From an uncultured bacterium (GTDB lineage Bacteria; Patescibacteriota; Minisyncoccia; Phycocordibacterales; Phycocordibacteraceae): a stretch of DNA of 64,000 nt. Below, one piece after another: positions 1-64,000 of this stretch; position 1 is the first letter of the stretch; each line of letters begins with the position of its first letter. The translations under genes and the position numbers were made by a program. The notes under the pieces were generated by a model that did no database searches, had not been told where the DNA came from, and saw only the letters and a list, made by a program, of their open reading frames with translations. The stretch is from the NCBI GenBank assembly GCA_903825105.1, contig CAIJZI010000008.1:8401-72400 (forward strand), given 5' to 3'.

Positions 1-7
1 AACTATT

Positions 8-1984
8 TTGCGCTATAGTCTTATAGTGAAATACCTCGAAGGATTAAATGAAGCACAAAAACAAGCTGTCCTCGCTACCGACGGGCCTGTTTCTGTGCTC
101 GCGGGAGCCGGGAGCGGGAAAACGCGTGTCCTCACGACGCGCATTTATCACCTCATTCGACAAGGGGTACCGGCTGATCATATCTTGGCAGTGACATTCA
201 CCAATAAAGCTGCGCGCGAGATGCGCGGACGGGTGCGAAAGATGCTCGATTTAGGTGCAAGTGACAAGGTCCAAGGTGAAAGGAATTCTCATGACTTACC
301 CCTTACCCCTTACAACTCAAACCTACCTTTCATAGCCACCTTTCACGGCCTCGGCAGAGAATTGCTCGAGAGTTATGGAAGCGCTATAGGCATTTCACGA
401 TTTTTTAGCATTTATGATCGTGCTGATTCAGAAAAAACGGTCGCTGATGCATTAAAAGTTCTCGATGTTTCGTCAAAAGAGTTTTCGCCGAGGGCGATTA
501 TGGGCAGGATTTCGCATGCGAAAGGAGAAGGAGTGATGGTAAGTGAATTTTATGAAAAAAATGCTCACACCAGTTTCGGTAATCGCATAACTGCTGAAGT
601 GTGGCGCTCATATGAGAAAACTCTGAAAGCAGAAAAAGCGCTCGACTTCGATGATTTGATTTCTATACCCGTGCGCCTACTCGAAGAGCATAAGGATATT
701 CGTGAACAAGCACAAAATCGTTGGAAATATATTCATATTGACGAGTATCAGGATACCAACAGGTTGCAGGAGCAGTTGGCAGGAATTTTATCAGAGAAAC
801 ACAAAAATCTTTTTGTGGTAGGAGACGGCGACCAGGCGATTTATGGATGGCGAGGAGCAAAAATGGAAAATATTTTAGATTTTGAAAAAAGATACCCAGA
901 AGCGCAGACGATTATTCTTGAACAGAACTATCGTTCGACCAAGAATCTCGTTGAAGCGGCAAACGGAGTGATAGAAAAAAATAAAAATCGTAAAGAAAAA
1001 TATTCAACGACTGAAAGAGGGGAAGGGGAACCGATTGTGGTGCATCTCGCGATAAATGCTGAAGACGAGGCGCGCTGGATCGCGCTCAAGATACGCGAAT
1101 TGTCACAGCGTGGAGTGCCTTTTGAAAAAGTGGCGATACTTTTCCGTACCAACTTCCAATCGCGCGCACTTGAAGAAGGGCTGCTTCGTGCCGGTGTTCC
1201 GTATAAACTGCTCGGCACACGCTTCTTCGCGCGTAAAGAAATAAAAGATATGCTCGCGTGGATGCGGCTCGCGCTCGAGCCTTCTCGCGAGGTGGATATG
1301 TTGCGCGCGGTGGCGTCACCCGCGCGCGGAATCGGGAAGGTATTGCTCGGTAAAATCGCCGAAGGAGATCGAAGCAAACTCCGTGCGGGCGAATTGGCAA
1401 AGATAGAAGCATTCGAAAAAATCGTAAAAGAACTCTCTCTTGCGACAGAAACGCACGCGCCGTCAGAATTTGTAAAACTTGTTGTAGAAAAAAGTGGTAT
1501 GCGTCGTGCCCTTCTCGACGAGGGAAGTGAAGAAGATCGAGAGCGATTTGAAAATGTCGAAGAGCTTGCTACTGTTGCCGCGCGCTATGACGACACTCCG
1601 GGTAAAGTCGGCATATCAACCTTTCTCGCAGAATCTGCGCTCGCGAGCGATCAGGACGAGCTCGACCAAGGAGAAAAGACGGGGGTGACCTTGATGACTG
1701 TTCATGCGGCAAAAGGGCTCGAATTCAACACTGTTTTTGTGAGCGGAATGGAACAAGGCCTCTTCCCGCACGAAGGATTTGGAGAAAAAAATAGAGACGA
1801 AGAAGAAGAACGGCGGCTCTTTTATGTCGCGATGACGCGCGCAGAAGAGCGCCTTTTCCTCACACTCGCGCGGATTCGTAAGATCTACGGGAGCGATTTT
1901 ATTACCGAGCCGTCGTCATTTCTCGCCGATATCAATTCGGCGGTGATGGTTTATGATGAAACTGATGAATCAATCATCAATTAA
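8..1984 (+). CDS. uvrD: UvrD/PcrA-family ATP-dependent DNA helicase (658 aa)
   Basis: Walker A GAGSGKT, DEYQDTN (motif II), QNYRS and VHAAKGLEF motifs seen in the translation; starts on a TTG at position 8, so the true N-terminus may lie upstream of the window. Confidence 0.85.
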   Translation: MRYSLIVKYLEGLNEAQKQAVLATDGPVSVLAGAGSGKTRVLTTRIYHLIRQGVPADHILAVTFTNKAAREMRGRVRKMLDLGASDKVQGERNSHDLPLTPYNSNLPFIATFHGLGRELLESYGSAIGISRFFSIYDRADSEKTVADALKVLDVSSKEFSPRAIMGRISHAKGEGVMVSEFYEKNAHTSFGNRITAEVWRSYEKTLKAEKALDFDDLISIPVRLLEEHKDIREQAQNRWKYIHIDEYQDTNRLQEQLAGILSEKHKNLFVVGDGDQAIYGWRGAKMENILDFEKRYPEAQTIILEQNYRSTKNLVEAANGVIEKNKNRKEKYSTTERGEGEPIVVHLAINAEDEARWIALKIRELSQRGVPFEKVAILFRTNFQSRALEEGLLRAGVPYKLLGTRFFARKEIKDMLAWMRLALEPSREVDMLRAVASPARGIGKVLLGKIAEGDRSKLRAGELAKIEAFEKIVKELSLATETHAPSEFVKLVVEKSGMRRALLDEGSEEDRERFENVEELATVAARYDDTPGKVGISTFLAESALASDQDELDQGEKTGVTLMTVHAAKGLEFNTVFVSGMEQGLFPHEGFGEKNRDEEEERRLFYVAMTRAEERLFLTLARIRKIYGSDFITEPSSFLADINSAVMVYDETDESIIN

Positions 1985-2813
1985 TACTGGCGCTCGCTCG
2001 CAAACCAAAAAGAGAGCGCTCCGGCCGCTTGACCAATTCAACTCTCTTTTTGGCTTGCAAGCTTCGCGCCCAAAAAAGAGCTTGGGACAAAACTTTTTAA
2101 TGCACGCACGCATCGCGAATAGGATCGCCGGCGCGGCGGAGCTCGCGCCGGAGTCGGTGGTATTTGAAATTGGTCCTGGCACAGGAATGCTCACACACGA
2201 GCTTCTCAAAATGACAGGGAAAGTTATCGCTCTCGAAGCCGATCAAGAACTTTTTGAAAAATTAAAAATTGATTTTGATACTGAAATAAAAGAAGGGAAA
2301 CTCGAATTACTGCACGGCGACATTCGCACTTTTGAAATTTCGTCACTTCCAAAAAATTATAAACTGGTCGCGAATATTCCGTATTATCTGACCGGAGAAA
2401 TTTTTAGAATGTTTCTCGAGTCACAGAATCAACCAATCTCTATGACGCTTCTGGTACAAAAAGAAGTTGCAGAAAGAATCGCACGAAGCAAGAAGGAGTC
2501 CATTTTATCTATTTCAGTAAAAGCATTTGGAACGCCCAAATATGAATTCACCGTCCCGCGTGGCGCTTTCAGACCGGCGCCAAAAGTTGATTCAGCTGTG
2601 CTCACGATTTGTGACATCTCGCGTAAGAATTTTTCTTCAAAAAAAGATGAACAATTATTTTTTGAGCTCGTTCACGCAGGCTTCGCTCACAAAAGAAAAT
2701 TCGTATTAAAGAATTTAGTCGAGGCAGGATTCCAAATAGGGAATACGGGAGAAATAAAAGAAAAAGCTCGAGCTGAAGATCTCCAATTATCAGATTGGCT
2801 CGGGCTAATTTAA
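1953..2813 (+). CDS. rsmA: 16S rRNA (adenine1518/1519-N6)-dimethyltransferase KsgA/RsmA
   Basis: SLGQNFL...EIGPGTGMLT SAM-binding motifs and NIPY motif; N-terminal about 35 aa are atypical and overlap uvrD by 32 nt; an in-frame TTG at 2055 is an alternative start. Confidence 0.8.
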   Translation: MMKLMNQSSINTGARSQTKKRALRPLDQFNSLFGLQASRPKKSLGQNFLMHARIANRIAGAAELAPESVVFEIGPGTGMLTHELLKMTGKVIALEADQELFEKLKIDFDTEIKEGKLELLHGDIRTFEISSLPKNYKLVANIPYYLTGEIFRMFLESQNQPISMTLLVQKEVAERIARSKKESILSISVKAFGTPKYEFTVPRGAFRPAPKVDSAVLTICDISRKNFSSKKDEQLFFELVHAGFAHKRKFVLKNLVEAGFQIGNTGEIKEKARAEDLQLSDWLGLI

Positions 2814-3257
2814 AAAGACGATACGAAAGGCGTCATCAACCCATAAGAAGGTACCGGTGTACAAAAAGGCAACATAAGGCAAACGCCAAACACTGGGATT
2901 ATCCCCGGAATATATTTACCCATTATGTATGTTGCGGTCGGCACATTGTACATAGGGTAAAGTTGAGAATAGGGTCTGTATATTAATAACAAAGGCACGG
3001 ATGGCGGTATTGGCATTATGGTAAGTAACCAAGTCTGGCTACAAGTACAATATGTTGCGTTTGTTCTAATCCCTGAAAAAGGGATTCCTTTATCTAAATT
3101 TACAGCAAATGCTCTCGTGGGGAGTATTAGATTAGAAATTAAAAATATAATTAGTGTAAAAAACAGGAATCGAGTATGCATATTTATATAGTATCACCTG
3201 TTGGTGTAGATAACTGCCTCATTTACACTCATTACTGGTATACTTTATAGCGATACC

Positions 3258-4295
3258 ATGGGAAGAATTATAAAAAATTGGCCCATAACTATTGCAACGC
3301 TATTTTCGCTGTTTTTAATTGTCGGTGCCTTTATTCTCGCGCGCGACGCGATTTCGCCTTCAGTCGTTCAAGCATCGACAGAAACCGCTTTGTTGAAGGC
3401 AATAGCGACAAAAGATTCTACGGGTGACGGCTTGCCAGATTGGGAAAAGTCTTTGTATGGCATTCCGCTTAATGCGACAACTACCGATTATTTTAATCTT
3501 GGGATGACAGACGGCGAAGCTGTCGCGAGAGGGCTTATTGTCCCAAGGGCGATTGCTGATATTAAAGTCGCTGCCTCGCCAACAACCTCGTATGATTTAA
3601 ATGATGATTCTCTGCCACCAGCACCAGCTGATGATACGCTCACAGCCGCATTCGCGAAGAATTTTATGACGCTTTATCTTTCTGCAAAAGAACAGAATGG
3701 TGGAGCAGACCTTTCTGAAAGTGATATAGCCAATCTTTCAAAACAAGTGATGGATTCTCTCACTTCATCTATCTCTGTTGCCCCTGACTTTAAGTCAGCA
3801 AAAGATATAAAAGTTTCAGGGTCTGGTGCGGATGCGCTCAAAGCCTTTGCAGTAAGTGCAGAAGCTGTCTTCGCAGCTAATCAGAGTAGTGCCACGACAA
3901 GCGAATTATTCTATCTACAAAATGTGGTTCAAAATAACGATAATTCAGCCATTCCGTATCTCATTTCTCTCGCGAAATCTTATAGAAATAACGCAGTCGG
4001 GCTCTCGACACTGCTTGTGCCACAAGAGCTAGCTTCTGATGATCTCGCTATTGTGAATGCATTGATGCGAATAAGTGGAATCACGAGCGATTTTGCCCGC
4101 GTGAATGACGATCCTCTCGCGGCGATGCTCGCTCTTAATCAGTATCCAGGCGCAGTGTTAAATCTTAAAAATGCTTTTACAAATATAGGAAATATCTATA
4201 AAACAGCGGGTATTTCTCTTAAGGCGGGCACACCCGGCGCGTCATTTGTAAATGTGATTGGTAAAGTTAATGCAAAGCAGCAAGAAAAGATATGA
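3258..4295 (+). CDS. hypothetical signal-anchored extracytoplasmic protein (345 aa) with DSTGDGLPDWEK thrombospondin-type-3-like Ca-binding motif
   Basis: N-terminal TM helix WPITIATLFSLFLIVGAFILA, then Ala/Ser/Thr-rich extracellular region; first gene of an operon-like run with overlapping stop/start codons. Confidence 0.55.
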   Translation: MGRIIKNWPITIATLFSLFLIVGAFILARDAISPSVVQASTETALLKAIATKDSTGDGLPDWEKSLYGIPLNATTTDYFNLGMTDGEAVARGLIVPRAIADIKVAASPTTSYDLNDDSLPPAPADDTLTAAFAKNFMTLYLSAKEQNGGADLSESDIANLSKQVMDSLTSSISVAPDFKSAKDIKVSGSGADALKAFAVSAEAVFAANQSSATTSELFYLQNVVQNNDNSAIPYLISLAKSYRNNAVGLSTLLVPQELASDDLAIVNALMRISGITSDFARVNDDPLAAMLALNQYPGAVLNLKNAFTNIGNIYKTAGISLKAGTPGASFVNVIGKVNAKQQEKI

Positions 4296-6094
4296 AAAAA
4301 CAACTTAAAAGGGACATTTTGATAGCATCAACAGCGTTCACATTTTTTGTCGCGTCATCAGTATTTTTTATGTACCCACAAAAGGTTAGGGCGGGGGGAA
4401 TCCCTGTTTACGATCCTCTTAATCACATCGTAAATGTCATTACTTCTATCGCTGCGCCAATCACTTCAGCGTCTACACTGTTGTCCCAAATCAACTCCTA
4501 TGTTCTTCAGCCAATCGCGCTTACCTTGTCTGGGAATATATTGAAGTCGATGACGGCGAGCGCGACTTCATTTGTCAACGGGAAGAGTAATGGCACCGGT
4601 ATGCCGCAGTTTGTCACCAGTCTCCAAAACCAGTTACAGAAGACGGGAGATGTGCAGGCGCTTGCCTTCTTTTCGAATCTGAAAAATTCTAATTCACCAT
4701 TCGCGGCCTCAATCACCTCTTCTTTGAAAAATAAGTATCTCGAGAGTACCAGTCTTGCCGGGTTCTTCTCTGCGAATCAGTGCACGCTTTCTAAATCTTC
4801 TAAAAACATAAACTCTTTTCTCGCGGGTAATTGGTCTCAAGGAGGTGTCGGTGCGTGGCTCTCTCTCACGACACAAGATCAAAACAATCCCTACACGCTC
4901 TATGAAAAGGCACAGAACCAGCTCGCTTCTGTGGTAAACGCTGCACAAACAGAGAAGACCACACAGCTTAACTGGGGGCAGGGAATGCTCTCATGGTGTG
5001 GAAATGTATCGAGCTCGAGCTCTGGCTCTACGGGTGGTTCTGTGGATCCAACTTCAAGCACAGTAGACACACAAATAGACATGACTTGTTCTAATAACCA
5101 ACAGTGTCCAGGAGTTCTCGTGTGTATTTCTGGTAAATGTATAGACGATCCATTGACTACAACTTCAAGCACAATAGATACGCAAATAAACAATATAAGT
5201 ACAAAAAATCTAGATTTAAGCAATGTTAAAAACGACATCAATTCTGCTGCCTCCGCAAAATCCTTAAGCGCAGGGGACCCGTGTACCAAGAAAGATGGCT
5301 CCCCGGGCCAAATAAAAACGCCAGGCTCGGTTATTTCAGGCGCTCTTGGCAAAGCGCTCGGCGTCGAGCAGGATAAGCTCGCTCAACTAGGTAGTGCAGG
5401 CACAGAAATAAATAAACTTATGTCGAGTGTCGGGGATGTGCTGAAGTCGATGTCTATAATGACGAGTGTCGTCAACGGAGCTACTGGCGGGCTTCTTGGC
5501 GTTACCAATACCTCTGCTACCGACAGAACCTCTGAATTCTCGCAGTATGATTCAAGTGGATTCTTGGGCGCAACAGCCACCACATCAACAAAAAGTACTG
5601 ATAGCTTCGCTGTCTCTCCTTCTGTAATGACGAGTAACATCGCGCGGTATCAGGCGGCATGGAACACTATCAGCACAGCGGCGAACACTGCATCCACAAC
5701 AGTGGCGAGCCTTTTAAACACTTGTGCATCAAGCGCGAGCGAAGCACAGACCGCGCTCGATACAGAAATCGCTCCCGTTTTGAAACATGCTGCCCAAGCA
5801 ACGGTGAATATTTCACAAGCGAATGACCTACTACAGCAGATCCAAATTGATTTAGAAGACAATTCTTCTGGCACAGCATATACCAGTGATATGGTGACGC
5901 TTCAGACGACACCGCCGACGAGTGCGGATGTTTCGAATGCAGAACAAAATGCTCAAATTACAGAGTTCGCGACAACAGCAGACCCTAATTCGACCAATTC
6001 TCTCACTGTTTCTGGGGCGTCAATCCTCGACCAAATGATTCTTCTCACAACGAATGCCAACGCGCTCAAGGCCTCCTGCGGTTCTGGTATATGA
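4292..6094 (+). CDS. hypothetical secreted protein (600 aa); mature N-terminus GGIPVYDP (TrbJ/VirB5-like), two copies of a Cys-rich C-x6-C-x5-C-x3-C module, S/T-rich
   Basis: N-terminal TM/signal; IPVxD start followed by helical segments; TCSNNQQCPGVLVCISGKC module; start codon overlaps the upstream gene's stop. Confidence 0.6.
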   Translation: MKKQLKRDILIASTAFTFFVASSVFFMYPQKVRAGGIPVYDPLNHIVNVITSIAAPITSASTLLSQINSYVLQPIALTLSGNILKSMTASATSFVNGKSNGTGMPQFVTSLQNQLQKTGDVQALAFFSNLKNSNSPFAASITSSLKNKYLESTSLAGFFSANQCTLSKSSKNINSFLAGNWSQGGVGAWLSLTTQDQNNPYTLYEKAQNQLASVVNAAQTEKTTQLNWGQGMLSWCGNVSSSSSGSTGGSVDPTSSTVDTQIDMTCSNNQQCPGVLVCISGKCIDDPLTTTSSTIDTQINNISTKNLDLSNVKNDINSAASAKSLSAGDPCTKKDGSPGQIKTPGSVISGALGKALGVEQDKLAQLGSAGTEINKLMSSVGDVLKSMSIMTSVVNGATGGLLGVTNTSATDRTSEFSQYDSSGFLGATATTSTKSTDSFAVSPSVMTSNIARYQAAWNTISTAANTASTTVASLLNTCASSASEAQTALDTEIAPVLKHAAQATVNISQANDLLQQIQIDLEDNSSGTAYTSDMVTLQTTPPTSADVSNAEQNAQITEFATTADPNSTNSLTVSGASILDQMILLTTNANALKASCGSGI

Positions 6095-8829
6095 TTATGA
6101 AAAAAATTCTCACGCTTTCATTCTTCGCTCTCGCACTATCTATTTTTGTATTTACATCTGCTGGTCACGCTCCGAGCGTGCATGCGCAAGCTGTTTGCAA
6201 GATAAATGCAGATTGTGCTACAGACTTCGTCTGTGCTTCAGGTACTTGTGTCCCACTATCAACAACTTCATCAATAATAGATACACAAATAGATACAACT
6301 TGTGCGAATGACCAGCAGTGCCCCGCAGGTCTTGTTTGTACCTCAGGTAAATGTGTAGACTCTGGCACTGACTCTGGCACTGCCGCGGCTTCTGCGAAGC
6401 CTGCCAGCGATGCGGGCACGAAGAACCCGACAAGTAATTTGCCACAGCTGCAAGACACCAGCGGAGCTCTCGGCTCGGTGATGAAGTACATAATGACCAT
6501 ATTCGCGTGGCTTCTCGGTATCGCTGCGATCACGCTCGATAATGCGGTCTACTACACCGTCATCACGATGGGGAATTATGTAAGCAATTTAAATGCCATC
6601 GGAGTAACTTGGCGCATACTGCGAGACATTGGCAACATTGCCTTCATCTTTGGATTTTTGATGATCGGTATCAACATCATTTTAGGTACCAACTTATACG
6701 GATGGGGACAAAAATTGATCTCGACGCTTCTTATCTCAGCGATTTGTCTGAACTTCTCGCTCTTCGCGACAGAGGCGATTATCGATGTGGGGAACTTATT
6801 CGCGACACAATTTTATACACAAATAAACGGTGGAGTGCCGGCACAGTCGACAGATCTTTTAAGCGCGAGCAATATTAATAATGAAGTCATTTCGAATAAA
6901 ATATTGTCCCAATTAGGGCTCGCGACTATTTATGGCAGGGCACTCACCAATACTGATGGATTCTTAGCGAATTCCACCGCGACAACGCTTGTCAGCTTTA
7001 TGAGCATTATCTTATTCCTTATCGCGGCGTTCGTGATGTTCTCGCTCGCTTTTATCCTTATCGCGCGGTTCGTTATTCTTATTTTTGTCATTATAGTTTC
7101 TCCTATTGCTGTAGCAGGGTTCGCTATACCTCCACTCGCCAAGCTTAAAGACAGTTGGATGAGTGCTCTCCTTGGGGAGACAATGACTGCGCCAGTACTC
7201 CTATTATTGTTGTATGTCGCTCTGGCTATTATCACGGATGCAAAATTTCTCGCTTTTGGTTCAGACAAGGCGGATTGGCTAGGCTTTGTAGAAAGTAGCG
7301 GTGGGGCAATGAATCTGACCGGCATGGCGGGGCTTATTCTCTCATTTATTGTAGCGATGGGGCTCCTGCTCGCTGTGGTTATGTATTCTAAAAAGCTCGG
7401 CGCCTTCGGCGCGAGCTGGGCATCGAAAACAGCGGGGAAGTTAACCTTCGGCGCGACCGCCTGGGGGATGCGACAAACAGCCGGAAGAGCATCACAACGA
7501 TTGTCGAATTATACTCGTGCGAATTTTGGAGGCAGTGTTCTCGGGAGAATTACTGCTGGTGGTTTCGACAAGGTCGCGGCGGGGAGTTTCGATGTACGCG
7601 GGTCGAATGCGTGGATTTCTGGGACGAAGGCTCTTGGCGGCGTTGAGGCTGGGGAAGCACAGAAGGGTGGCTTTAAAGCAATGCGGGATAATACAGTTAA
7701 GGAACACGAAGCATATCTTAAGACGGTCACTTCAGCGATTGAAGATAAGAATCTTAAAAAGACAACGGCAGCTGCGCAGGCACGAGATGTTGCTGAGGCA
7801 GCAGCAGCAAAAGAATTCAAAGAAGTAGAAGAACCGATAAAAGATATTAATAAAAAGATTACCGCAAACAATGAAGAGATTGGGAAATTAGAGAAAGCAG
7901 AAAAAGGTCTAGCCCCTCTCGTCGAAACGCAAAAGAAGGCAAGTGAAAGTTTCCAAAAAGCTGACGCAAAATTTGTACAAGCAACAGCAGAAAAAGAACA
8001 AAAAGAAAAAGAACAAGCAACGGCGCAAGAACAAAAAGCTGCTATTGAGGCTGAGCAAAATACGGCAGAAACAGAAGTCGAGAAGAAAAAGGCAGAAGTC
8101 GCGAGCTTGTTAGAAGCCAAAGAACGAGAAGAAAAATTCTCTCCAAACGGCAGAATGACCGAAGAAACTGAAAAGAATCTCGCGATTGCCCAGCAGAATC
8201 TCGCGGCTTCTCAAGCAGCTCTCACTGAAGCGGATGGTCGCCTAGAAAAAGCAGCAAAAGAGCTTGATGAAAAGGAAAAGGCTACAACAATAGCGGCTGG
8301 TAATCATAAAACAGCAAGAGAAACCAGAGAATCCGCTGGAGAAAGCCTTCGTGGAGTCACGGAAAAAGTTTCGAAAGAAGAGGAAAAACATAAACTCGGG
8401 ACACTCGACCAAGTTACTGGAAAATTAGCTACTTCTAAGGAAGATCTCGAAGCAAATAAAGGCGAATTACAAAAGAAGTCGAAGACACTCAATGAATTAA
8501 AAGGAAAGCTCAAAGATGCTGTCGACGCAGAAAAGAAACTGAGCGGCGAAATATCGGAAAAGCAAAAAAAGGCACAAGAAGGATATGCCAGCAGTATTTC
8601 TGGAGTCATGGGTCTCGCGTATGGTCCTGGAGGCGGCATTGCTGCTAAGAAGATAATTAAAGGAGCGATTAAAAAAGATAATAGTCTTGATAAGATTAAG
8701 AAGTTATTGGGAGAAAAAAGCGAAGATGATATGCTCGCTGATGCATACAAAGCGCAGTTAAAAAAACAAGTTGAAGAAGAAGCTGAAAAGACAGCAAAAT
8801 CAGCAGAACCGGCCGCACCAACTGCTTAG
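6091..8829 (+). CDS. large polytopic membrane protein (912 aa) with N-terminal Cys-rich module, at least 6 TM helices and a 450-aa KEKE-rich cytoplasmic coiled-coil tail; VirB6/TrbL-like architecture
   Basis: Signal peptide; TCANDQQCPAGLVCTSGKC module homologous to the upstream gene's; hydrophobic block about aa 130-430; long E/K-rich coiled coil. Confidence 0.65.
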   Translation: MIMKKILTLSFFALALSIFVFTSAGHAPSVHAQAVCKINADCATDFVCASGTCVPLSTTSSIIDTQIDTTCANDQQCPAGLVCTSGKCVDSGTDSGTAAASAKPASDAGTKNPTSNLPQLQDTSGALGSVMKYIMTIFAWLLGIAAITLDNAVYYTVITMGNYVSNLNAIGVTWRILRDIGNIAFIFGFLMIGINIILGTNLYGWGQKLISTLLISAICLNFSLFATEAIIDVGNLFATQFYTQINGGVPAQSTDLLSASNINNEVISNKILSQLGLATIYGRALTNTDGFLANSTATTLVSFMSIILFLIAAFVMFSLAFILIARFVILIFVIIVSPIAVAGFAIPPLAKLKDSWMSALLGETMTAPVLLLLLYVALAIITDAKFLAFGSDKADWLGFVESSGGAMNLTGMAGLILSFIVAMGLLLAVVMYSKKLGAFGASWASKTAGKLTFGATAWGMRQTAGRASQRLSNYTRANFGGSVLGRITAGGFDKVAAGSFDVRGSNAWISGTKALGGVEAGEAQKGGFKAMRDNTVKEHEAYLKTVTSAIEDKNLKKTTAAAQARDVAEAAAAKEFKEVEEPIKDINKKITANNEEIGKLEKAEKGLAPLVETQKKASESFQKADAKFVQATAEKEQKEKEQATAQEQKAAIEAEQNTAETEVEKKKAEVASLLEAKEREEKFSPNGRMTEETEKNLAIAQQNLAASQAALTEADGRLEKAAKELDEKEKATTIAAGNHKTARETRESAGESLRGVTEKVSKEEEKHKLGTLDQVTGKLATSKEDLEANKGELQKKSKTLNELKGKLKDAVDAEKKLSGEISEKQKKAQEGYASSISGVMGLAYGPGGGIAAKKIIKGAIKKDNSLDKIKKLLGEKSEDDMLADAYKAQLKKQVEEEAEKTAKSAEPAAPTA

Positions 8830-8862
8830 GCGACGCCGCCAGCACCATAAAATTTAATCACT

Positions 8863-9624
8863 ATGGACACACAAGAACCAACACTCGATGAAAGTATCCA
8901 GCAGGTGATGCAGACCTTGCCGCCCGTGATTCGTGATTATCTTTCAGCAGGGAAGTACACAGAGGTTGCGAAAGGTTTAATCACGAAATATGGGCTCCAT
9001 GTCGATCAGGGAGGCATTCTCGAACGCGAGATAATGTTGCTTTTGATGGGTATCGAGAACCCAACAGAATTTATAAATGCGCTTATTGAAGAGGCGAAGC
9101 TCGATGCGAAGGTTGTAGAGAACATTGTGAAGGATGTGAATGACCAAATCTTCGCTCCACTTAAAGAAGCAGAGATGAAGAGCGACACTACCGAGCCAGA
9201 GCCAAGTCATTTTCATTTAGAAAATAAAATTCCTCATCCAGTTCCTGCGCCAGTGAGAAATGAGATTCACCACCCGCCACTCGGGCCCGCGGCAGCCGTC
9301 ACGGCGCCAGCTCCTGCCATTACTCCTGTTGAAGCGCCCAAACTCTTGGCGGAGGAGAAGCTGCTTGAAGACCATGAAGAGCCGCATCTAGATGTAAGGG
9401 ATAAGGTGCAAGCCCCGACGCAAGAAGTCGTGGCCCCGACCGGGAGCGTCGGGGGTATAAACTTAATACCCTTTCCGCCGAAAAAGATTGTGCCACCACC
9501 CCATCCTTTGCCAGAGGCTACGGAGGGCACAGCAGAAAAACCAATTTCTCCGACTCCACCTAAAGTCCCGCCACCTCCAGTCAAACCGTATTCAGTTGAT
9601 CCTTATCGCGAACCGATCGAATAA
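8863..9624 (+). CDS. hypothetical protein with globular N-domain and proline-rich C-terminal half
   Basis: ORF with in-phase codon usage; PxP-rich low-complexity C-terminus; last gene of the envelope cluster. Confidence 0.5.
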   Translation: MDTQEPTLDESIQQVMQTLPPVIRDYLSAGKYTEVAKGLITKYGLHVDQGGILEREIMLLLMGIENPTEFINALIEEAKLDAKVVENIVKDVNDQIFAPLKEAEMKSDTTEPEPSHFHLENKIPHPVPAPVRNEIHHPPLGPAAAVTAPAPAITPVEAPKLLAEEKLLEDHEEPHLDVRDKVQAPTQEVVAPTGSVGGINLIPFPPKKIVPPPHPLPEATEGTAEKPISPTPPKVPPPPVKPYSVDPYREPIE

Positions 9625-9649
9625 AACATCGCGGTGGCAAGTGCTGGGG

Positions 9650-9678
9650 TTGCATTTTCTCAGCAATTCCATTATATT
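9650..9678 (+). promoter_or_regulatory. sigma70-like promoter TTGCAT-N17-TATATT for the rpsL-rpsG unit
   Basis: Hexamers read directly from the sequence; a leader hairpin GACCCctgaGGGTC plus U-run (9685-9709) lies between the promoter and the rpsL ATG. Confidence 0.5.
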
Positions 9679-9711
9679 GTTCTTGACCCCCTGAGGGTCT
9701 TCTTTTTCTAA

Positions 9712-10119
9712 ATGTCCACCATCAATCAACTTTCTCGAAAGGGCCGAAAGAACAAAGCGTCTAAGACGAGCGTGCTCGCGCTTACCCGCGGTTTTAATAC
9801 ACTTAAGAATCGACCGACTTTTTATCCGTCTCCGTTTAAGAGAGGGGTCTGCACCAAGGTCACGACCAAGACGCCTCGTAAGCCGAACTCCGCTATTCGA
9901 AAGATCGCGCGCGTGCGCCTCACGAACGGTATGGAGGTCACAGCTTACATCCCAGGCATCGGGCACAACCTTCAGGAACACTCAGTCGTTCTGCTTCGCG
10001 GTGGCCGTGTTAAGGACATCGGCGTGCAGTACACGATCGTTCGCGGGAAGCTCGACACAACTGGCGTCGACAAACGCCGCAAAGCGCGCTCACGATACGG
10101 AGCGAAGAAGCCGAAATAA
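9712..10119 (+). CDS. rpsL: 30S ribosomal protein S12
   Basis: MSTINQL...PKKPNSA...RGGRVKD canonical S12 sequence. Confidence 0.97.
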
Positions 10120-10159
10120 TCTTTTATTTTTAAATATTTAAACATTTAAATATCTTTAT

Positions 10160-10624
10160 ATGCGCCGACCACTGAAACACAAGAGAACCTGGAGACCAGA
10201 TCTGAAGTATGGATCTGAAACTTTGTCGCGCTTTATAAACGCAGTGATGTGGAGCGGGAAGAAGGATACCGCGCGCGCAGTCGTCTATGATGCCTTCGCT
10301 GTGATAGAAAAGGATGGCGCGAATTCGCTCGAAACCTTTGAAGCAGCGCTCCGCAATGTCTCGCCTCTTATGGAGGTGCGTTCTCGACGTGTCGGTGGCG
10401 CGAACTATCAGGTGCCACGCGAAGTCCCACAGAATCGCCGCCTCGCACTCGCATTCCGTTGGCTTATCAACGCCGCCCGCTCTAAGAAGGGAAAGCCTAT
10501 GGCAGAAAAGCTCGCCGCCGAGCTCCTCCTCGCCGCAAAGAATGAAGGTGATGCGATTAAGAAGCGCGATGAGATGCATCGTATGGCAGAAGCGAACAAG
10601 GCTTTTGCTCACTTCGCTTGGTAA
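10160..10624 (+). CDS. rpsG: 30S ribosomal protein S7
   Basis: MRRPLKHKR... S7 signature; follows rpsL as in the str operon. Confidence 0.97.
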   Translation: MRRPLKHKRTWRPDLKYGSETLSRFINAVMWSGKKDTARAVVYDAFAVIEKDGANSLETFEAALRNVSPLMEVRSRRVGGANYQVPREVPQNRRLALAFRWLINAARSKKGKPMAEKLAAELLLAAKNEGDAIKKRDEMHRMAEANKAFAHFAW

Positions 10625-10685
10625 TTTGCGAAGCAAATTACCCTGAGCGTAGTCGAAAGGTTGGTTTTTGTGCTATATTTTTTAT

Positions 10686-10997
10686 ATGAAATATCGCAAC
10701 ACACTCCAGAAAGGTTCAGTACGCAACATAATCTTTCGCCAAGGGAAGGTGTGGTTTGGGGTGGCTCTAGAATTTAACATTGTTGAAACAGGGGATGACG
10801 CACAAGAAGTAATGATTCTTCTTGAAGAGGCGGTGCGCGGCTATCTCGCCTCAGCTCGTAAAGGTAAATTGAACGCAGCTGTTCTCAATCAGAAATCAGA
10901 ACCAGAATATGAAAATCTATGGCTTGGGAAAAATAATCCAAAGTTGATCCCGTCTCCCATTCAGATACACACTTTTAGCGAACGAACCTTTGCATAA
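10686..10997 (+). CDS. hicB: HicB-family antitoxin-like protein (N-terminal HicB fold only)
   Basis: About 100-aa protein immediately upstream of a clear HicA; AT-rich relative to flanks; HicB-like beta-alpha pattern (VALEFNIVETGDDAQEVMILLEEAVRGYL). Confidence 0.5.
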   Translation: MKYRNTLQKGSVRNIIFRQGKVWFGVALEFNIVETGDDAQEVMILLEEAVRGYLASARKGKLNAAVLNQKSEPEYENLWLGKNNPKLIPSPIQIHTFSERTFA

Positions 10998-11002
10998 TTT
11001 CT

Positions 11003-11239
11003 ATGCCGCGCGGGCTCAATAACTGGTCTTTTAGGGACATAAAACATTTTCTAGAACAACACAATTTTCATTTGAATCACATCGAAGGTAGTCATTATTT
11101 TTACACCGGTTCCTACAGAGGAGTCGTCCGCCAAGTTTCAATCCCATTTCACGGGTCAAAAACGATTCATCCTAAGACGATGAAAAGTATTGTGCGCCAG
11201 TCCGGCGTCCCGCAAGAAGAGTGGATGAAATATAAATAA
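11003..11239 (+). CDS. hicA: HicA-family mRNA interferase toxin (YcfA-like)
   Basis: 78 aa with GSH motif and HGSKTIHPKTMKSIVRQSGV C-terminus typical of HicA; 6 nt after the hicB stop. Confidence 0.7.
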   Translation: MPRGLNNWSFRDIKHFLEQHNFHLNHIEGSHYFYTGSYRGVVRQVSIPFHGSKTIHPKTMKSIVRQSGVPQEEWMKYK

Positions 11240-11311
11240 CAATAAACTGCGATTGACACTTTGTGTCAGGGGGGGGGGTAGGATTAAGGGTGTTATTAAT
11301 CCAAAAAATAT

Positions 11312-11854
11312 ATGAGCATAGAAAATCCCGAAAAATATACTCCAAGCGATGAAGAAATTAAAAAAGCAGGAGAAAATATGACAGATGCGCAAGCATATAT
11401 ATCAAACAAAAGAGAAGAGAGCGTCAAAAAATTAAAAGAAATTGGTGTAGATGGTTATTTAGAGAGACTCAGTGACGGGAAGATAAGCGGTAAAATTAAT
11501 GGTCATAAAATTGAGATTGTCCAAACTGGCGATAGCCATATGTTTCCTCATTATGAGGTTTTTGTTGATGATAATTTTAAATTAACAGAAGGCGAAGCTC
11601 ATCGCTTCGCACATAAATACCTTGGTTATAATTCTGAAAATGTCGCTGGCTACATAAAGTCTGAACGAAAGACCGTAATGATAAATTATAAAAAACTCGA
11701 TGGCACCTTAGGAAGGTATAGTGATACTACACATAAAAATATCGACATGCTCAAAGAAGCAGAGAAATTAACAAGAACAGAAGAGGGACAAAGACAAATT
11801 GAAGAACAAATTCAAGCAAAGGGAGAAAAAATGCTGAAAGAAATAGGTTTGTAA
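11312..11854 (+). CDS. hypothetical protein (180 aa), strongly AT-rich, horizontally acquired
   Basis: Long ORF with about 35% GC versus about 53% in flanking genes; preceded by a G10 tract and palindromes. Confidence 0.55.
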   Translation: MSIENPEKYTPSDEEIKKAGENMTDAQAYISNKREESVKKLKEIGVDGYLERLSDGKISGKINGHKIEIVQTGDSHMFPHYEVFVDDNFKLTEGEAHRFAHKYLGYNSENVAGYIKSERKTVMINYKKLDGTLGRYSDTTHKNIDMLKEAEKLTRTEEGQRQIEEQIQAKGEKMLKEIGL

Positions 11855-11925
11855 TTCAAAAGTTGACTCCTTTGCGCTTTAACCTTATATTTCTCTGCGG
11901 GTTGTACAAATTCAAAAACAAAAAA

Positions 11926-12126
11926 ATGAAAGGGGAAATAGAGTTGCCACCGTCTATTCAAGAAATAAACAGTGACGAAAAGTGTCGTTACTGTAATCTG
12001 CCAAGGGGATTGCACGGCATTTATGCCAGGCTTTTCAAGCGTCGGGGCGAGCTCGACCACCAAGGGCATCATGGCGACGACGAAGAGCCCGAATGCTCCG
12101 GCTTCGAGTCGGCGTCGATAACTTAA
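11926..12126 (+). CDS. possible small Cys/His-rich protein (66 aa from MKGEI...)
   Basis: CRYC...HQGHHG...C motif; followed by a plus-oriented terminator; competes with an antisense ORF, so low confidence. Confidence 0.25.
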   Translation: MKGEIELPPSIQEINSDEKCRYCNLPRGLHGIYARLFKRRGELDHQGHHGDDEEPECSGFESASIT

Positions 12127-12143
12127 ACCCAATCAACCCAACA

Positions 12144-12180
12144 GAGGTGGGACCCTACAGTCCCGCCTCTTTGCTTTTTC
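12144..12180 (+). terminator. intrinsic terminator (GAGGTGGGAC...GTCCCGCCTC + U-run)
   Basis: 10-bp stem with one G-U pair, followed by TTTGCTTTTT. Confidence 0.7.
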
Positions 12181-12240
12181 ACCATTTTCAGCTATTGTAC
12201 TTATAACGCCTCGGCGTCTTTTTATTTCCTACTATTATTT

Positions 12241-14388
12241 ATGAACCGCGACTATCCACTAGAAAAAGTGCGCAACTTCGGCATCATCGCTCACATCGAC
12301 GCGGGCAAGACGACTGTGTCTGAGCGCATCCTCTTTTATACCGGCAGTCAGCACAAGATCGGCGAGGTGCACGAGGGCGAGACCACGACCGACTGGATGG
12401 AACAGGAGCGCGAGCGCGGCATCACTATTACCTCGGCTGCTATCACTTGTTTCTGGAGCCGAACGAGCGAGAAAGATAAAAAGGATGTTTCGAAGAAAAC
12501 GCGTTTCAATATTATCGACACTCCGGGGCACATCGACTTTACCGCCGAGGTGCAGCGTTCTATGCGTGTGCTCGACGGCGCGATAGTCGTCTTCGACGGC
12601 GTGTCTGGGGTAGAACCACAGTCAGAGACCAACTGGCGCTATGCCGACGACGCGAGTGTCCCGCGCATCTGTTTCATCAATAAGCTTGATCGCATCGGCG
12701 CTTCGTTCGAGCGTTCCTATGCGAGCATTCTCGACCGGCTTTCACCAAAGGCGATTCGTATGCAGATTCCTATCGGAGAAGAATCTCTCCATGAAGGCTC
12801 GATCGATCTCCTCACGATGAAAGGGTACAATTTCGTCGGCAATATGGGCGAAGAAGTTGTTGAAATCCCTGTCCCAGAGAGCCTTCTCGAAGAGGCGAAG
12901 AAATATCGTTCAGAACTTATCGAGCGCATCGTTGAACAGGATGACGCGGCGATGAATGCATATCTCGAAGGGAAGGAACCGTCGCTTGAAGAATTAAAAG
13001 CAATTTTGCACAAGGCAGTTGTCGCGAATCAGATTTTCCCTGTCTACTGTGGCAGCGCGCTTCATAATAAAGGTGTTCAGCTCGTACTCGACGCCGTTGT
13101 CGATTATCTTCCTTCACCGAAGGAGTTGAAGCCAGTTACTGGCATTAATCCTAAGACTGGTGGACCTGTCGAGCGCCATGCCGCTGACGATGAGCCATTT
13201 TGTGCGCTCGCCTTTAAGCTTCAGACCGACCCGTTCGTTGGTGCATTAACCTTCTTCCGTGTGTATTCAGGAACGCTCTCTGCTGGCTCGTATGTCTATA
13301 ACTCGACCACAGGTTCAAAGGAGCGCGTGGGCCGTATCGTGCGTCTTCAGGCAGACAAAAGAGAAGAAGTGGCACAAGTTTTCACAGGAGAAATCGCTGC
13401 TGCTGTCGGTTTGAAAGATACGAAGACTTCGCACACGCTCTGTGACGAAGCGAATCCGATTATTCTCGAACAGATTAAATTCCCTGAACCAGTGGTGTCG
13501 CTTCGCATCGAACCGAAGACCAAGGCTGACCAAGAAAAAATGGGTGTCGCTCTGCGTAAGCTCTCTGACGAAGACCCGACCTTCCGCGTCTCGGGCGATG
13601 AAGAGACGGGCGAGACGATTATTTCTGGTATGGGTGAACTTCACCTCGAAATTCTCGTTGACCGAATGAAGCGTGAATTTAGCGTGATCGCTGATGTGGG
13701 GAAGCCGCAGGTGGCGTATCGCGAAACGATTCTCGGCGCTGCTGATGCTGAAGGGAAGTATATTAAGCAGACCGGTGGTCGCGGCCAGTATGGCCATGTG
13801 AAAATTAAATTGAAAAAGCTCGAACCGCTCGAAGAGGGTGCGAAGATCTCGAAGAATATCACGCGCGAAGACCACTTCGAATTCATCAACAACATCAAGG
13901 GGGGTGTCGTGCCACAAGAATATATCCCAGCGGTGGAGAAGGGCGTTCGCGAAGCGATGGCGAGAGGATTCCTCGCAGGCTTCCCGATGGTGGATGTGTC
14001 AGTCGACCTCTACGACGGTTCGTATCACGATGTCGACTCTTCAGAAATCGCTTTCAAAATCGCGGCATCAATGGCCTTTCAAGATGCAGCAGGGAAGGCG
14101 AAGGCAGTTATTCTCGAGCCGATTATGCGCGTGGAAGTCATTGTCCCAGATAAGTTTATGGGCGACATCACTGGCAACTTGTCAGGAAAGCGCGGGCAGA
14201 TCGAAGGCACCGAAGAGCGTGGAATGAATAAGGCGGTGCATGCGAAAGTGCCGCTCTCTGAAATGTTCGGTTATACCACAACGCTGCGCTCAATGACTGA
14301 AGGCCGCGGCAATATGACGATGGAGTTCGACCACTACGGCGTCGTGCCAAACAACATCGCGACGGACATTATTGCAAGTCGGAAGTAA
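12241..14388 (+). CDS. fusA: elongation factor G
   Basis: [17 protein letters not shown] and NKLDR GTPase motifs; 715 aa. Confidence 0.98.
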
Positions 14389-14509
14389 TAAACATCTTGC
14401 ATTTATATGTACCATTGCGTATAGTTGTTAGAACGCATTGAGGCGTAACTCGACTGGTGTTTTGTCGAGGATTTATTCGTGATTTTATTAATTTAAATTA
14501 CCAGATACT

Positions 14510-15709
14510 ATGGCAGAATTTAATCGTTCGAAGCCGCACATGAATGTCGGCACCATCGGTCACGTTGACCACGGGAAGACGACGCTTACCGCGTCTATTC
14601 TCCACATCCTCTCGATGATGACAGCGCAGGGCTACAGCGCACGCGTCGAAGGAGTTGACAATATCGACAGCGCCCCAGAAGAGAAGGCACGCGGGATCAC
14701 TATCGCTCTCCACCACTCGGAGTACGAGACCCCGAATCGTCACTACGCACACATCGACGCCCCAGGGCACGCTGACTACATCAAGAACATGATTACTGGT
14801 GCTGCCCAGATGGACGGCGCAGTACTCGTGGTCGCAGCGACTGACGGTGTGATGCCTCAGACACGCGAGCACATCCTTCTCGCGAAGCAGGTGGGTCTTA
14901 AGAAGCTCATCGTATTCATCAACAAGGTGGATATGGTCGCAGAAGCAGATCTTGTTGACCTCGTTGAAGAAGAAATTCGCGAATTGCTCACCAAACAGGG
15001 CTACGATGGTACAAACACGCCGATTATCCGCGGCTCAGGCCTCAAGGCCCTTGACGCTAAGAGCGTTGATGAAGAGTACGCAGTGAAGGTGAAGGAACTC
15101 GTCGACACAATGGACACCTACTTCGATCTCCCAGAGCGCGAAATCAGCAAGCCATTCCTTATGCCGATTGAAGACATCTTCTCGATCGAAGGTCGTGGCA
15201 CAGTGGTCACTGGCCGTATCGAGCGCGGTGTTATCAAGGTTGGTGAGGAAGTTGAAATTGTTGGTATCAAGCCAACAGCTAAGACGACCGTCACCGGTAT
15301 TGAAATGTTCAACAAGCAGCTCCAAGAGGGAACAGCAGGCGACAATGCCGGCATTCTTCTCCGCGGAACGAAGAAGGAGGATGTGCACCGTGGCCAGGTT
15401 CTCGCGAAGACTGGCTCGGTCACTCCACACACCGACTTCGAAGCAGAGGTGTATGTTCTTGGAAAGGATGAAGGAGGCCGTCACACGCCATTCTTCTCTG
15501 GCTACAAGCCACAGTTCTATATCCGAACCACAGATGTTACGGGCGAAGTAACGCTCGCAGATGGAAAGGAAATGGTGATGCCAGGCGATACAACAACCTT
15601 CAAGGTTAAACTTGTTGCCCCAGTCGCTCTCGAAGCAGAACAGCACTTCGCTATTCGCGAAGGAGGTAAGACCGTCGGCGCTGGCGTCGTGACGAAGATC
15701 ACTGCGTAG
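14510..15709 (+). CDS. tuf: elongation factor Tu
   Basis: [21 protein letters not shown]; 399 aa; own promoter TTGCAT-N17-TATAGT at about 14399-14428. Confidence 0.98.
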
Positions 15710-15793
15710 ATAAAAGATGTAAGGTTCAAGGTATAAGCAAAATTCAAAAAATAATTACTTAAACCTTAAATCTTATCCCTTACACCTACTCTC

Positions 15794-16201
15794 ATGCCTA
15801 CAGCTAAGACTACAAAGCCAATAGCGAAGAAAGCAAAAGCAGCTCCTAAAAAAGTTGCTGCGAAGAAAACCGCACCAGTAGCTGTCGCTCCAGCCGAGCA
15901 CAAGCTGCGCATCCGCGTCTGTGCCTACGAGCACAAGATTCTTGATCTCTCGGTGAAGCAGATTATGGACACCGCCGCCCGCTTTGATGCGGTCGTCGTT
16001 GGCCCAGTCCCGCTCCCGACTGAGATTAAGCGTTGGACAGTGAACCGTTCTACCTTCGTCCACAAGGACGCTCGCGAACAGTTCGAGATGCGCATCCACA
16101 AACGCCTCATAGATATTCTCAATCCTCTCCCGAAGGTGATCGAGGCCCTCACGAACCTCAATCTCCCAAGCGGAGTCACGATAGATGTGAAGATGGTTTA
16201 G
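15794..16201 (+). CDS. rpsJ: 30S ribosomal protein S10 with 30-aa Lys/Ala-rich N-terminal extension
   Basis: Core RIRVCAYEHKILD...THKDAREQFEMRIHKRLIDI matches S10; extra basic N-tail. Confidence 0.93.
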   Translation: MPTAKTTKPIAKKAKAAPKKVAAKKTAPVAVAPAEHKLRIRVCAYEHKILDLSVKQIMDTAARFDAVVVGPVPLPTEIKRWTVNRSTFVHKDAREQFEMRIHKRLIDILNPLPKVIEALTNLNLPSGVTIDVKMV

Positions 16202-16234
16202 CCTGAGCGAAGTCGAAGGCTTGCCAAAAACAAC

Positions 16235-16266
16235 AAAACCGGCTCACGCCGGTTTTGTTGTTTTTG
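16235..16266 (+). terminator. intrinsic terminator after rpsJ
   Basis: AAAACCGGCtcacGCCGGTTTTgttgttttt. Confidence 0.7.
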
Positions 16267-16319
16267 CTTGCATAAAATATTTTATATTATAGAATATTGA
16301 ACGGAGAAAGGAGTCTGGT

Positions 16320-16586
16320 ATGGGATATTTTGTCCCGTTTTTGGTTGAGTGCCGTGGCTGCTGGAACAGGAGTCGGCCTGACAGAAATGTGAAAGAATCA
16401 ATCCGCAAAGTTCTCGCTGGCGAATTCAAAGTCTGCAACAACTGCGGCCGTGATCTCATTGAGATTCAAGTGCCAAACAGAAAAGCGGTGCAGGAAGTTC
16501 TGAAATCGCTCGGAGGAGTTCTTCCGGAACATGTAATCATTGTTGATTACATCGGTGGGAAGTACCCAGCGAGAGGCATCGTCTAA
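16320..16586 (+). CDS. hypothetical zinc-ribbon protein (CxxC...CxxC), inserted between rpsJ and rplC
   Basis: ECRGC...VCNNCG pairs; flanked by terminators on both sides. Confidence 0.45.
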   Translation: MGYFVPFLVECRGCWNRSRPDRNVKESIRKVLAGEFKVCNNCGRDLIEIQVPNRKAVQEVLKSLGGVLPEHVIIVDYIGGKYPARGIV

Positions 16587-16590
16587 CTAG

Positions 16591-16633
16591 CGCACGCAGG
16601 GATCATTGATAATCCTTGCGTGCGTTTCTTTTT
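16591..16633 (+). terminator. intrinsic terminator
   Basis: CGCACGCAGGG...CCTTGCGTGCG stem then TTTCTTTTT. Confidence 0.65.
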
Positions 16634-16682
16634 AAGTAGTTGCATCTTTTTATACTATCGTGTAGAGTACTTGAAACGCTAT

Positions 16683-16749
16683 GTCCTTAGCAAAAGCGAA
16701 GGACCTATGGCAGAACGCGCGATGCGTCTCTGCATCGCGCGTTTTTCTT
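16683..16749 (+). promoter_or_regulatory. structured leader upstream of rplC: two hairpins, the second (GCGCGATGC..GCATCGCGC) followed by U-tract 5 nt before the ATG; attenuator-like
   Basis: Read directly from the sequence; position and shape resemble the L4-controlled S10-operon leader. Confidence 0.4.
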
Positions 16750-16754
16750 AAAAA

Positions 16755-17414
16755 ATGAAATTCATTCTCGCAAAAAAGGAAGGAATGACCCGAGTCTTCG
16801 GGGAAGATGGTCGCGCGCGAGCGGGGACTATTCTTCTTGCTGACCCTATTGTCGTGACGCAGGTGAAGACCAAAGAAGGGAAGGATAAATATTCTGCTAT
16901 TCAGGTCGGCATGGGCTCGCGAAAGGCGAAGAATGTCGGTAAGGCGGTCTTGGGTCACACCAAAGGTGTTGGCTATGAAAAGATTCGCGAATTCCGTCTC
17001 CCAACTTCATCGACTGAAGTTATGGCGGGCGAAGTCGGCGGAAAGATCGATGCTTCAATATTCGCTGTCGGCGAAGTGGTGCGCGTTTCTGGTATTACAA
17101 AAGGAAAAGGCTTCGCGGGCGGTGTGAAGCGTCACGGCTTCCACGGCGGCCCACGCACACACGGTCAGAAGCATTCTGAACGCGAGCCGGGAGCTATCGG
17201 CGGTTCGGGCGGTCGCGCAGGCGGTCGCGTCGCGAAGGGTATTCGTATGGCAGGAAGAATGGGCGGCGACAAGGTCACGGTCGAGAACCTTAAAGTGCTC
17301 GCGGTCGATGCTAAAAACGGAAAGATTATCGTCTCTGGCGCAGTCCCAGGGCCGCGCGGTACGATTCTCGAGATAACTTCAGTACCGGCTATGAAGCACG
17401 GTCGAACTGCATAA
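16755..17414 (+). CDS. rplC: 50S ribosomal protein L3
   Basis: 219 aa; GKGFAGGVKRHGF motif. Confidence 0.97.
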   Translation: MKFILAKKEGMTRVFGEDGRARAGTILLADPIVVTQVKTKEGKDKYSAIQVGMGSRKAKNVGKAVLGHTKGVGYEKIREFRLPTSSTEVMAGEVGGKIDASIFAVGEVVRVSGITKGKGFAGGVKRHGFHGGPRTHGQKHSEREPGAIGGSGGRAGGRVAKGIRMAGRMGGDKVTVENLKVLAVDAKNGKIIVSGAVPGPRGTILEITSVPAMKHGRTA

Positions 17415-17424
17415 TTTACATACC

Positions 17425-18135
17425 ATGGCTACAACAAATAAAATCGCGAAGAAGACAAAAGAGGCGCCAAACGAGCTCCCGATTTTCTCGATGACGGGAG
17501 AAAAGGTTGGTTCAATCGCATTGCCGAGTCAAATTTTTAACGCTCCGTGGCGTGCTGACCTCGTGCACCAAGTGACGACAGCGATGCAGGCGAATCTACG
17601 CCAGAATCGTGCACACACCAAAGATCGCGCAGAAGTCTCTGGCGGCGGCAAGAAACCGTGGAAGCAGAAGGGGACAGGTCAGGCGCGCGTCGGCTCGAGC
17701 CGCTCACCACTCTGGCGTCACGGCGGCGTAACCTTTGGTCCACGAAGCGAACGCGACTACAGCGAGAAGATTAATAAGAAGATGCGTGTCGGCGCGCTCC
17801 TCTCGGTTCTCTCCCAGAAGGCAAAGGACGGCGAAATCGTCTTGGTCGATCATTTCTCATTCGCGAAGCCATCGGCGAAGACGGCGAAGATCGCGATGCA
17901 GGCGCTCGCGAAAGGTACTGACGCACGATTCCTCTCAAAGAAGAAAAATGCTGCACTTCTCGCGCTCTCTTCATACGACACGAATTCCATTAAGAGTTTC
18001 AGCAACTTCGGCAATATGAAGACAGAAGAAGTGAGAAATATTAATCCACTCGAGATAATGACCCATAAGTATCTCATTATCGAGAACCCTGAAAAGGCAT
18101 TTGGAGAAATTCTTTCTCGCACCAATTTCAAATAA
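17425..18135 (+). CDS. rplD: 50S ribosomal protein L4
   Basis: 236 aa; KKPWKQKGTGQARVGS motif. Confidence 0.96.
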   Translation: MATTNKIAKKTKEAPNELPIFSMTGEKVGSIALPSQIFNAPWRADLVHQVTTAMQANLRQNRAHTKDRAEVSGGGKKPWKQKGTGQARVGSSRSPLWRHGGVTFGPRSERDYSEKINKKMRVGALLSVLSQKAKDGEIVLVDHFSFAKPSAKTAKIAMQALAKGTDARFLSKKKNAALLALSSYDTNSIKSFSNFGNMKTEEVRNINPLEIMTHKYLIIENPEKAFGEILSRTNFK

Positions 18136-18140
18136 ATTTT

Positions 18141-18515
18141 ATGGCACTATTTACTACCAAAAAGAAAGAAGTGAAATCAAAAAGCGATAAAGTCGCTCGT
18201 GTGTACCACGCTCGCGCGAATAAGCTCAAAGATGGTATCGCACACGAAGTGATTCTCGCGCCTTGGTTTTCTGAAAAGTCGCTTCTTATGACCGAGAAGG
18301 GAGTCTACACCTTCGCAGTGCCAAAGCGCGCGACGAAGGCAGACATCGCTGGCGCGATAAAAGAGATTTATAATGTCTCACCACGCGCCGTGCGCGTCGT
18401 GAACATTCCTGGTAAGCGAAAGCCGATGCGCACCAAGCGAGGGGAAGGCACGCGCGCCGAGAGACACAAGGCGTATGTCTACCTCAACGCAGGCGAGACG
18501 ATCTCCTTCACATAA
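18141..18515 (+). CDS. rplW: 50S ribosomal protein L23
   Basis: 124 aa; position and sequence. Confidence 0.93.
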   Translation: MALFTTKKKEVKSKSDKVARVYHARANKLKDGIAHEVILAPWFSEKSLLMTEKGVYTFAVPKRATKADIAGAIKEIYNVSPRAVRVVNIPGKRKPMRTKRGEGTRAERHKAYVYLNAGETISFT

Positions 18516-18520
18516 ATTTT

Positions 18521-19369
18521 ATGAAAACATACAAGCCAACATCAAAGAGCCGCCGAGCAATGACCACGCTCCCATACCGAGAACTTCTCTCGGGCGATGC
18601 TCCACACAAGCCACTCTTGAAAAAGAGCTCGAGCAAGGGTGGGCGTAACAACTTCGGCCGTATCACGGTTCGTCACCAGGGCGGCGGTCAGAAAAAGCGC
18701 TTCCGCGCCGTTGATTTCAAATATGATAAGAAAAATATCCCTGCGAAAATCGAGACCGTAGAATATGATCCGTTTCGCAGTGCCTTCATCGGTCTCGCCC
18801 TCTATCGCGACGGAGAGCGCCGCTATGTCGTCCTTCCAAAAGAGATGAAAGTGGGCAGCACCTTTGTTGTTGGCGAAGAAGTACCGATGACCATCGGTAA
18901 TCGTATGCCACTTGGTAAAATCCCCGTCGGTACCTTTGTTTATAATATCGAGCTCCAGCCAGGCTCAGGAGCTTCGCTCGTCAGAAGCGCGGGCAACTTC
19001 GCAGAAGTGGTCGCGCACGACGCGGGCTATGCACAGATTAAATTGCCATCGACAGAAATTCGTAAGATCTCCGACCTCTGCTACGCGTGTATCGGCGCGG
19101 TCGGCAATGAAGAATACAATCTCGTGGTTATCGGTAAGGCAGGTCGCTCACGATGGCTCGGTATCCGCCCAACAGTGCGCGGAACCGCGATGAACCCAGT
19201 CGATCACCCACACGGCGGTGGTGAAGGTAAGCAGGGAAGAGGCTCTCGTCGAGCGAAGACGATGTGGGGCAAGCCGTCGGGCAAGGGTCAGAAGACGCGC
19301 ACACCAAAGAAATACTCAAATGTGTTTATTGTCTCCCGCCGCAAGGTTGGAAAGAGAAAGAAAGGATAA
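18521..19369 (+). CDS. rplB: 50S ribosomal protein L2
   Basis: 282 aa; RNRMPLGKIPVG...HPHGGGEGK. Confidence 0.97.
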   Translation: MKTYKPTSKSRRAMTTLPYRELLSGDAPHKPLLKKSSSKGGRNNFGRITVRHQGGGQKKRFRAVDFKYDKKNIPAKIETVEYDPFRSAFIGLALYRDGERRYVVLPKEMKVGSTFVVGEEVPMTIGNRMPLGKIPVGTFVYNIELQPGSGASLVRSAGNFAEVVAHDAGYAQIKLPSTEIRKISDLCYACIGAVGNEEYNLVVIGKAGRSRWLGIRPTVRGTAMNPVDHPHGGGEGKQGRGSRRAKTMWGKPSGKGQKTRTPKKYSNVFIVSRRKVGKRKKG

Positions 19370-19388
19370 AAAAATAATAAAAACAAAA

Positions 19389-19416
19389 AGCCGTTCCGCA
19401 AGGAACGGCTTTTTGT
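19389..19416 (+). terminator. intrinsic terminator after rplB
   Basis: AGCCGTTCCgcaaGGAACGGCTTTTTG. Confidence 0.7.
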
Positions 19417-19472
19417 TGACTTTTGGATGGTTTAGGTAGAGATTGCTTGAGGAAGTAAAAAGTGGAGGCGTT

Positions 19473-19637
19473 ATGCCGTTTGTCATACTGCTCGTGGGAA
19501 TTCAAAGATTTTTTCGATTTCTTGGTGGTGCAAGCGATTACGACAAGATCGTGAAAGATCTCGCAGATGCGAAAGAAGAATCAGAACGTATAAAAGAAAA
19601 GTTCAGAAGATTTAGTGGGAATAATTGGATCATCTGA
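19473..19637 (+). CDS. small hypothetical membrane-anchored protein (54 aa)
   Basis: GGAGG SD 5 nt upstream of the ATG; hydrophobic N-terminus then charged helix; possible but unproven partner of the downstream MazF-like gene. Confidence 0.35.
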   Translation: MPFVILLVGIQRFFRFLGGASDYDKIVKDLADAKEESERIKEKFRRFSGNNWII

Positions 19638-19643
19638 ATCACA

Positions 19644-19672
19644 AAGCCGGCTTGCCAGAGCCGGCTTTTCAT
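19644..19672 (+). terminator. intrinsic terminator
   Basis: AAGCCGGCTtgccagAGCCGGCTT + TTTCAT. Confidence 0.6.
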
Positions 19673-19706
19673 ATTCTTGATTTATACGCATGTTAAAATA
19701 TTTTGG

Positions 19707-20093
19707 ATGAAAAAGTTTTTTGAGTGGATTGGGCTGAAGGAAAAACTTCACGAAACTGCTCATAAGCCGCCATTCGTGTCGGAGCGCGAAATTTGGTGGG
19801 TGAGCCTTGGAGAGAATGTCGGTTCAGAAATGAATGGCAAAAGCGATCGATTTACGAGACCTGCGCTCGTCTTAAAGAAGTTGGCGCACGGTTTCTTTCT
19901 TGTCGCGCCGACCACGACTCAGCATCACGAAGGAAGTTGGTATATCAGAGTCTCGCTCGAAGGAAAAGATGAATATGTGTGTCTCAACCAAATCAGAACG
20001 ATTGACCATCGGCGGTTGTATTCACGTCTCGGCAAGCTCGACGACGATGATTTTAGTAAAGTGAAGGAAGGATTTAAGAAACTGTATCTATAA
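19707..20093 (+). CDS. mazF: MazF/PemK-family endoribonuclease toxin
   Basis: REIWWVSLGENVGSE...RPALVL...LVAPTTTQ...CLNQIRTIDHRRL aligns with the MazF/PemK core; start could be 19677 or 19707. Confidence 0.7.
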   Translation: MKKFFEWIGLKEKLHETAHKPPFVSEREIWWVSLGENVGSEMNGKSDRFTRPALVLKKLAHGFFLVAPTTTQHHEGSWYIRVSLEGKDEYVCLNQIRTIDHRRLYSRLGKLDDDDFSKVKEGFKKLYL

Positions 20094-20357
20094 AATGTTC
20101 CACCGCCTTTTGGGCGGTGGTCGCGGCGAATGCCGAATGTGTTCGTAGTATAGAGCAGCTCTGTTTAAAAAGCAATGAAGTGGGGATAACTAAAAAATAA
20201 GGAAGGGACGGCTGAATAAATCGCGTTTAATTTCACATTTGTCAACGTTCTGGAATGGGCTAGGATTTATGAGGCTGTTTTGGAACAGTAGTTTGACTTT
20301 CAATACGGCTTCCTGTATCTTTCAGGTATCCCGTTAGCGCGGGCTTTTCATTGCTTT

Positions 20358-20702
20358 ATGTCACGCTCAATTAAAAAAGGACCCTTCGTGGATGCAAAGC
20401 TCCTGAAGAAGGTCTCGATTCTTAAGCCGTCAACAGCCGGTGTTATTAAGACATGGGCGCGCAGAAGCCAGATAAGCCCAGAAATGATCGGTTTTACCTT
20501 CGGTGTGCACAATGGTCGACAGCATGTTGAGGTCCTTGTTTCAGAAGAAATGATCGGACACCGACTCGGTGAATTCTCGCCGACGAAGAAGTTCCTTCGT
20601 CACGGAGGAAAGATGCAGAAGGAAATGGAGCAGAAGAAGCAGGAGGCCGAAATCGCTTCTGCGAAGGCTGCTAAGGCGCCGGCTCCAGCCGCTAAGAAAT
20701 AG
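20358..20702 (+). CDS. rpsS: 30S ribosomal protein S19 with Lys/Ala-rich C-terminal extension
   Basis: [12 protein letters not shown]...THNGRQHV core. Confidence 0.95.
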
Positions 20703-20717
20703 TTCGCTTTACATACT

Positions 20718-21038
20718 ATGGCAAATGCAACTTTAAAGACTCATAATCAGACACCGCGCAAGGTACGCCTCGTGACTGAACTCGTGAAGGGGAAGAAGAT
20801 CTCTGCTGCTCTTGCTGCACTCGAATTCCTCCCGAAGCGTGCGGCAGAGCCAGTGGCGAAGCTTATCAAGAGCGCTGCCGCGAATGCAAAAGAGCAGGGG
20901 AAGAATGTCGACGAACTCGTTATCAAAAACATCATTGTTGAGAGCGCTGGCATGATGAAGAAGTTTATGCCCCGCGCCTTTGGTCGAGCATCGACGATCC
21001 GCCGCCGTAAGAGTCGCGTTATCGTAACTCTCGCATAA
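20718..21038 (+). CDS. rplV: 50S ribosomal protein L22
   Basis: 106 aa; sequence and position. Confidence 0.94.
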   Translation: MANATLKTHNQTPRKVRLVTELVKGKKISAALAALEFLPKRAAEPVAKLIKSAAANAKEQGKNVDELVIKNIIVESAGMMKKFMPRAFGRASTIRRRKSRVIVTLA

Positions 21039-21044
21039 TTTAAT

Positions 21045-21725
21045 ATGACACACACTGTACATCCTTATGCACACCGACTCGGCATTATCCGAGACTGGAA
21101 GAGTCGTTGGTATGCCGCTGACCCGAAGAGTCGTCGCGAGAATATTAAAGTCGACGAGACGATTCGTCGTTTCCTCGAGAAGCGTCTCCGCGGTACCTAT
21201 ACGAGCGGTATCGAGATCGAGCGATCAGCGAGCACGCTTCGCATTATCCTCGCGACGGCGCGCCCAGGGCTCGTGATTGGCCGTTCTGGTGAGAACGCGA
21301 CAAAGCTCCGCAAAGAAGTAGAGACGGTGATTCGCAAGGTCGCACCGCTCGACAAGCGCGCTCTCAAGTTGGACATCGTCGAGATGCGCCAGCCAGAAAC
21401 AAATGCTGCTGTCGTCGCCTTTATGATCGCTGAAGGACTCGAGAAGAGAATGCCGTTTCGCCGCGTGCTGAAGCAGACGGTCGAGAAGGTGATCGCTGCT
21501 CGAGAAGTCGAAGGAGTCCGCATCGCGATCTCTGGGCGACTCGGTGGCGCAGAAATGAGCCGTAAGGAGGAATTAAAAAAAGGTCGAATTCCTCTTCAGA
21601 CCTTCCGTGCTGACATCGACTTCGCTGCAGAAGAGGCACACCTCCCGTACGGCGTGATTGGTATCAAGGTGTGGATCTTCAGAGGTAACGTTTTCCAAGA
21701 AAAAAAGGCTTATGCTATTTCCTAA
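21045..21725 (+). CDS. rpsC: 30S ribosomal protein S3
   Basis: MTHTVHPYAHRLGI KH-domain start; 226 aa. Confidence 0.96.
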   Translation: MTHTVHPYAHRLGIIRDWKSRWYAADPKSRRENIKVDETIRRFLEKRLRGTYTSGIEIERSASTLRIILATARPGLVIGRSGENATKLRKEVETVIRKVAPLDKRALKLDIVEMRQPETNAAVVAFMIAEGLEKRMPFRRVLKQTVEKVIAAREVEGVRIAISGRLGGAEMSRKEELKKGRIPLQTFRADIDFAAEEAHLPYGVIGIKVWIFRGNVFQEKKAYAIS

Positions 21726-22134
21726 AAAAGTAAAACATCGTAAGTGGCAGAACGGTCGCAAGAGTGCGAAGCGTCTTTCGCGTCCTGATACACGAGGAAC
21801 AGAAGTCGTCTTCGGATCGATTGGTCTGAAGGCGCTCTCGAGCTCGCGCGTCACCAGTAATCAGATCGAATCCGCGCGAAAGGTGCTCACGCGCGCCACT
21901 GCCAAGACCGGCAAGCTCTGGATTCGCATCTTCCCAGATCGACCAATTACCGAGAAGCCAGCTGGACTCAAAATGGGTAAGGGTAAGGGCGATCCGAAGC
22001 ACTATGTCTTCGAAGTCCGCCCCGGGCGCATCCTCTTCGAGTTCGACGGTGTCCCTGAAGATATCGCGCGCGCGCACTTACGCCAGGCAGGTATGAAGTT
22101 GCCAGTTAAGACGAGTATCGTCGTCAGCCATTAA
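21712..22134 (+). CDS. rplP: 50S ribosomal protein L16
   Basis: [17 protein letters not shown]16 N-terminus; overlaps rpsC by 14 nt. Confidence 0.93.
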
Positions 22135-22140
22135 ATTTTT

Positions 22141-22335
22141 ATGACTAAAAAAGAAATCATCTCGGATAAGGCAGATGCAGAGCTTCTTAAGATGCTCTCT
22201 GAAACACGCGCCGCGCTTCGCGGTGAGCGATTCGCTGCTGCTGGCGCTCGCCCGAAGGATTCGAACTCGCCGAAGAAGCTCCGAAAGACGATTGCGCGCA
22301 TATTAACAGAACAGGGTCGACGCAATACGAAATAA
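22141..22335 (+). CDS. rpmC: 50S ribosomal protein L29
   Basis: 64 aa; position and sequence. Confidence 0.9.
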   Translation: MTKKEIISDKADAELLKMLSETRAALRGERFAAAGARPKDSNSPKKLRKTIARILTEQGRRNTK

Positions 22336-22339
22336 TTTT

Positions 22340-22615
22340 ATGGAAACAAAAAACACAACACATTCGACAAGCTCAGTGCAGGCTCGTCCGCAGACATTCA
22401 CTGGCGTCGTTATAAAAACGGCGATGAAGGATACTGCTACTGTTCGTGTCGATCGCTTTGTTAAGAATGCGAAGTATAAAAAGTATTCAGTGCGATCGAA
22501 GAATTATCTCGCACACGATCCGGGCAATACGGTTGCGGTGGGGGACAAGGTCACGATTGTCGCGACGCGCCCGATCTCGAAGCTCAAGCATTTCAAGATC
22601 GCTACTAACGCATAA
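22340..22615 (+). CDS. rpsQ: 30S ribosomal protein S17
   Basis: 91 aa; FTGVVIKTAMKDTATVRVDR. Confidence 0.93.
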   Translation: METKNTTHSTSSVQARPQTFTGVVIKTAMKDTATVRVDRFVKNAKYKKYSVRSKNYLAHDPGNTVAVGDKVTIVATRPISKLKHFKIATNA

Positions 22616-22618
22616 TTT

Positions 22619-22996
22619 ATGTTGCAGACACAATCCATCGTAGCAGTAGCGGACAATTCAGGCGGCAAGGTCGCTAGAATCTTCAAAGTGCTCGGCGGTT
22701 CGCATCGCAGGTACGCGCGCATCGGCGACATTGTTGTTGTTTCTATTCAGACAGCCGAGCCACGCAAGGCGGTAAAGAAAAAAGATATTTTCCGCGCAGT
22801 CGTCGTTCGCCAGGTAAAGCCCTTTGGTCGCAAAGACGGCTCATCGATTCGCTTCGATGAAAACGCTGTGGTCCTTATCGAGAAGCAGGGTAAAGAAATG
22901 GGCCCTAAGGGGAATCGCATCTTCGGCCCCGTGCCACGCGAATTGTCAGAAAGAGGCTGGCACTCGATCGTGTCTCTCGCTCCAGAAGTCGTTTAG
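22619..22996 (+). CDS. rplN: 50S ribosomal protein L14
   Basis: MLQTQSIVAVADNSGGK. Confidence 0.96.
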   Translation: MLQTQSIVAVADNSGGKVARIFKVLGGSHRRYARIGDIVVVSIQTAEPRKAVKKKDIFRAVVVRQVKPFGRKDGSSIRFDENAVVLIEKQGKEMGPKGNRIFGPVPRELSERGWHSIVSLAPEVV

Positions 22997-23006
22997 CTAA
23001 ATTTAT

Positions 23007-23264
23007 ATGAAAATTAAAAAAGGAGACAAAGTAAAAGTGATTTCAGGTAAGGATAAAGGCGCGACTGGCGTGGTGCTCCAAGCATTGCCGAAAGAAAATA
23101 AGGTCGTTGTTGAAGGTGTCGCTATCTACAAGCGTCATTTGAAGGGTGGGGCAGGAAAGGTTGGTCACATCGCAGAAAAGCCGCGCGCGATTGATGTCTC
23201 GAATGTGAAAAAGGTTGATTCTGCAGAGACCAAGAAGAAAGAAGCTGTTTTTAGCGTAAAATAA
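23007..23264 (+). CDS. rplX: 50S ribosomal protein L24
   Basis: KOW motif [15 protein letters not shown]. Confidence 0.94.
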
Positions 23265-23269
23265 ATCAT

Positions 23270-23821
23270 ATGTCTATCACCAAACAAAAACAGCAGTCCA
23301 GTTATCTCGCTCTCGCCGAGCAATTTGGCTATACGAGCCCGATGCAGGGCGTGCGCATTGAGAAGGTCATCGTCTCTTCTGGCGTTGGTAAGAAGCGCGA
23401 CAAGAAGCAGATCGAGCTCATCGAGAATCGCCTCGCGAAAATAACGGGACAGAAGTCAGCAAAGCGCCCAGCGAAGACCTCTATCGCCGCCTTTAAGGTG
23501 CGCGAAGGCGACACGGTTGGCCTCCAGACAACGCTTCGCGGCGCGCGCATGTACGACTTCGTCGACAAGCTCATCCACATCGCTCTCCCGCGCACACGCG
23601 ACTTCCGTGGCCTCTCTCCAAAAGCGATTGACGATATGGGTAATATCACGGTCGGTATCCGCGAGCACACGATCTTCCCCGAGACTTCTGACGAAGATAT
23701 TAAAGATGTCTTCGGTCTCGCGATAACAATCGTCACGACTGCGAAGTCAAAGGCAGAAGCAGAGGCATTCTTCCGCCATATCGGCATGCCGCTGACCGAT
23801 GGGGCAGAAACAAAGAAATAA
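23270..23821 (+). CDS. rplE: 50S ribosomal protein L5
   Basis: 183 aa; sequence and position. Confidence 0.96.
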   Translation: MSITKQKQQSSYLALAEQFGYTSPMQGVRIEKVIVSSGVGKKRDKKQIELIENRLAKITGQKSAKRPAKTSIAAFKVREGDTVGLQTTLRGARMYDFVDKLIHIALPRTRDFRGLSPKAIDDMGNITVGIREHTIFPETSDEDIKDVFGLAITIVTTAKSKAEAEAFFRHIGMPLTDGAETKK

Positions 23822-23833
23822 TTTTGTAAACAA

Positions 23834-23871
23834 AACCCGCGGCGACCATTCGGTCGCCGCGGTTTTTGTTT
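23834..23871 (+). terminator. intrinsic terminator after rplE
   Basis: AACCCGCGGCGACCattCGGTCGCCGCGGTTTTTGTTTG. Confidence 0.75.
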
Positions 23872-23930
23872 GTGGTCTTGACAGAATAATTTGATTGAGT
23901 ATTGTAATAGCGGAAAAGAAGGAGGCAGAA

Positions 23931-24107
23931 ATGCCGACAATAGAAACCAATAAGCTCGTTCGGAGTAAGGACGATTGCCAAGTTCAACTTTTTCTTGAAT
24001 GGTGTGAGCGGGTTAACTCCACGCCGCCAGAACTGAATACTCCTGAATTTGAGCGTCAGTTTACTAACTGGCTCTCGTGGGGAATGTGCAGAGATGAAGT
24101 TGGTTAA
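23931..24107 (+). CDS. small hypothetical protein (58 aa) with own promoter and perfect SD
   Basis: TTGACA-N16/17-TATTGT at about 23877-23905; AAGGAGG 7 nt before the ATG. Confidence 0.45.
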   Translation: MPTIETNKLVRSKDDCQVQLFLEWCERVNSTPPELNTPEFERQFTNWLSWGMCRDEVG

Positions 24108-24223
24108 ACCGCTCAAGGAATCGCTTCTTTGGGCGGTTCCTCGTTTATATTTTGAGGATGTTTGACTCCTTAGAAGCTATTTGATACAGTGTCAGCACGC
24201 TCTTCGGAGCTATTACTTTTGAT

Positions 24224-24493
24224 ATGGCTAAAAAATCCCAGTTGGCGAGACTTGCTAAAAAGCAGAAGCTCGTGAAGAAGTACGCAGAGAAGCGTGCGGC
24301 TTTGAAGTTGGCTGGTGATTCTGAAGGCCTCCAGAAGCTCCCGCGTAATTCTTCGCCGGTACGGTTGAAGAACCGCTGTGCGATATCGGGTCGATCTCGT
24401 GGATATATGCGCGCTTTTGGGCTCTCGCGCATCCAGTTCCGCGAACTTGCGCTCGAAGGGAAGATCCCAGGTGTTAAAAAATCATCTTGGTAA
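24224..24493 (+). CDS. rpsN: 30S ribosomal protein S14 (long, non-zinc form)
   Basis: 89 aa; [27 protein letters not shown]; promoter TTGACT-N17-TACAGT upstream. Confidence 0.93.
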
Positions 24494-24497
24494 TTTT

Positions 24498-24899
24498 ATG
24501 GTAACTGACCGCATCGGAGATTTTATAATTCGACTTCAGAACGCTGCCATGATCGGCAAGCGTGAAGTGTCGGCCCCTTATTCAACACACCTTTTCACTA
24601 TTGCGAAAAAGTTGAGAGAACTCGGCTTTCTCGATAAGGTCGAGATGAAGACAAAAGAAGATGAAGTTAAAAAAGAATTTGTTGTGACACTTTCCTGCGA
24701 CGAGAGTGGCGCTCCGAAGCTCCACGGCGTGAAGCGTATCAGCAAGCCTGGGAGACGACTCTACGCTCCACATGATTCTATTCATAAGGTGAAGGGTGGC
24801 AGTGGCTCGCGAATCATTTCATCTTCGGCAGGCATTATTTCTGATGCTGAAGCGCGAAAGACGAAGGTCGGTGGTGAAGAACTTTTTGAAATTTGGTAA
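24498..24899 (+). CDS. rpsH: 30S ribosomal protein S8
   Basis: MVTDRIGDFIIRLQNA start. Confidence 0.95.
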   Translation: MVTDRIGDFIIRLQNAAMIGKREVSAPYSTHLFTIAKKLRELGFLDKVEMKTKEDEVKKEFVVTLSCDESGAPKLHGVKRISKPGRRLYAPHDSIHKVKGGSGSRIISSSAGIISDAEARKTKVGGEELFEIW

Positions 24900-24909
24900 T
24901 AAATAATTT

Positions 24910-25440
24910 ATGTCTCGACTCGCCAAAAAACCAATACTAGTAGGGAAGACAACCGTTTCAGTCGCGGGTGGCGAACTCTCTGTGAAGGGCTCGAAGGGAA
25001 CTTTGACGAAGCGCGTACATCCTTCGATCGACATCTCTGTTGGAGAAGAGGGTGTGATGGTCTCGCCAAAAAATAGCTCGCGTCTCGCGAAGATGCTCAC
25101 GGGCACATTCGCCTCGCATGTGAAGAATATGACGCGCGGTGTTGAAGAGCCGTTTCTTATCACGCTTATTCTCGAAGGCGTCGGCTATAAGGTAGAAGTG
25201 AAGGGGAATAAGGTCGTGCTCACGGTTGGATTCTCGCACACGGTCGAGCTCGAGATCCCCGCAGATGTCACGGTGGCAGTTACTAAAAATGTTATGAAGA
25301 TTGAGAGTATTAACAAAGAGTCGGTTGGGCAGTTCGCCGCGAACATTCGTCGCGTGAAGCCGCCAGAACCGTATCTCGGCAAGGGTATTCGCTACGATGG
25401 CGAGATTATCCGCCGCAAGCAGGGTAAGAAGGCTGTATAA
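24910..25440 (+). CDS. rplF: 50S ribosomal protein L6
   Basis: 176 aa; sequence and position. Confidence 0.95.
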   Translation: MSRLAKKPILVGKTTVSVAGGELSVKGSKGTLTKRVHPSIDISVGEEGVMVSPKNSSRLAKMLTGTFASHVKNMTRGVEEPFLITLILEGVGYKVEVKGNKVVLTVGFSHTVELEIPADVTVAVTKNVMKIESINKESVGQFAANIRRVKPPEPYLGKGIRYDGEIIRRKQGKKAV

Positions 25441-25445
25441 AAATT

Positions 25446-25796
25446 ATGAACCACAAACCGACTACAAACAGTGAACTTCGAGCACATCGCCACAAGCGCA
25501 TTCGCGCGCTTATTAAGGGTACCGCGGAACGCCCTCGCCTCGCAGTATTTCGAAGTAATCGTTTCGTATCAGCACAGCTGATCGACGATAACGCCGGTAA
25601 GACGCTCGCTGCTGCACACGGCCGAGAGTTTAAAGGTGCACAGTCTGAACAAGCGAAGGCTGTTGGTGCGGCGATTGGAAAGGCGGCGAAGGCTCTCGGT
25701 ATTACGACAGCCGTTTTTGATCGTGCGGGATACAAGTACGCTGGACAAATAAAATCGCTCGCAGATGCTGCGCGTGAAGAAGGACTTATTTTTTAA
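25446..25796 (+). CDS. rplR: 50S ribosomal protein L18
   Basis: 116 aa; sequence and position. Confidence 0.94.
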   Translation: MNHKPTTNSELRAHRHKRIRALIKGTAERPRLAVFRSNRFVSAQLIDDNAGKTLAAAHGREFKGAQSEQAKAVGAAIGKAAKALGITTAVFDRAGYKYAGQIKSLADAAREEGLIF

Positions 25797-25802
25797 ATAA
25801 TT

Positions 25803-26372
25803 ATGACAACAACAGAAAAAGAAGTAGTGAAGAGCGAAGAGGTAATAACTTCACCAGCGGGAAATGCTCCTGTTGCAGAAAACCGTGGTAGAACGATGCG
25901 TGGGCGTGCTCCTCGTAGTGGTAACAGAGAGCGCGCGCCTCGTGAACGCGGAGAATTCGATCAGGTGACGATTGATGCACGACGCGTGGCGCGTGTTATG
26001 GCAGGAGGTCGCCGATTTAACTTCAGTCTTGTCGTCGTTATTGGCGACAAGAAGGGGAGAGTCGGTGTTGGTCTCGGCAAAGGTGTCGACACGGCGCTTG
26101 CTATCGACAAGGCAGTTCGCGATGCGAAGAAGCATTTGATAACGGTCGCGAGAACGAAGTCTGGCTCGATCCCTCATCAGGTTATGGCGAAGTACGCATC
26201 TTCGACGGTTGAAATTATCCCGTCAAAGGGTCGCGGTCTTGTCGCTGGCTCTGCGGTACGCACAGTGCTCGATTCAGCAGGAATTAAAGATGTGATTACG
26301 AAGATTCACACACGCTCGAAGAATAAACTCACGATCGCGCGCGCGACCGTTGAAGCTTTGAAGAAGTTATAA
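25803..26372 (+). CDS. rpsE: 30S ribosomal protein S5
   Basis: 189 aa; S5 dsRBD-like core. Confidence 0.95.
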   Translation: MTTTEKEVVKSEEVITSPAGNAPVAENRGRTMRGRAPRSGNRERAPRERGEFDQVTIDARRVARVMAGGRRFNFSLVVVIGDKKGRVGVGLGKGVDTALAIDKAVRDAKKHLITVARTKSGSIPHQVMAKYASSTVEIIPSKGRGLVAGSAVRTVLDSAGIKDVITKIHTRSKNKLTIARATVEALKKL

Positions 26373-26379
26373 TATTTTT

Positions 26380-26832
26380 ATGCAACTCAATTCACTTTTA
26401 CCTCGAATAAAGAATAAAAAGAACGCGCCAGTAGGTCGCGGCGGTACACGCGGAAAAACTTCTGGCAGAGGAGGGAAGGGCCAGACTGCACGCGCCGGGC
26501 ACAAGATTCGCCCAGAGATGCGCGATATTATAAAGAAAATCCCGAAGCTTCGTGGTCAAGGGAAGAATCGTTCGCGCACGGTTCGTACCAATAAAATTCG
26601 AGTGACCGCAGTCAATGTCGCGCTTATCGAAGCAGAATACGCTGCAGGAGAGACGGTGACACCAGCATCACTCGTTTCAAAAGGTCTTGTACGCCGAGCA
26701 AAAGGTCGTGCACCTGTAGTAAAAATTCTTGGAACGGGGGAATTCACTAAGGCACTCGTTGTTCGAGGATGTATGATGTCAGAGACCGCCCTCAAAGCAC
26801 TTGTTGCTGCTGGCGGCACACACCATGCTTAA
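26380..26832 (+). CDS. rplO: 50S ribosomal protein L15 (directly follows S5; no L30 gene)
   Basis: 150 aa; GRGGTRGKTSGRGGKGQ. Confidence 0.95.
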   Translation: MQLNSLLPRIKNKKNAPVGRGGTRGKTSGRGGKGQTARAGHKIRPEMRDIIKKIPKLRGQGKNRSRTVRTNKIRVTAVNVALIEAEYAAGETVTPASLVSKGLVRRAKGRAPVVKILGTGEFTKALVVRGCMMSETALKALVAAGGTHHA

Positions 26833-28114
26833 TTCATTCATTCGTAAGATTAAACTTGCTTTCGGCGATAAAGAAATTCGTTTTCGCATTCTTTTCCTCG
26901 TTGGAGCACTCGCAGCGTTTCGCATTCTCGCATCGGTACCAATACCGGGTGTTGATCGCGCTGCACTCGCATCATTCTTTTCAAATAATCAGTTCTTCGG
27001 TCTTCTCAACATCTTTTCTGGTGGCGGACTCGCGCGTTTATCCGTCGTGATGCTCGGCGTCGGCCCCTATATCACTGCGTCAATTATTATGCAGCTCGGC
27101 ACGATAATCTTCCCGCAGTTGAAGCAGGCATACTTCGAAGAGGGAGAGGCAGGGCGGGCGAAGTTTGTTGAATGGAGCCGCCTTCTCACGATCCCGATCG
27201 CTGTTCTCCAGTCGATTGGATTTTTGGTTCTTCTCGAGAGTCAACATGTCATTATGAATCTCGGTATTCTCGCATTTGTATCCAATGTCATGATTGTCGC
27301 TGCAGGCTCGATGCTTCTTATGTGGATCGGCGAACTCGTGACTGAGTTTGGTATCGGCAACGGCGTTTCACTCATCATTCTCGCCGGTATTCTCGCACGC
27401 GTGCCAGCCAGCATCTCGCAGACAGTCTTCGCAGCTGGGGCCGCGACGAGTATCGCCGCGAATATTCCGACCTATGGCGCATTCCTCGTCCTCGCTCTCG
27501 CGATGATTTATGCAGTGGTCGTTGTCTCTGATGCAGAACGATCCATACCGATCGCCTACGCTCGCGCAGTGCGTGGCGCAGCCTTGTCACAGGGCGCGGC
27601 GACCTATCTCCCTATCCGCCTTCTTCAGGCGGGTGTTATCCCAATTATTTTTGCACTTTCACTCTTGCTTGTCCCACAGATGGCGCTCTCGATGCTCTCT
27701 GCGGCTCATATCTCCTTTGCTTCTGGTGTAGCAACCTGGTACACCGCATTTCTCTCGAACCCGTGGCAATATGGGTCACTCTACTTCGCGCTCGTTGTTC
27801 TCTTCACTTATTTCTATACCGCTGTCACCTTCGAGCCACACCGTGTCGCTGAAAATCTTCAGAAGACGGGTGCCTTCGTCCCTGGTGTTCGTCCGGGGGG
27901 AGAGACTGAGAGATACATCGGTAATGTGGTAAATCGCGTCACGCTCCCAGGAGCAGTCTTCCTCGGCTTTATCGCGGTCGCTCCTTCAATTATCCAAGGA
28001 TTGACCGGCATCACGACTCTTGTCCTCGGTGGCACAGCTCTTCTCATTGCCGTTCAGGTCGCTCTCGACCTCGCACAAAAAATCGAAGCTCAAGTCTCAC
28101 TTCGGGAGTATTAA
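26825..28114 (+). CDS. secY: preprotein translocase subunit SecY
   Basis: 10-TM profile; MLNSFIRKIKL start; overlaps rplO by 8 nt. Confidence 0.96.
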   Translation: MLNSFIRKIKLAFGDKEIRFRILFLVGALAAFRILASVPIPGVDRAALASFFSNNQFFGLLNIFSGGGLARLSVVMLGVGPYITASIIMQLGTIIFPQLKQAYFEEGEAGRAKFVEWSRLLTIPIAVLQSIGFLVLLESQHVIMNLGILAFVSNVMIVAAGSMLLMWIGELVTEFGIGNGVSLIILAGILARVPASISQTVFAAGAATSIAANIPTYGAFLVLALAMIYAVVVVSDAERSIPIAYARAVRGAALSQGAATYLPIRLLQAGVIPIIFALSLLLVPQMALSMLSAAHISFASGVATWYTAFLSNPWQYGSLYFALVVLFTYFYTAVTFEPHRVAENLQKTGAFVPGVRPGGETERYIGNVVNRVTLPGAVFLGFIAVAPSIIQGLTGITTLVLGGTALLIAVQVALDLAQKIEAQVSLREY

Positions 28115-28118
28115 AATT

Positions 28119-28147
28119 TGCATTTTGTAAAAAGTGCGGTATACTCT
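28119..28147 (+). promoter_or_regulatory. sigma70-like promoter TTGCAT-N16-TATACT for the receiver gene
   Basis: Read directly from the sequence. Confidence 0.55.
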
Positions 28148-28190
28148 TACGCGGATGAACGGCGTGATGAATCGCGCCAAAGGAGTAAAA

Positions 28191-28541
28191 ATGAGGAAAG
28201 TGTTGGTTGTTGACGACGATCAGAAGATGTTGAAACAGTTCCGTAACATCATTCTCAAATCAGGGTATCAAGTGATCGCTTGCGAAAGTGCAGAAGAAGC
28301 AATCCAGCATATCGAAGATGTCGATGCTGTTATCACTGATTTCTCTATGCCTAAAATGGATGGCAACGAATTCGCAAAAGTGGTCAAGCTCAAAAGGCAC
28401 GAAGTTCCGGTGATGATCGCAACAAGCAATCCGGACATTGTTCCAAAAGATCATCTCGCAAACAGCGTGATCTGCAAACTCGATGCTTTTTGGGGCGATG
28501 TCAATTGTGTCTCTTGGCTCAAGGAAGTGCTGGGCGAGTAG
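28191..28541 (+). CDS. standalone response-regulator receiver domain protein (CheY-like)
   Basis: VLVVDDD...D(F)SMPKMDG...IATSN receiver motifs; AAAGGAG SD; own promoter and terminator. Confidence 0.8.
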   Translation: MRKVLVVDDDQKMLKQFRNIILKSGYQVIACESAEEAIQHIEDVDAVITDFSMPKMDGNEFAKVVKLKRHEVPVMIATSNPDIVPKDHLANSVICKLDAFWGDVNCVSWLKEVLGE

Positions 28542-28547
28542 CGCCGG

Positions 28548-28603
28548 CCCTCCGAATTTTTGCACGCAGATGCGTTGCAGGAGTTCGGAGGGTTTTTATT
28601 TTA
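28548..28603 (+). terminator. intrinsic terminator (CCCTCCGAA...TTCGGAGGG + U-run)
   Basis: 9-bp stem, long loop, TTTTTATTTTATT. Confidence 0.65.
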
Positions 28604-28638
28604 TTGCGGAAGTGTCGTTTTTGATTTATAGTCAGCAG

Positions 28639-29217
28639 ATGGAAACACGCACGATACTTTTTATCGGGAAGCCGGGCTGTGGGAAAGGGGATCAAACGAA
28701 ACTGTTGTCAGAAAAAACGGGATGGAAGATTCTTTCTAGTGGAGACAACTTTCGTTCTATCTCTTCAGAAAATACGCCAATCGGGCGAAGGGTAAAAGAA
28801 GTAAATGACGCCGGGCTTCTTCAGCCATCGTGGCTCGCGGAATATCTTTTTATAAAATATCTCTCTCCGCTGCCAGAAAATGAAAGTGTCATCTTTGACG
28901 GCTTCGGCAGAAAGGCGCGAGAAGCAGAGTTCGTTATCGAATCACTCGCGTGGATTAATCGACCGCTCTCGGTCATTCACCTCGATGTCTCTGATGAAGA
29001 AATTATAAAGCGCGTCGCTTTACGCAAGGAGATCGAAGGGCGGGCAGACGACAAAGTCGTCGAAGAGCGACTGAAAGAATATTACGAATACACCGAGCCT
29101 GCGCTTAAAAAGTTTCGTGATGAAGCGCATGTGATTGAAATAAATGGTGAGCAGGCTCGTGAAAAAATTGCTGAAGATGTTCAAAAAGCGCTAAATTTAC
29201 CCTCGACAGGTTCTTGA
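28639..29217 (+). CDS. adk: adenylate kinase
   Basis: GKPGCGKGDQ P-loop; preceded by TTGCGG-N17-TATAGT. Confidence 0.93.
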   Translation: METRTILFIGKPGCGKGDQTKLLSEKTGWKILSSGDNFRSISSENTPIGRRVKEVNDAGLLQPSWLAEYLFIKYLSPLPENESVIFDGFGRKAREAEFVIESLAWINRPLSVIHLDVSDEEIIKRVALRKEIEGRADDKVVEERLKEYYEYTEPALKKFRDEAHVIEINGEQAREKIAEDVQKALNLPSTGS

Positions 29218-29990
29218 AACAAGACATGATAGTTACTACAGAAAAACAGCGTGGAGATCTTATCGAATCTGGGAAGCGCCTCGCGCGTATTCTGGGAGTT
29301 CTCGCTGGAAAGGTCGCTCCCGGCGTCTCGGCTAGTGAGCTCGACGACCTCGCCGAGAAGCTTATTCGCGATGGGGGCGACACGCCAGCTTTCCTTGGCT
29401 ATAAAGGAGAAGGCTCGCGACCGTACCCGGCGACTTTGTGCGTTTCTATAAATGATGAAATCGTGCATGGCATTCCAAATGAATCAGAAAAGATTTTTAA
29501 AGAAGGCGATATCGTGAGCCTCGACTTCGGGCTTATTCATAATGGTGTGGTGACGGACGCTGCTGTCACGGTGGCAGTGGGGAATATAGATGAACAGTCA
29601 AAAAAATTACTCAGAGCGACAGAGAACGCGCTCGCTGCAGGCATCGCTGAAGCGATTCCAGGGAATTATTTGGGCGATATTTCGCATGCGATTCAGGCAG
29701 AAATAGAAAAAGCGGGATTCGCAGTGGTAAAAGAGCTCGGCGGGCACGGCGTTGGTGATGAAGTCCACGAAGAGCCGTTTATTCCCAACTTCGGGAAGAA
29801 GGGCGAAGGAGAATTACTTGTCGAGGGAATGGTGCTCGCGCTCGAGCCGATCTCCTCAGCAGGGAAGTCGGCGATGACGCTCGCGCCAGATGGTTGGACC
29901 TATCGTACGAAAGATGGTTCCCGAAGCGCTCACTTCGAGCACACGATCTTGATAGAAAAGAGCGGAGCGCGTATTATTACAAAATTATGA
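29214..29990 (+). CDS. map: methionine aminopeptidase type I
   Basis: 258 aa; sequence and position after adk. Confidence 0.93.
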   Translation: MKQDMIVTTEKQRGDLIESGKRLARILGVLAGKVAPGVSASELDDLAEKLIRDGGDTPAFLGYKGEGSRPYPATLCVSINDEIVHGIPNESEKIFKEGDIVSLDFGLIHNGVVTDAAVTVAVGNIDEQSKKLLRATENALAAGIAEAIPGNYLGDISHAIQAEIEKAGFAVVKELGGHGVGDEVHEEPFIPNFGKKGEGELLVEGMVLALEPISSAGKSAMTLAPDGWTYRTKDGSRSAHFEHTILIEKSGARIITKL

Positions 29991-30463
29991 ACCATCCAAA
30001 AGAAGAACGCACTCTTGTTATTTTAAAACCAGACGCGGTACACCGCGGACTCATGGGAGAAATTATTGGTCGTATGGAACGCAAAGGGCTTAAGATCGTG
30101 GGAATGAAAATGATACAGCTCGAAGACGCAGTGCTTGAAGCACATTATGCGCACATTAAGGATAAACCGTTCTTTGGGAGTATTAAATCCTTTATGAAAT
30201 CAGCTCCTGTTGTGGTCATTGCCCTTTCAGGAATCAATGCTGTTTCAGCGACGCGTCTTATTGTCGGCCCGACCAAGTCTTATGAAGCTACAGCGGGGAC
30301 TATTCGTGGCGATCTCGCACTCTCTTCTCAATCGAATATGGTTCATGCCTCCGACAGTGTAGAAAATGGTGTGATAGAGGTGAGCCGCTTCTTTAACGAA
30401 GATGAGATTTTCTCATATGCGCGCAATGACTTTGGCTTTATAAACGCCGAAGAATCGTTCTAA
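29987..30463 (+). CDS. ndk: nucleoside diphosphate kinase
   Basis: ERTLVILKPDAV...NMVHASDS active-site region; ATGA overlap with the map stop. Confidence 0.92.
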   Translation: MNHPKEERTLVILKPDAVHRGLMGEIIGRMERKGLKIVGMKMIQLEDAVLEAHYAHIKDKPFFGSIKSFMKSAPVVVIALSGINAVSATRLIVGPTKSYEATAGTIRGDLALSSQSNMVHASDSVENGVIEVSRFFNEDEIFSYARNDFGFINAEESF

Positions 30464-30654
30464 AGTTTTGCACAGGCCTATTTGGCAGGGGATGTATACT
30501 AGTAAGTGGAGCCGTTCTTAAAAACGCAACTTGCCTCTATTAGGGGAGCAGAGCATTAAGGCAGTTTGGTGAATTTTGCGTAAGTAGAAATCCGATAGCT
30601 GTCGTTCTCGCACCCACCTGGCTGATAAAGTTGCCCGTTAAAGGACGGTTTCGC

Positions 30655-30688
30655 AAAAAAGTCGCTTTTTAAAAAGCGACTTTTTTGC
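30655..30688. terminator. bidirectional intrinsic terminator (palindrome AAAAAGTCGCTTTTTAAAAAGCGACTTTTTT)
   Basis: Perfect palindrome flanked by A-run and T-run. Confidence 0.65.
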
Positions 30689-30702
30689 GCTATAGTGGTG
30701 AA

Positions 30703-32121
30703 ATGAAACTCTCGTTTTATGGCGGAGCCGGGAAAGTGACGGGCTCAAATTTTTTAATAGAGAGCGGAGCATCTAAAATGCTAGTCGATTGCGGCATCGA
30801 ACAAGGTGCAGACTTTGTGGTTGAAGAGGTGTATGGAAAATTCCCCTATGAGGTAAAAAATATCGATGCACTTGTGGTCACGCACGCACATTTGGATCAT
30901 GTAGGCAGAATCCCCAAACTAATGAAAGAAGGTTTCAAGGGCAAAATTTTTATGACGCCGCCGACGAGAGATTTAGCAGAATTAATTCTGCGCGATTCGG
31001 CGAATATCTTACGACAAGACGCCGAACGACGCGGGCTACCGCCGCTTTATGAAGAAAAAGATGTCGACGAGGCGATGACGCTTGTAGAAACGCTCGAGTA
31101 TCATACTGAAAAACAAGTTACTCCCGATCTCTCTATTTATCTACGCAACACGGGGCACATTTTGGGCTCGGCGAGTGTGCGAATTAAAGATTCTGAAGGT
31201 AATTCTGTCGCGCTCACGGGCGATATCGGCAACTCGCCATCACCTCTTCTACCCAACTGGGAGCCAATTGAAGACGCGGACGCTCTCGTGATGGAAAGCA
31301 CATATGGAAATAGAGTGCACCCGAACCAGCAGGTTCGTGTCGAGCTCTTGGGCGAGACACTAAGGCGCGCAATTGCCCGCGGCGGCACGATTCTTATCCC
31401 CGCATTTTCGCTCGAGCGAACACAGCTAATGCTCTATGAGCTCTCAAATTTCTTTTCGTCTGGTGAATTGCCACAGATCCCAGTCTTCCTCGATTCGCCG
31501 CTCGCGATTCATGTGACCGAAGCGTATGAAAAATATGGCCCAACTTATTTTAAGCCAGAGGTTGAGGATGAGATAAAAAGAGAGAAGAGCATCTTTGAAT
31601 TCCCATTTCTTAAAAAGACGCTTTCGCGTGGCGAGTCAGAGGCGATAGAGCATATACCAAACCCGAAGATTATCATCGCTGGGGCAGGGATGAGCCATGG
31701 CGGCAGAATTGGGCACTGGGAGGCCAGATACCTGCCAGACAAGGCCACAACGCTTATAATCGTCGGTTATCAGGCCCCAGGGAGCCCTGGGAGGCGTATG
31801 GCTGAAGGGGCGCCAAGTGTGCGGCTAAACGGTAGCGAGGTGAAAATAAGGGCAAAAGTGGAGATTTTAGACGGTTGGTCGGCACACGCCGATCGCGATG
31901 AACTTCTTAAGTTTGCAGAAGCCGCGCTCGCGGGGAAGAGAATCAAAACTATTTTTACCGCGCTTGGCGAACCTGTGGCAGAACGATTTCTCGCCCAGCG
32001 CATTCATGATTATTTCCTGCCGCAGGACTCCCGAGTGGGAGTAAAGTGCCGCGCCATTGTTCCCGAACAAGGCGAGAGTTGGGAAGTCGCGAACGGTTCA
32101 GTGAAAAAGAGTATCAGGTGA
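30703..32121 (+). CDS. MBL-fold beta-CASP family metallo-hydrolase (RNA-processing type)
   Basis: HAHLDHVG motif, beta-CASP region; TATAGT -10 only 6 nt upstream, so possibly leaderless. Confidence 0.8.
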   Translation: MKLSFYGGAGKVTGSNFLIESGASKMLVDCGIEQGADFVVEEVYGKFPYEVKNIDALVVTHAHLDHVGRIPKLMKEGFKGKIFMTPPTRDLAELILRDSANILRQDAERRGLPPLYEEKDVDEAMTLVETLEYHTEKQVTPDLSIYLRNTGHILGSASVRIKDSEGNSVALTGDIGNSPSPLLPNWEPIEDADALVMESTYGNRVHPNQQVRVELLGETLRRAIARGGTILIPAFSLERTQLMLYELSNFFSSGELPQIPVFLDSPLAIHVTEAYEKYGPTYFKPEVEDEIKREKSIFEFPFLKKTLSRGESEAIEHIPNPKIIIAGAGMSHGGRIGHWEARYLPDKATTLIIVGYQAPGSPGRRMAEGAPSVRLNGSEVKIRAKVEILDGWSAHADRDELLKFAEAALAGKRIKTIFTALGEPVAERFLAQRIHDYFLPQDSRVGVKCRAIVPEQGESWEVANGSVKKSIR

Positions 32122-32192
32122 TTACTAGTTGATTAATTATTTACTAACTATCATTTATCCGTAATTACATACGACCGTGGTATATTGAGGAT

Positions 32193-32774
32193 ATGGCGAA
32201 TGTCGAAATTGGAGCACAAAAGAAGCGTAGAAAGGGGTATATCCAACAAGCAATTCTTGCAACCGTTGCGCTTTCCGGAGTTGCGCTTATAGCGGCGATA
32301 GCTCCCAATGCTCCTGCCGCACTCGCGAAATTGCCGAGCATAAAGCGAGCACAACTTAAAGCACGATACCGAACAGCTCTTGGACGGCTTGCTATTATAG
32401 GGCTCGTGACGTTTGAAAAGCGAAACGGAAAATCATATGCGCGGATTACGGATGCTGGGCGCAAGAAACTGGCGTTTGAGTTAGAGAAGGATAAATTGGA
32501 TCTTTCTAAAAAACGGCGCTGGAATGAACGGTGGCGTGTGGTAATTTTTGACGTGCCGGAACGTCGTCGAAAGACGCGTGACCGACTCAGAATCCTTATG
32601 CAAGAAATTGGTTTTGTTCGTCTACAGGATAGCGTATGGGTCTTCCCGTACGATTGCGAAGAATTCATAACATTACTGAAAGCTGAACTAAAAATTGGCG
32701 CAGCCGTTCTTTATATGGTAGTGGAGGAGATAGAAAACGATAAGCATTTGCGTGAACATTTTGGTTTGAAGTGA
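32193..32774 (+). CDS. PaaX-family-like transcriptional regulator (short form)
   Basis: wHTH-like RNGKSYARITDAGRKKL and W-x-E-R-W-R-V-V-I-F-D...GFVRLQDSVWVFP matching the PaaX C-domain pattern. Confidence 0.5.
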   Translation: MANVEIGAQKKRRKGYIQQAILATVALSGVALIAAIAPNAPAALAKLPSIKRAQLKARYRTALGRLAIIGLVTFEKRNGKSYARITDAGRKKLAFELEKDKLDLSKKRRWNERWRVVIFDVPERRRKTRDRLRILMQEIGFVRLQDSVWVFPYDCEEFITLLKAELKIGAAVLYMVVEEIENDKHLREHFGLK

Positions 32775-32848
32775 TATTTGTTATTATATACGACCGTGAT
32801 AAATAGCGGATAAGTTTATACACGCTACCGCCTGGTAGAATTGGCGCT

Positions 32849-33073
32849 ATGGATTTAAAACTCGGGATTTATGAGCATTCTAAAAGCGGGAAGCACTATC
32901 GCGTGATTGGTGTTGCGAAACACAGCGAAACGCTCGAAGATTTAGTGATTTATGAAGCTCTTTATGAAAACAAAATGTCGAAACTCTGGGCGCGCCCGCT
33001 CAAAATGTTTACTGAAGAAGTTGAAATCAATGGTAACAAAGTACCGAGATTTAAATATATTGGCGAAGAATAG
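32849..33073 (+). CDS. DUF1653-family small protein
   Basis: YEHSKSGKHYRVIGVAKHSETLEDLVIYEALYEN...WARPLKMF matches the DUF1653 signature. Confidence 0.7.
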   Translation: MDLKLGIYEHSKSGKHYRVIGVAKHSETLEDLVIYEALYENKMSKLWARPLKMFTEEVEINGNKVPRFKYIGEE

Positions 33074-33077
33074 AAAA

Positions 33078-33110
33078 CAAAAAACCGCCCTGGGGGGCGG
33101 TTTTTTGTTT
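33078..33110. terminator. bidirectional terminator between convergent genes
   Basis: AAAACCGCCCtggGGGGCGGTTTTTTG. Confidence 0.7.
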
Positions 33111-33456
33111 AGATGACCTGCTTCGAAATTCTTGCGAAGATTTCTGGCCGATCGGCGGCGAATTCGGCGAGGACCTTTCGGTCGAGCGCGAAGCCGTTTT
33201 TCTTCAACTTCGCGATAAAGGTGGAGTAGGACTTATGACCAGCGTCGCGAACGGCGGCGTTCAAACGAACGATCCAGAGCTGACGGAAGTCAGTCTTCTT
33301 ATCTTTACGATGTGCGAATGAATAGCGCCCCGCGCGCATAAGCGCTTCGTGTGCATAGCGTTCCTTTTTAGAACGGACACCACGAAAGCCTTTTGCTCGC
33401 TCGAGCACATTCTTTCTTCGCTTCTGCGCCATGACGCCCCCTTTAATACGAGTCAT
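33109..33456 (-). CDS. rplT: 50S ribosomal protein L20
   Basis: 115 aa; sequence and position. Confidence 0.95.
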   Translation of the reverse strand: MTRIKGGVMAQKRRKNVLERAKGFRGVRSKKERYAHEALMRAGRYSFAHRKDKKTDFRQLWIVRLNAAVRDAGHKSYSTFIAKLKKNGFALDRKVLAEFAADRPEIFARISKQVI

Positions 33457-33484
33457 AAGTAATAAGTAATAAGTTTAAGTAAAT

Positions 33485-33679
33485 CTACTTTGCGCCTGAC
33501 CCTGGGAGAAATCGTCTGCGATTTCGCACCGAGAGGGTAAGGGCGACTGCGCGGCGCTTACCGCTACGCTTCGAACCGCTCTGCTTCGCGTTGAAGTGGT
33601 CTTGACCAGGCTTTCGAGCCATCATCTTACCTTTACGCGTTACGCGGATTCTTTTTAAAAATGATTTGTTAGTTTTCAT
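33485..33679 (-). CDS. rpmI: 50S ribosomal protein L35
   Basis: 64 aa basic protein; position. Confidence 0.9.
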   Translation of the reverse strand: MKTNKSFLKRIRVTRKGKMMARKPGQDHFNAKQSGSKRSGKRRAVALTLSVRNRRRFLPGSGAK

Positions 33680-34218
33680 GATTTTGTTTGTTTACCCTGT
33701 GCTGACATATCTCGCTCGACGACGCAGGCGAAGCCTTTAGGGCTCTTCGCCATCGGTTCAGCGATCTTGTACGCATACGGGATGCGAATCAAGAATTTCT
33801 CGAGGCGCTCTTTAAGGAATGCCTCACCCATACCCTTATAGCGGCCTTTAAGGAAGAGCTCGGCACGAACGCGATGACCCTCGGCGAGCCATTCTGCGGC
33901 CTTTTTCGCCTTGAGGAGCATGTCGTTGTCTCCGGTGCCGACTTTGATCTGGACTTCTTTAGTCTCAGAGATCTTCACCTTCGCTTTTGCTACCTTTTCC
34001 TTCTTGCTACGCTCGTACTCAAATTTACCATAATCTGTGATCTTCGCAACCGGCGGGATAGCCGAGGGCGAGATCTCGATAAGGTCGAGCCCGACGCGAA
34101 GCGCTGCCGCCAAAGCCTCTTTAAGCGAGATAACGCCGAGGTTTTCACCCTCTGCGCCAATGACGCGCAATTCTTGCGCGCGGATTTCGTTATTGATGCG
34201 AAGTCGTTCTGTAGCCAC
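33676..34218 (-). CDS. infC: translation initiation factor IF-3 (probable GTG start, near-leaderless)
   Basis: RINNEIRAQELRVIG...DYGKFEYE IF3 signature; the upstream in-frame extension lacks homology and contains the TTGTGC-N18-TATAGT promoter. Confidence 0.8.
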   Translation of the reverse strand: MATERLRINNEIRAQELRVIGAEGENLGVISLKEALAAALRVGLDLIEISPSAIPPVAKITDYGKFEYERSKKEKVAKAKVKISETKEVQIKVGTGDNDMLLKAKKAAEWLAEGHRVRAELFLKGRYKGMGEAFLKERLEKFLIRIPYAYKIAEPMAKSPKGFACVVERDMSAQGKQTKS

Positions 34219-34331
34219 TGGAAGTAGATTTACTATAGCACGAGAAGGGGAGAATGCACAACCGTTCGACAGGAGGCAAGCTAAAAAAGAAAGCCGCCGC
34301 GCTTCAGAAGCGCGGCGGGGCAGGTACATAG

Positions 34332-34781
34332 TTACTTCTTTTTGCTCTTGTAAACGCAACACAAGAAGTTGTGGTCTATAAGAGCTGATGCACAACTGAT
34401 TCCATCACACGGCTCCCCATACACTGTGCATGGTATATATCTGATTTTCAGGCCTGATGGTTCAAGTGCGTGTTGCAGAATACCTCCGACATTATCGGGG
34501 CTAATTGCAAAAGCTGTGCAAGAGCTCGCGTCGGATGGCCCAACAGAACGAACCTTAGGCGGAGTTATCCTGCTGACGGCTGTCACAATCTCACTGTAAT
34601 CAGCCTTAGAGAAAGCTAGTATTGGCGACTCTGCATGAGCCCACACAAGCGTGTTCATGGCGCTCTCGATTTGCGAATACAAGTCCACCCCACTATCGGT
34701 TAGTGGCCAAAGTTTCAGCTCTCTCAATAAATGGTATTCAGTGGTCCCATTATCAAGAACGCAAGAAGAGTATATCTTCAT
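34332..34781 (-). CDS. hypothetical Cys-rich protein (149 aa, no signal peptide)
   Basis: C-terminal CTVYGEPCDGISC...LCC cluster; adjacent to the secreted PLD nuclease. Confidence 0.4.
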   Translation of the reverse strand: MKIYSSCVLDNGTTEYHLLRELKLWPLTDSGVDLYSQIESAMNTLVWAHAESPILAFSKADYSEIVTAVSRITPPKVRSVGPSDASSCTAFAISPDNVGGILQHALEPSGLKIRYIPCTVYGEPCDGISCASALIDHNFLCCVYKSKKK

Positions 34782-34842
34782 TTCTTCACCTCACTTTCAA
34801 ATTTCAAATCCACTAATAAAATACTACGAACTTGCGCGTGTG

Positions 34843-35757
34843 TCAATCAGCAATCTGGCTTTTATCAGAGACGATTATTTCTGCCTTTCCTTGATACGAA
34901 GAGATTTTTCCGGTCAGGGTAATTGTCTTCCCGTTATATTTTGAGAGATCGCCAATTTTCTTAGCATCATCGGCGAAGACGACGCCAGAGAACGGGCAGT
35001 TTTTATAACTTTTACAAAAATCTAAGAAAACGGTCCCGGTTGAAGTTGTGTGTGCGTCGACGAGCGTCCCACGAACAGAGGCGAGAGCGCCGATGTGAGC
35101 GGGCGCATCGGTGTAGTCAATGGTGCCGATAGAAACAGGCGCGGCCGCGCTAGCGGCCGCGTTGGTGCCTTTATAGGCTTGTAATAATTTCGTCAGAATA
35201 GTTTCATAAGTCTGACGAAGCGTCGGGTCAGTGCCTATTTCAAGAATCTCATCATTTTCTGTCGTCGCCGATCCCGTCCAGTTGTAGCTGCCAAGAGCAT
35301 ACGCCGAGTCGGTCACGATCATTTTAATATGCATAATCCCGTTGCCGTCTTTGTGCTTCTCGGTTTCTACCGGAATGCCGGCATCTACCAATTCAGAAAT
35401 AATCGGTGCGTCGTAGCTATTCGCGCTTTCGCCGGCATCAACAAGTCCTTTGACTTCAACTCCACGCTTTTTTGCTGCAACTAAAGCGTCGGCAACATCT
35501 TTGAGTGTGAATTCATACATCGCGAAATAAATTTTCGTTTTCGCCGCATCTATAAGCGCGATAATTTCTTTATCATTTTGTTTTTGGTCCAAGCTATAAA
35601 TAACACGGACAGAGCCGGGCGCTGGGGCAGTGATAGTTTCAGCGGGGATACTAGGCGCGACGCCTGTTGAAGTGTCGCCTTTAAGAGAATATCCAGTCGC
35701 TCCAGCGGCTATCGCCAAGGCGAGGGCGATTCCCGTGCGAATTATTTTTTGGTTCAT
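34843..35757 (-). CDS. secreted PLD-family (HKD) nuclease with C-terminal OB-fold-like domain
   Basis: Signal peptide MNQKIIRTGIALALAIAAG; HKD motif HIKMIVTD...GSYNWT; start chosen at the Met preceding the signal peptide. Confidence 0.7.
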   Translation of the reverse strand: MNQKIIRTGIALALAIAAGATGYSLKGDTSTGVAPSIPAETITAPAPGSVRVIYSLDQKQNDKEIIALIDAAKTKIYFAMYEFTLKDVADALVAAKKRGVEVKGLVDAGESANSYDAPIISELVDAGIPVETEKHKDGNGIMHIKMIVTDSAYALGSYNWTGSATTENDEILEIGTDPTLRQTYETILTKLLQAYKGTNAAASAAAPVSIGTIDYTDAPAHIGALASVRGTLVDAHTTSTGTVFLDFCKSYKNCPFSGVVFADDAKKIGDLSKYNGKTITLTGKISSYQGKAEIIVSDKSQIAD

Positions 35758-35818
35758 CTCTATAGTATACTTCGGCAACGAGAGAATAATAATTTTTATC
35801 CAGCATAGTAACACCCAT

Positions 35819-36355
35819 ATGAACATCCTCGCCATTTCAGGGAGCTTACGGAAAGATTCGTTTAATACGGCGCTTGTGAAAAGTCTCCAAGCGCTCGCGC
35901 CTGAAGGGATGCAGATCGATATCGTAGACATCACGCCAATCAAACTCTTTAATCAAGACGACGAAGCCGCTTTCCCTAGAGAAGTCCAGAATTTTAAAGA
36001 TAAAATAGTCGCCGCAGATGGCATTATTATCGCGACGCCAGAATACAATCATTCGATCCCTGGCGTTTTGAAAAATGTCATCGACTGGGCGAGTCGCCCT
36101 TATGGCCAGAACTCATTTGATAAAAAGAAAGTGCTTATTATGGGCGTTTCTATCGGGAAAAATGGTGCGATGCACGCGCAAGTTCAGTTGAAAGAATTGA
36201 TGACCTATCTCGGAGCAGAAGTTATTGAACAAGAGCTCCACATCGGCCCAGCGAGTGAAATCTTTGACGAGAAGGGAGCTATCACGAGTGCATTAACTAA
36301 AGCGCTGCTCACCAAAGCGCTCGGAGTATTCGCAGAAAAAGTGAAGATTAACTAA
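35819..36355 (+). CDS. NADPH-dependent FMN reductase family protein
   Basis: MNILAISGSLRKDSFN...TPEYNHSIPGVLKN. Confidence 0.8.
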   Translation: MNILAISGSLRKDSFNTALVKSLQALAPEGMQIDIVDITPIKLFNQDDEAAFPREVQNFKDKIVAADGIIIATPEYNHSIPGVLKNVIDWASRPYGQNSFDKKKVLIMGVSIGKNGAMHAQVQLKELMTYLGAEVIEQELHIGPASEIFDEKGAITSALTKALLTKALGVFAEKVKIN

Positions 36356-36938
36356 AAGAATCCTTTTTTCTCTTCACATACGCGTGGAAGTTGTGCCAGC
36401 CTGCGTAGGCGAGGATGAGCGAGAACACGCCAGCGATGCCCCAACGCGCGGGGCCGATCCATTCTGAAGTGACGGCGCCAAACCAATACGATACACAGAA
36501 GAGAAAGGTCATCCAAATCACTGCCGCGGCGATAACTGAAGAGATAAAGGTAGAAAATTTAGAATTAAAAAAACCACTCGCGGTATAAGTGAGGAATCGT
36601 GAGCCCGGTATGAAGGTTGCAGAAAAGACGGCGAGAGAATAACTGCGCTCGAGCCACGATTTAAACGGGGCAGTGAAGTCGTGCTCGACATACTGTGCGA
36701 GACGCGGATGAGTGCTCGCCAACTTGCCAACATAATATATACAAATGTCGCTCGCTATAACGCCAATAAAGAGAGAGAGGAGTGCGAAGGGCGCGTGAAT
36801 AATCTTGTCTGCTGCGAGAACACCGACAATAATCGCGGTTAAATCTTCGAGGAAAAAACAGCCGATAAGAATGGCGAAAAATAAAATAATATTACTCCCA
36901 ACGGCGCCATTAATCAGGTGTGAAATAAAAAAAAACAT
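36348..36938 (-). CDS. DedA/TVP38 family membrane protein
   Basis: Multi-TM; FIPGSRFLTYTASG motif. Confidence 0.7.
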   Translation of the reverse strand: MFFFISHLINGAVGSNIILFFAILIGCFFLEDLTAIIVGVLAADKIIHAPFALLSLFIGVIASDICIYYVGKLASTHPRLAQYVEHDFTAPFKSWLERSYSLAVFSATFIPGSRFLTYTASGFFNSKFSTFISSVIAAAVIWMTFLFCVSYWFGAVTSEWIGPARWGIAGVFSLILAYAGWHNFHAYVKRKKDSFS

Positions 36939-36956
36939 GCGTGTAGGGTAATTCTA

Positions 36957-37877
36957 TCAAATCTTAAACGCTGGCGCACCGCTCCTGCGCACAACCGCAT
37001 AGGCAAAAGACTCTTTCGACGGCAGGGTAATTTCTGAATCAGTTTTTCTTTCGATGGCACAATCAACCTTCTCTCCTTCGCGTAACCAATATCTTTTTAT
37101 AAATTCAACGCGTGCAGGGTCTATCGCTCCTGGATTTTTCATTGCTGCGACAAAGCTGTCAGAAATATCTTCTTGCGGATCAAGCGATGCATAAGAATTC
37201 GGTACCAATTCCGGGCGGGTATTTACATAAAATTGATGTGGTTGCCCAGATGCGCCTTCCTCGTTATTTATCTTCCATTCGAATTTTTCTCGCCACTCTT
37301 TTTGAAAATCTTGATCTTGTAGACAATGCGCCACTTCGTGGAGATAGGTTCCTTCAAAATTAGATACACCAAGAATCCGATGCTCTTTTTGTGAGAGTGA
37401 CCGCGGGTATAAAACAATAGCGTTTAATTTGGGTGGCGAGTTGCCGCTCAGATCTTCGCCCGTTTTTGTATTCGTGGCGCTTTCGTTATTGATCAAACAA
37501 TAAGGTGGGATATCCGCGATTTTATTTTCTGTAAGCGAGCCCTGCAAAAGAGTAAAAGCATCTTGTAACTCTTGAGTGCGTTCTGGACTCAAAACGTCGC
37601 CGAAGTTGTATACGACTAATTTTGCATCGCGAGACGCTATTTCAATTTGTTCTTTTGGTGGGCCTTTTTCTTGCCATTCTTTATTAAGCCACCAAAATCT
37701 TTTTTCCAACTCTCTTTTAATTCTCGTTTCTATTTCTGACGGTGGAGTATCGAGTCCGACACGCACCACATACTCGGCTGCATCTTCTTCAACTTCTTGA
37801 AGTCTGATGTCATCAATGCTCTGGTATGACTTTTCTTTGCTGGCAGGCGAACCTTCGTGGCTAGGCATAAAACGCAT
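36957..37877 (-). CDS. hypothetical protein with HExxH (HEVAH) putative zinc-metallopeptidase motif
   Basis: Single HEVAH motif; otherwise unassigned. Confidence 0.5.
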   Translation of the reverse strand: MRFMPSHEGSPASKEKSYQSIDDIRLQEVEEDAAEYVVRVGLDTPPSEIETRIKRELEKRFWWLNKEWQEKGPPKEQIEIASRDAKLVVYNFGDVLSPERTQELQDAFTLLQGSLTENKIADIPPYCLINNESATNTKTGEDLSGNSPPKLNAIVLYPRSLSQKEHRILGVSNFEGTYLHEVAHCLQDQDFQKEWREKFEWKINNEEGASGQPHQFYVNTRPELVPNSYASLDPQEDISDSFVAAMKNPGAIDPARVEFIKRYWLREGEKVDCAIERKTDSEITLPSKESFAYAVVRRSGAPAFKI

Positions 37878-37941
37878 TGTACCAAATTTGTCATTCGATT
37901 ATGAAATGTGCCAGGCAGGGAAGCGTAGTACTATAGGGGCG

Positions 37942-38529
37942 ATGCCCCAAACGCCCCAAATGACTGATGATGCATCGGACGAAGAGATTGTTCGCCGAAC
38001 GCTTATAAATAAAGACGCGTTCGCGCTTCTAATCAAACGCTACGAGGCGAAGCTCTCGCGGTACCTGACCCGCCTTGGCGTCGGGCTCGCCGAAGATCGC
38101 GAAGACATTCTCCAAAATGTGTTTATCAAAGCGTATAAAAACCTGAACAGCTTCGACCCCAGCCTCGCATTCTCTTCGTGGATCTATCGCATCGCGCACA
38201 ATGAGACGATGAGTTTCTTCCGCGCGAAGCACGCCCGCCCGCAGGTTATTCTAAATGAAGAGAGCGAGATGCTCATCACCGAACTCGAAGACGAAATGGC
38301 AGACACCTCACTGCTCGCAGAGGCGAGGTTGTCGAAGGAGGAGTTAACAAAAGCGCTCGAAACACTCCCACAGTCATATCGCGACGCTTTAACACTGCGC
38401 TTTTTTGAAGACCGATCGTATTCAGAAATGTCAGATATTCTTCAGGTGCCAGTCGGGACAGTCTCGACGCTTCTTTACCGAGCGAAACGCGCGTTAAAGG
38501 AATCACTTCCAAAAACATTTTTACCATGA
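37942..38529 (+). CDS. RNA polymerase sigma factor, ECF (sigma-70 family group 4)
   Basis: Region 2 (FSSWIYRIAHNETMSFFR) and region 4 (YRDALTLRFFEDRSYSEMSDILQVPVGTV) motifs. Confidence 0.8.
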   Translation: MPQTPQMTDDASDEEIVRRTLINKDAFALLIKRYEAKLSRYLTRLGVGLAEDREDILQNVFIKAYKNLNSFDPSLAFSSWIYRIAHNETMSFFRAKHARPQVILNEESEMLITELEDEMADTSLLAEARLSKEELTKALETLPQSYRDALTLRFFEDRSYSEMSDILQVPVGTVSTLLYRAKRALKESLPKTFLP

Positions 38530-39371
38530 ACACACAAAAAGATAATCTTATCGAACGCGTGCTTAAAAATATCGAGGAGAAACATCTCACCCCTCGTCCG
38601 CGCTACGAATTTATATTAAAAAATTATTTTTTCTGGACGCTTGGCGCGCTCGCAGTAGCCTTTGGCGCGCTCGCATTCTCGGCAACACTTTTTGAAATAC
38701 AAAATGTCGATTGGCGACTCTCTGTGGCGACGCACTCGAGCTTCTTTTCATTTTTCTTATCAGCCGCGCCATTCGTTTGGATTATCACTCTCGTCCTTTT
38801 TATCCTCATCGGTTATATCAATGTACGCAGGACGAATCACGGCTACCGCTACCCACTCTCGATTATCGCTATTGGCGCAGTGCTCACCTCGATCGCGCTC
38901 GGCACCGCGCTCTATGCGATTGGCTTTGGCGGCAGAATCGACGAAGCGATCGGCGATCACCCGCCCTTTTATCGCCCGATTCTCGCCACACAGCGCGAGT
39001 GGTGGCTCGCGCCAGAAAAGGGGCTTTTGGGTGGAGAAATAATTAAGGCCGCAGCCGATCTCTCTTCATTTTCTGTTAAAGATTTTTCAGGGCATGTTTG
39101 GAATGTCGACGGGAGTGATCTCCGTGGGCCTGATCTCGCGACGGTCGCGCGCGGTGGCATCGCGCGCATCGTCGGAGTTCCTGTGTCGGCGACGAGCACA
39201 CTCTTCCACGCCTGCTTCGTATTCCCTTGGGAGATGCGCGGCGATTTTAGAAATGCTCCTCCGCCACGCCCACTCGCCGCAGTCGCCTCAAGCACACAGG
39301 CTGCGACAACGCGTAGCGATGCGTGTAAAAACATCCGTCCCTACCAACAGCTTCACGACATTGATGATTGA
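38526..39371 (+). CDS. putative membrane anti-sigma factor
   Basis: ATGA overlap with the ECF sigma gene; several TM helices; assigned by context only. Confidence 0.4.
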   Translation: MNTQKDNLIERVLKNIEEKHLTPRPRYEFILKNYFFWTLGALAVAFGALAFSATLFEIQNVDWRLSVATHSSFFSFFLSAAPFVWIITLVLFILIGYINVRRTNHGYRYPLSIIAIGAVLTSIALGTALYAIGFGGRIDEAIGDHPPFYRPILATQREWWLAPEKGLLGGEIIKAAADLSSFSVKDFSGHVWNVDGSDLRGPDLATVARGGIARIVGVPVSATSTLFHACFVFPWEMRGDFRNAPPPRPLAAVASSTQAATTRSDACKNIRPYQQLHDIDD

Positions 39372-39402
39372 TTATCTGCCAGATTTGTGGTAAGGTAGAG
39401 CA

Positions 39403-40599
39403 ATGAAAAAATACATTGTGAGTGCAGTTTTGGCATTCGTTCTCGTCTTGCCAGCCTTTGTCCCACAGGTAAAAGCGGCAGAACTCTCTTCAGCACAAAT
39501 AAACGCTGTTATATCGCTTCTTCAGTCGTTCGGCGTTGATCAGGCGACCATAAATAGCGTGCAGTCTGCGCTTGGTGGCACTTCAACTGGCACAACGAAT
39601 TCCTGCTACAACTTTTCAACGAATCTCGGGATGGGGATGAATGGCTCTGCTGTCACAGCGCTTCAAAACGCGCTTAAAAATGATGGCGAGTCGGTCACGG
39701 TTACTGGCATTTATGATGAACAAACTGCCTCCGCAGTCACAGGCTTTCAACAGAAATACGCGAGCGACATTCTCACACCGAACGGTCTTCAATACGGCAC
39801 CGGCTATGTAGGTGTTTCTACACGAGCGAAATTGAATTCTCTTTGTACTGGTACGGTGGTTATAACTCCAACAGTTCCAACTCTCCCAACAAAAATTTGC
39901 CCAGTGTGGGGATGCACACCGCCAACTCCGACACCAATCCAGATGCCGGTAACTGCGGCTACAATTCCAACGATTACTTCGATTTCCCCAACATCAGGTC
40001 CAATGGGAACCGTAATAATTATTAACGGCTCTGGTTTTCTTAATAATGATGTTGTGAATTTCAACGGAATGGCAAATCAAGAAAGCAACATCGCTAATAT
40101 TCAGGGGACTATGTTGCACACGACTATTGGGAATTCAATAACGGCCGGGACATATAATGTGACCGTTACTTCGCCAAGTGGTCAGACGAGTAATGCTGGT
40201 ACATTTACTGTAACTGGTGTGCCAATCATTTCCTCAATTTCTCCTACAACCGGAACAGTTGGCACAACTGTTACTGTTTCAGGCTCAGGATTCGCTCCGA
40301 AAGGCAATGTTGTGGTGTTAAACGGATTGGAAGTCGTCGTTGCAAATTCATCTGATGGAAACACTCTAACATTTACGATCCCACAAAAATGGTTGAGTCA
40401 ATGCAACTTTACCGGGACTGGCGCTGGAACTCAAATGAATTGCTTTCCATTTACCAATCAGTCAACTTCTTGGGTATTGCCAGGTAATTATGGCCAGACA
40501 CAATATACGTATCCGCTTAATGTGTTCGTGCCAAACGCCGGTTTCAGTAATAGCATTCCGTTCACGGTCACAAATGGATCAGCCACAACTTTCGGTTAA
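39403..40599 (+). CDS. secreted protein with peptidoglycan-binding domain and IPT/TIG repeats
   Basis: Signal peptide; PG_binding_1-like GSAVTALQNALKNDG...TGIYDEQTASAVTGFQ; ISPTSGPMGTVIIINGSGF and ISPTTGTVGTTVTVSGSGF. Confidence 0.65.
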   Translation: MKKYIVSAVLAFVLVLPAFVPQVKAAELSSAQINAVISLLQSFGVDQATINSVQSALGGTSTGTTNSCYNFSTNLGMGMNGSAVTALQNALKNDGESVTVTGIYDEQTASAVTGFQQKYASDILTPNGLQYGTGYVGVSTRAKLNSLCTGTVVITPTVPTLPTKICPVWGCTPPTPTPIQMPVTAATIPTITSISPTSGPMGTVIIINGSGFLNNDVVNFNGMANQESNIANIQGTMLHTTIGNSITAGTYNVTVTSPSGQTSNAGTFTVTGVPIISSISPTTGTVGTTVTVSGSGFAPKGNVVVLNGLEVVVANSSDGNTLTFTIPQKWLSQCNFTGTGAGTQMNCFPFTNQSTSWVLPGNYGQTQYTYPLNVFVPNAGFSNSIPFTVTNGSATTFG

Positions 40600-40911
40600 A
40601 TGATTGATAAAATTTTTAAGCGAGATGTTGCAACTATAGTAATTCTTTTTCTTGTTGCTGTTGTTTTGTTTTTTGTTCCTACACTTTTGGCCCATTTTGT
40701 TCACTTCTTTGTAAGTGAATCAGAAGGTCGGAATTATGAATTTATTCTGTTAGGAGTTTCTGGTTTCATCGATGTTGTAGCATTTTTCTTATCCATTGTT
40801 CTTATATTTAGGAAAGGGTGGAAGCCTAAAATTACGGGGATTGTTTTTGCAATTCTCACGCTCATCTTTTTCATCTGCCTGGAAATTGTCGCTGTACTCT
40901 CATCACTCTAG
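40600..40911 (+). CDS. small hypothetical membrane protein (3 TM)
   Basis: Hydrophobic ORF contiguous with the upstream gene. Confidence 0.35.
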   Translation: MIDKIFKRDVATIVILFLVAVVLFFVPTLLAHFVHFFVSESEGRNYEFILLGVSGFIDVVAFFLSIVLIFRKGWKPKITGIVFAILTLIFFICLEIVAVLSSL

Positions 40912-40979
40912 TTATCTTGCTTTCTGATAGGCAAGGTCGGAGATTGCACCGATCCCTTAAAACGCGTATTCTGGAGGCT

Positions 40980-41408
40980 ATGAAACGCCTCGGAGTCGTG
41001 CTTATCGTCATCTTCGCTTTTTGCGGGCTGTCTGACTCGCTCTATCTCGCCCAGCATGAATCGAGCGGCACACCGCTTATCTGTAATGTCGCAAATCTTA
41101 CGGGCTGTAACACGGTCGCAGCGAGTCAATACACGCACCTTTTCGGCATCTCGATCGCCGATTATGGCGTTATGTTTTATGCATTTATTTTTGTTATCGC
41201 AGCCTTAGAGCTCGTCGTCTTCGATCGACTCTTGCGCCGTGTGCTTCAAACAGTTTCTGTTGTTGGGATACTCGCGTCTATTTATTTTACCTGCATCGAG
41301 ATATTTCTTTTAAAAACATTTTGTATTTATTGCCTCGCTTCTGCGCTTATTTCTCTCCTCGTCTTTATTCTTGCTTGCTTTATCGAATCGATTAAAAAAA
41401 GAGTATGA
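40980..41408 (+). CDS. vitamin K epoxide reductase (VKOR)-family membrane oxidoreductase
   Basis: Loop Cys pair (C..GC) and CIYC active-site CxxC in a TM helix. Confidence 0.65.
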   Translation: MKRLGVVLIVIFAFCGLSDSLYLAQHESSGTPLICNVANLTGCNTVAASQYTHLFGISIADYGVMFYAFIFVIAALELVVFDRLLRRVLQTVSVVGILASIYFTCIEIFLLKTFCIYCLASALISLLVFILACFIESIKKRV

Positions 41409-42571
41409 ACCGTTTTTTATTTGCTACCCTTGCCGCGCTCTTTCTTCTAGGAGGAGCGGGGAAGGTGATGGCTGCGCCAGCATCTTTTTCTGCTGCGAGG
41501 TCGCTCGTTACGGCGAGTTCTTCGCCAGGCAATTTATATGTTGCAGGGTTTTCGAACATAATCACTGCGCCAGTCTCGGGCGACTTATCTGCTGTCGGCG
41601 GGAATGTTATTTCAACCGCCTTAATAAAAGGTGATGCGCTTTTTCTTGGCGGGTCGGTTGATTCGCGTGAAGAAATAAAGGGAGACCTGCGCGCCATAGG
41701 CGGCAACATAACGGTAGAACAATCTGTCGGCGGAGATCTTGTCGCCTCCGGCTTGTCGGTAAATGATACTGGTCGTGCCGGTAAAAGCGTTTTTATTATC
41801 GCCTTGAATACCGTGTTAAGTAACGGCGCTTCCGGGCCAGTCACTATTTATGGGAACAATGTTTCGCTCGGAGGTGACTTCACTGGAGATGTGAATGTGG
41901 TCGCGAGCGGGCGAGTGACGATCCAGCCAGACACTATTATTCACGGGGCATTTTCATATGAGTCGCCAGAGACAATCTCAATGCCCGATTCCGCTGTAGT
42001 AAAAGGTGCGACAACATATACCAATATCTCTTATCTGCCTAATTCAGGCACATCGCGTGCGATTGAGATCGCGAGTGTGGGGTTCTTCTTATTGCTCCGC
42101 ATTCTTGGCGCGCTTATTATTGCGGGTCTGCTGGCAGGGCTCTTCCCGCGTCTAGGAGAATTGGTGGCGAAGCGTGCTTACACAACACGGTTGCGCAGTT
42201 TATTTCTAACTCTCTTGCTAGGTTTTGCGGTACTTGTCGCTACGCCAATCATGCTTCTCATTCTTTCTCTTACCTTCGTTGGCTTCGGTATCGCTTTGCT
42301 CCTTTTTATCATATATGCGCTTCTTGTTTTCTTAGCGGTTATCTATGCTGGCATTATTATCGGCGGAATTATTGCTCGAAGATTTAGACATCGACGAATG
42401 ATTCTTTGGCATGATGGAGTGCTCGGGATGTTGATTCTCTCAATCATTGCACTCATTCCTTATGTGGGAGTATTCATTGCGCTTATCCTCACGATTTTTT
42501 CTATCGGAGCACTGCTTCTTATATTCTTTCACTTTGCGTTTCCCCACGGAGAACAAATTGAGTTGTTATGA
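41405..42571 (+). CDS. hypothetical membrane protein with bactofilin-like (GDL..GGN) beta-helical repeats and C-terminal TM block
   Basis: Signal peptide; repeated GDLxAxGGNI motifs; hydrophobic C-terminus. Confidence 0.5.
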   Translation: MNRFLFATLAALFLLGGAGKVMAAPASFSAARSLVTASSSPGNLYVAGFSNIITAPVSGDLSAVGGNVISTALIKGDALFLGGSVDSREEIKGDLRAIGGNITVEQSVGGDLVASGLSVNDTGRAGKSVFIIALNTVLSNGASGPVTIYGNNVSLGGDFTGDVNVVASGRVTIQPDTIIHGAFSYESPETISMPDSAVVKGATTYTNISYLPNSGTSRAIEIASVGFFLLLRILGALIIAGLLAGLFPRLGELVAKRAYTTRLRSLFLTLLLGFAVLVATPIMLLILSLTFVGFGIALLLFIIYALLVFLAVIYAGIIIGGIIARRFRHRRMILWHDGVLGMLILSIIALIPYVGVFIALILTIFSIGALLLIFFHFAFPHGEQIELL

Positions 42572-43260
42572 AGAGTGAAAAAGAACGCAAAAAACGCCCT
42601 ACTTCGCTGAAGCTACGCAGGGCACGCGCGAAGAAAATCGTTGCGTATTTAAAGAAGACTTATCCCGAGCCAAAGAGTGAATTAGTGTACAAGACGCCAT
42701 TTCAATTTGTCGTGGCAGTAATGCTCTCGGCACAGTGTACGGATAAAAAGGTGAATGAGTGCACAGAAAAACTTTTTAAAAAATATAAAACGGTTAAAGA
42801 TTTTGCATCAGCTGACCAAAAAGTTTTTGTAAAAGAAATTTCCTCCATCCTGTTTTTCAGAAATAAAGCGAAGGCGATTATCGCTACAGCGAAACTGATT
42901 CAAACGCGGCACGGCTCCGCCGTGCCGCGAAGTGAGAGGGAGTTGGTCGCCTTGCCCGGTATTGGCTACAAAACTGCGCATGTCGTTCTTGGCGAGCTTT
43001 ACAGCCTTTATGAAGGTATCGCAACCGACACACATGTGAAGAGATTCGCGAAGCGCTTTGACTTAACTGATCAAAATGACCTCACCAAAATCTCAAAAGA
43101 TTTAGAAAAACTTATTCCAAAAAAAGATTGGAAGTTCGTCAACAATGGCCTCGTCTTGTACGGTAGATATGTTTGTAAAGCGCGTCCCCATGACTGCGTG
43201 AATCATCCTTTAACAAAGCTCTGGCCACCTGCGGCAAAAAGATGGCCGAAGACGAAATAA
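42568..43260 (+). CDS. nth: endonuclease III (HhH-GPD, Fe-S)
   Basis: HhH LPGIGYKTAHVVL; C-terminal Cys cluster. Confidence 0.85.
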   Translation: MKSEKERKKRPTSLKLRRARAKKIVAYLKKTYPEPKSELVYKTPFQFVVAVMLSAQCTDKKVNECTEKLFKKYKTVKDFASADQKVFVKEISSILFFRNKAKAIIATAKLIQTRHGSAVPRSERELVALPGIGYKTAHVVLGELYSLYEGIATDTHVKRFAKRFDLTDQNDLTKISKDLEKLIPKKDWKFVNNGLVLYGRYVCKARPHDCVNHPLTKLWPPAAKRWPKTK

Positions 43261-43267
43261 AACAGGA

Positions 43268-43834
43268 TTAATTACCGGACATAGTTCGCCAAATTTTTAA
43301 ATCCGCATCAGCCATTGAATATTTTGGAAACTTAGCACGAATAATATCTCGGGCAACAGTCTCAATTTCAGCGTACTGCTTCTTATTTGTTGGTGTAGAC
43401 CTCGGAATATTTTTCAAGTCGCACTCGTCTCGTAAATATCTCAAGATATGAGTATCTAATACAACATGCTCGCACCCCTTGCGGGTATGAAGAAGGAAGA
43501 AGCGGGCGGTTTTATTACCTACTCCAGGGATTTTCATAAAATTCTCCAGCGTGGATTTCTTTAAATCCAAATTAAGACTTTCTCTAAAAGCTTTTTCGAT
43601 TCTCTTATATTGTCCAATTTTGACGGACTTTAAGTGTTTCAAAAGTACACCTTTGTCTATCATTTTCTGGATTTTTTCGAATGGAGTATTGCCTGCTTGA
43701 ATTGCTAAGAATTGTTCAACTTTCGCGGCTTGAACGGGGCCTTTTTTACCAGCTACACATATTGCTACGAGCCAAAATTCTTCAAGCTCGGCTTGTGTAC
43801 GGTTGAAGTTTGTGACTTTAGTCAGGTCGACCAT
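43268..43834 (-). CDS. HhH-GPD superfamily DNA glycosylase (second, divergent)
   Basis: HhH motif MKIPGVGNKTARFFLL...D near the C-terminus. Confidence 0.6.
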   Translation of the reverse strand: MVDLTKVTNFNRTQAELEEFWLVAICVAGKKGPVQAAKVEQFLAIQAGNTPFEKIQKMIDKGVLLKHLKSVKIGQYKRIEKAFRESLNLDLKKSTLENFMKIPGVGNKTARFFLLHTRKGCEHVVLDTHILRYLRDECDLKNIPRSTPTNKKQYAEIETVARDIIRAKFPKYSMADADLKIWRTMSGN

Positions 43835-45727
43835 TTATATTCCTATAAGTACAGGAATTACCATCGGAGCTTTGTTGGTGCGGGAGAAGAGGTAACCCGC
43901 CATCACATCGGTCAGATTATTTTTCACATATTCGAGATCGATCGGGTTCATATTGTGTGTCGAGTCTTCGATGGTCTTCTTAATCAATATGCGTGCTTCG
44001 TTGAGCAGGTTTTGTGACTCGCGCAGATAGATAAAGCCACGGCTGATGATGTCCGGCGACTTGCGGAGTTTGCCGGTCTTAATATTCACGCTCGCGATAA
44101 TCACAAACATACCATCTTTGGCGAGTGACTGTCGGTCGCGCATCACTACTTCTTGTCGATCGCCGATATTGAACCCGTCGACGACGAGCGGGGCAGAAGG
44201 GACTTTTTGTTTATGCACATTCAGCTTCTCGCCATTTTCAATATCGATAACCATACCGTTGTCAGGAATAATAATTGACTCGCGTGGGCGACCTGCTTGT
44301 TCGTTGGCGCGCGCGTGGCACCAGAGCATCGAGTAGCAGCCGTAGCCCGGCATAAAGAACTTTGCGTTCACTTGCTTATTAAACCAGACGAGGTCGCCGG
44401 TGTTGCCGTGGCCAGTCGAGTGCACATCAGACGATTGGTAATTAATAATCTTCACGCGATTTCGGTAGAGATTATCCTTCAACTTCTGCACAGAGGTTTC
44501 ATTGCCTGGAATGACTGAAGAAGAGAGGACAACTGTGTCGCGTTCATTAAATTGGAGATATTTGTGTTGGCGTATCGCGACGCGCATAAGCGCACCGAAC
44601 TCTTCGCCCTGTGCTCCCGTACAAATCACGACAATTTTATCCGGCTGGTAATCTCCCATTTCTTGGGCAGGAACAATCGTGCCTTTTTGGACTTTGAGAA
44701 GCCCAGCTTTTTCAGCGATTTCGATGTTGGCGCGGATCGCGCGACCTTCGACGACAATCTTCTTACCATATTTCTCGGCACTTTCGATAATGCGGAGCAT
44801 GCGTTCAAACTGCGAAGAGAAGGTACCGATGATGAGACGACCAGTGACGGTCTTAATAATCTCATCGAGCGTTACTTGAACGCGCTTTTCAGGAATAGAG
44901 AAGCCGTCTTTTTCTGCATTCGTTGAATCAGCGATGAAAAGAAGATTGTTGTCCTTACTCAAGTCGCCCCAGGTCTTCGCCTCGCGCTCTGAAGGGATGC
45001 CATTCTCGTGGTCAAGCTTCAAGTCGCCGGTAATAACGACATTGCCGTTTGGCGTCTCGAGCGAGATACCCATCGAATCAGGGATCGAGTGCGTGACTGG
45101 GAAGAACTTCATTCGCGTATTGCTGATGGTTATTGTTTGTCCGACTTCAACAGTGATGATTTCTGGTTTTGGCACATCAGGGAATTCTTCTTGGCGTTTT
45201 AAAATCATCAAACGCGTGAGCGATTGTGTGTAGATCGGCGGATTGCCGAAGCGTGCCATAAGAAAAGGGATACCGCCGATGTGGTCGAGGTGGCCGTGCG
45301 TGATAATCACTGCGCGGACGCGGTCACGATTTTTTTCGAGAAATGCAGTATTCGGGAGTGTGTAGTCGGCGCCCGGGACATCGTCCTCTTCTTTAAAGGC
45401 GAAGCCAACATCGAAGACGAAGATGTCGCCGTTGACATCGATCGCGACCATATTGCGTCCCACTTCTTCTACTCCACCCAAGGGAACAACGCGTGCGGTA
45501 GAAAGGTCTGGAGTAGCAGGGAAGTAGTCTGCATTTCGCACGGTGCGCGTGGTGTTTGCCGACGGGCGACGAAGAATGCGCTGGATTCTGCGCGAGGCTG
45601 TGCCGGGGCGTGGTGCGCGTCTCTCGAAGTGTCTCGTCGCCGGTCGTGGTGAGTGATTCGGAGAGGAATGAGGTGTTGCTGATGGCGCTGAAGAAGGAAC
45701 GGGCGCTGGTGCTGGTGGTTGATTCAT
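43835..45727 (-). CDS. rnj: ribonuclease J (beta-CASP MBL) with about 80-aa P/S/A-rich N-terminal extension
   Basis: HGHLDHIGG, beta-CASP and C-terminal domain; 630 aa. Confidence 0.85.
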   Translation of the reverse strand: MNQPPAPAPVPSSAPSATPHSSPNHSPRPATRHFERRAPRPGTASRRIQRILRRPSANTTRTVRNADYFPATPDLSTARVVPLGGVEEVGRNMVAIDVNGDIFVFDVGFAFKEEDDVPGADYTLPNTAFLEKNRDRVRAVIITHGHLDHIGGIPFLMARFGNPPIYTQSLTRLMILKRQEEFPDVPKPEIITVEVGQTITISNTRMKFFPVTHSIPDSMGISLETPNGNVVITGDLKLDHENGIPSEREAKTWGDLSKDNNLLFIADSTNAEKDGFSIPEKRVQVTLDEIIKTVTGRLIIGTFSSQFERMLRIIESAEKYGKKIVVEGRAIRANIEIAEKAGLLKVQKGTIVPAQEMGDYQPDKIVVICTGAQGEEFGALMRVAIRQHKYLQFNERDTVVLSSSVIPGNETSVQKLKDNLYRNRVKIINYQSSDVHSTGHGNTGDLVWFNKQVNAKFFMPGYGCYSMLWCHARANEQAGRPRESIIIPDNGMVIDIENGEKLNVHKQKVPSAPLVVDGFNIGDRQEVVMRDRQSLAKDGMFVIIASVNIKTGKLRKSPDIISRGFIYLRESQNLLNEARILIKKTIEDSTHNMNPIDLEYVKNNLTDVMAGYLFSRTNKAPMVIPVLIGI

Positions 45728-45737
45728 AAAGGGTAAG

Positions 45738-47489
45738 TTATTTTTTATTATTTGCGAAAAATGGCCAAACAGTGTCAGTCACTCGATACCATGACGCGAC
45801 AGTCGCGAAACGATCTGATGGCGTAATAATCTGTGGCAATGAAATGCCGTGAAGATTTTTTGGAATCGTATAAACAAAGTCAGGCGCGTACAAAAATGCG
45901 GCAGGATAATCAGAAGCAATCGCGTTCTCAATTTTTTGGAGATCAGCAGTTCGCGTGCCTTGGTCTGTCGAGCTACGAGCGTCTTCAAGTAGGGTGTCTA
46001 CCGTCTTATTCGCATAAAGCGCAACATTCAGTCCAGGATCGTTCTGTTCTCGCGAATCCCAAAAAGCGTACAAATCTTGATCGCGTCCGATAACTTCTCC
46101 GTAGAGAAGAGCTTCGTATCTTCTCGATCTGATCACATTCTGCGAAAGGTCGCCAGATTCGTATAGCTCAATAGTAACCGGAATGCCCAATTTCTCCAAA
46201 TCGGTCTTTACCGCAGTGGCGACATTTTTTAATTCAGGAACATTCGAGGTTCGTAGCGTGATGCCCTCAAGGGTCTGTTTCGCTCCCGCGTTTTTCCAGA
46301 TGCGCGCAGAGCCGTCATATAACCAGCCCGATGTCTCGAGCACGGTGGCAGCAGCTTCTGTGTAATCTCCAAATTGAACAGGCACCTGCTTCACTAAACC
46401 ACCGGGAGGAACGGGACCCATAATCGCGGTCGCATGGTCGCTCAAAACATTTTCGACAATATTTTGGCGGTCGATCGCGAGCGACAACGCTTTTCGCACT
46501 TCGATTCGCGAGAAAACTTTGTTCTGACTCGGATTCCAAAACACGCCGAAGATACGGGCGTAGGGAGCAGTCAGTTCGGTGTCGGATGGGACATCGTATG
46601 CACTCTCGACAGCTCCACTCGAAACAGCGTTCGCGAGATCCTCACTATTTGAATAGAAATTAAAATTAATACCGTTCAAATATGGGCGGCCGAGCGCATA
46701 ATATTTATTTTGTGCGAAGGAAACGCCTTGGATAAGGCCAGAAGAGTTTCGCGAGACGCTGGTTACCTTAAATGGCCCGGCGCCAACAGGACTTGTTTCA
46801 AGTGTTGAAAATGAAAATTCTTCATCTGAAATATTTTGCCACAAGTGCGCCGGGAGAATACCAAGGGTTGTGAGCTCGAGGAAAGGCGCATAAGCCTTTT
46901 GAAGAGTGAACTCTACCGTGTGGGCATCAAGCGCTTCGACGCCAATGCCAGACCAGTCAGCATATTCAGGACTCTTTAATCCAGAATCCTGTGCCTTTTG
47001 AATCGTGAAGACAACATCGTTTGCTGTTACGCTCGTTCCGTCAGAGAACTTCGCATTTGGGCGTAGGGTGAAGGTGTAGGTCTTTCCGTCTGGTGACTCT
47101 GTGTAGCTTTCTGCGAGCACGGGCACCAGATCTCCCGATCCAGAAATGCCCATAAGCCCAGCATAAGCGAGTGCCGAGAGGTCGCGATCTGCATCGGTTA
47201 TAGCGAGAAGGGGATTAATAAACTGCGGACTGCCGACCTCTCCTTCGGTGAGCGTCCCGCCGTATGCCGGCACCTGAACAAGGAGAGATTTCTCGAGCGA
47301 ATAGAGTCCTGAAAGGGTGGCGATACAAACAAGCACGATAAGTGTATAAAAAATAATAGTATCGCCGGGAGAAAACGAGTTGACGCGGTCACCGAGCTTG
47401 TCGAAAATAGAAACGGTACGCACGCGAGTAAGACTCTCGCGCATTCGGGCGCGCCGCTCGTCAGAAATCAGATTTCTAACGGAGTTCAT
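45738..47489 (-). CDS. ABC transporter substrate-binding protein, family 5 (peptide/nickel), membrane-anchored
   Basis: N-terminal TM anchor; SBP_bac_5-like length and motifs. Confidence 0.75.
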   Translation of the reverse strand: MNSVRNLISDERRARMRESLTRVRTVSIFDKLGDRVNSFSPGDTIIFYTLIVLVCIATLSGLYSLEKSLLVQVPAYGGTLTEGEVGSPQFINPLLAITDADRDLSALAYAGLMGISGSGDLVPVLAESYTESPDGKTYTFTLRPNAKFSDGTSVTANDVVFTIQKAQDSGLKSPEYADWSGIGVEALDAHTVEFTLQKAYAPFLELTTLGILPAHLWQNISDEEFSFSTLETSPVGAGPFKVTSVSRNSSGLIQGVSFAQNKYYALGRPYLNGINFNFYSNSEDLANAVSSGAVESAYDVPSDTELTAPYARIFGVFWNPSQNKVFSRIEVRKALSLAIDRQNIVENVLSDHATAIMGPVPPGGLVKQVPVQFGDYTEAAATVLETSGWLYDGSARIWKNAGAKQTLEGITLRTSNVPELKNVATAVKTDLEKLGIPVTIELYESGDLSQNVIRSRRYEALLYGEVIGRDQDLYAFWDSREQNDPGLNVALYANKTVDTLLEDARSSTDQGTRTADLQKIENAIASDYPAAFLYAPDFVYTIPKNLHGISLPQIITPSDRFATVASWYRVTDTVWPFFANNKK

Positions 47490-47725
47490 GATCCTGCCAG
47501 AAGGAAGTTCGTTATTGCCGCGAGTACGAGAAGAACTGCTATGACGATTGTCGCGGTGAATATAAATTTCTCGGCGCCTCTGCGTTTATAAAAAGTTGAC
47601 GCGAAATTGTCGCCTCCGAATGCTCCGCCTAGTGTCGCGCCGCGCTGTTGGAGCACGATGCCGACGATGAGGAGGATCGAGAGAGCGATTTCTGCGTATG
47701 GTAGTGCCGATACGAGTGCCTTCAT
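47486..47725 (-). CDS. secG: preprotein translocase subunit SecG
   Basis: 79 aa; LLIVGIVLQQRGATLGGAFGG matches the SecG signature; ORF trimmed to MKALVS. Confidence 0.7.
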   Translation of the reverse strand: MKALVSALPYAEIALSILLIVGIVLQQRGATLGGAFGGDNFASTFYKRRGAEKFIFTATIVIAVLLVLAAITNFLLAGS

Positions 47726-47764
47726 CTGTACGGACAAGGATAGCATAAAGAGGGGAGTGAGCGC

Positions 47765-47801
47765 AACCCCGTAAAGTTGATTACAACCACGGGGCTGCGC
47801 G
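47765..47801. repeat. 35-bp direct repeat copy 1 (CCCCGTAAAGTTGATTACAACCACGGGGCTGCGCG), internal hairpin
   Basis: 31/35 identical to the copy at 48250-48285. Confidence 0.7.
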
Positions 47802-47844
47802 GCTGGTGTGTAAAGATGTAAATGTATAAAAATATAAAATGAAA

Positions 47845-47886
47845 AGCGCCGCCTGTCGCAACATCCGTAGATGTTGGCAGGCGGCG
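47845..47886 (-). terminator. strong intrinsic terminator for the minus-strand small peptide gene
   Basis: 18-bp imperfect inverted repeat GCGCCGCCTG.CAACATC / GATGTTGGCAGGCGGCGC followed, on the minus strand, by TTTTCATTTTATATTTTT. Confidence 0.7.
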
Positions 47887-47901
47887 CTGATTGATGGCGA
47901 A

Positions 47902-48078
47902 TCAGTGTGACGGCCAGATCGCCATCACGATGGCCGCAGCAGAGGCGGCGATGCAGAACCACCCTGTGAAACACTCCGAAACGGAACGATTTTTTGCAGT
48001 GATGTTTTCCAAACCGCACATCCCGAGTCTGAGAAACAAAAGCACCACGATAACCCGCACAGCAATTTCGATAATCAT
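47902..48078 (-). CDS. small hydrophobic peptide (58 aa, MIIEIAVRVIVVLLFLRLGM...)
   Basis: GGAGGAG SD 8 nt upstream; consensus promoter TTGACA-N17-TATGCT at about 48139-48166 (minus); dedicated terminator; two hydrophobic segments. Confidence 0.5.
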   Translation of the reverse strand: MIIEIAVRVIVVLLFLRLGMCGLENITAKNRSVSECFTGWFCIAASAAAIVMAIWPSH

Positions 48079-48214
48079 GATGTGTTCTCCTCCGGCGCAA
48101 GCAGCGCCAATTTCAAAATTCGTACATCCCGCATATAAGCATAGCAAATTGCAAGCCGTTTGTCAAGCTCTTGGGCGTGGTTCAGAAAAGGTAGTAAATA
48201 CCTCATAAAATTTA

Positions 48215-48233
48215 ACATAGGAAATTCCTATGT
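48215..48233. promoter_or_regulatory. perfect 19-bp palindrome ACATAGGAAATTCCTATGT (candidate operator)
   Basis: 9-bp perfect arms; lies upstream of the -35 of the small-peptide promoter. Confidence 0.45.
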
Positions 48234-48249
48234 ATTGAAATCGCGTAAA

Positions 48250-48285
48250 GCCCCGTAAAGTCGATTACGACCACGGGGCCACGCG
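48250..48285. repeat. 35-bp direct repeat copy 2
   Basis: See copy 1. Confidence 0.7.
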
Positions 48286-48361
48286 ACAAATCAAAACGCC
48301 GCGTTTCTGAAGAAACGCGGCGCTATTCTTAGCTGTCTCACGACGCTGGCTGATGAAAGTC

Positions 48362-48712
48362 TCAGTCTTTTAACTCCGGTTCGTCCAGAACCGGAACAAT
48401 GTCCCCGCTCATGTCCAGCATGAATCCTGCCGGGAGATCAACTCCTGTGACCGGAAGAGCGTAGATCCTCTTGCTGTGGTTACATTCCTGGATCATTGCT
48501 AATTTCACCATGACGGTCGAGTTTTCAAGCGTGACGGTTGCGCGAGAAAGTACCCGGTACTTTACTCCACGACTGAGTTTGTCCTCAAGGATTCCGAATG
48601 TGGCGACCTTGCCTTCGCCGCTGAGGTATCCTCGCCAATAGAAGAAAAGAACGACGATAACCAGAATCACATAAAACCACGGGTCATAAAGCATTTGATT
48701 GTTCACAAGCAC
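48362..48712 (-). CDS. hypothetical membrane-anchored protein (116 aa)
   Basis: N-terminal TM; dedicated terminator at 48296-48330 on the minus strand. Confidence 0.4.
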   Translation of the reverse strand: MLVNNQMLYDPWFYVILVIVVLFFYWRGYLSGEGKVATFGILEDKLSRGVKYRVLSRATVTLENSTVMVKLAMIQECNHSKRIYALPVTGVDLPAGFMLDMSGDIVPVLDEPELKD

Positions 48713-48850
48713 CTCCGTGCCATTTCAATTAAACTCACATCCAAAACTAGTCTAACGACCTAATTTTGATTTGTCAACTTGATTCAAGGCAGTAATTTCT
48801 CTATACTCATCTGCACTTGGGCGCGATTATTAGCTTTACATTCGATAAAT

Positions 48851-49159
48851 ATGGCAAAAAGATTTACCTTGAAGCCCTTGGGCGATCGGATTATCGTGAG
48901 ACCATCTGAAAAAGAAGGCGAGAAGAAGCTCGCTTCTGGAATTATTCTCCCCGAAGCGGCGAATAAAGAAAAACTTATAAAAGGTGAGGTCGTCGCTACC
49001 GGCCCGGGGCGGAAGAATGATGATGGGAAGCGCCTCGAGCTCGAAGTCGAGATCGGCGACACGGTATTTTTCAAAAAGCCGTGGGACGAGCCGATTAAAA
49101 TGGACGATGTCGAGTACTACATCCTCTCTGAATCAGACATTCTCGGCACTTTGGATTAA
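48851..49159 (+). CDS. groES: co-chaperonin GroES
   Basis: LKPLGDRIIV...GEVVATGPG; promoter TTGATT-N17-TATACT upstream; no CIRCE recognised. Confidence 0.95.
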   Translation: MAKRFTLKPLGDRIIVRPSEKEGEKKLASGIILPEAANKEKLIKGEVVATGPGRKNDDGKRLELEVEIGDTVFFKKPWDEPIKMDDVEYYILSESDILGTLD

Positions 49160-49211
49160 TTTTTTTATTTCTTAAACCTTAAACCTTAAACCTTATCCCT
49201 TAAACCTGTAA

Positions 49212-50849
<1,638 letters not shown>

Positions 50850-50956
50850 AATTGCGCTGATTTAGTTGTACACAGCTCATCATTAAATCGTTCTAAAAAG
50901 AGTCATACTTATAAACAGCGGACTTATTCGTCACGCTTTATTAACTATCTTTCTAC

Positions 50957-51184
50957 ATGAAAGCACTACACAAAATAGCGTTCTGGCTTCTTGTTATCGG
51001 CGGGCTCAACTGGGGCCTCGTCGCGCTCGGTACTTGGATGGGCAGTAATTGGAATGTCGTGAATCTTCTCCTTGGTTCGTGGGCTTGGCTTGAGAATCTT
51101 GTCTACTTGATTGTCGGTATCTCGGCGATTGTTGTCATCTTCAAAGGTGACTGCAAGTGCACATCTCCCTCACAGTCGATGTAA
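50957..51184 (+). CDS. DUF378-family small membrane protein
   Basis: IAFWLLVIGGLNWGLVAL signature. Confidence 0.7.
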   Translation: MKALHKIAFWLLVIGGLNWGLVALGTWMGSNWNVVNLLLGSWAWLENLVYLIVGISAIVVIFKGDCKCTSPSQSM

Positions 51185-51325
51185 TCAGCCAGTGTTCAGT
51201 ATAAAAAATTAAAACAGCCTGCGCTCCGCGCCGGCTATTTTAATTTGATGGACACTTCGTGTTGGTCAGAACAACCAAGTCTGAAACTTGATTGAATATA
51301 TTGGCTATGTAGTACAATAAATTGA

Positions 51326-52489
51326 ATGAATCGCGCGGTATTCGCCGTTATTTTTTTATCAACGCTTGTTTCGGCGTTTATTTTTAACATTCCAAAAGCG
51401 TGTGCAGCAACAACACCCTTTGAAATTTCTGGGTGGATACCCTATTGGCGGGAGGCGACTGGCACGATAGATGTATTGCCACATATGAAGAGCATGACTT
51501 CGGTGATGCCCTTCGGCTACATCGTTCAAAATGATGGTGCTCTCTATGATGCATTCGGATTTAGCGCCACCTCTTCGGCGACCTCGAGCGTGAGTATTTT
51601 GTCGAGCGTGGCAAAAATCCAAAAAGTAAAAATAATCCCAACCGTGATGTGGAGTAATAGTGAAGCGATGGACAGAATTTTAAAAAACGCGACCACACGC
51701 CAGAAGCTCGAAGACGATATAGCGAATCTGGTGAAGCAAAATAATTTTGCCGGCATCGATATCGACTTCGAAAATAAGTTAGCAGAGACGAAGTCCTATT
51801 TCTCACTCTTTTTAAAGGGACTGTATATGCGCATGGGGCAAAAGCTGGTCTATTGTGCCATCGAGCCGCGCACTCCGCCCTCGTCTGCATTCGCAGTGAT
51901 CCCGAATCCGCTTCAATACGCGAATGATTATTCTGCGATAAATAAATACTGCGATCGTGTCGAGATTATGGCGTATGACCAGGGTAGGGTGGATATTAAA
52001 TTGAATGCTAACGCGAGCCCGACTCCGTATATACCGATATCTGATACGGCGTGGGTTAAAAAAGTGGTCGAGCTCACCGCCCAGTCTATTTCTAAAAAGA
52101 AAATAATAATCGGCATCGCCACCTATGGCTATGAATATGATTTGGTTAAGCTCACACAAGGATATCGCTATGATCTCGCGTGGACATTTAACCAGGGCTA
52201 TGCGACCGCGCTCGCTTCTGATCTCGGCCTTATCCCCACGAGAAATAGTGCGGGCGAATTAAACTTTATCTATACACCAACGACAACGCCGATGACGAAT
52301 ATCGTCGCTGCGAGCGCTTCAGCCGGCCCGATACCGGCGACGACAACGCCACAGAGAATCGTCTGGTGGAGTGACGCGAGCTCGGTGAACGATAAAATTC
52401 AATTAGCCAAACAACTCGGCGTGCGTGGTGTCGCCTTTTTTAAATTTGACGGCGGCGAAGACCAGAATATTTGGAATATTTTGCCCTAA
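51326..52489 (+). CDS. secreted glycoside hydrolase family 18-like protein
   Basis: Signal peptide; GIDIDFE (DxDxDxE) catalytic motif. Confidence 0.75.
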   Translation: MNRAVFAVIFLSTLVSAFIFNIPKACAATTPFEISGWIPYWREATGTIDVLPHMKSMTSVMPFGYIVQNDGALYDAFGFSATSSATSSVSILSSVAKIQKVKIIPTVMWSNSEAMDRILKNATTRQKLEDDIANLVKQNNFAGIDIDFENKLAETKSYFSLFLKGLYMRMGQKLVYCAIEPRTPPSSAFAVIPNPLQYANDYSAINKYCDRVEIMAYDQGRVDIKLNANASPTPYIPISDTAWVKKVVELTAQSISKKKIIIGIATYGYEYDLVKLTQGYRYDLAWTFNQGYATALASDLGLIPTRNSAGELNFIYTPTTTPMTNIVAASASAGPIPATTTPQRIVWWSDASSVNDKIQLAKQLGVRGVAFFKFDGGEDQNIWNILP

Positions 52490-52639
52490 AACAGATTAAT
52501 TTAACAAGATATTGAATCATCGTGGCGCTATTGACATTTTTGATATAGGTATGCTATACTAGATTTGGGTTGTGGAGGCCTTTGCCATCGTGGCAATATG
52601 TTTATCCACTGAAAGTACCTTTAACTGAAGGAGAGGGAA

Positions 52640-53467
52640 ATGAAAAAAATTTTGGCAATTCTCGGTCTCGTTGTAGTACTCAGTTTGACCGGCTGTACCG
52701 TTGCTTCGCCCGACGCCGGGCACCAGATGGTGTGGATGGAAAAGCCAATGTTCTTCGGGCATGGGGGGGTGGATTCTAACCCCGTCACTGCTGGGCGATC
52801 CTACGGCGCTATTACCAGCAATGCTATCGATGTGTACATGCAGCCCTACCGGTATGACATGGAATTCGACGACATGATGACCAAGAGTGGCGTCCCTGTG
52901 TCTTTCCATGTCGTGGCTACCTGTCAGATCACCGACTCCGTAAAACTGGTACGAGACTTCGGCTCAGACTTTGACGAGAAAACAGGGTACGGATTCTGGA
53001 CACGAAACCTCGACCAGCCCATCCGGACTGCCGTTCGGGACTCCGTCAAGCGACGCGATATGCAGGAAATGGCAATCGACCAAAGTGCCGCAGATGCTGT
53101 CGGTCAAGAAGTCGCAGAGGCCACGGTGAAAATCATTCAGAAGACGGGGGTGCCTCTCACTTGTACGGCCATCAACGTAGGCCGAGTAAATCCTCCAGAC
53201 GCCATCAAGAACCAGCGCGTGGAGACAGCTGCTCAAGAACAGAGGGCTATTACCGAGCAGCAGCGCAAGCTAGCCGAAGATCAGCGCAAGGCGGCTGAAC
53301 AGAGTCGCGCGGCGGCTGACAACGCTTACCGTCAGGAGATGCAGCTTTCGCCGGACCAATTCTTGCAGCTGGAGCGGATCAAGATGCAACGCGATGTCTG
53401 TTCAAGCGGTGGCAACTGTACCTTCTTCATCGACGGGAAGCCGACGCCTGTTGTAAATATGAAATAA
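52640..53467 (+). CDS. SPFH/band-7 domain lipoprotein
   Basis: Lipobox LSLTGC; SPFH core plus QRKLAEDQRKAAEQSRAAAD coiled-coil. Confidence 0.7.
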   Translation: MKKILAILGLVVVLSLTGCTVASPDAGHQMVWMEKPMFFGHGGVDSNPVTAGRSYGAITSNAIDVYMQPYRYDMEFDDMMTKSGVPVSFHVVATCQITDSVKLVRDFGSDFDEKTGYGFWTRNLDQPIRTAVRDSVKRRDMQEMAIDQSAADAVGQEVAEATVKIIQKTGVPLTCTAINVGRVNPPDAIKNQRVETAAQEQRAITEQQRKLAEDQRKAAEQSRAAADNAYRQEMQLSPDQFLQLERIKMQRDVCSSGGNCTFFIDGKPTPVVNMK

Positions 53468-53689
53468 CAATTATGGCATGTGGGAGATCTTAACGATCGT
53501 TACTACCACATGCCATTTCCATTTTTAGATAAAACTCGGTGGCGAAGAGCAGAATCTCTGGAATATTTTGCCCTAATCTGTTATACTAACAAGCGATGAG
53601 GCGATAACGCCTTGAATCGATCGGCTCGCGCCGATACGCAGCTTCTCCCGCTCGGAAGAAGTTTCTTTATTTCTTAACCTCAATTAAAA

Positions 53690-54214
53690 ATGAGTTATCA
53701 TACTATTCCACTAGGAAAGAAGTCGCCTGAAGTAGTCAACGCTGTTATCGAGATACCGAAAGGCGCTTCGGCGAAGTTTGAATATGACGAAGATCTTGAT
53801 GTTATCAAGCTTGACCGCGTGCTTCACTCAACGATGCACTACCCATTTGATTATGGCTTTATCCCCGAGACGCGGAGCGAAGACGGCGACCATCTCGATG
53901 TGCTCGTGATCGTCTCCGCGCCATTATTCCCCGGATGCATGGTCTCGGTGCGACCCATCGGTGCTATCGATATGGAGGATGAAGCAGGGAAGGATTGGAA
54001 GATAATCGCTGTGGCGAAGAAGGATCCGCGCGTGAAGAATGTTAAAACTATTGAAGATCTCGGCGAACATTTTAAAAAAGAGGTTCAGCACTTCTTCGAA
54101 GAATATAAAAAGCTTGAGGATAAATGGACGAAGATAAATGGCTGGCTTGGCTTAGACGAAGCGCACAAGATAATTAAAGAAGGGGCAGAGCGATTTGCAA
54201 AGGAAAAATATTAA
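53690..54214 (+). CDS. ppa: inorganic pyrophosphatase (family I)
   Basis: EIPKGASAKFEYD...DGDHLDVLV motifs. Confidence 0.92.
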   Translation: MSYHTIPLGKKSPEVVNAVIEIPKGASAKFEYDEDLDVIKLDRVLHSTMHYPFDYGFIPETRSEDGDHLDVLVIVSAPLFPGCMVSVRPIGAIDMEDEAGKDWKIIAVAKKDPRVKNVKTIEDLGEHFKKEVQHFFEEYKKLEDKWTKINGWLGLDEAHKIIKEGAERFAKEKY

Positions 54215-54282
54215 AAGTTGCGCCGTTCATTCCTTGAGAGTATTGTGCGTGTCAGAGGTCAATTTGTACAAGGAGGCGCTCC

Positions 54283-54684
54283 ATGGAAGGGATCAGTCGA
54301 GGAATGTGTTTAGAGATTTTCACGAATCCCCACGATCTTGAAATCGTTGTTTCCAAAGCAAAAAATTTCGATAAATGGGTCTTCGTTCTTACTCGTGGGC
54401 CGAGAGACAGACACAAGGTACTGTTGGAAGGAGGTTTTTTCAGACAGTCCAATGACGCGGTGGATACGATCAAAAAGATTCTCGAGGGAATTCTGGAATT
54501 CACCACAAAAGAGCTTAAAGACCCGAAGAGTCTCCTGACTGAGCTCATCAATTCTGATCATGAAGAAGTGATGGATCCTTCGAAGATTCTGACGCTCGAC
54601 CTGATCACTAGAATCGTCGAAGAACTTCAACAACATCAGACAGCGAGTACATACAAGATGATGGCTGCTGTTCCTGCTGTGTAA
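54283..54684 (+). CDS. hypothetical protein (133 aa)
   Basis: ORF followed by a terminator at 54707-54737; no recognisable domain. Confidence 0.4.
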   Translation: MEGISRGMCLEIFTNPHDLEIVVSKAKNFDKWVFVLTRGPRDRHKVLLEGGFFRQSNDAVDTIKKILEGILEFTTKELKDPKSLLTELINSDHEEVMDPSKILTLDLITRIVEELQQHQTASTYKMMAAVPAV

Positions 54685-54706
54685 ACAACTTCATTCAAAC
54701 ATCAAA

Positions 54707-54737
54707 TCGGCGACACGTGCGTGTCGCCGATTTTTTA
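54707..54737 (+). terminator. intrinsic terminator
   Basis: TCGGCGACACgtgcGTGTCGCCGATTTTTT. Confidence 0.75.
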
Positions 54738-55111
54738 CTACAGGATTCTGTCACGCGCCCTCCTAATTTCGCGGGGGATTCGAACCCTTTCGAATGGATT
54801 TTGGAGGATTGGAAATCAAGCAAGCAAAACGCTAATGAAACGAGATAATTAAAGGACTTATTAAAAAACTAACAATTCTCAATCGTACTCACAAACTATC
54901 AATTTTGGGCAACTTCTATCACTTTTTGGGCAACCGGAAATGCAACATTATTAGCGGGGAACAGTGCAGGCGTGAGTGATGAAAATTTTAAAACGCGACG
55001 AGACGGTGGTTTTTGTGTGGGTATGTTTATTGGTGACACATCATCACTCCGCCTCCGTTTTACTGCTTATCGTGAAATATGACTTCTGCCGTGAAATGAT
55101 AGTATTAACAT

Positions 55112-56755
55112 ATGGATGAGAATAAGTTGAGAGAAATTATAAGGTGTGCTCGCGAGAATGAGAATGTCGAGTTTAAGTCTGCATCAGACAGTTTTTCTGT
55201 CCTCGGAGGCGAAAGAGAGAATAAGAAATCTTTGTATGGATATTGTACAGCTATTGGTAACGAGGGAGGTGGGCGTATTGTTTTTGGAGTGACTGATGAA
55301 CGAGAGATTGTCGGAACGAAAGCTTTTCAAAATATTGAAGAGATCAGGTCTCAGATATACGAAAAAATGGGTGTTAAAATCGGTATTCAAGAATTTTTAC
55401 TACCGCAACGAGTTGTGGTTATTGATGTACCGGGACGGCAAATTGGTAAAATATTTACATTCCATAATCGGTATCTCACACGAGTTGGCGAAGAACTTGT
55501 AGAAATGAAACAGGATGAGATAGCTAAGATTCTTGCGGAGACGCAAGAGGATTTTTCAGCAAAATATTTGGATTTTGGATTAGAAGTGTTGGATCCGCAA
55601 GCTATAAAGAAAATGCGCGAATTATATGAGAAGAAGGCGTTAAGCACCACGAATGCTTCTAAAGCATCACTGACAGATGTTCAGTTTCTTTCCGATCTCG
55701 GGCTACTAAAGAACAATAAGATTAACAACTCAGCTTTGTTATTGCTTGGGACCACCGAATCATTACGTGATTTGCTTCCCGATGCAGAGATAATTTTTGA
55801 ATACAGAGTAAATCAAAATGATACACATTATTCCGACAGGTTGAATCTTCGCCAATCCCTAGTGTTTTCTTTGGATATTTTATGGGACAAAATAAATTCC
55901 CGTAACTTCGTGTCTCAATTACGTGAGCGCCTAATGCGGCGAGACATTCAGGCGTTTAACGAAGATGTAGTTCGTGAAGCCATGAATAATGCTGTGGTGC
56001 ATAGAGATTACCAAGCGCATAAATCAATATTCGTGCGCCAAGATAATACAAAGATAGTCTTCGAAAACCCGGGAGGTTTTATGCCAGGAATTACGCCGGA
56101 AAATATCTACAATCAAACTGCCTATAGAAATAGGCGACTGGCTGAATCGTTTGAAAAAATTGGTCTAGTTGAACGGTCTGGGCAGGGTGCGAATCTTATC
56201 TTCGAGAAGAATATTCGTGAAGGTAAAGGCATCCCAAAATATGAGACCACACAATATGATGTGTCGCTGTCTTTGTCAGCCCTTATTAAAGATGAAGAAA
56301 TCATTACCTATTTGGACGAGATAATTCAAAGCAAACAACTGGCTTTAACTGTTGATGACTTGGTGATTCTTGAAAAGATAAAGGATAGAACGTCCAAAGG
56401 GATAATGAAGAGAGATGTACAGAAATTTATTGATGCAGGGGTTGTTGTGTCCGACGGTGTTGGTAGGGGAGTGAAGTATTTTCTATCGAAGCAGTATTAT
56501 AAAGATCATGACAGACTTGGTGAATACACGAAGATTAAGGGACTGAGTCGGGCCGGTATCAAAGAACTAATTCTTGAACACCTTAATGCCAATAAGAAAG
56601 TAACCGCAAAGGAATGTCAGCAAATATCGCCAAACTTGAGCCCGAAAGACGTCGATAATATTTTACAAGAATTACGCAGAGATGAAAAAATCAAATTCAT
56701 TACATTTTCAGGAAACAAGAAGAATGGGCATTGGATTCTAATAGGTGAAAACTAG
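55112..56755 (+). CDS. Schlafen/AlbA_2 domain + HATPase_c_4 (RecG-C-like) putative ATP-dependent DNA-binding regulator or defence-type protein
   Basis: N-terminal YGYCTAIGNEGGGRIVFGV (AlbA_2-like); central NAVVHRDYQAHKSIFVRQDNTKIVFENPGG (HATPase_c_4 hallmark); AT-rich versus neighbours. Confidence 0.7.
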   Translation: MDENKLREIIRCARENENVEFKSASDSFSVLGGERENKKSLYGYCTAIGNEGGGRIVFGVTDEREIVGTKAFQNIEEIRSQIYEKMGVKIGIQEFLLPQRVVVIDVPGRQIGKIFTFHNRYLTRVGEELVEMKQDEIAKILAETQEDFSAKYLDFGLEVLDPQAIKKMRELYEKKALSTTNASKASLTDVQFLSDLGLLKNNKINNSALLLLGTTESLRDLLPDAEIIFEYRVNQNDTHYSDRLNLRQSLVFSLDILWDKINSRNFVSQLRERLMRRDIQAFNEDVVREAMNNAVVHRDYQAHKSIFVRQDNTKIVFENPGGFMPGITPENIYNQTAYRNRRLAESFEKIGLVERSGQGANLIFEKNIREGKGIPKYETTQYDVSLSLSALIKDEEIITYLDEIIQSKQLALTVDDLVILEKIKDRTSKGIMKRDVQKFIDAGVVVSDGVGRGVKYFLSKQYYKDHDRLGEYTKIKGLSRAGIKELILEHLNANKKVTAKECQQISPNLSPKDVDNILQELRRDEKIKFITFSGNKKNGHWILIGEN

Positions 56756-56889
56756 GAAGAAAATAGGAGGAAATATGAAAATTAATACGAAAAATAAGGA
56801 TACTATTTAGATTCTAATAGGTGAAAAATAGGAAGAAAAGTTGAGCGGAAATTAAGTCGACAGACCTTTCGGATTCCGATTTTCAATTT

Positions 56890-56981
56890 TGGCGGAGGGG
56901 GAGGGATTCGAACCCTCGATACGGTATTACCCGTATAGCGAGTTAGCAACCCGCCGCACTAGGCCTCTATGCGACCCCTCC
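56890..56981 (-). tRNA. tRNA-Ser (anticodon GCU), class II long variable arm, CCA encoded
   Basis: Hand-folded from the sequence: acceptor GGAGGGG/CCCCTCC, anticodon stem GCGGG/CTCGC, loop TTGCTAA, variable arm ATACGG/CCGTAT, T-arm GAGGG-TTCGAAT-CCCTC, discriminator G + CCA. Confidence 0.85.
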
Positions 56982-57005
56982 ATGCTTGTTTGAATTTTAA
57001 CAAAT

Positions 57006-57701
57006 TCAGTGCGCTAAAGCGAGCGGGATTATATTTTGTGCTCCAGCTTTTTTAAGTGCGTCAATTGCAGCTTGGAGTGTTGCGCCGGTTGTGAGGACAT
57101 CGTCGAGGATTATGAAAGTGCTTTTAGAAATTTCGTCATGGCTTATCCGCCTTCGTTCAAAGAACTTCGGCGTGACGAGGAATGCGTCTTTCATATTCTT
57201 TTCTCTTTCGTGGCGCGGGAGCGAGACTTGGGAGGTTGTTTCGCGGGTGCGCTCGAGGACATTCTCGACCAGCGCGCAGCCAAGCTGCTTGGCTGCGCGG
57301 TTCGCCACTTCTTCTACTTGATTATACCCGCGCTCTTTTTGGCGTTTTTTACCAAGCGGTATCGGAACCAAAACAAGGTTCGACCTTGAGGATTCGGATT
57401 TAAGGTCGAACCTTGTTTTTGGGAGATCATCGGCATCGTGCAGATATTCTAAAACTGCGAGCGAGAGGAGTTCGAAGGCGCGTCCATTCCCATGATATTT
57501 TGCTTCGTGGATTGCGGCGCGTACACGCTCGTCGTGATAGGGCAGGAGCGCGACCGTGCCGGGCCGAGTTTCTGGCACGAGCCGAGGCGCGACAAGAGCG
57601 AGGAACTCATCTGTTGAAATATCCCTCGACACGAGTTCGTCTGCACGAGGAGGAAAAATGAAATCTAAACACCTGTGGTGAATGAAATTGAACCAGCGCA
57701 T
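57006..57701 (-). CDS. comF: ComF-family phosphoribosyltransferase-domain protein
   Basis: C-terminal PRTase motif IILDDVLTTGATL. Confidence 0.7.
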   Translation of the reverse strand: MRWFNFIHHRCLDFIFPPRADELVSRDISTDEFLALVAPRLVPETRPGTVALLPYHDERVRAAIHEAKYHGNGRAFELLSLAVLEYLHDADDLPKTRFDLKSESSRSNLVLVPIPLGKKRQKERGYNQVEEVANRAAKQLGCALVENVLERTRETTSQVSLPRHEREKNMKDAFLVTPKFFERRRISHDEISKSTFIILDDVLTTGATLQAAIDALKKAGAQNIIPLALAH

Positions 57702-57721
57702 CGTGGTATTATATATCTCAT

Positions 57722-58807
57722 ATGTCCTTCCTCGGAACTATCTTTGGCGACAAAAAAGAAAAGAGCGTTCTCGGTATCGATATAGGCTCCTCATCTTTGA
57801 AGGTTGTGCAGCTGCGTAAAGAGCATGGTCAGGCAGTTCTCGAGACTTATGGCGAATTGTCGCTCGGGCCCTATGGCGGAGAAGAAGTGGGGCAGGCGAC
57901 GAATCTTTCCCCAGAACAAATTTCAGAAACATTAAAAGATCTTTTGCGCGAAGCGAAGGTGACGACCAAGAGTTGTGGCGTCTCGATACCGTTTACCCGT
58001 TCTCTGCTTACCCTCGCCACACTGCCGTATCGTGAAGATAAAAAAGAACAAAAGACTATTATAGAACTTGAAGCTAGAAAATATATACCGGTACCCGTGA
58101 GTGAAGTCCAGCTCGATTGGTTTGTAGTGCCTGACACAACGCACGCTTCTCCCGAGGACAATTCTGGAAAAAATAAAAAGATAGAAGTGCTTCTGGTCGC
58201 GGTTCATAATGATGAGCTCGCCATACTTCAAAATATCGTCGCAGGGGCTGGCCTTCAGGCGAGCTTTTATGAGATTGAGATATTTAGCACCATACGCGCA
58301 GTCGATGACGAGCCGATGAAGCCGGTGATGATTCTCGATGTGGGCGCCGCATCGACCAAGACCTATGTTATCGAACACGGTGTTGTCGCTTTTTCACATT
58401 CGATAAGTATCGGAAGCCAAGAGATTACTCGTGCGATCGCGATTTCTGGGAATGTGCCGATCGCGCAGGCAGAAATGTTAAAGAAGGAAGCAGGGATCGA
58501 AGGCGACGGGGCGCTTGGCTCTCCAGAATTTGTTTTCTCGCGCATTTTTGCTGAAGCGCGTCGCGTGCTCGTTCAATATGAGACAGCACATAAGAAATCA
58601 ATCACGGCGATTATATTAACGGGCGGTGGCGGCGTTACCAAAGAGCTTGGCGCGTATGCAAAAAACATTTTCTCGATAGATGTGCATGTCGCGAATCCAT
58701 TTGCGAAGACAAAAGCGCCGGCATTTATGAAATCAGTTCTCGAAAGTATCGGCCCCGAATTCGCCGTCGCTGTCGGCCTCGCTCTGCGAAAACTTGATGA
58801 GATATAA
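57722..58807 (+). CDS. pilM: type IV pilus assembly protein PilM (actin-like ATPase)
   Basis: LGIDIGSSSLKVVQL; 361 aa. Confidence 0.85.
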   Translation: MSFLGTIFGDKKEKSVLGIDIGSSSLKVVQLRKEHGQAVLETYGELSLGPYGGEEVGQATNLSPEQISETLKDLLREAKVTTKSCGVSIPFTRSLLTLATLPYREDKKEQKTIIELEARKYIPVPVSEVQLDWFVVPDTTHASPEDNSGKNKKIEVLLVAVHNDELAILQNIVAGAGLQASFYEIEIFSTIRAVDDEPMKPVMILDVGAASTKTYVIEHGVVAFSHSISIGSQEITRAIAISGNVPIAQAEMLKKEAGIEGDGALGSPEFVFSRIFAEARRVLVQYETAHKKSITAIILTGGGGVTKELGAYAKNIFSIDVHVANPFAKTKAPAFMKSVLESIGPEFAVAVGLALRKLDEI

Positions 58808-58820
58808 AAGTGGATAAAGT

Positions 58821-59447
58821 TTGTATGCGAATAGGGCAGTGCTCGTTATACTAAATCAAATGGACCTTCCTCCGACAATCCCTACATCGTTTGTGCCCAA
58901 CCAAGGAACTGCTGTGTCGCGTGTGCAGGAACAGAAATCGACTATTTCTGGGGCTTTAAGCTTCATCGCATATATTATTTTTGTTGCTGTTTTTGCCGCC
59001 GCGGTAGGAGTATTTTTCTATGGGCAATTTCTCAACAATCAAAAAACTGCGAAAAATACAGAGCTGCAAAATGCTGAAGCAAAGATCGATTCTGCGACCG
59101 CTGATAGTTTTATAAGATTGCGAGATCGTATCGCTTCAAGTAGAACGCTACTTGCGAACCATATTGCTTTTTCTAAGTTCTTCTCGCTTCTCGGGTCTCT
59201 TATGCCGACCAGTGTCCACTTCACACAATTGCATCTTTCTGTTAACAACGACGGCACGGCAAGTGTAGATGGAATTGGCGTAGCAAAAAATTTCAACGCG
59301 CTTGCATTTACTTCAACAACATTTGCTAAAGACGGTCGCATAAAAGATGCCATTTTCTCAAATATCGCGGTGTCTCCAAGAGATGGCTCGGTATCTTTTT
59401 CTCTCTCAGCCAAACTGGATTCTAAGACGATCACCTTTTCACCATGA
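58821..59447 (+). CDS. putative PilN-like bitopic membrane protein
   Basis: Single TM after a short cytoplasmic N-terminus; position after pilM; weak similarity only. Confidence 0.45.
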   Translation: MYANRAVLVILNQMDLPPTIPTSFVPNQGTAVSRVQEQKSTISGALSFIAYIIFVAVFAAAVGVFFYGQFLNNQKTAKNTELQNAEAKIDSATADSFIRLRDRIASSRTLLANHIAFSKFFSLLGSLMPTSVHFTQLHLSVNNDGTASVDGIGVAKNFNALAFTSTTFAKDGRIKDAIFSNIAVSPRDGSVSFSLSAKLDSKTITFSP

Positions 59448-60001
59448 ACAGCAACAATATTCTTTCGACGCTCGCATTTTTAGTAGCCATAGGCATATTC
59501 TTTGCGTATGTTAATCCGACATGGTCTGGATCGATTGCAGAAGCTCGTGCCACAATTGATTCTGATAATCAGGCACTCACAGCAGCAGGCGAATATACTG
59601 CACAACAAAATGAGCTTACTTCTGCGCGCAATGCGATTGACCCAGCTAATCTAACAAGGCTCGCAACTTTTCTGCCAGATGCGGTTGATAATGTGGGACT
59701 CATTCTTGATTTGAATTCTCTCGCTGCACGCAGCGGGCTTTCGCTTTCGAATATTGATGTGGCCGCGAACGATTCTGCATCATCCGGTTCTTCGAATGGG
59801 TCTGTGCCGGCAATGGCAAATCCGGTGAGTTCTGCAGACTTATCGCTTTCTGCGGTCGGAACATATACAGCTCTGCAAAACTTCTTGGCAGGAGTTGAAA
59901 AGAGCGGTCGATTGCTCGATGCCAGAGATATAGTAATAACTGGCTCAGATACTGGGGTTTATACATATAAAATGAAATTACGCCTGTATTGGCTCCACTA
60001 A
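59444..60001 (+). CDS. putative PilO-like bitopic membrane protein
   Basis: TM + coiled-coil + C-terminal domain; gene order. Confidence 0.45.
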   Translation: MNSNNILSTLAFLVAIGIFFAYVNPTWSGSIAEARATIDSDNQALTAAGEYTAQQNELTSARNAIDPANLTRLATFLPDAVDNVGLILDLNSLAARSGLSLSNIDVAANDSASSGSSNGSVPAMANPVSSADLSLSAVGTYTALQNFLAGVEKSGRLLDARDIVITGSDTGVYTYKMKLRLYWLH

Positions 60002-60004
60002 CAT

Positions 60005-60367
60005 ATGAAATCTAATGCTGTCATTGTCATTATTGCGGTTCTCGCCATCTCTGCTGGCGCGTATTGGTATTTTTTCACTGGCACTGGCAATCAACAGCCA
60101 CTGACCGGGGTTGGTACATCTATAAATATCGCGCAAGCACAATTCCAAACACTTCTCGGCGAACTTCAGCCAATTTCTTTTGATCCAAGCATTTTTTCTG
60201 ATGCGCGATTTAATGTTCTAACAGATCTTACAACAACAGTTTCTCCAGAAACAACAGGTCGACTCGATCCTTTTTCAATCGCTTCTAATCCAAGTCAAGG
60301 TTCTTCCGGTTCTGTTTCTACCGCGAGCTCCACAGCGAGCTCAACCACAAAAGTAATTAAAAAGTAA
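60005..60367 (+). CDS. small membrane-anchored S/T-rich protein (PilP-like position)
   Basis: N-terminal TM; operon position only. Confidence 0.35.
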   Translation: MKSNAVIVIIAVLAISAGAYWYFFTGTGNQQPLTGVGTSINIAQAQFQTLLGELQPISFDPSIFSDARFNVLTDLTTTVSPETTGRLDPFSIASNPSQGSSGSVSTASSTASSTTKVIKK

Positions 60368-62154
60368 TGAATTTCTTAGGATTTATTGTTGACAAAGGCC
60401 TCATCACCGCAATTGACCGCGCGAAGGTTGAAGCTGAACTAGCGAAAAAGCGCCCTCTTTCTGAAGTGCTTGCTGAGCATGGCGTCTCGCTCGAGAGCGC
60501 GCTCAAACAAGCGGGGGAAGAATACAATATTCCCGTTCGTATTCTCGGAGATCCTCCTGCTGAACAAAATGTGTTTAATTATGTTCCGATTGATTCGGCA
60601 CAGCATTATGGATTCGTTCCGCTTAGTATGAAAGATGGCGCGCTCGAAGTCGGAATGACCGATCCTGATAACATCGAAGCTTTCGATGCACTCCAATTCA
60701 TCTCGGGGAAGATTGGCATACCGTATAAGATTTTTCTCATTACAAAACAAGATTTCGATAGAGTCATTGAGTCGTATAAAAATATTTCTGGCGAAGTTGG
60801 GGAAGCTCTTTCAGAATATGAAAACACATCAAAATCTCCCTCTGCCGCGCACGGTTCTATGCATAAAGAAGCTGCTCCCGAAGAGAATTCAAATCTTAAT
60901 GATGAAGCCATAACGCTTACGGGCGCGCGCGAATCGTTAAAAGAAGACGCACCCGTTACCAAGATTGTTTCGACTATATTGCGCTATGCCATCGAAGGTC
61001 ACTCGTCAGATATTCATATAGAATCTTCCTCGACGAGAACGCGCGTTCGTTTCCGTATGGACGGCGAGCTCCACACTTCACTTGAATTGCCAACGAAGGT
61101 GCATGACGCGGTTGTTGCGCGCGTTAAGATTCTAGCGAAACTTCGTCTCGACGAAAAGCGTAAGCCACAAGACGGTCGATTTTCTGCGACCATAGAAAAG
61201 CGTCGAATCGACTTCCGTGTCTCGACATTCCCAACTGAATATGGCGAAAAGGTGGTGATGCGTATTCTCGATCAGTCGGCGGCGACTGCGACGCTCGAGT
61301 CGATCGGATTTTCCGCAGAACAGCTCGTTGAGATCAGAGACATGATGAAAGTTCCGTACGGGATTATCCTCATCGCTGGGCCAACCGGTTCTGGAAAGTC
61401 GACAACTTTGTTCGGTATGCTTTCTGAAGTTGACCGCGAAACTGAAAATGTGGTGTCGCTTGAAGATCCTATCGAATATGAAATCCCCGGCGTTTCCCAG
61501 AGCCAGGTTCGTCCAGAAATCGGCTACACCTTCGCGAACGGTCTCCGTTCAATCCTGCGTCAAGACCCTGATGTCATTATGGTTGGAGAAATTCGTGATA
61601 ATGAAACTGCGGTGCTCGCGGTGCAGGCTGCGCTTACGGGGCACCTCGTCTTTTCAACGATTCACACCAACACCGCCACAGGCGCGATACCGCGTCTTGT
61701 TGATATGGGCGTTGACCCATTCCTTATTGCACCGACATTGACTGCAGTTATTGGGCAAAGACTCGTAAGAAAGCTTGGAGAAGGGGCGGGGAAGCCGTTC
61801 CCGATTACGGACAGCATCAAAGCTTTTCTCGATAGACAATTTGCGGATCTACCGAAGGAATTTCAGAAAAATTTTCCTCCATTCAATCAGTTTTATCATG
61901 CGACTCCGACAGCAGAATGTCCAAGTGGCACCCGTGGCCGCACGGGAGCTTTTGAAATCCTTAGGATGAACAAAAAAATCGAAGAAGTTATTTTGAAAGA
62001 GCCTGTTGAAGAGAAGATTTATACCGCAGCACGCGCCGGCGGGATGCTCACGATGCGTGAAGACGCGATTATGAAAGCACTCGCAGGCGTCATTTCTTTT
62101 GAAGAAATCAATACGCTTGGAGGAGAGCTCTTTGTAGAAGACGAAAAAGACTAA
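60367..62154 (+). CDS. pilB: type IV pilus assembly ATPase PilB/GspE family
   Basis: Walker A GPTGSGKST; Asp box; His box; N-terminal GSPII_E_N-like domain. Confidence 0.9.
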   Translation: MNFLGFIVDKGLITAIDRAKVEAELAKKRPLSEVLAEHGVSLESALKQAGEEYNIPVRILGDPPAEQNVFNYVPIDSAQHYGFVPLSMKDGALEVGMTDPDNIEAFDALQFISGKIGIPYKIFLITKQDFDRVIESYKNISGEVGEALSEYENTSKSPSAAHGSMHKEAAPEENSNLNDEAITLTGARESLKEDAPVTKIVSTILRYAIEGHSSDIHIESSSTRTRVRFRMDGELHTSLELPTKVHDAVVARVKILAKLRLDEKRKPQDGRFSATIEKRRIDFRVSTFPTEYGEKVVMRILDQSAATATLESIGFSAEQLVEIRDMMKVPYGIILIAGPTGSGKSTTLFGMLSEVDRETENVVSLEDPIEYEIPGVSQSQVRPEIGYTFANGLRSILRQDPDVIMVGEIRDNETAVLAVQAALTGHLVFSTIHTNTATGAIPRLVDMGVDPFLIAPTLTAVIGQRLVRKLGEGAGKPFPITDSIKAFLDRQFADLPKEFQKNFPPFNQFYHATPTAECPSGTRGRTGAFEILRMNKKIEEVILKEPVEEKIYTAARAGGMLTMREDAIMKALAGVISFEEINTLGGELFVEDEKD

Positions 62155-62176
62155 TTATTTATAGTATAATAAAACT

Positions 62177-62578
62177 ATGGCATACCGTATATATTTGATT
62201 GACGATGACAAGTTTCTTCTTGACCTTTATGCTGTTAAGTTTAAAAATGCAGGGCATGAAGTCACTGCCTTCGGTAGTGGTGAAGAGCTTTTGGCTACAC
62301 TGAGAAAGCCTGAGGTCGCTGCTCCAGACGCGATTCTTATAGATCTTATTATGCCGGGGATGGGCGGATTTGGAGCCCTTGAAGCAATACGAAAGGAAAA
62401 TCTAGCGAAGGGAACGAAAATAATCATTCTTTCAAATCAAGGTAAGGATGCGGATATTGAAAAAGCAAAACAATTTGCTGTTGATGGCTATATTATAAAA
62501 GCGTCGGCGATTCCTTCAGAAGTTTTAGCCGAGACATTAAATATTATTCATCCGGACTCAGCTGTGCCAAAAACATAA
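62177..62578 (+). CDS. standalone response-regulator receiver (PilH/PilG-like position)
   Basis: LIDDD...DLIMPGMGG...ILSN receiver motifs. Confidence 0.8.
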   Translation: MAYRIYLIDDDKFLLDLYAVKFKNAGHEVTAFGSGEELLATLRKPEVAAPDAILIDLIMPGMGGFGALEAIRKENLAKGTKIIILSNQGKDADIEKAKQFAVDGYIIKASAIPSEVLAETLNIIHPDSAVPKT

Positions 62579-62581
62579 TGT

Positions 62582-63640
62582 ATGGTTATAGATAAACGAC
62601 TCGAAGAACTTCTCGACCTGGTTATCGCTCAAGGCGGTTCGGATTTACATATTTGTGCAGGCGCGTCTCCTATGATCCGCATAGCGGGTACATTGATACC
62701 AATCACAAAATATTCAGCGCTCACGAGTGAAGAAACAGAAACGATGTTTAAAAGCATTGTGCCAGAAGATCGTTGGGATTTGTTTAGAGAACGGCAGAAC
62801 ATTGACCTTTCTTATGCGCATGGGAATTCACGGTTCAGAATAAATGGATTCCGCGTTCAAGGAACAACCGCTTTTGCTCTCCGTCTTGTTCCGCACGCTA
62901 TTAAAACATTTTCTGAACTTAATTTGCCATCCGTTCTTGAAGTCTTTACTCAGCGCAAGCAGGGTTTTTTCCTTGTCGTTGGTCCAGTTGGGCACGGCAA
63001 ATCAACTACGCTTGCCGCAATGATTGACTGTATTAATGATTCTCGTTCAGAACACATTCTCACCATCGAAGACCCTGTAGAATATGTTTTTACTCCAAAA
63101 AAATCGCTCATTCATCAACGCGAAGTTCATATAGATGTGCCCGATTTCCAAACCGCTCTCCAAGGAGCATTCCGAGAAGATGTTGATGTCATTATGGTCG
63201 GTGAGATGCGTGATTATGAGACTATTTCAAATGCAGTTACCGCGGCGGAGACAGGGCATCTGGTATTTTCAACACTGCACACCAACAACGCAGCGCAGAC
63301 GATCGATCGCATTATTGATATGTTCCCTGCGGAGCAACAAGCTCAGGTGCGCGTACAGCTCGCGGGTAGTCTCGCGGGCATCTTTTCGCAGCGCCTCGTT
63401 CCTCGTATTTCTGGCGGACTTATCCCTGCGTGTGAGCTTCTTATAAATAATAATGCGGTATCTACTCTTATCCGCGATGCACGCACGCACGAGATTGATA
63501 CGGTAATACAGACCTCTTCGCAAGAGGGGATGATTGATATGGATCGCTCGCTCGCTGATCTTATGAAGCGCGGGGAAGTGACGATCGAGCACGCGTATGA
63601 ACATGCGGTTAATCCAAAGACATTTGAACGCTACTTATAA
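62582..63640 (+). CDS. pilT: twitching-motility retraction ATPase PilT
   Basis: Walker A GPVGHGKST; 352 aa. Confidence 0.9.
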   Translation: MVIDKRLEELLDLVIAQGGSDLHICAGASPMIRIAGTLIPITKYSALTSEETETMFKSIVPEDRWDLFRERQNIDLSYAHGNSRFRINGFRVQGTTAFALRLVPHAIKTFSELNLPSVLEVFTQRKQGFFLVVGPVGHGKSTTLAAMIDCINDSRSEHILTIEDPVEYVFTPKKSLIHQREVHIDVPDFQTALQGAFREDVDVIMVGEMRDYETISNAVTAAETGHLVFSTLHTNNAAQTIDRIIDMFPAEQQAQVRVQLAGSLAGIFSQRLVPRISGGLIPACELLINNNAVSTLIRDARTHEIDTVIQTSSQEGMIDMDRSLADLMKRGEVTIEHAYEHAVNPKTFERYL

Positions 63641-63667
63641 AATGTTTAATTTTTTAAATATTTAAAT

Positions 63668-64000
63668 ATGTTGTTTACTTACCACGCGATTGATCAAGAC
63701 GGACACGAACGAGGCGGAACGATAGAGGCGCTTTCGAAAGATGCTGCGGTCTCCGCACTTCAGCGGCGCAATTTGATTGTGTCGATGATTGAATCGGCAG
63801 AGAAGCACTCAATCCTAGACATGAAGTTACCGTTCACAGGAAAAATAAGAGGGAAAGACATTGTTATTTTTTCCCGCCAAATAGCGACCTTGTTCGAGGC
63901 ACAAGTCTCTGCACTACGCATTTTCAGACTTCTCGCAGCAGAATCTGATAATAAAAATTTCGCAGTAATTCTTTCAGAAATAGGAGATGATATCCAAAGT
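63668..64000 (+). CDS. pilC: type IV pilus platform protein PilC (GspF family), 5' partial, runs off the window end
   Basis: MLFTYHAIDQDG...SRQIATLFEAQVS typical PilC N-domain. Confidence 0.75.
   Translation, partial: MLFTYHAIDQDGHERGGTIEALSKDAAVSALQRRNLIVSMIESAEKHSILDMKLPFTGKIRGKDIVIFSRQIATLFEAQVSALRIFRLLAAESDNKNFAVILSEIGDDIQS

Follow-up and report, generated by a model that had tools for sequence, protein, structure and literature searches.

An orphan Schlafen gene with phased repeat arrays at its 3' end in a low-GC islet beside tRNA-Ser(GCU) of a CPR genome

The stretch of DNA analyzed here (64 kb, hereafter the window) carries a gene for tRNA-Ser(GCU), whose position and strand, already given in an earlier sequence-only reading, are the same in ARAGORN and Rfam (51.3 bits for the Rfam tRNA model, with a gathering score of 29), and which is preceded by a promoter-like site (57055-57028, minus strand). 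A plastid psbI-rps4 match in Rfam was sub-threshold, merely lies antisense to the tRNA, and was discarded. On the 3' side of the tRNA is an islet with a single gene, which codes for a protein of the Schlafen family, and the far end of the islet is marked by a degenerate copy of the tRNA (Table 1). The GC content is 0.37-0.41 across approximately 54800-57000 and 0.44-0.56 in the flanks; the Schlafen gene itself has a GC content of 0.39 in surroundings of 0.47. The neighboring genes are those for a PPase and a 133-aa protein (p133), comF, and pilM, and we found no integrase or recombinase among the genes of the islet and its neighbors. The names of the homologs hint at a host from the Magasanikbacteria, an assignment that we rejected because the flanking genes place the window in the Paceibacteria/Kaiserbacteria.

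Table 1. Features of the islet, of its two borders, and of the Schlafen protein (window positions in nt; residues where indicated).
Feature	Position	Strand	Remarks
Distal border, degenerate direct copy of the 3' part of tRNA-Ser	54767-54800	+	exact core GGGATTCGAACCCT at 54775-54788
Islet	54789-56889		GC 0.384; whole 64-kb window 0.474
AT-rich non-coding leader	54789-55111	+	between the distal repeat and the Schlafen ORF
Schlafen gene, Schlatpase-HTH type, intact, 547 aa	55112-56755	+	Pfam, conserved motifs, AF2 model, Foldseek
SLFN RNase domain	residues ~1-145		motif E15-x4-E20-x-K22
GHKL ATPase domain	residues ~284-390		E289/N293, NPGG 319-322, SGQG 356-359
Two winged helices	residues ~395-543		AF2 model
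Array 1, three tandem 11-bp units	56742-56774	+	TAGGTGAAAAC, TAGGAAGAAAA, TAGGAGGAAAT; equivalent in 7/7 clade loci
Spacer between the arrays	56775-56817	+	motif AAAATAAGGAT; 11-codon ORF
Array 2, two tandem 11-bp units	56818-56839	+	TAGGTGAAAAA, TAGGAAGAAAA; 76 bp downstream of array 1
tRNA-Ser(GCU), proximal border of the islet	56890-56981	-	CCA end encoded; ARAGORN, Rfam tRNA

The leader contains two pairs of short repeats, TTTTGGGCAAC (54903-54913 and 54924-54934, 21 bp apart) and CGTGAAAT (twice within 55071-55101). Its longest ORF is at most 47 aa, without similarity to mod or res, and comparison with related Schlafen loci revealed no DNA homologous to it. Inspection of the sequence and a consensus scan showed no obvious ribosome-binding site or promoter 5' of the Schlafen gene.

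The two domains that had been ascribed to the 547-aa product from its sequence both score above their Pfam cut-offs [SLFN_AlbA_2 (PF04326), residues 15-132, 37.3 bits, cut-off 25.3; HATPase_c_4 (PF13749), residues 311-386, 43.6 bits, cut-off 26], and its assignment to a defense-type family, as an AlbA_2/Schlafen protein with a GHKL domain, is supported. We took the definitions of motifs from PMC13056530 and bioRxiv 10.64898/2026.05.29.728809. The catalytic motif Ex4(E/D)xK, defined in PMC13056530, is present as E15-NENV-E20-F-K22; among 33 homologs, E15 and K22 never vary and E20 is retained in at least 90%. E289, N293, G321-G322, and G357-Q358-G359 are likewise invariant, and the window ORF retains every residue that is invariant across these homologs. 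Judged by the sequence motif, E289 and N293 probably correspond to the Mg/gamma-phosphate ligands E314 and N318 of RzAgo (bioRxiv 10.64898/2026.05.29.728809). In the AF2 model (pLDDT 87.5), Foldseek ranks PDB 3LMM first, followed by the N-domains of SLFN12, SLFN14, SLFN11, SLFN13, and SLFN5 (probability 0.97-1.0) and by GHKL kinases, with the ATPase part matching the kinase cores of PDK and CusS. The 3LMM protein, DIP2311 of Corynebacterium diphtheriae, is the only solved full-length relative and has the same domain order (phmmer E = 9e-15, Foldseek E = 1e-25), but it shares only 18% identity with the window protein and is itself uncharacterized. The C-terminal 158 aa (residues 390-547, pLDDT 85.8) form two H-H-H-wing units in the model and resemble MarR-type and tandem winged-helix proteins (probability ~1.0, with weak E-values of 3e-3 to 2e-2). 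With SLFN, GHKL, and C-terminal HTH parts all present, the protein belongs to the Schlatpase-HTH type of prokaryotic Schlafens, an architecture described as pSlfn HisKinase-HTH (Taboada et al., Nat Microbiol 2026; PMC13056530) and also as a Schlatpase supradomain with a C-terminal HTH (bioRxiv 10.64898/2026.05.29.728809). A comparison with defense models, which had been proposed for this protein, gave no match to any PADLOC system; the only hits were partial, to pAgo and to pAgo-associated SIR2/PNTD models (E = 1e-11 to 1e-4), because the Schlatpase module is shared with pAgo systems.

In the homologous loci we call the Schlafen gene X, and the order methylase-X-nuclease M-X-R. The closest homologs (56-76% identity) lie mostly inside restriction-modification operons, with the methylase gene on one side and the nuclease gene on the other. 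Loci L007 and L010 have the type III order Mod-X-Res, L121 has a truncated mod ahead of X and res, in L013 the 36 codons at the end of mod remain (E = 2.5e-10), and in L123 X follows an EcoRI-like methylase and precedes a GmrSD/HNH nuclease; across the related loci L013, L121, and L011, mod has been lost stepwise. Besides the window, stand-alone copies occur in L006 and in P0008, where the gene adjoins recO. In seven of eight loci, X lies 6-14 GC points below its surroundings, the gap being 1 point in L007, which is a low-GC mobile element. A large serine recombinase occurs near the homologs in L007-L009 and a Xer-like integrase in L124. Searches of the 64 kb with the Mod and Res proteins of L007, L010, L013, and L121 (tblastn) gave nothing at E < 1e-3, and matches of Mod/Res proteins to both flanks of the islet were at chance level, the gene thus standing here without a type III operon. 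A stretch that by eye hinted at the 5' end of res (56840-56889) was not significant. A metagenome scan for close Schlafen relatives added one partial locus only. The clade to which the window gene belongs is usually found inside restriction-modification operons; the window gene itself is an orphan.

The sequence-only reading had noticed that the last 30 nt of the gene recur 74 nt downstream; the repeat is real (56734-56763 and 56810-56839, 29 of 30 positions identical, chance expectation 0.00), with slightly different coordinates and a spacing of 76 nt. Its description as a tandem re-duplication, in the sense of a junction scar or a random duplication, did not hold, the repeat belonging instead to a cis-element that is conserved in this gene subfamily. 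Array 1 covers the end of the coding sequence, stop codon included (TAG, 56753-56755). In all seven clade loci, TAG-N4-AAA units of 11 bp form two arrays at a distance of 66-77 bp, and in each locus a second copy of the gene end follows 66-77 nt downstream (P ≤ 0.005 in six loci, 0.03 in one); in M-X-R loci, array 2 abuts or overlaps the start codon of res. The units are confined to positions -13 to +91 of the stop codon and to the strand of the gene, and none occurs elsewhere in these loci, including the 5' promoter side. Arrays 1 and 2 co-evolve locus by locus: those of the same locus agree in 18.9 of 22 positions and those of different loci in 14.8 of 22, with 4 of 5040 possible pairings scoring as well as the within-locus pairing. 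The conservation of the spacer between loci is low (11.8/30 identity); the motif AAAATAAGGAT, a possible -10-like element, is partly common to other loci, and the short ORF, with an AGGAGG ribosome-binding site (56775-56810), is specific to the window. A consensus scan found no promoter between the window arrays. Gene conversion, and not selection, may also account for the concerted evolution of the two arrays.

If we consider the subfamily as a whole, 14 of 16 full-length relatives (33-100% identity; a small sample of 16 loci, 7 of them in the clade, mostly on metagenome or viral contigs) have lineage-specific arrays at the stop codon that are phased at 10, 11, or 21 bp, and TRF detects arrays in 12 of the 16 against a background of ~1.6. 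As a negative control, more distant subfamilies (22-31% identity) have arrays in 2 of 19 cases, which is the background rate, and we rejected generality beyond the subfamily. Proteobacterial plasmid homologs (22-24%) have loose clusters of repeated motifs past the stop codon, which we excluded from the counts. The 3' region lacks a stable RNA fold (z = +0.54), the tRNA is the sole Rfam family there, and 56720-56895 contains no significant inverted repeat or fold. In text searches, neither PMC13056530 nor bioRxiv 10.64898/2026.05.29.728809 mentions phased 3' arrays.

At the borders of the islet, the sequence GGGATTCGAACCCT occurs exactly twice in the 64 kb, in the distal border and within the tRNA gene (56903-56916), both times on the plus strand. 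The two copies form a direct repeat over 2.1 kb on the 3' side of the tRNA, for which the chance expectation with at most one mismatch is 0.02. The copy of the T-arm that had been noticed earlier is an exact, direct match of 14 nt, and we also recover the AT-richness of the segment in between (38% GC, with 47% in the region). When the alignment is extended, as had been suggested, with permissive settings, degenerate similarity reaches ~35-40 nt (54767-54800 and 56888-56928), including the 3' end of the tRNA (TTTgGCGG) and a 7-nt deletion, a score that 0.4% of random windows attain. The distal repeat lies 41 nt past the terminator hairpin of the upstream gene (54704-54733), where the GC content falls. 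In related genomes, the surroundings of tRNA-Ser often contain partial copies of its 3' end in direct or inverted orientation, even where no cargo lies in between, and because such copies are common, the GGGATTCGAACCCT repeat is weaker evidence for one particular integration event than it seems.

A genome scan with PilM, comprising 78 relatives, shows that the order tRNA-Ser-comF-pilM is kept in dozens of species. In none of the 78 does the Schlafen gene lie beside this tRNA, and the PPase and p133 genes are likewise absent there. Six of the 13 closest relatives have different low-GC cargo at the same flank, part of it of defense type (a type I/IIG methylase with an S subunit, a KAP NTPase, and DUF4209/DUF5677 proteins). 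In the flanks of 33 relatives, the 25 Pfam families that occur most often do not include an integrase. The comparison with an empty site, proposed on the basis of the sequence, was answered in part: the Schlafen gene is absent from the locus in all 78 relatives, but their flanks are wholly different, none has the PPase/p133 side, and no clean empty site was recovered. In distant species the flanks are rearranged, and the whole interval from GroEL to the tRNA is reshuffled among relatives. Exact-protein look-ups with PPase, p133, and comF returned five contigs, 100% identical to the window, all of which continue into the Schlafen gene; every contig of the same population has the islet.

The low GC content of the islet, the lack of the Schlafen gene at this locus in relatives, and the other cargo found there support a foreign islet at a hot spot. 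The segment is best explained as a horizontally acquired mini-island of a Paceibacteria/Kaiserbacteria-like CPR genome, at a site 3' of tRNA-Ser(GCU) that is a variable hot spot. We are highly confident that a foreign Schlafen orphan occupies this hot spot, and we think it probable that this orphan carries a functional, conserved array element at its 3' end. Recombination at the 3' end of the tRNA may have brought the islet in. The earlier proposal of an att-type island is supported in part, by foreign composition, border repeat, and hot-spot cargo. That an element with an integrase entered the 3' end of tRNA-Ser, duplicated the core of its att site, and later lost everything but the Schlafen gene has, in our estimation, a little less than an even chance. 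Like known tRNA-associated islands, the islet is atypical in base composition and lies between a tRNA and a direct repeat of part of the 3' end of that tRNA, the repeat being in the right orientation and placed at the boundary in composition; the extended similarity, the variable cargo and partial tRNA copies in relatives (suggestive of repeated recombination at this place), and the occurrence of Schlafen homologs on recombinase-bearing elements agree with such an origin. The islet differs from these islands in its size of 2.1 kb, its single gene, and its short, degenerate repeat with indels in the copy, and an integrase is absent from the islet and from 6 kb beyond it, as well as from the common families in the relatives' flanks. 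Neither was the empty site recovered, and since PPase, p133, Band7, and GH18 beyond the repeat are also missing in relatives, the variable region exceeds the proposed island. The gene could alternatively be the decaying, non-functional remnant of a Mod-X-Res operon with the repeats as inherited baggage, given that homologs of mod and res are absent throughout the window, that related loci lose mod in steps, and that no obvious ribosome-binding site or promoter precedes the gene. We regard this as very unlikely, for the ORF is full-length with all invariant residues in place, the two arrays are nearly identical, identical copies recur in several samples, and other stand-alone copies exist (L006 and P0008). 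Still less probable is a mobile single-gene cassette in which the arrays serve as recombination sites, similar to the attC sites of integron cassettes. Gene and arrays do recur together in five or more different contexts, the DNA homology between the window and L013 stops at array 2, and low GC content goes with the gene; the arrays, however, are direct repeats whereas those of attC are inverted and imperfect, the loci show no consistent linkage to an integron integrase or any other recombinase, there is no matching site 5' of the gene, and the unit sequence differs with each lineage, as one would sooner expect of a binding protein that co-evolves with its sites than of a recombinase common to all lineages.

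We consider it probable that the arrays are a selected protein-binding element, and the Schlafen protein itself is a candidate binder with somewhat less than even odds. Its tandem winged helices might bind the phased 11-bp units head-to-tail, and the bound protein could control the downstream gene (res in M-X-R operons), remain close to the locus that encodes it, or do both. Against this, an operator is usually found 5' of the gene that it regulates, these arrays lie at the 3' end of the would-be regulator's gene, and the orphan loci have no obvious gene to regulate. The arrays might instead act in RNA, as sites in the X-res transcript for the RNA-binding Schlafen/AlbA domain or for another protein, coupling or repressing translation of the nuclease. 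The TRAP protein of B. subtilis has triplet-repeat RNA sites, of which the UAG-containing repeats are reminiscent. The units occur on the coding strand only, array 1 spans the stop codon of X, array 2 abuts or overlaps the start of res in L013 and L007, and RNA binding is known for the Schlafen domain (PMC13056530). The repeat periods (10, 11, and 21-22 nt), however, match the helical repeat of DNA and are meaningless for single-stranded RNA, the protein has two DNA-type winged helices, the region is without RNA structure, and the orphan loci (the window and L006) keep the arrays without a downstream nuclease gene. We therefore find a role in RNA unlikely and favor binding of protein to the arrays as DNA.

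By analogy with SLFN-pAgo and RorSlfn5, the window protein would be an ATP-switched, tRNA-cutting effector of abortive infection. The protein and SLFN-pAgo (RzAgo) have the same Schlatpase module, but the window protein lacks an Argonaute core or guide and has two winged helices as its sensor part. With the published pSlfn HisKinase-HTH proteins it shares the AlbA_2/SLFN domain with Ex4ExK, PF13749 with the E...N ATP/Mg residues, the C-terminal HTH, and variable or defense-type neighborhoods, the published link to restriction-modification being to type I systems; it differs in its CPR host, in a clade found within type III and other M-R operons, and in the phased 3' arrays. No Schlatpase-HTH member has a demonstrated trigger or phenotype, be it Mn-dependent tRNA cleavage or phage defense, and two HisKinase-type Schlafens gave no defense in E. 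coli (PMC13056530). A precedent for a tRNase that backs up restriction disabled by phage is the anticodon nuclease PrrC of the EcoprrI type Ic locus, an NTPase-regulated suicide nuclease that cuts tRNA and is encoded among restriction-modification genes (PMC1484252, PMC3458546). The clade's gene is similarly inserted among such genes, and the window protein might likewise cut tRNA; the folds, however, are unrelated (PrrC combines an ABC ATPase with the PrrC nuclease), the partner of PrrC is a type I system, PrrC has no known arrays, and the window gene has no restriction-modification partner. In having the gene of an HTH protein upstream of a nuclease gene with repeated candidate operator sites in between, the M-X-R loci resemble those of the controller (C) proteins of restriction-modification systems, which are HTH proteins of ~80 aa with palindromic C-boxes. 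Helix-phased direct repeats 3' of the gene of the candidate binder are found also in the iteron/incA-type arrays behind rep genes, where Rep iterons serve replication, but there is no sequence relation to either group.

One could imagine the 3' arrays as docking sites that signify self, although we think this quite unlikely. The winged helices would load newly made protein on its own locus as a head-to-tail oligomer with a silent nuclease, much as a filament on guide RNA silences SLFN-pAgo, but with DNA in place of RNA; once bound, the protein of M-X-R operons would gate the nuclease gene as well. When the array DNA is lost or competed for, or when a phage inactivates the linked restriction enzyme, the released protein would form an ATP-driven tetramer and cut tRNA, as a PrrC-like back-up of restriction; a protein filament on DNA arrays is speculation on our part.

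Schlatpase-HTH proteins are among the most abundant bacterial Schlafens, and the arrays provide a concrete candidate ligand for their HTH. Taboada et al. cloned their candidates with 100-150 bp of upstream sequence (PMC13056530); the absence of 3' arrays may have contributed to the two null phenotypes of HisKinase-type Schlafens, speculative as this is with the 3' flanks of the constructs unstated. The position between methylase and nuclease suggests that the clade may hold the second known restriction-coupled tRNA-cutting enzyme, after PrrC. The locus also documents defense-type cargo and a tRNA-linked hot spot in small CPR genomes.

The 547-aa open reading frame in the low-GC islet beside tRNA-Ser(GCU), referred to here with its homologues as X, exceeds the Pfam cut-offs for SLFN_AlbA_2 and for HATPase_c_4, as the sequence-only reading had recognized. 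Aligned with its homologues (33 sequences), the protein shows invariant E15 and K22 and a nearly invariant E20, which together form the Ex4(E/D)xK motif that PMC13056530 defines as catalytic in prokaryotic Schlafen RNases; the GHKL motifs (E289/N293, NPGG at 319-322 and SGQG at 356-359) are invariant in the same alignment. The AF2 model of the protein is confident (pLDDT 87.5), and its top solved structural relative is the uncharacterised DIP2311 (3LMM), followed by the N-domains of mammalian SLFN12, SLFN14, SLFN11, SLFN13 and SLFN5 and then by GHKL kinase cores. Modelled alone, the C-terminal 158 residues form two winged helices (pLDDT 85.8) with likeness to MarR-type regulators and tandem winged-helix proteins. 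From the RNase motif, the GHKL motifs and the modelled winged helices, the protein is a member of the HisKinase-HTH class (19.2% of prokaryotic Schlafens; PMC13056530), whose module has also been named the Schlatpase supradomain with C-terminal HTH (bioRxiv 10.64898/2026.05.29.728809). In E. coli, no defence was seen with two HisKinase-type genes, and function has been demonstrated for no member of the HTH architecture (PMC13056530). PADLOC 2023 holds no system model for the window protein, the only matches being to pAgo-associated models that have the shared module. The gene thus adds a member to a known, recently described defence family, and encodes an intact protein with Schlafen RNase, GHKL ATPase and tandem winged-helix domains. 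Its non-coding leader contains TTTTGGGCAAC twice, 21 bp apart, and CGTGAAAT twice; these repeats, which may be a promoter or operator, bear no relation to the units at the 3' end of the gene.

Features of the tRNA-Ser(GCU) region (window positions)
Feature	Position	Strand	Remark
GroES/GroEL	48851-50849		
Inorganic pyrophosphatase (PPase)	53690-54214		beyond distal repeat copy
p133 (133 aa, no family match)	54283-54684		beyond distal repeat copy
Terminator hairpin	54704-54733		after p133
GGGATTCGAACCCT, distal copy	54775-54788	+	extends to 54767-54800
Leader repeat TTTTGGGCAAC	54903-54913, 54924-54934		
Leader repeat CGTGAAAT	55071-55101		two copies
X open reading frame	55112-56755		
Gene-end copies	56734-56763, 56810-56839		
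Array 1 units	56742-56752, 56753-56763, 56764-56774		
Spacer ORF	56775-56810		MKINTKNKDTI
Array 2 units	56818-56828, 56829-56839		
tRNA-Ser(GCU)	56890-56981	-	
GGGATTCGAACCCT, tRNA copy	56903-56916	+	extends to 56888-56928
psbI-rps4 3'UTR match	56893-56946	+	rejected
comF	57006-57701	-	opposite side of tRNA
Inverted repeat in comF	57370-57387, 57402-57419		AAAACAAGGTTCGACCTT / AAGGTCGAACCTTGTTTT
pilM	57722-58807		past comF

The last 30 nt of the gene had been read as re-duplicated downstream. The repeat is real (29/30 identical), with slightly shifted coordinates and a spacing of 76 nt, but it is a conserved cis-element instead of a re-duplication: the gene's last 20 nt recur 66-77 nt downstream in each of seven independent loci from the clade of closest homologues (shuffle P ≤ 0.005 in six, 0.03 in one), the arrays are spaced 75-77 nt apart in 5/7, and alignment of the post-stop sequences places a second gene-end copy in each of five loci. 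Two or three 11-bp units in tandem, with the pattern TAG-N4-AAA-N, make up each site; array 1 covers the last codons and stop codon of X, and array 2 ends at or just ahead of the next gene's start codon, where a next gene exists. The units are confined to these sites in loci of 7-17 kb and lie always on the gene strand. Sites of the same locus agree at 18.9 of 22 positions versus 14.8 of 22 between loci, a pairing equalled by 4 of 5040 permutations, and the spacer is scarcely conserved (11.8/30); this contrast points to co-selection or concerted evolution of the arrays, and not to a decaying duplicate. Judged from their sequences, the arrays are a conserved, co-evolving pair, phased with the DNA helix. 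The window's spacer encodes an 11-codon ORF with a perfect AGGAGG ribosome-binding site, which is conserved in none of the other loci.

Full-length relatives at 33-43% identity, mostly from viral contigs, have arrays of their own immediately past the stop codon: four units of ATTGCTTATA (locus L093), four to five of AACTTTGAAC (L094), five of CAACTTGCGTA (L095), four of AACTTGGAACT (L098), 2 + 2 units of AAAGGGCNGAT 91 bp apart (L099), and two pairs each of AGGGCTGTATTT, spaced by 20 bp (L096), and of GGGCCGCAAGA, spaced by 21 bp (L100). Overall, arrays occur in 14 of the 16 loci surveyed, a small sample drawn mostly from metagenome or viral contigs; TRF alone detects them in 12 of the 16, against about 1.6 predicted from the background rate, and control loci from other subfamilies (22-31% identity) have them in 2/19. 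Distant plasmid homologues (22-24% identity) show clustered short repeated motifs shortly past the stop codon, left out of the count because they are not tandem-phased: GCGATAGAA/CTATCG at 4105-4320 of L126, an Aeromonas veronii IncU plasmid, upstream of a type I hsdM gene, and GAGCCAAA/TTTGGCGC in the Rhizobiaceae plasmids L127 and L128.

The closest X homologues (56-76% identity) come from other CPR lineages, such as Magasanikbacteria, and most of them lie inside restriction-modification operons, where array 2 falls at the beginning of the nuclease gene. Type III Mod-X-Res operons are found in loci L007-L009 and L010-L012; L013 is X-Res with mod reduced to its last 36 codons (E = 2.5e-10), L121 is X-Res with short upstream fragments, and in L123 X follows an EcoRI-like methylase and precedes a GmrSD/HNH nuclease. 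X stands alone between tsaE and polA in L006, and in another locus adjoins recO. The GC content of X lies 6-14 points under its surroundings in 7/8 measured loci, the exception being L007, where the element is low-GC throughout. No mod or res homologue occurs in the 64-kb window, which makes its X gene an intact orphan, although the clade is usually situated between M and R genes. A known precedent is PrrC/EcoprrI, a tRNase gene inserted into a restriction-modification locus (PMC1484252, PMC3458546), an analogy in gene arrangement without homology. Among the Magasanikbacteria sister contigs mod is full length in L010 and L012 (652 aa) and a 105-aa remnant in L011, and the toxin-antitoxin genes alongside also differ, which shows ongoing decay of the M-X-R module. 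The L007-L009 element carries, in addition to Mod-X-Res, a large serine recombinase and PrimPol, and its Schlafen gene is 60% identical to that of the window; L008 comes from sample ERZ18625109, also a source of window-identical contigs, and the element is a plausible vehicle for the X family in the same community.

What binds the arrays is, in our tentative view, the X protein itself. Its winged helices would bind the 11-bp units head-to-tail, as we infer because the arrays are phased with the helix, differ in unit sequence from lineage to lineage and accompany this subfamily alone. In M-X-R operons the bound protein would then gate nuclease expression much as a controller protein does; alternatively or in addition, binding would hold the X protein at its own locus. 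Upon a phage signal, an ATP-driven oligomer would cut tRNA and abort infection, by analogy with RorSlfn5 and SLFN-pAgo. That the arrays act at the RNA level is unlikely, and that they are recombination sites for cassettes is more improbable still; neither reading accommodates the helical periodicity and the direct repeat orientation as readily as binding by X; no RNA structure was detected in the array region (z = +0.54). As far as the two Schlafen papers go (PMC13056530; bioRxiv 10.64898/2026.05.29.728809), which make no mention of repeats, iterons or operators, neither the paired arrays nor the placement of X between M and R has been described, and both offer a testable clue to the target recognised by the HTH in the commonest bacterial Schlafens.

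The islet had been proposed to be an att-type tRNA island, and the features on which that proposal was built hold. ARAGORN and Rfam (51.3 bits) agree on tRNA-Ser(GCU), the sole tRNA of the window. The T-arm 14-mer GGGATTCGAACCCT occurs exactly twice (0.02 expected from shuffles), both times on the same strand, so that the copy 2.1 kb away, which lies to the 3' side of the tRNA, is in direct orientation. Under permissive local alignment the similarity reaches, across a 7-nt deletion, the tRNA 3' end (TTTgGCGG) at one side and the base of the variable arm at the other, with a score matched by 0.4% of random windows. GC is 0.384 in the islet versus 0.474 in the window, running at 0.37-0.41 across about 54800-57000 and at 0.44-0.56 outside. 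Antisense to the tRNA, a sub-threshold Rfam match to the plastid psbI-rps4 3'UTR family (52.4 bits, gathering score 68) was rejected as a real element, since it most likely stems from tRNA-Ser sequence within the family model.

A PilM scan, with one genome per species, retrieved 78 loci, all from Patescibacteria (labelled mainly Paceibacteria, Kaiserbacteria or Parcubacteria), with a top PilM identity of 77%. Most keep the order tRNA-Ser(GCU)-comF-pilM-pilN-like, and the Schlafen gene, PPase, p133, Band7 and GH18 are absent within 7 kb beyond the tRNA in all 78. The distance from the tRNA to GroES/GroEL on that side is 2.8-3.7 kb in five close relatives versus 6.0 kb in the window, so that the whole GroEL-to-tRNA interval is variable in this clade; a sister clade retains a stable NUDIX-malic enzyme flank. 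Within 1.5 kb past the tRNA 3' end, 6 of the 13 closest relatives show a GC drop of 7 points or more, and their cargo comprises a type I/IIG methylase and its S subunit (L025), a KAP NTPase (L034), DUF4209 and DUF5677 proteins (L071), SET and DUF6632 proteins (L014), a deoxynucleoside kinase with a His_Phos_1 phosphatase (L020) and unknowns (L019). Short partial copies of the tRNA 3' end, direct and inverted, are common beside tRNA-Ser(GCU) in relatives. Taken together, the low-GC cargo, the absent gene and the partial tRNA copies support a foreign islet at a recombination-prone tRNA flank. Classical integration through a tRNA att site is possible but somewhat doubtful, and integrase-mediated insertion is unproven: there is no integrase in the islet or among the 25 most frequent families in the relatives' flanks, and no empty site was recovered among the 78 loci or the same-population contigs. 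The latter, five contigs from four assemblies, match the window at 100% identity, and those of sufficient length (L001, L002 and L005) each continue into the Schlafen gene. L001 is identical to the window from 53516 rightwards; leftwards, its positions 1-168 are unrelated AT-rich sequence replacing the end of the Band7 gene, and the junction between Band7 and PPase reflects a structural variant or else a chimeric assembly.

Next to comF, tRNA-Ser(GCU) lies on the opposite strand in 11/47 related species, apparently through inversion in place (e.g. 6256-6343, plus strand, in L039 versus 6237-6324, minus strand, in L089). In 10 of 33 minus-strand loci, 12-18 nt of the T-arm/acceptor 3' strand of the tRNA recur in inverted orientation 45-95 nt past the tRNA end (18 nt in L038), and four loci among the L014-L090 relatives have direct partial copies. 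Within the comF coding region of the window lies a perfect 18-nt inverted repeat, its arms 14 nt apart.
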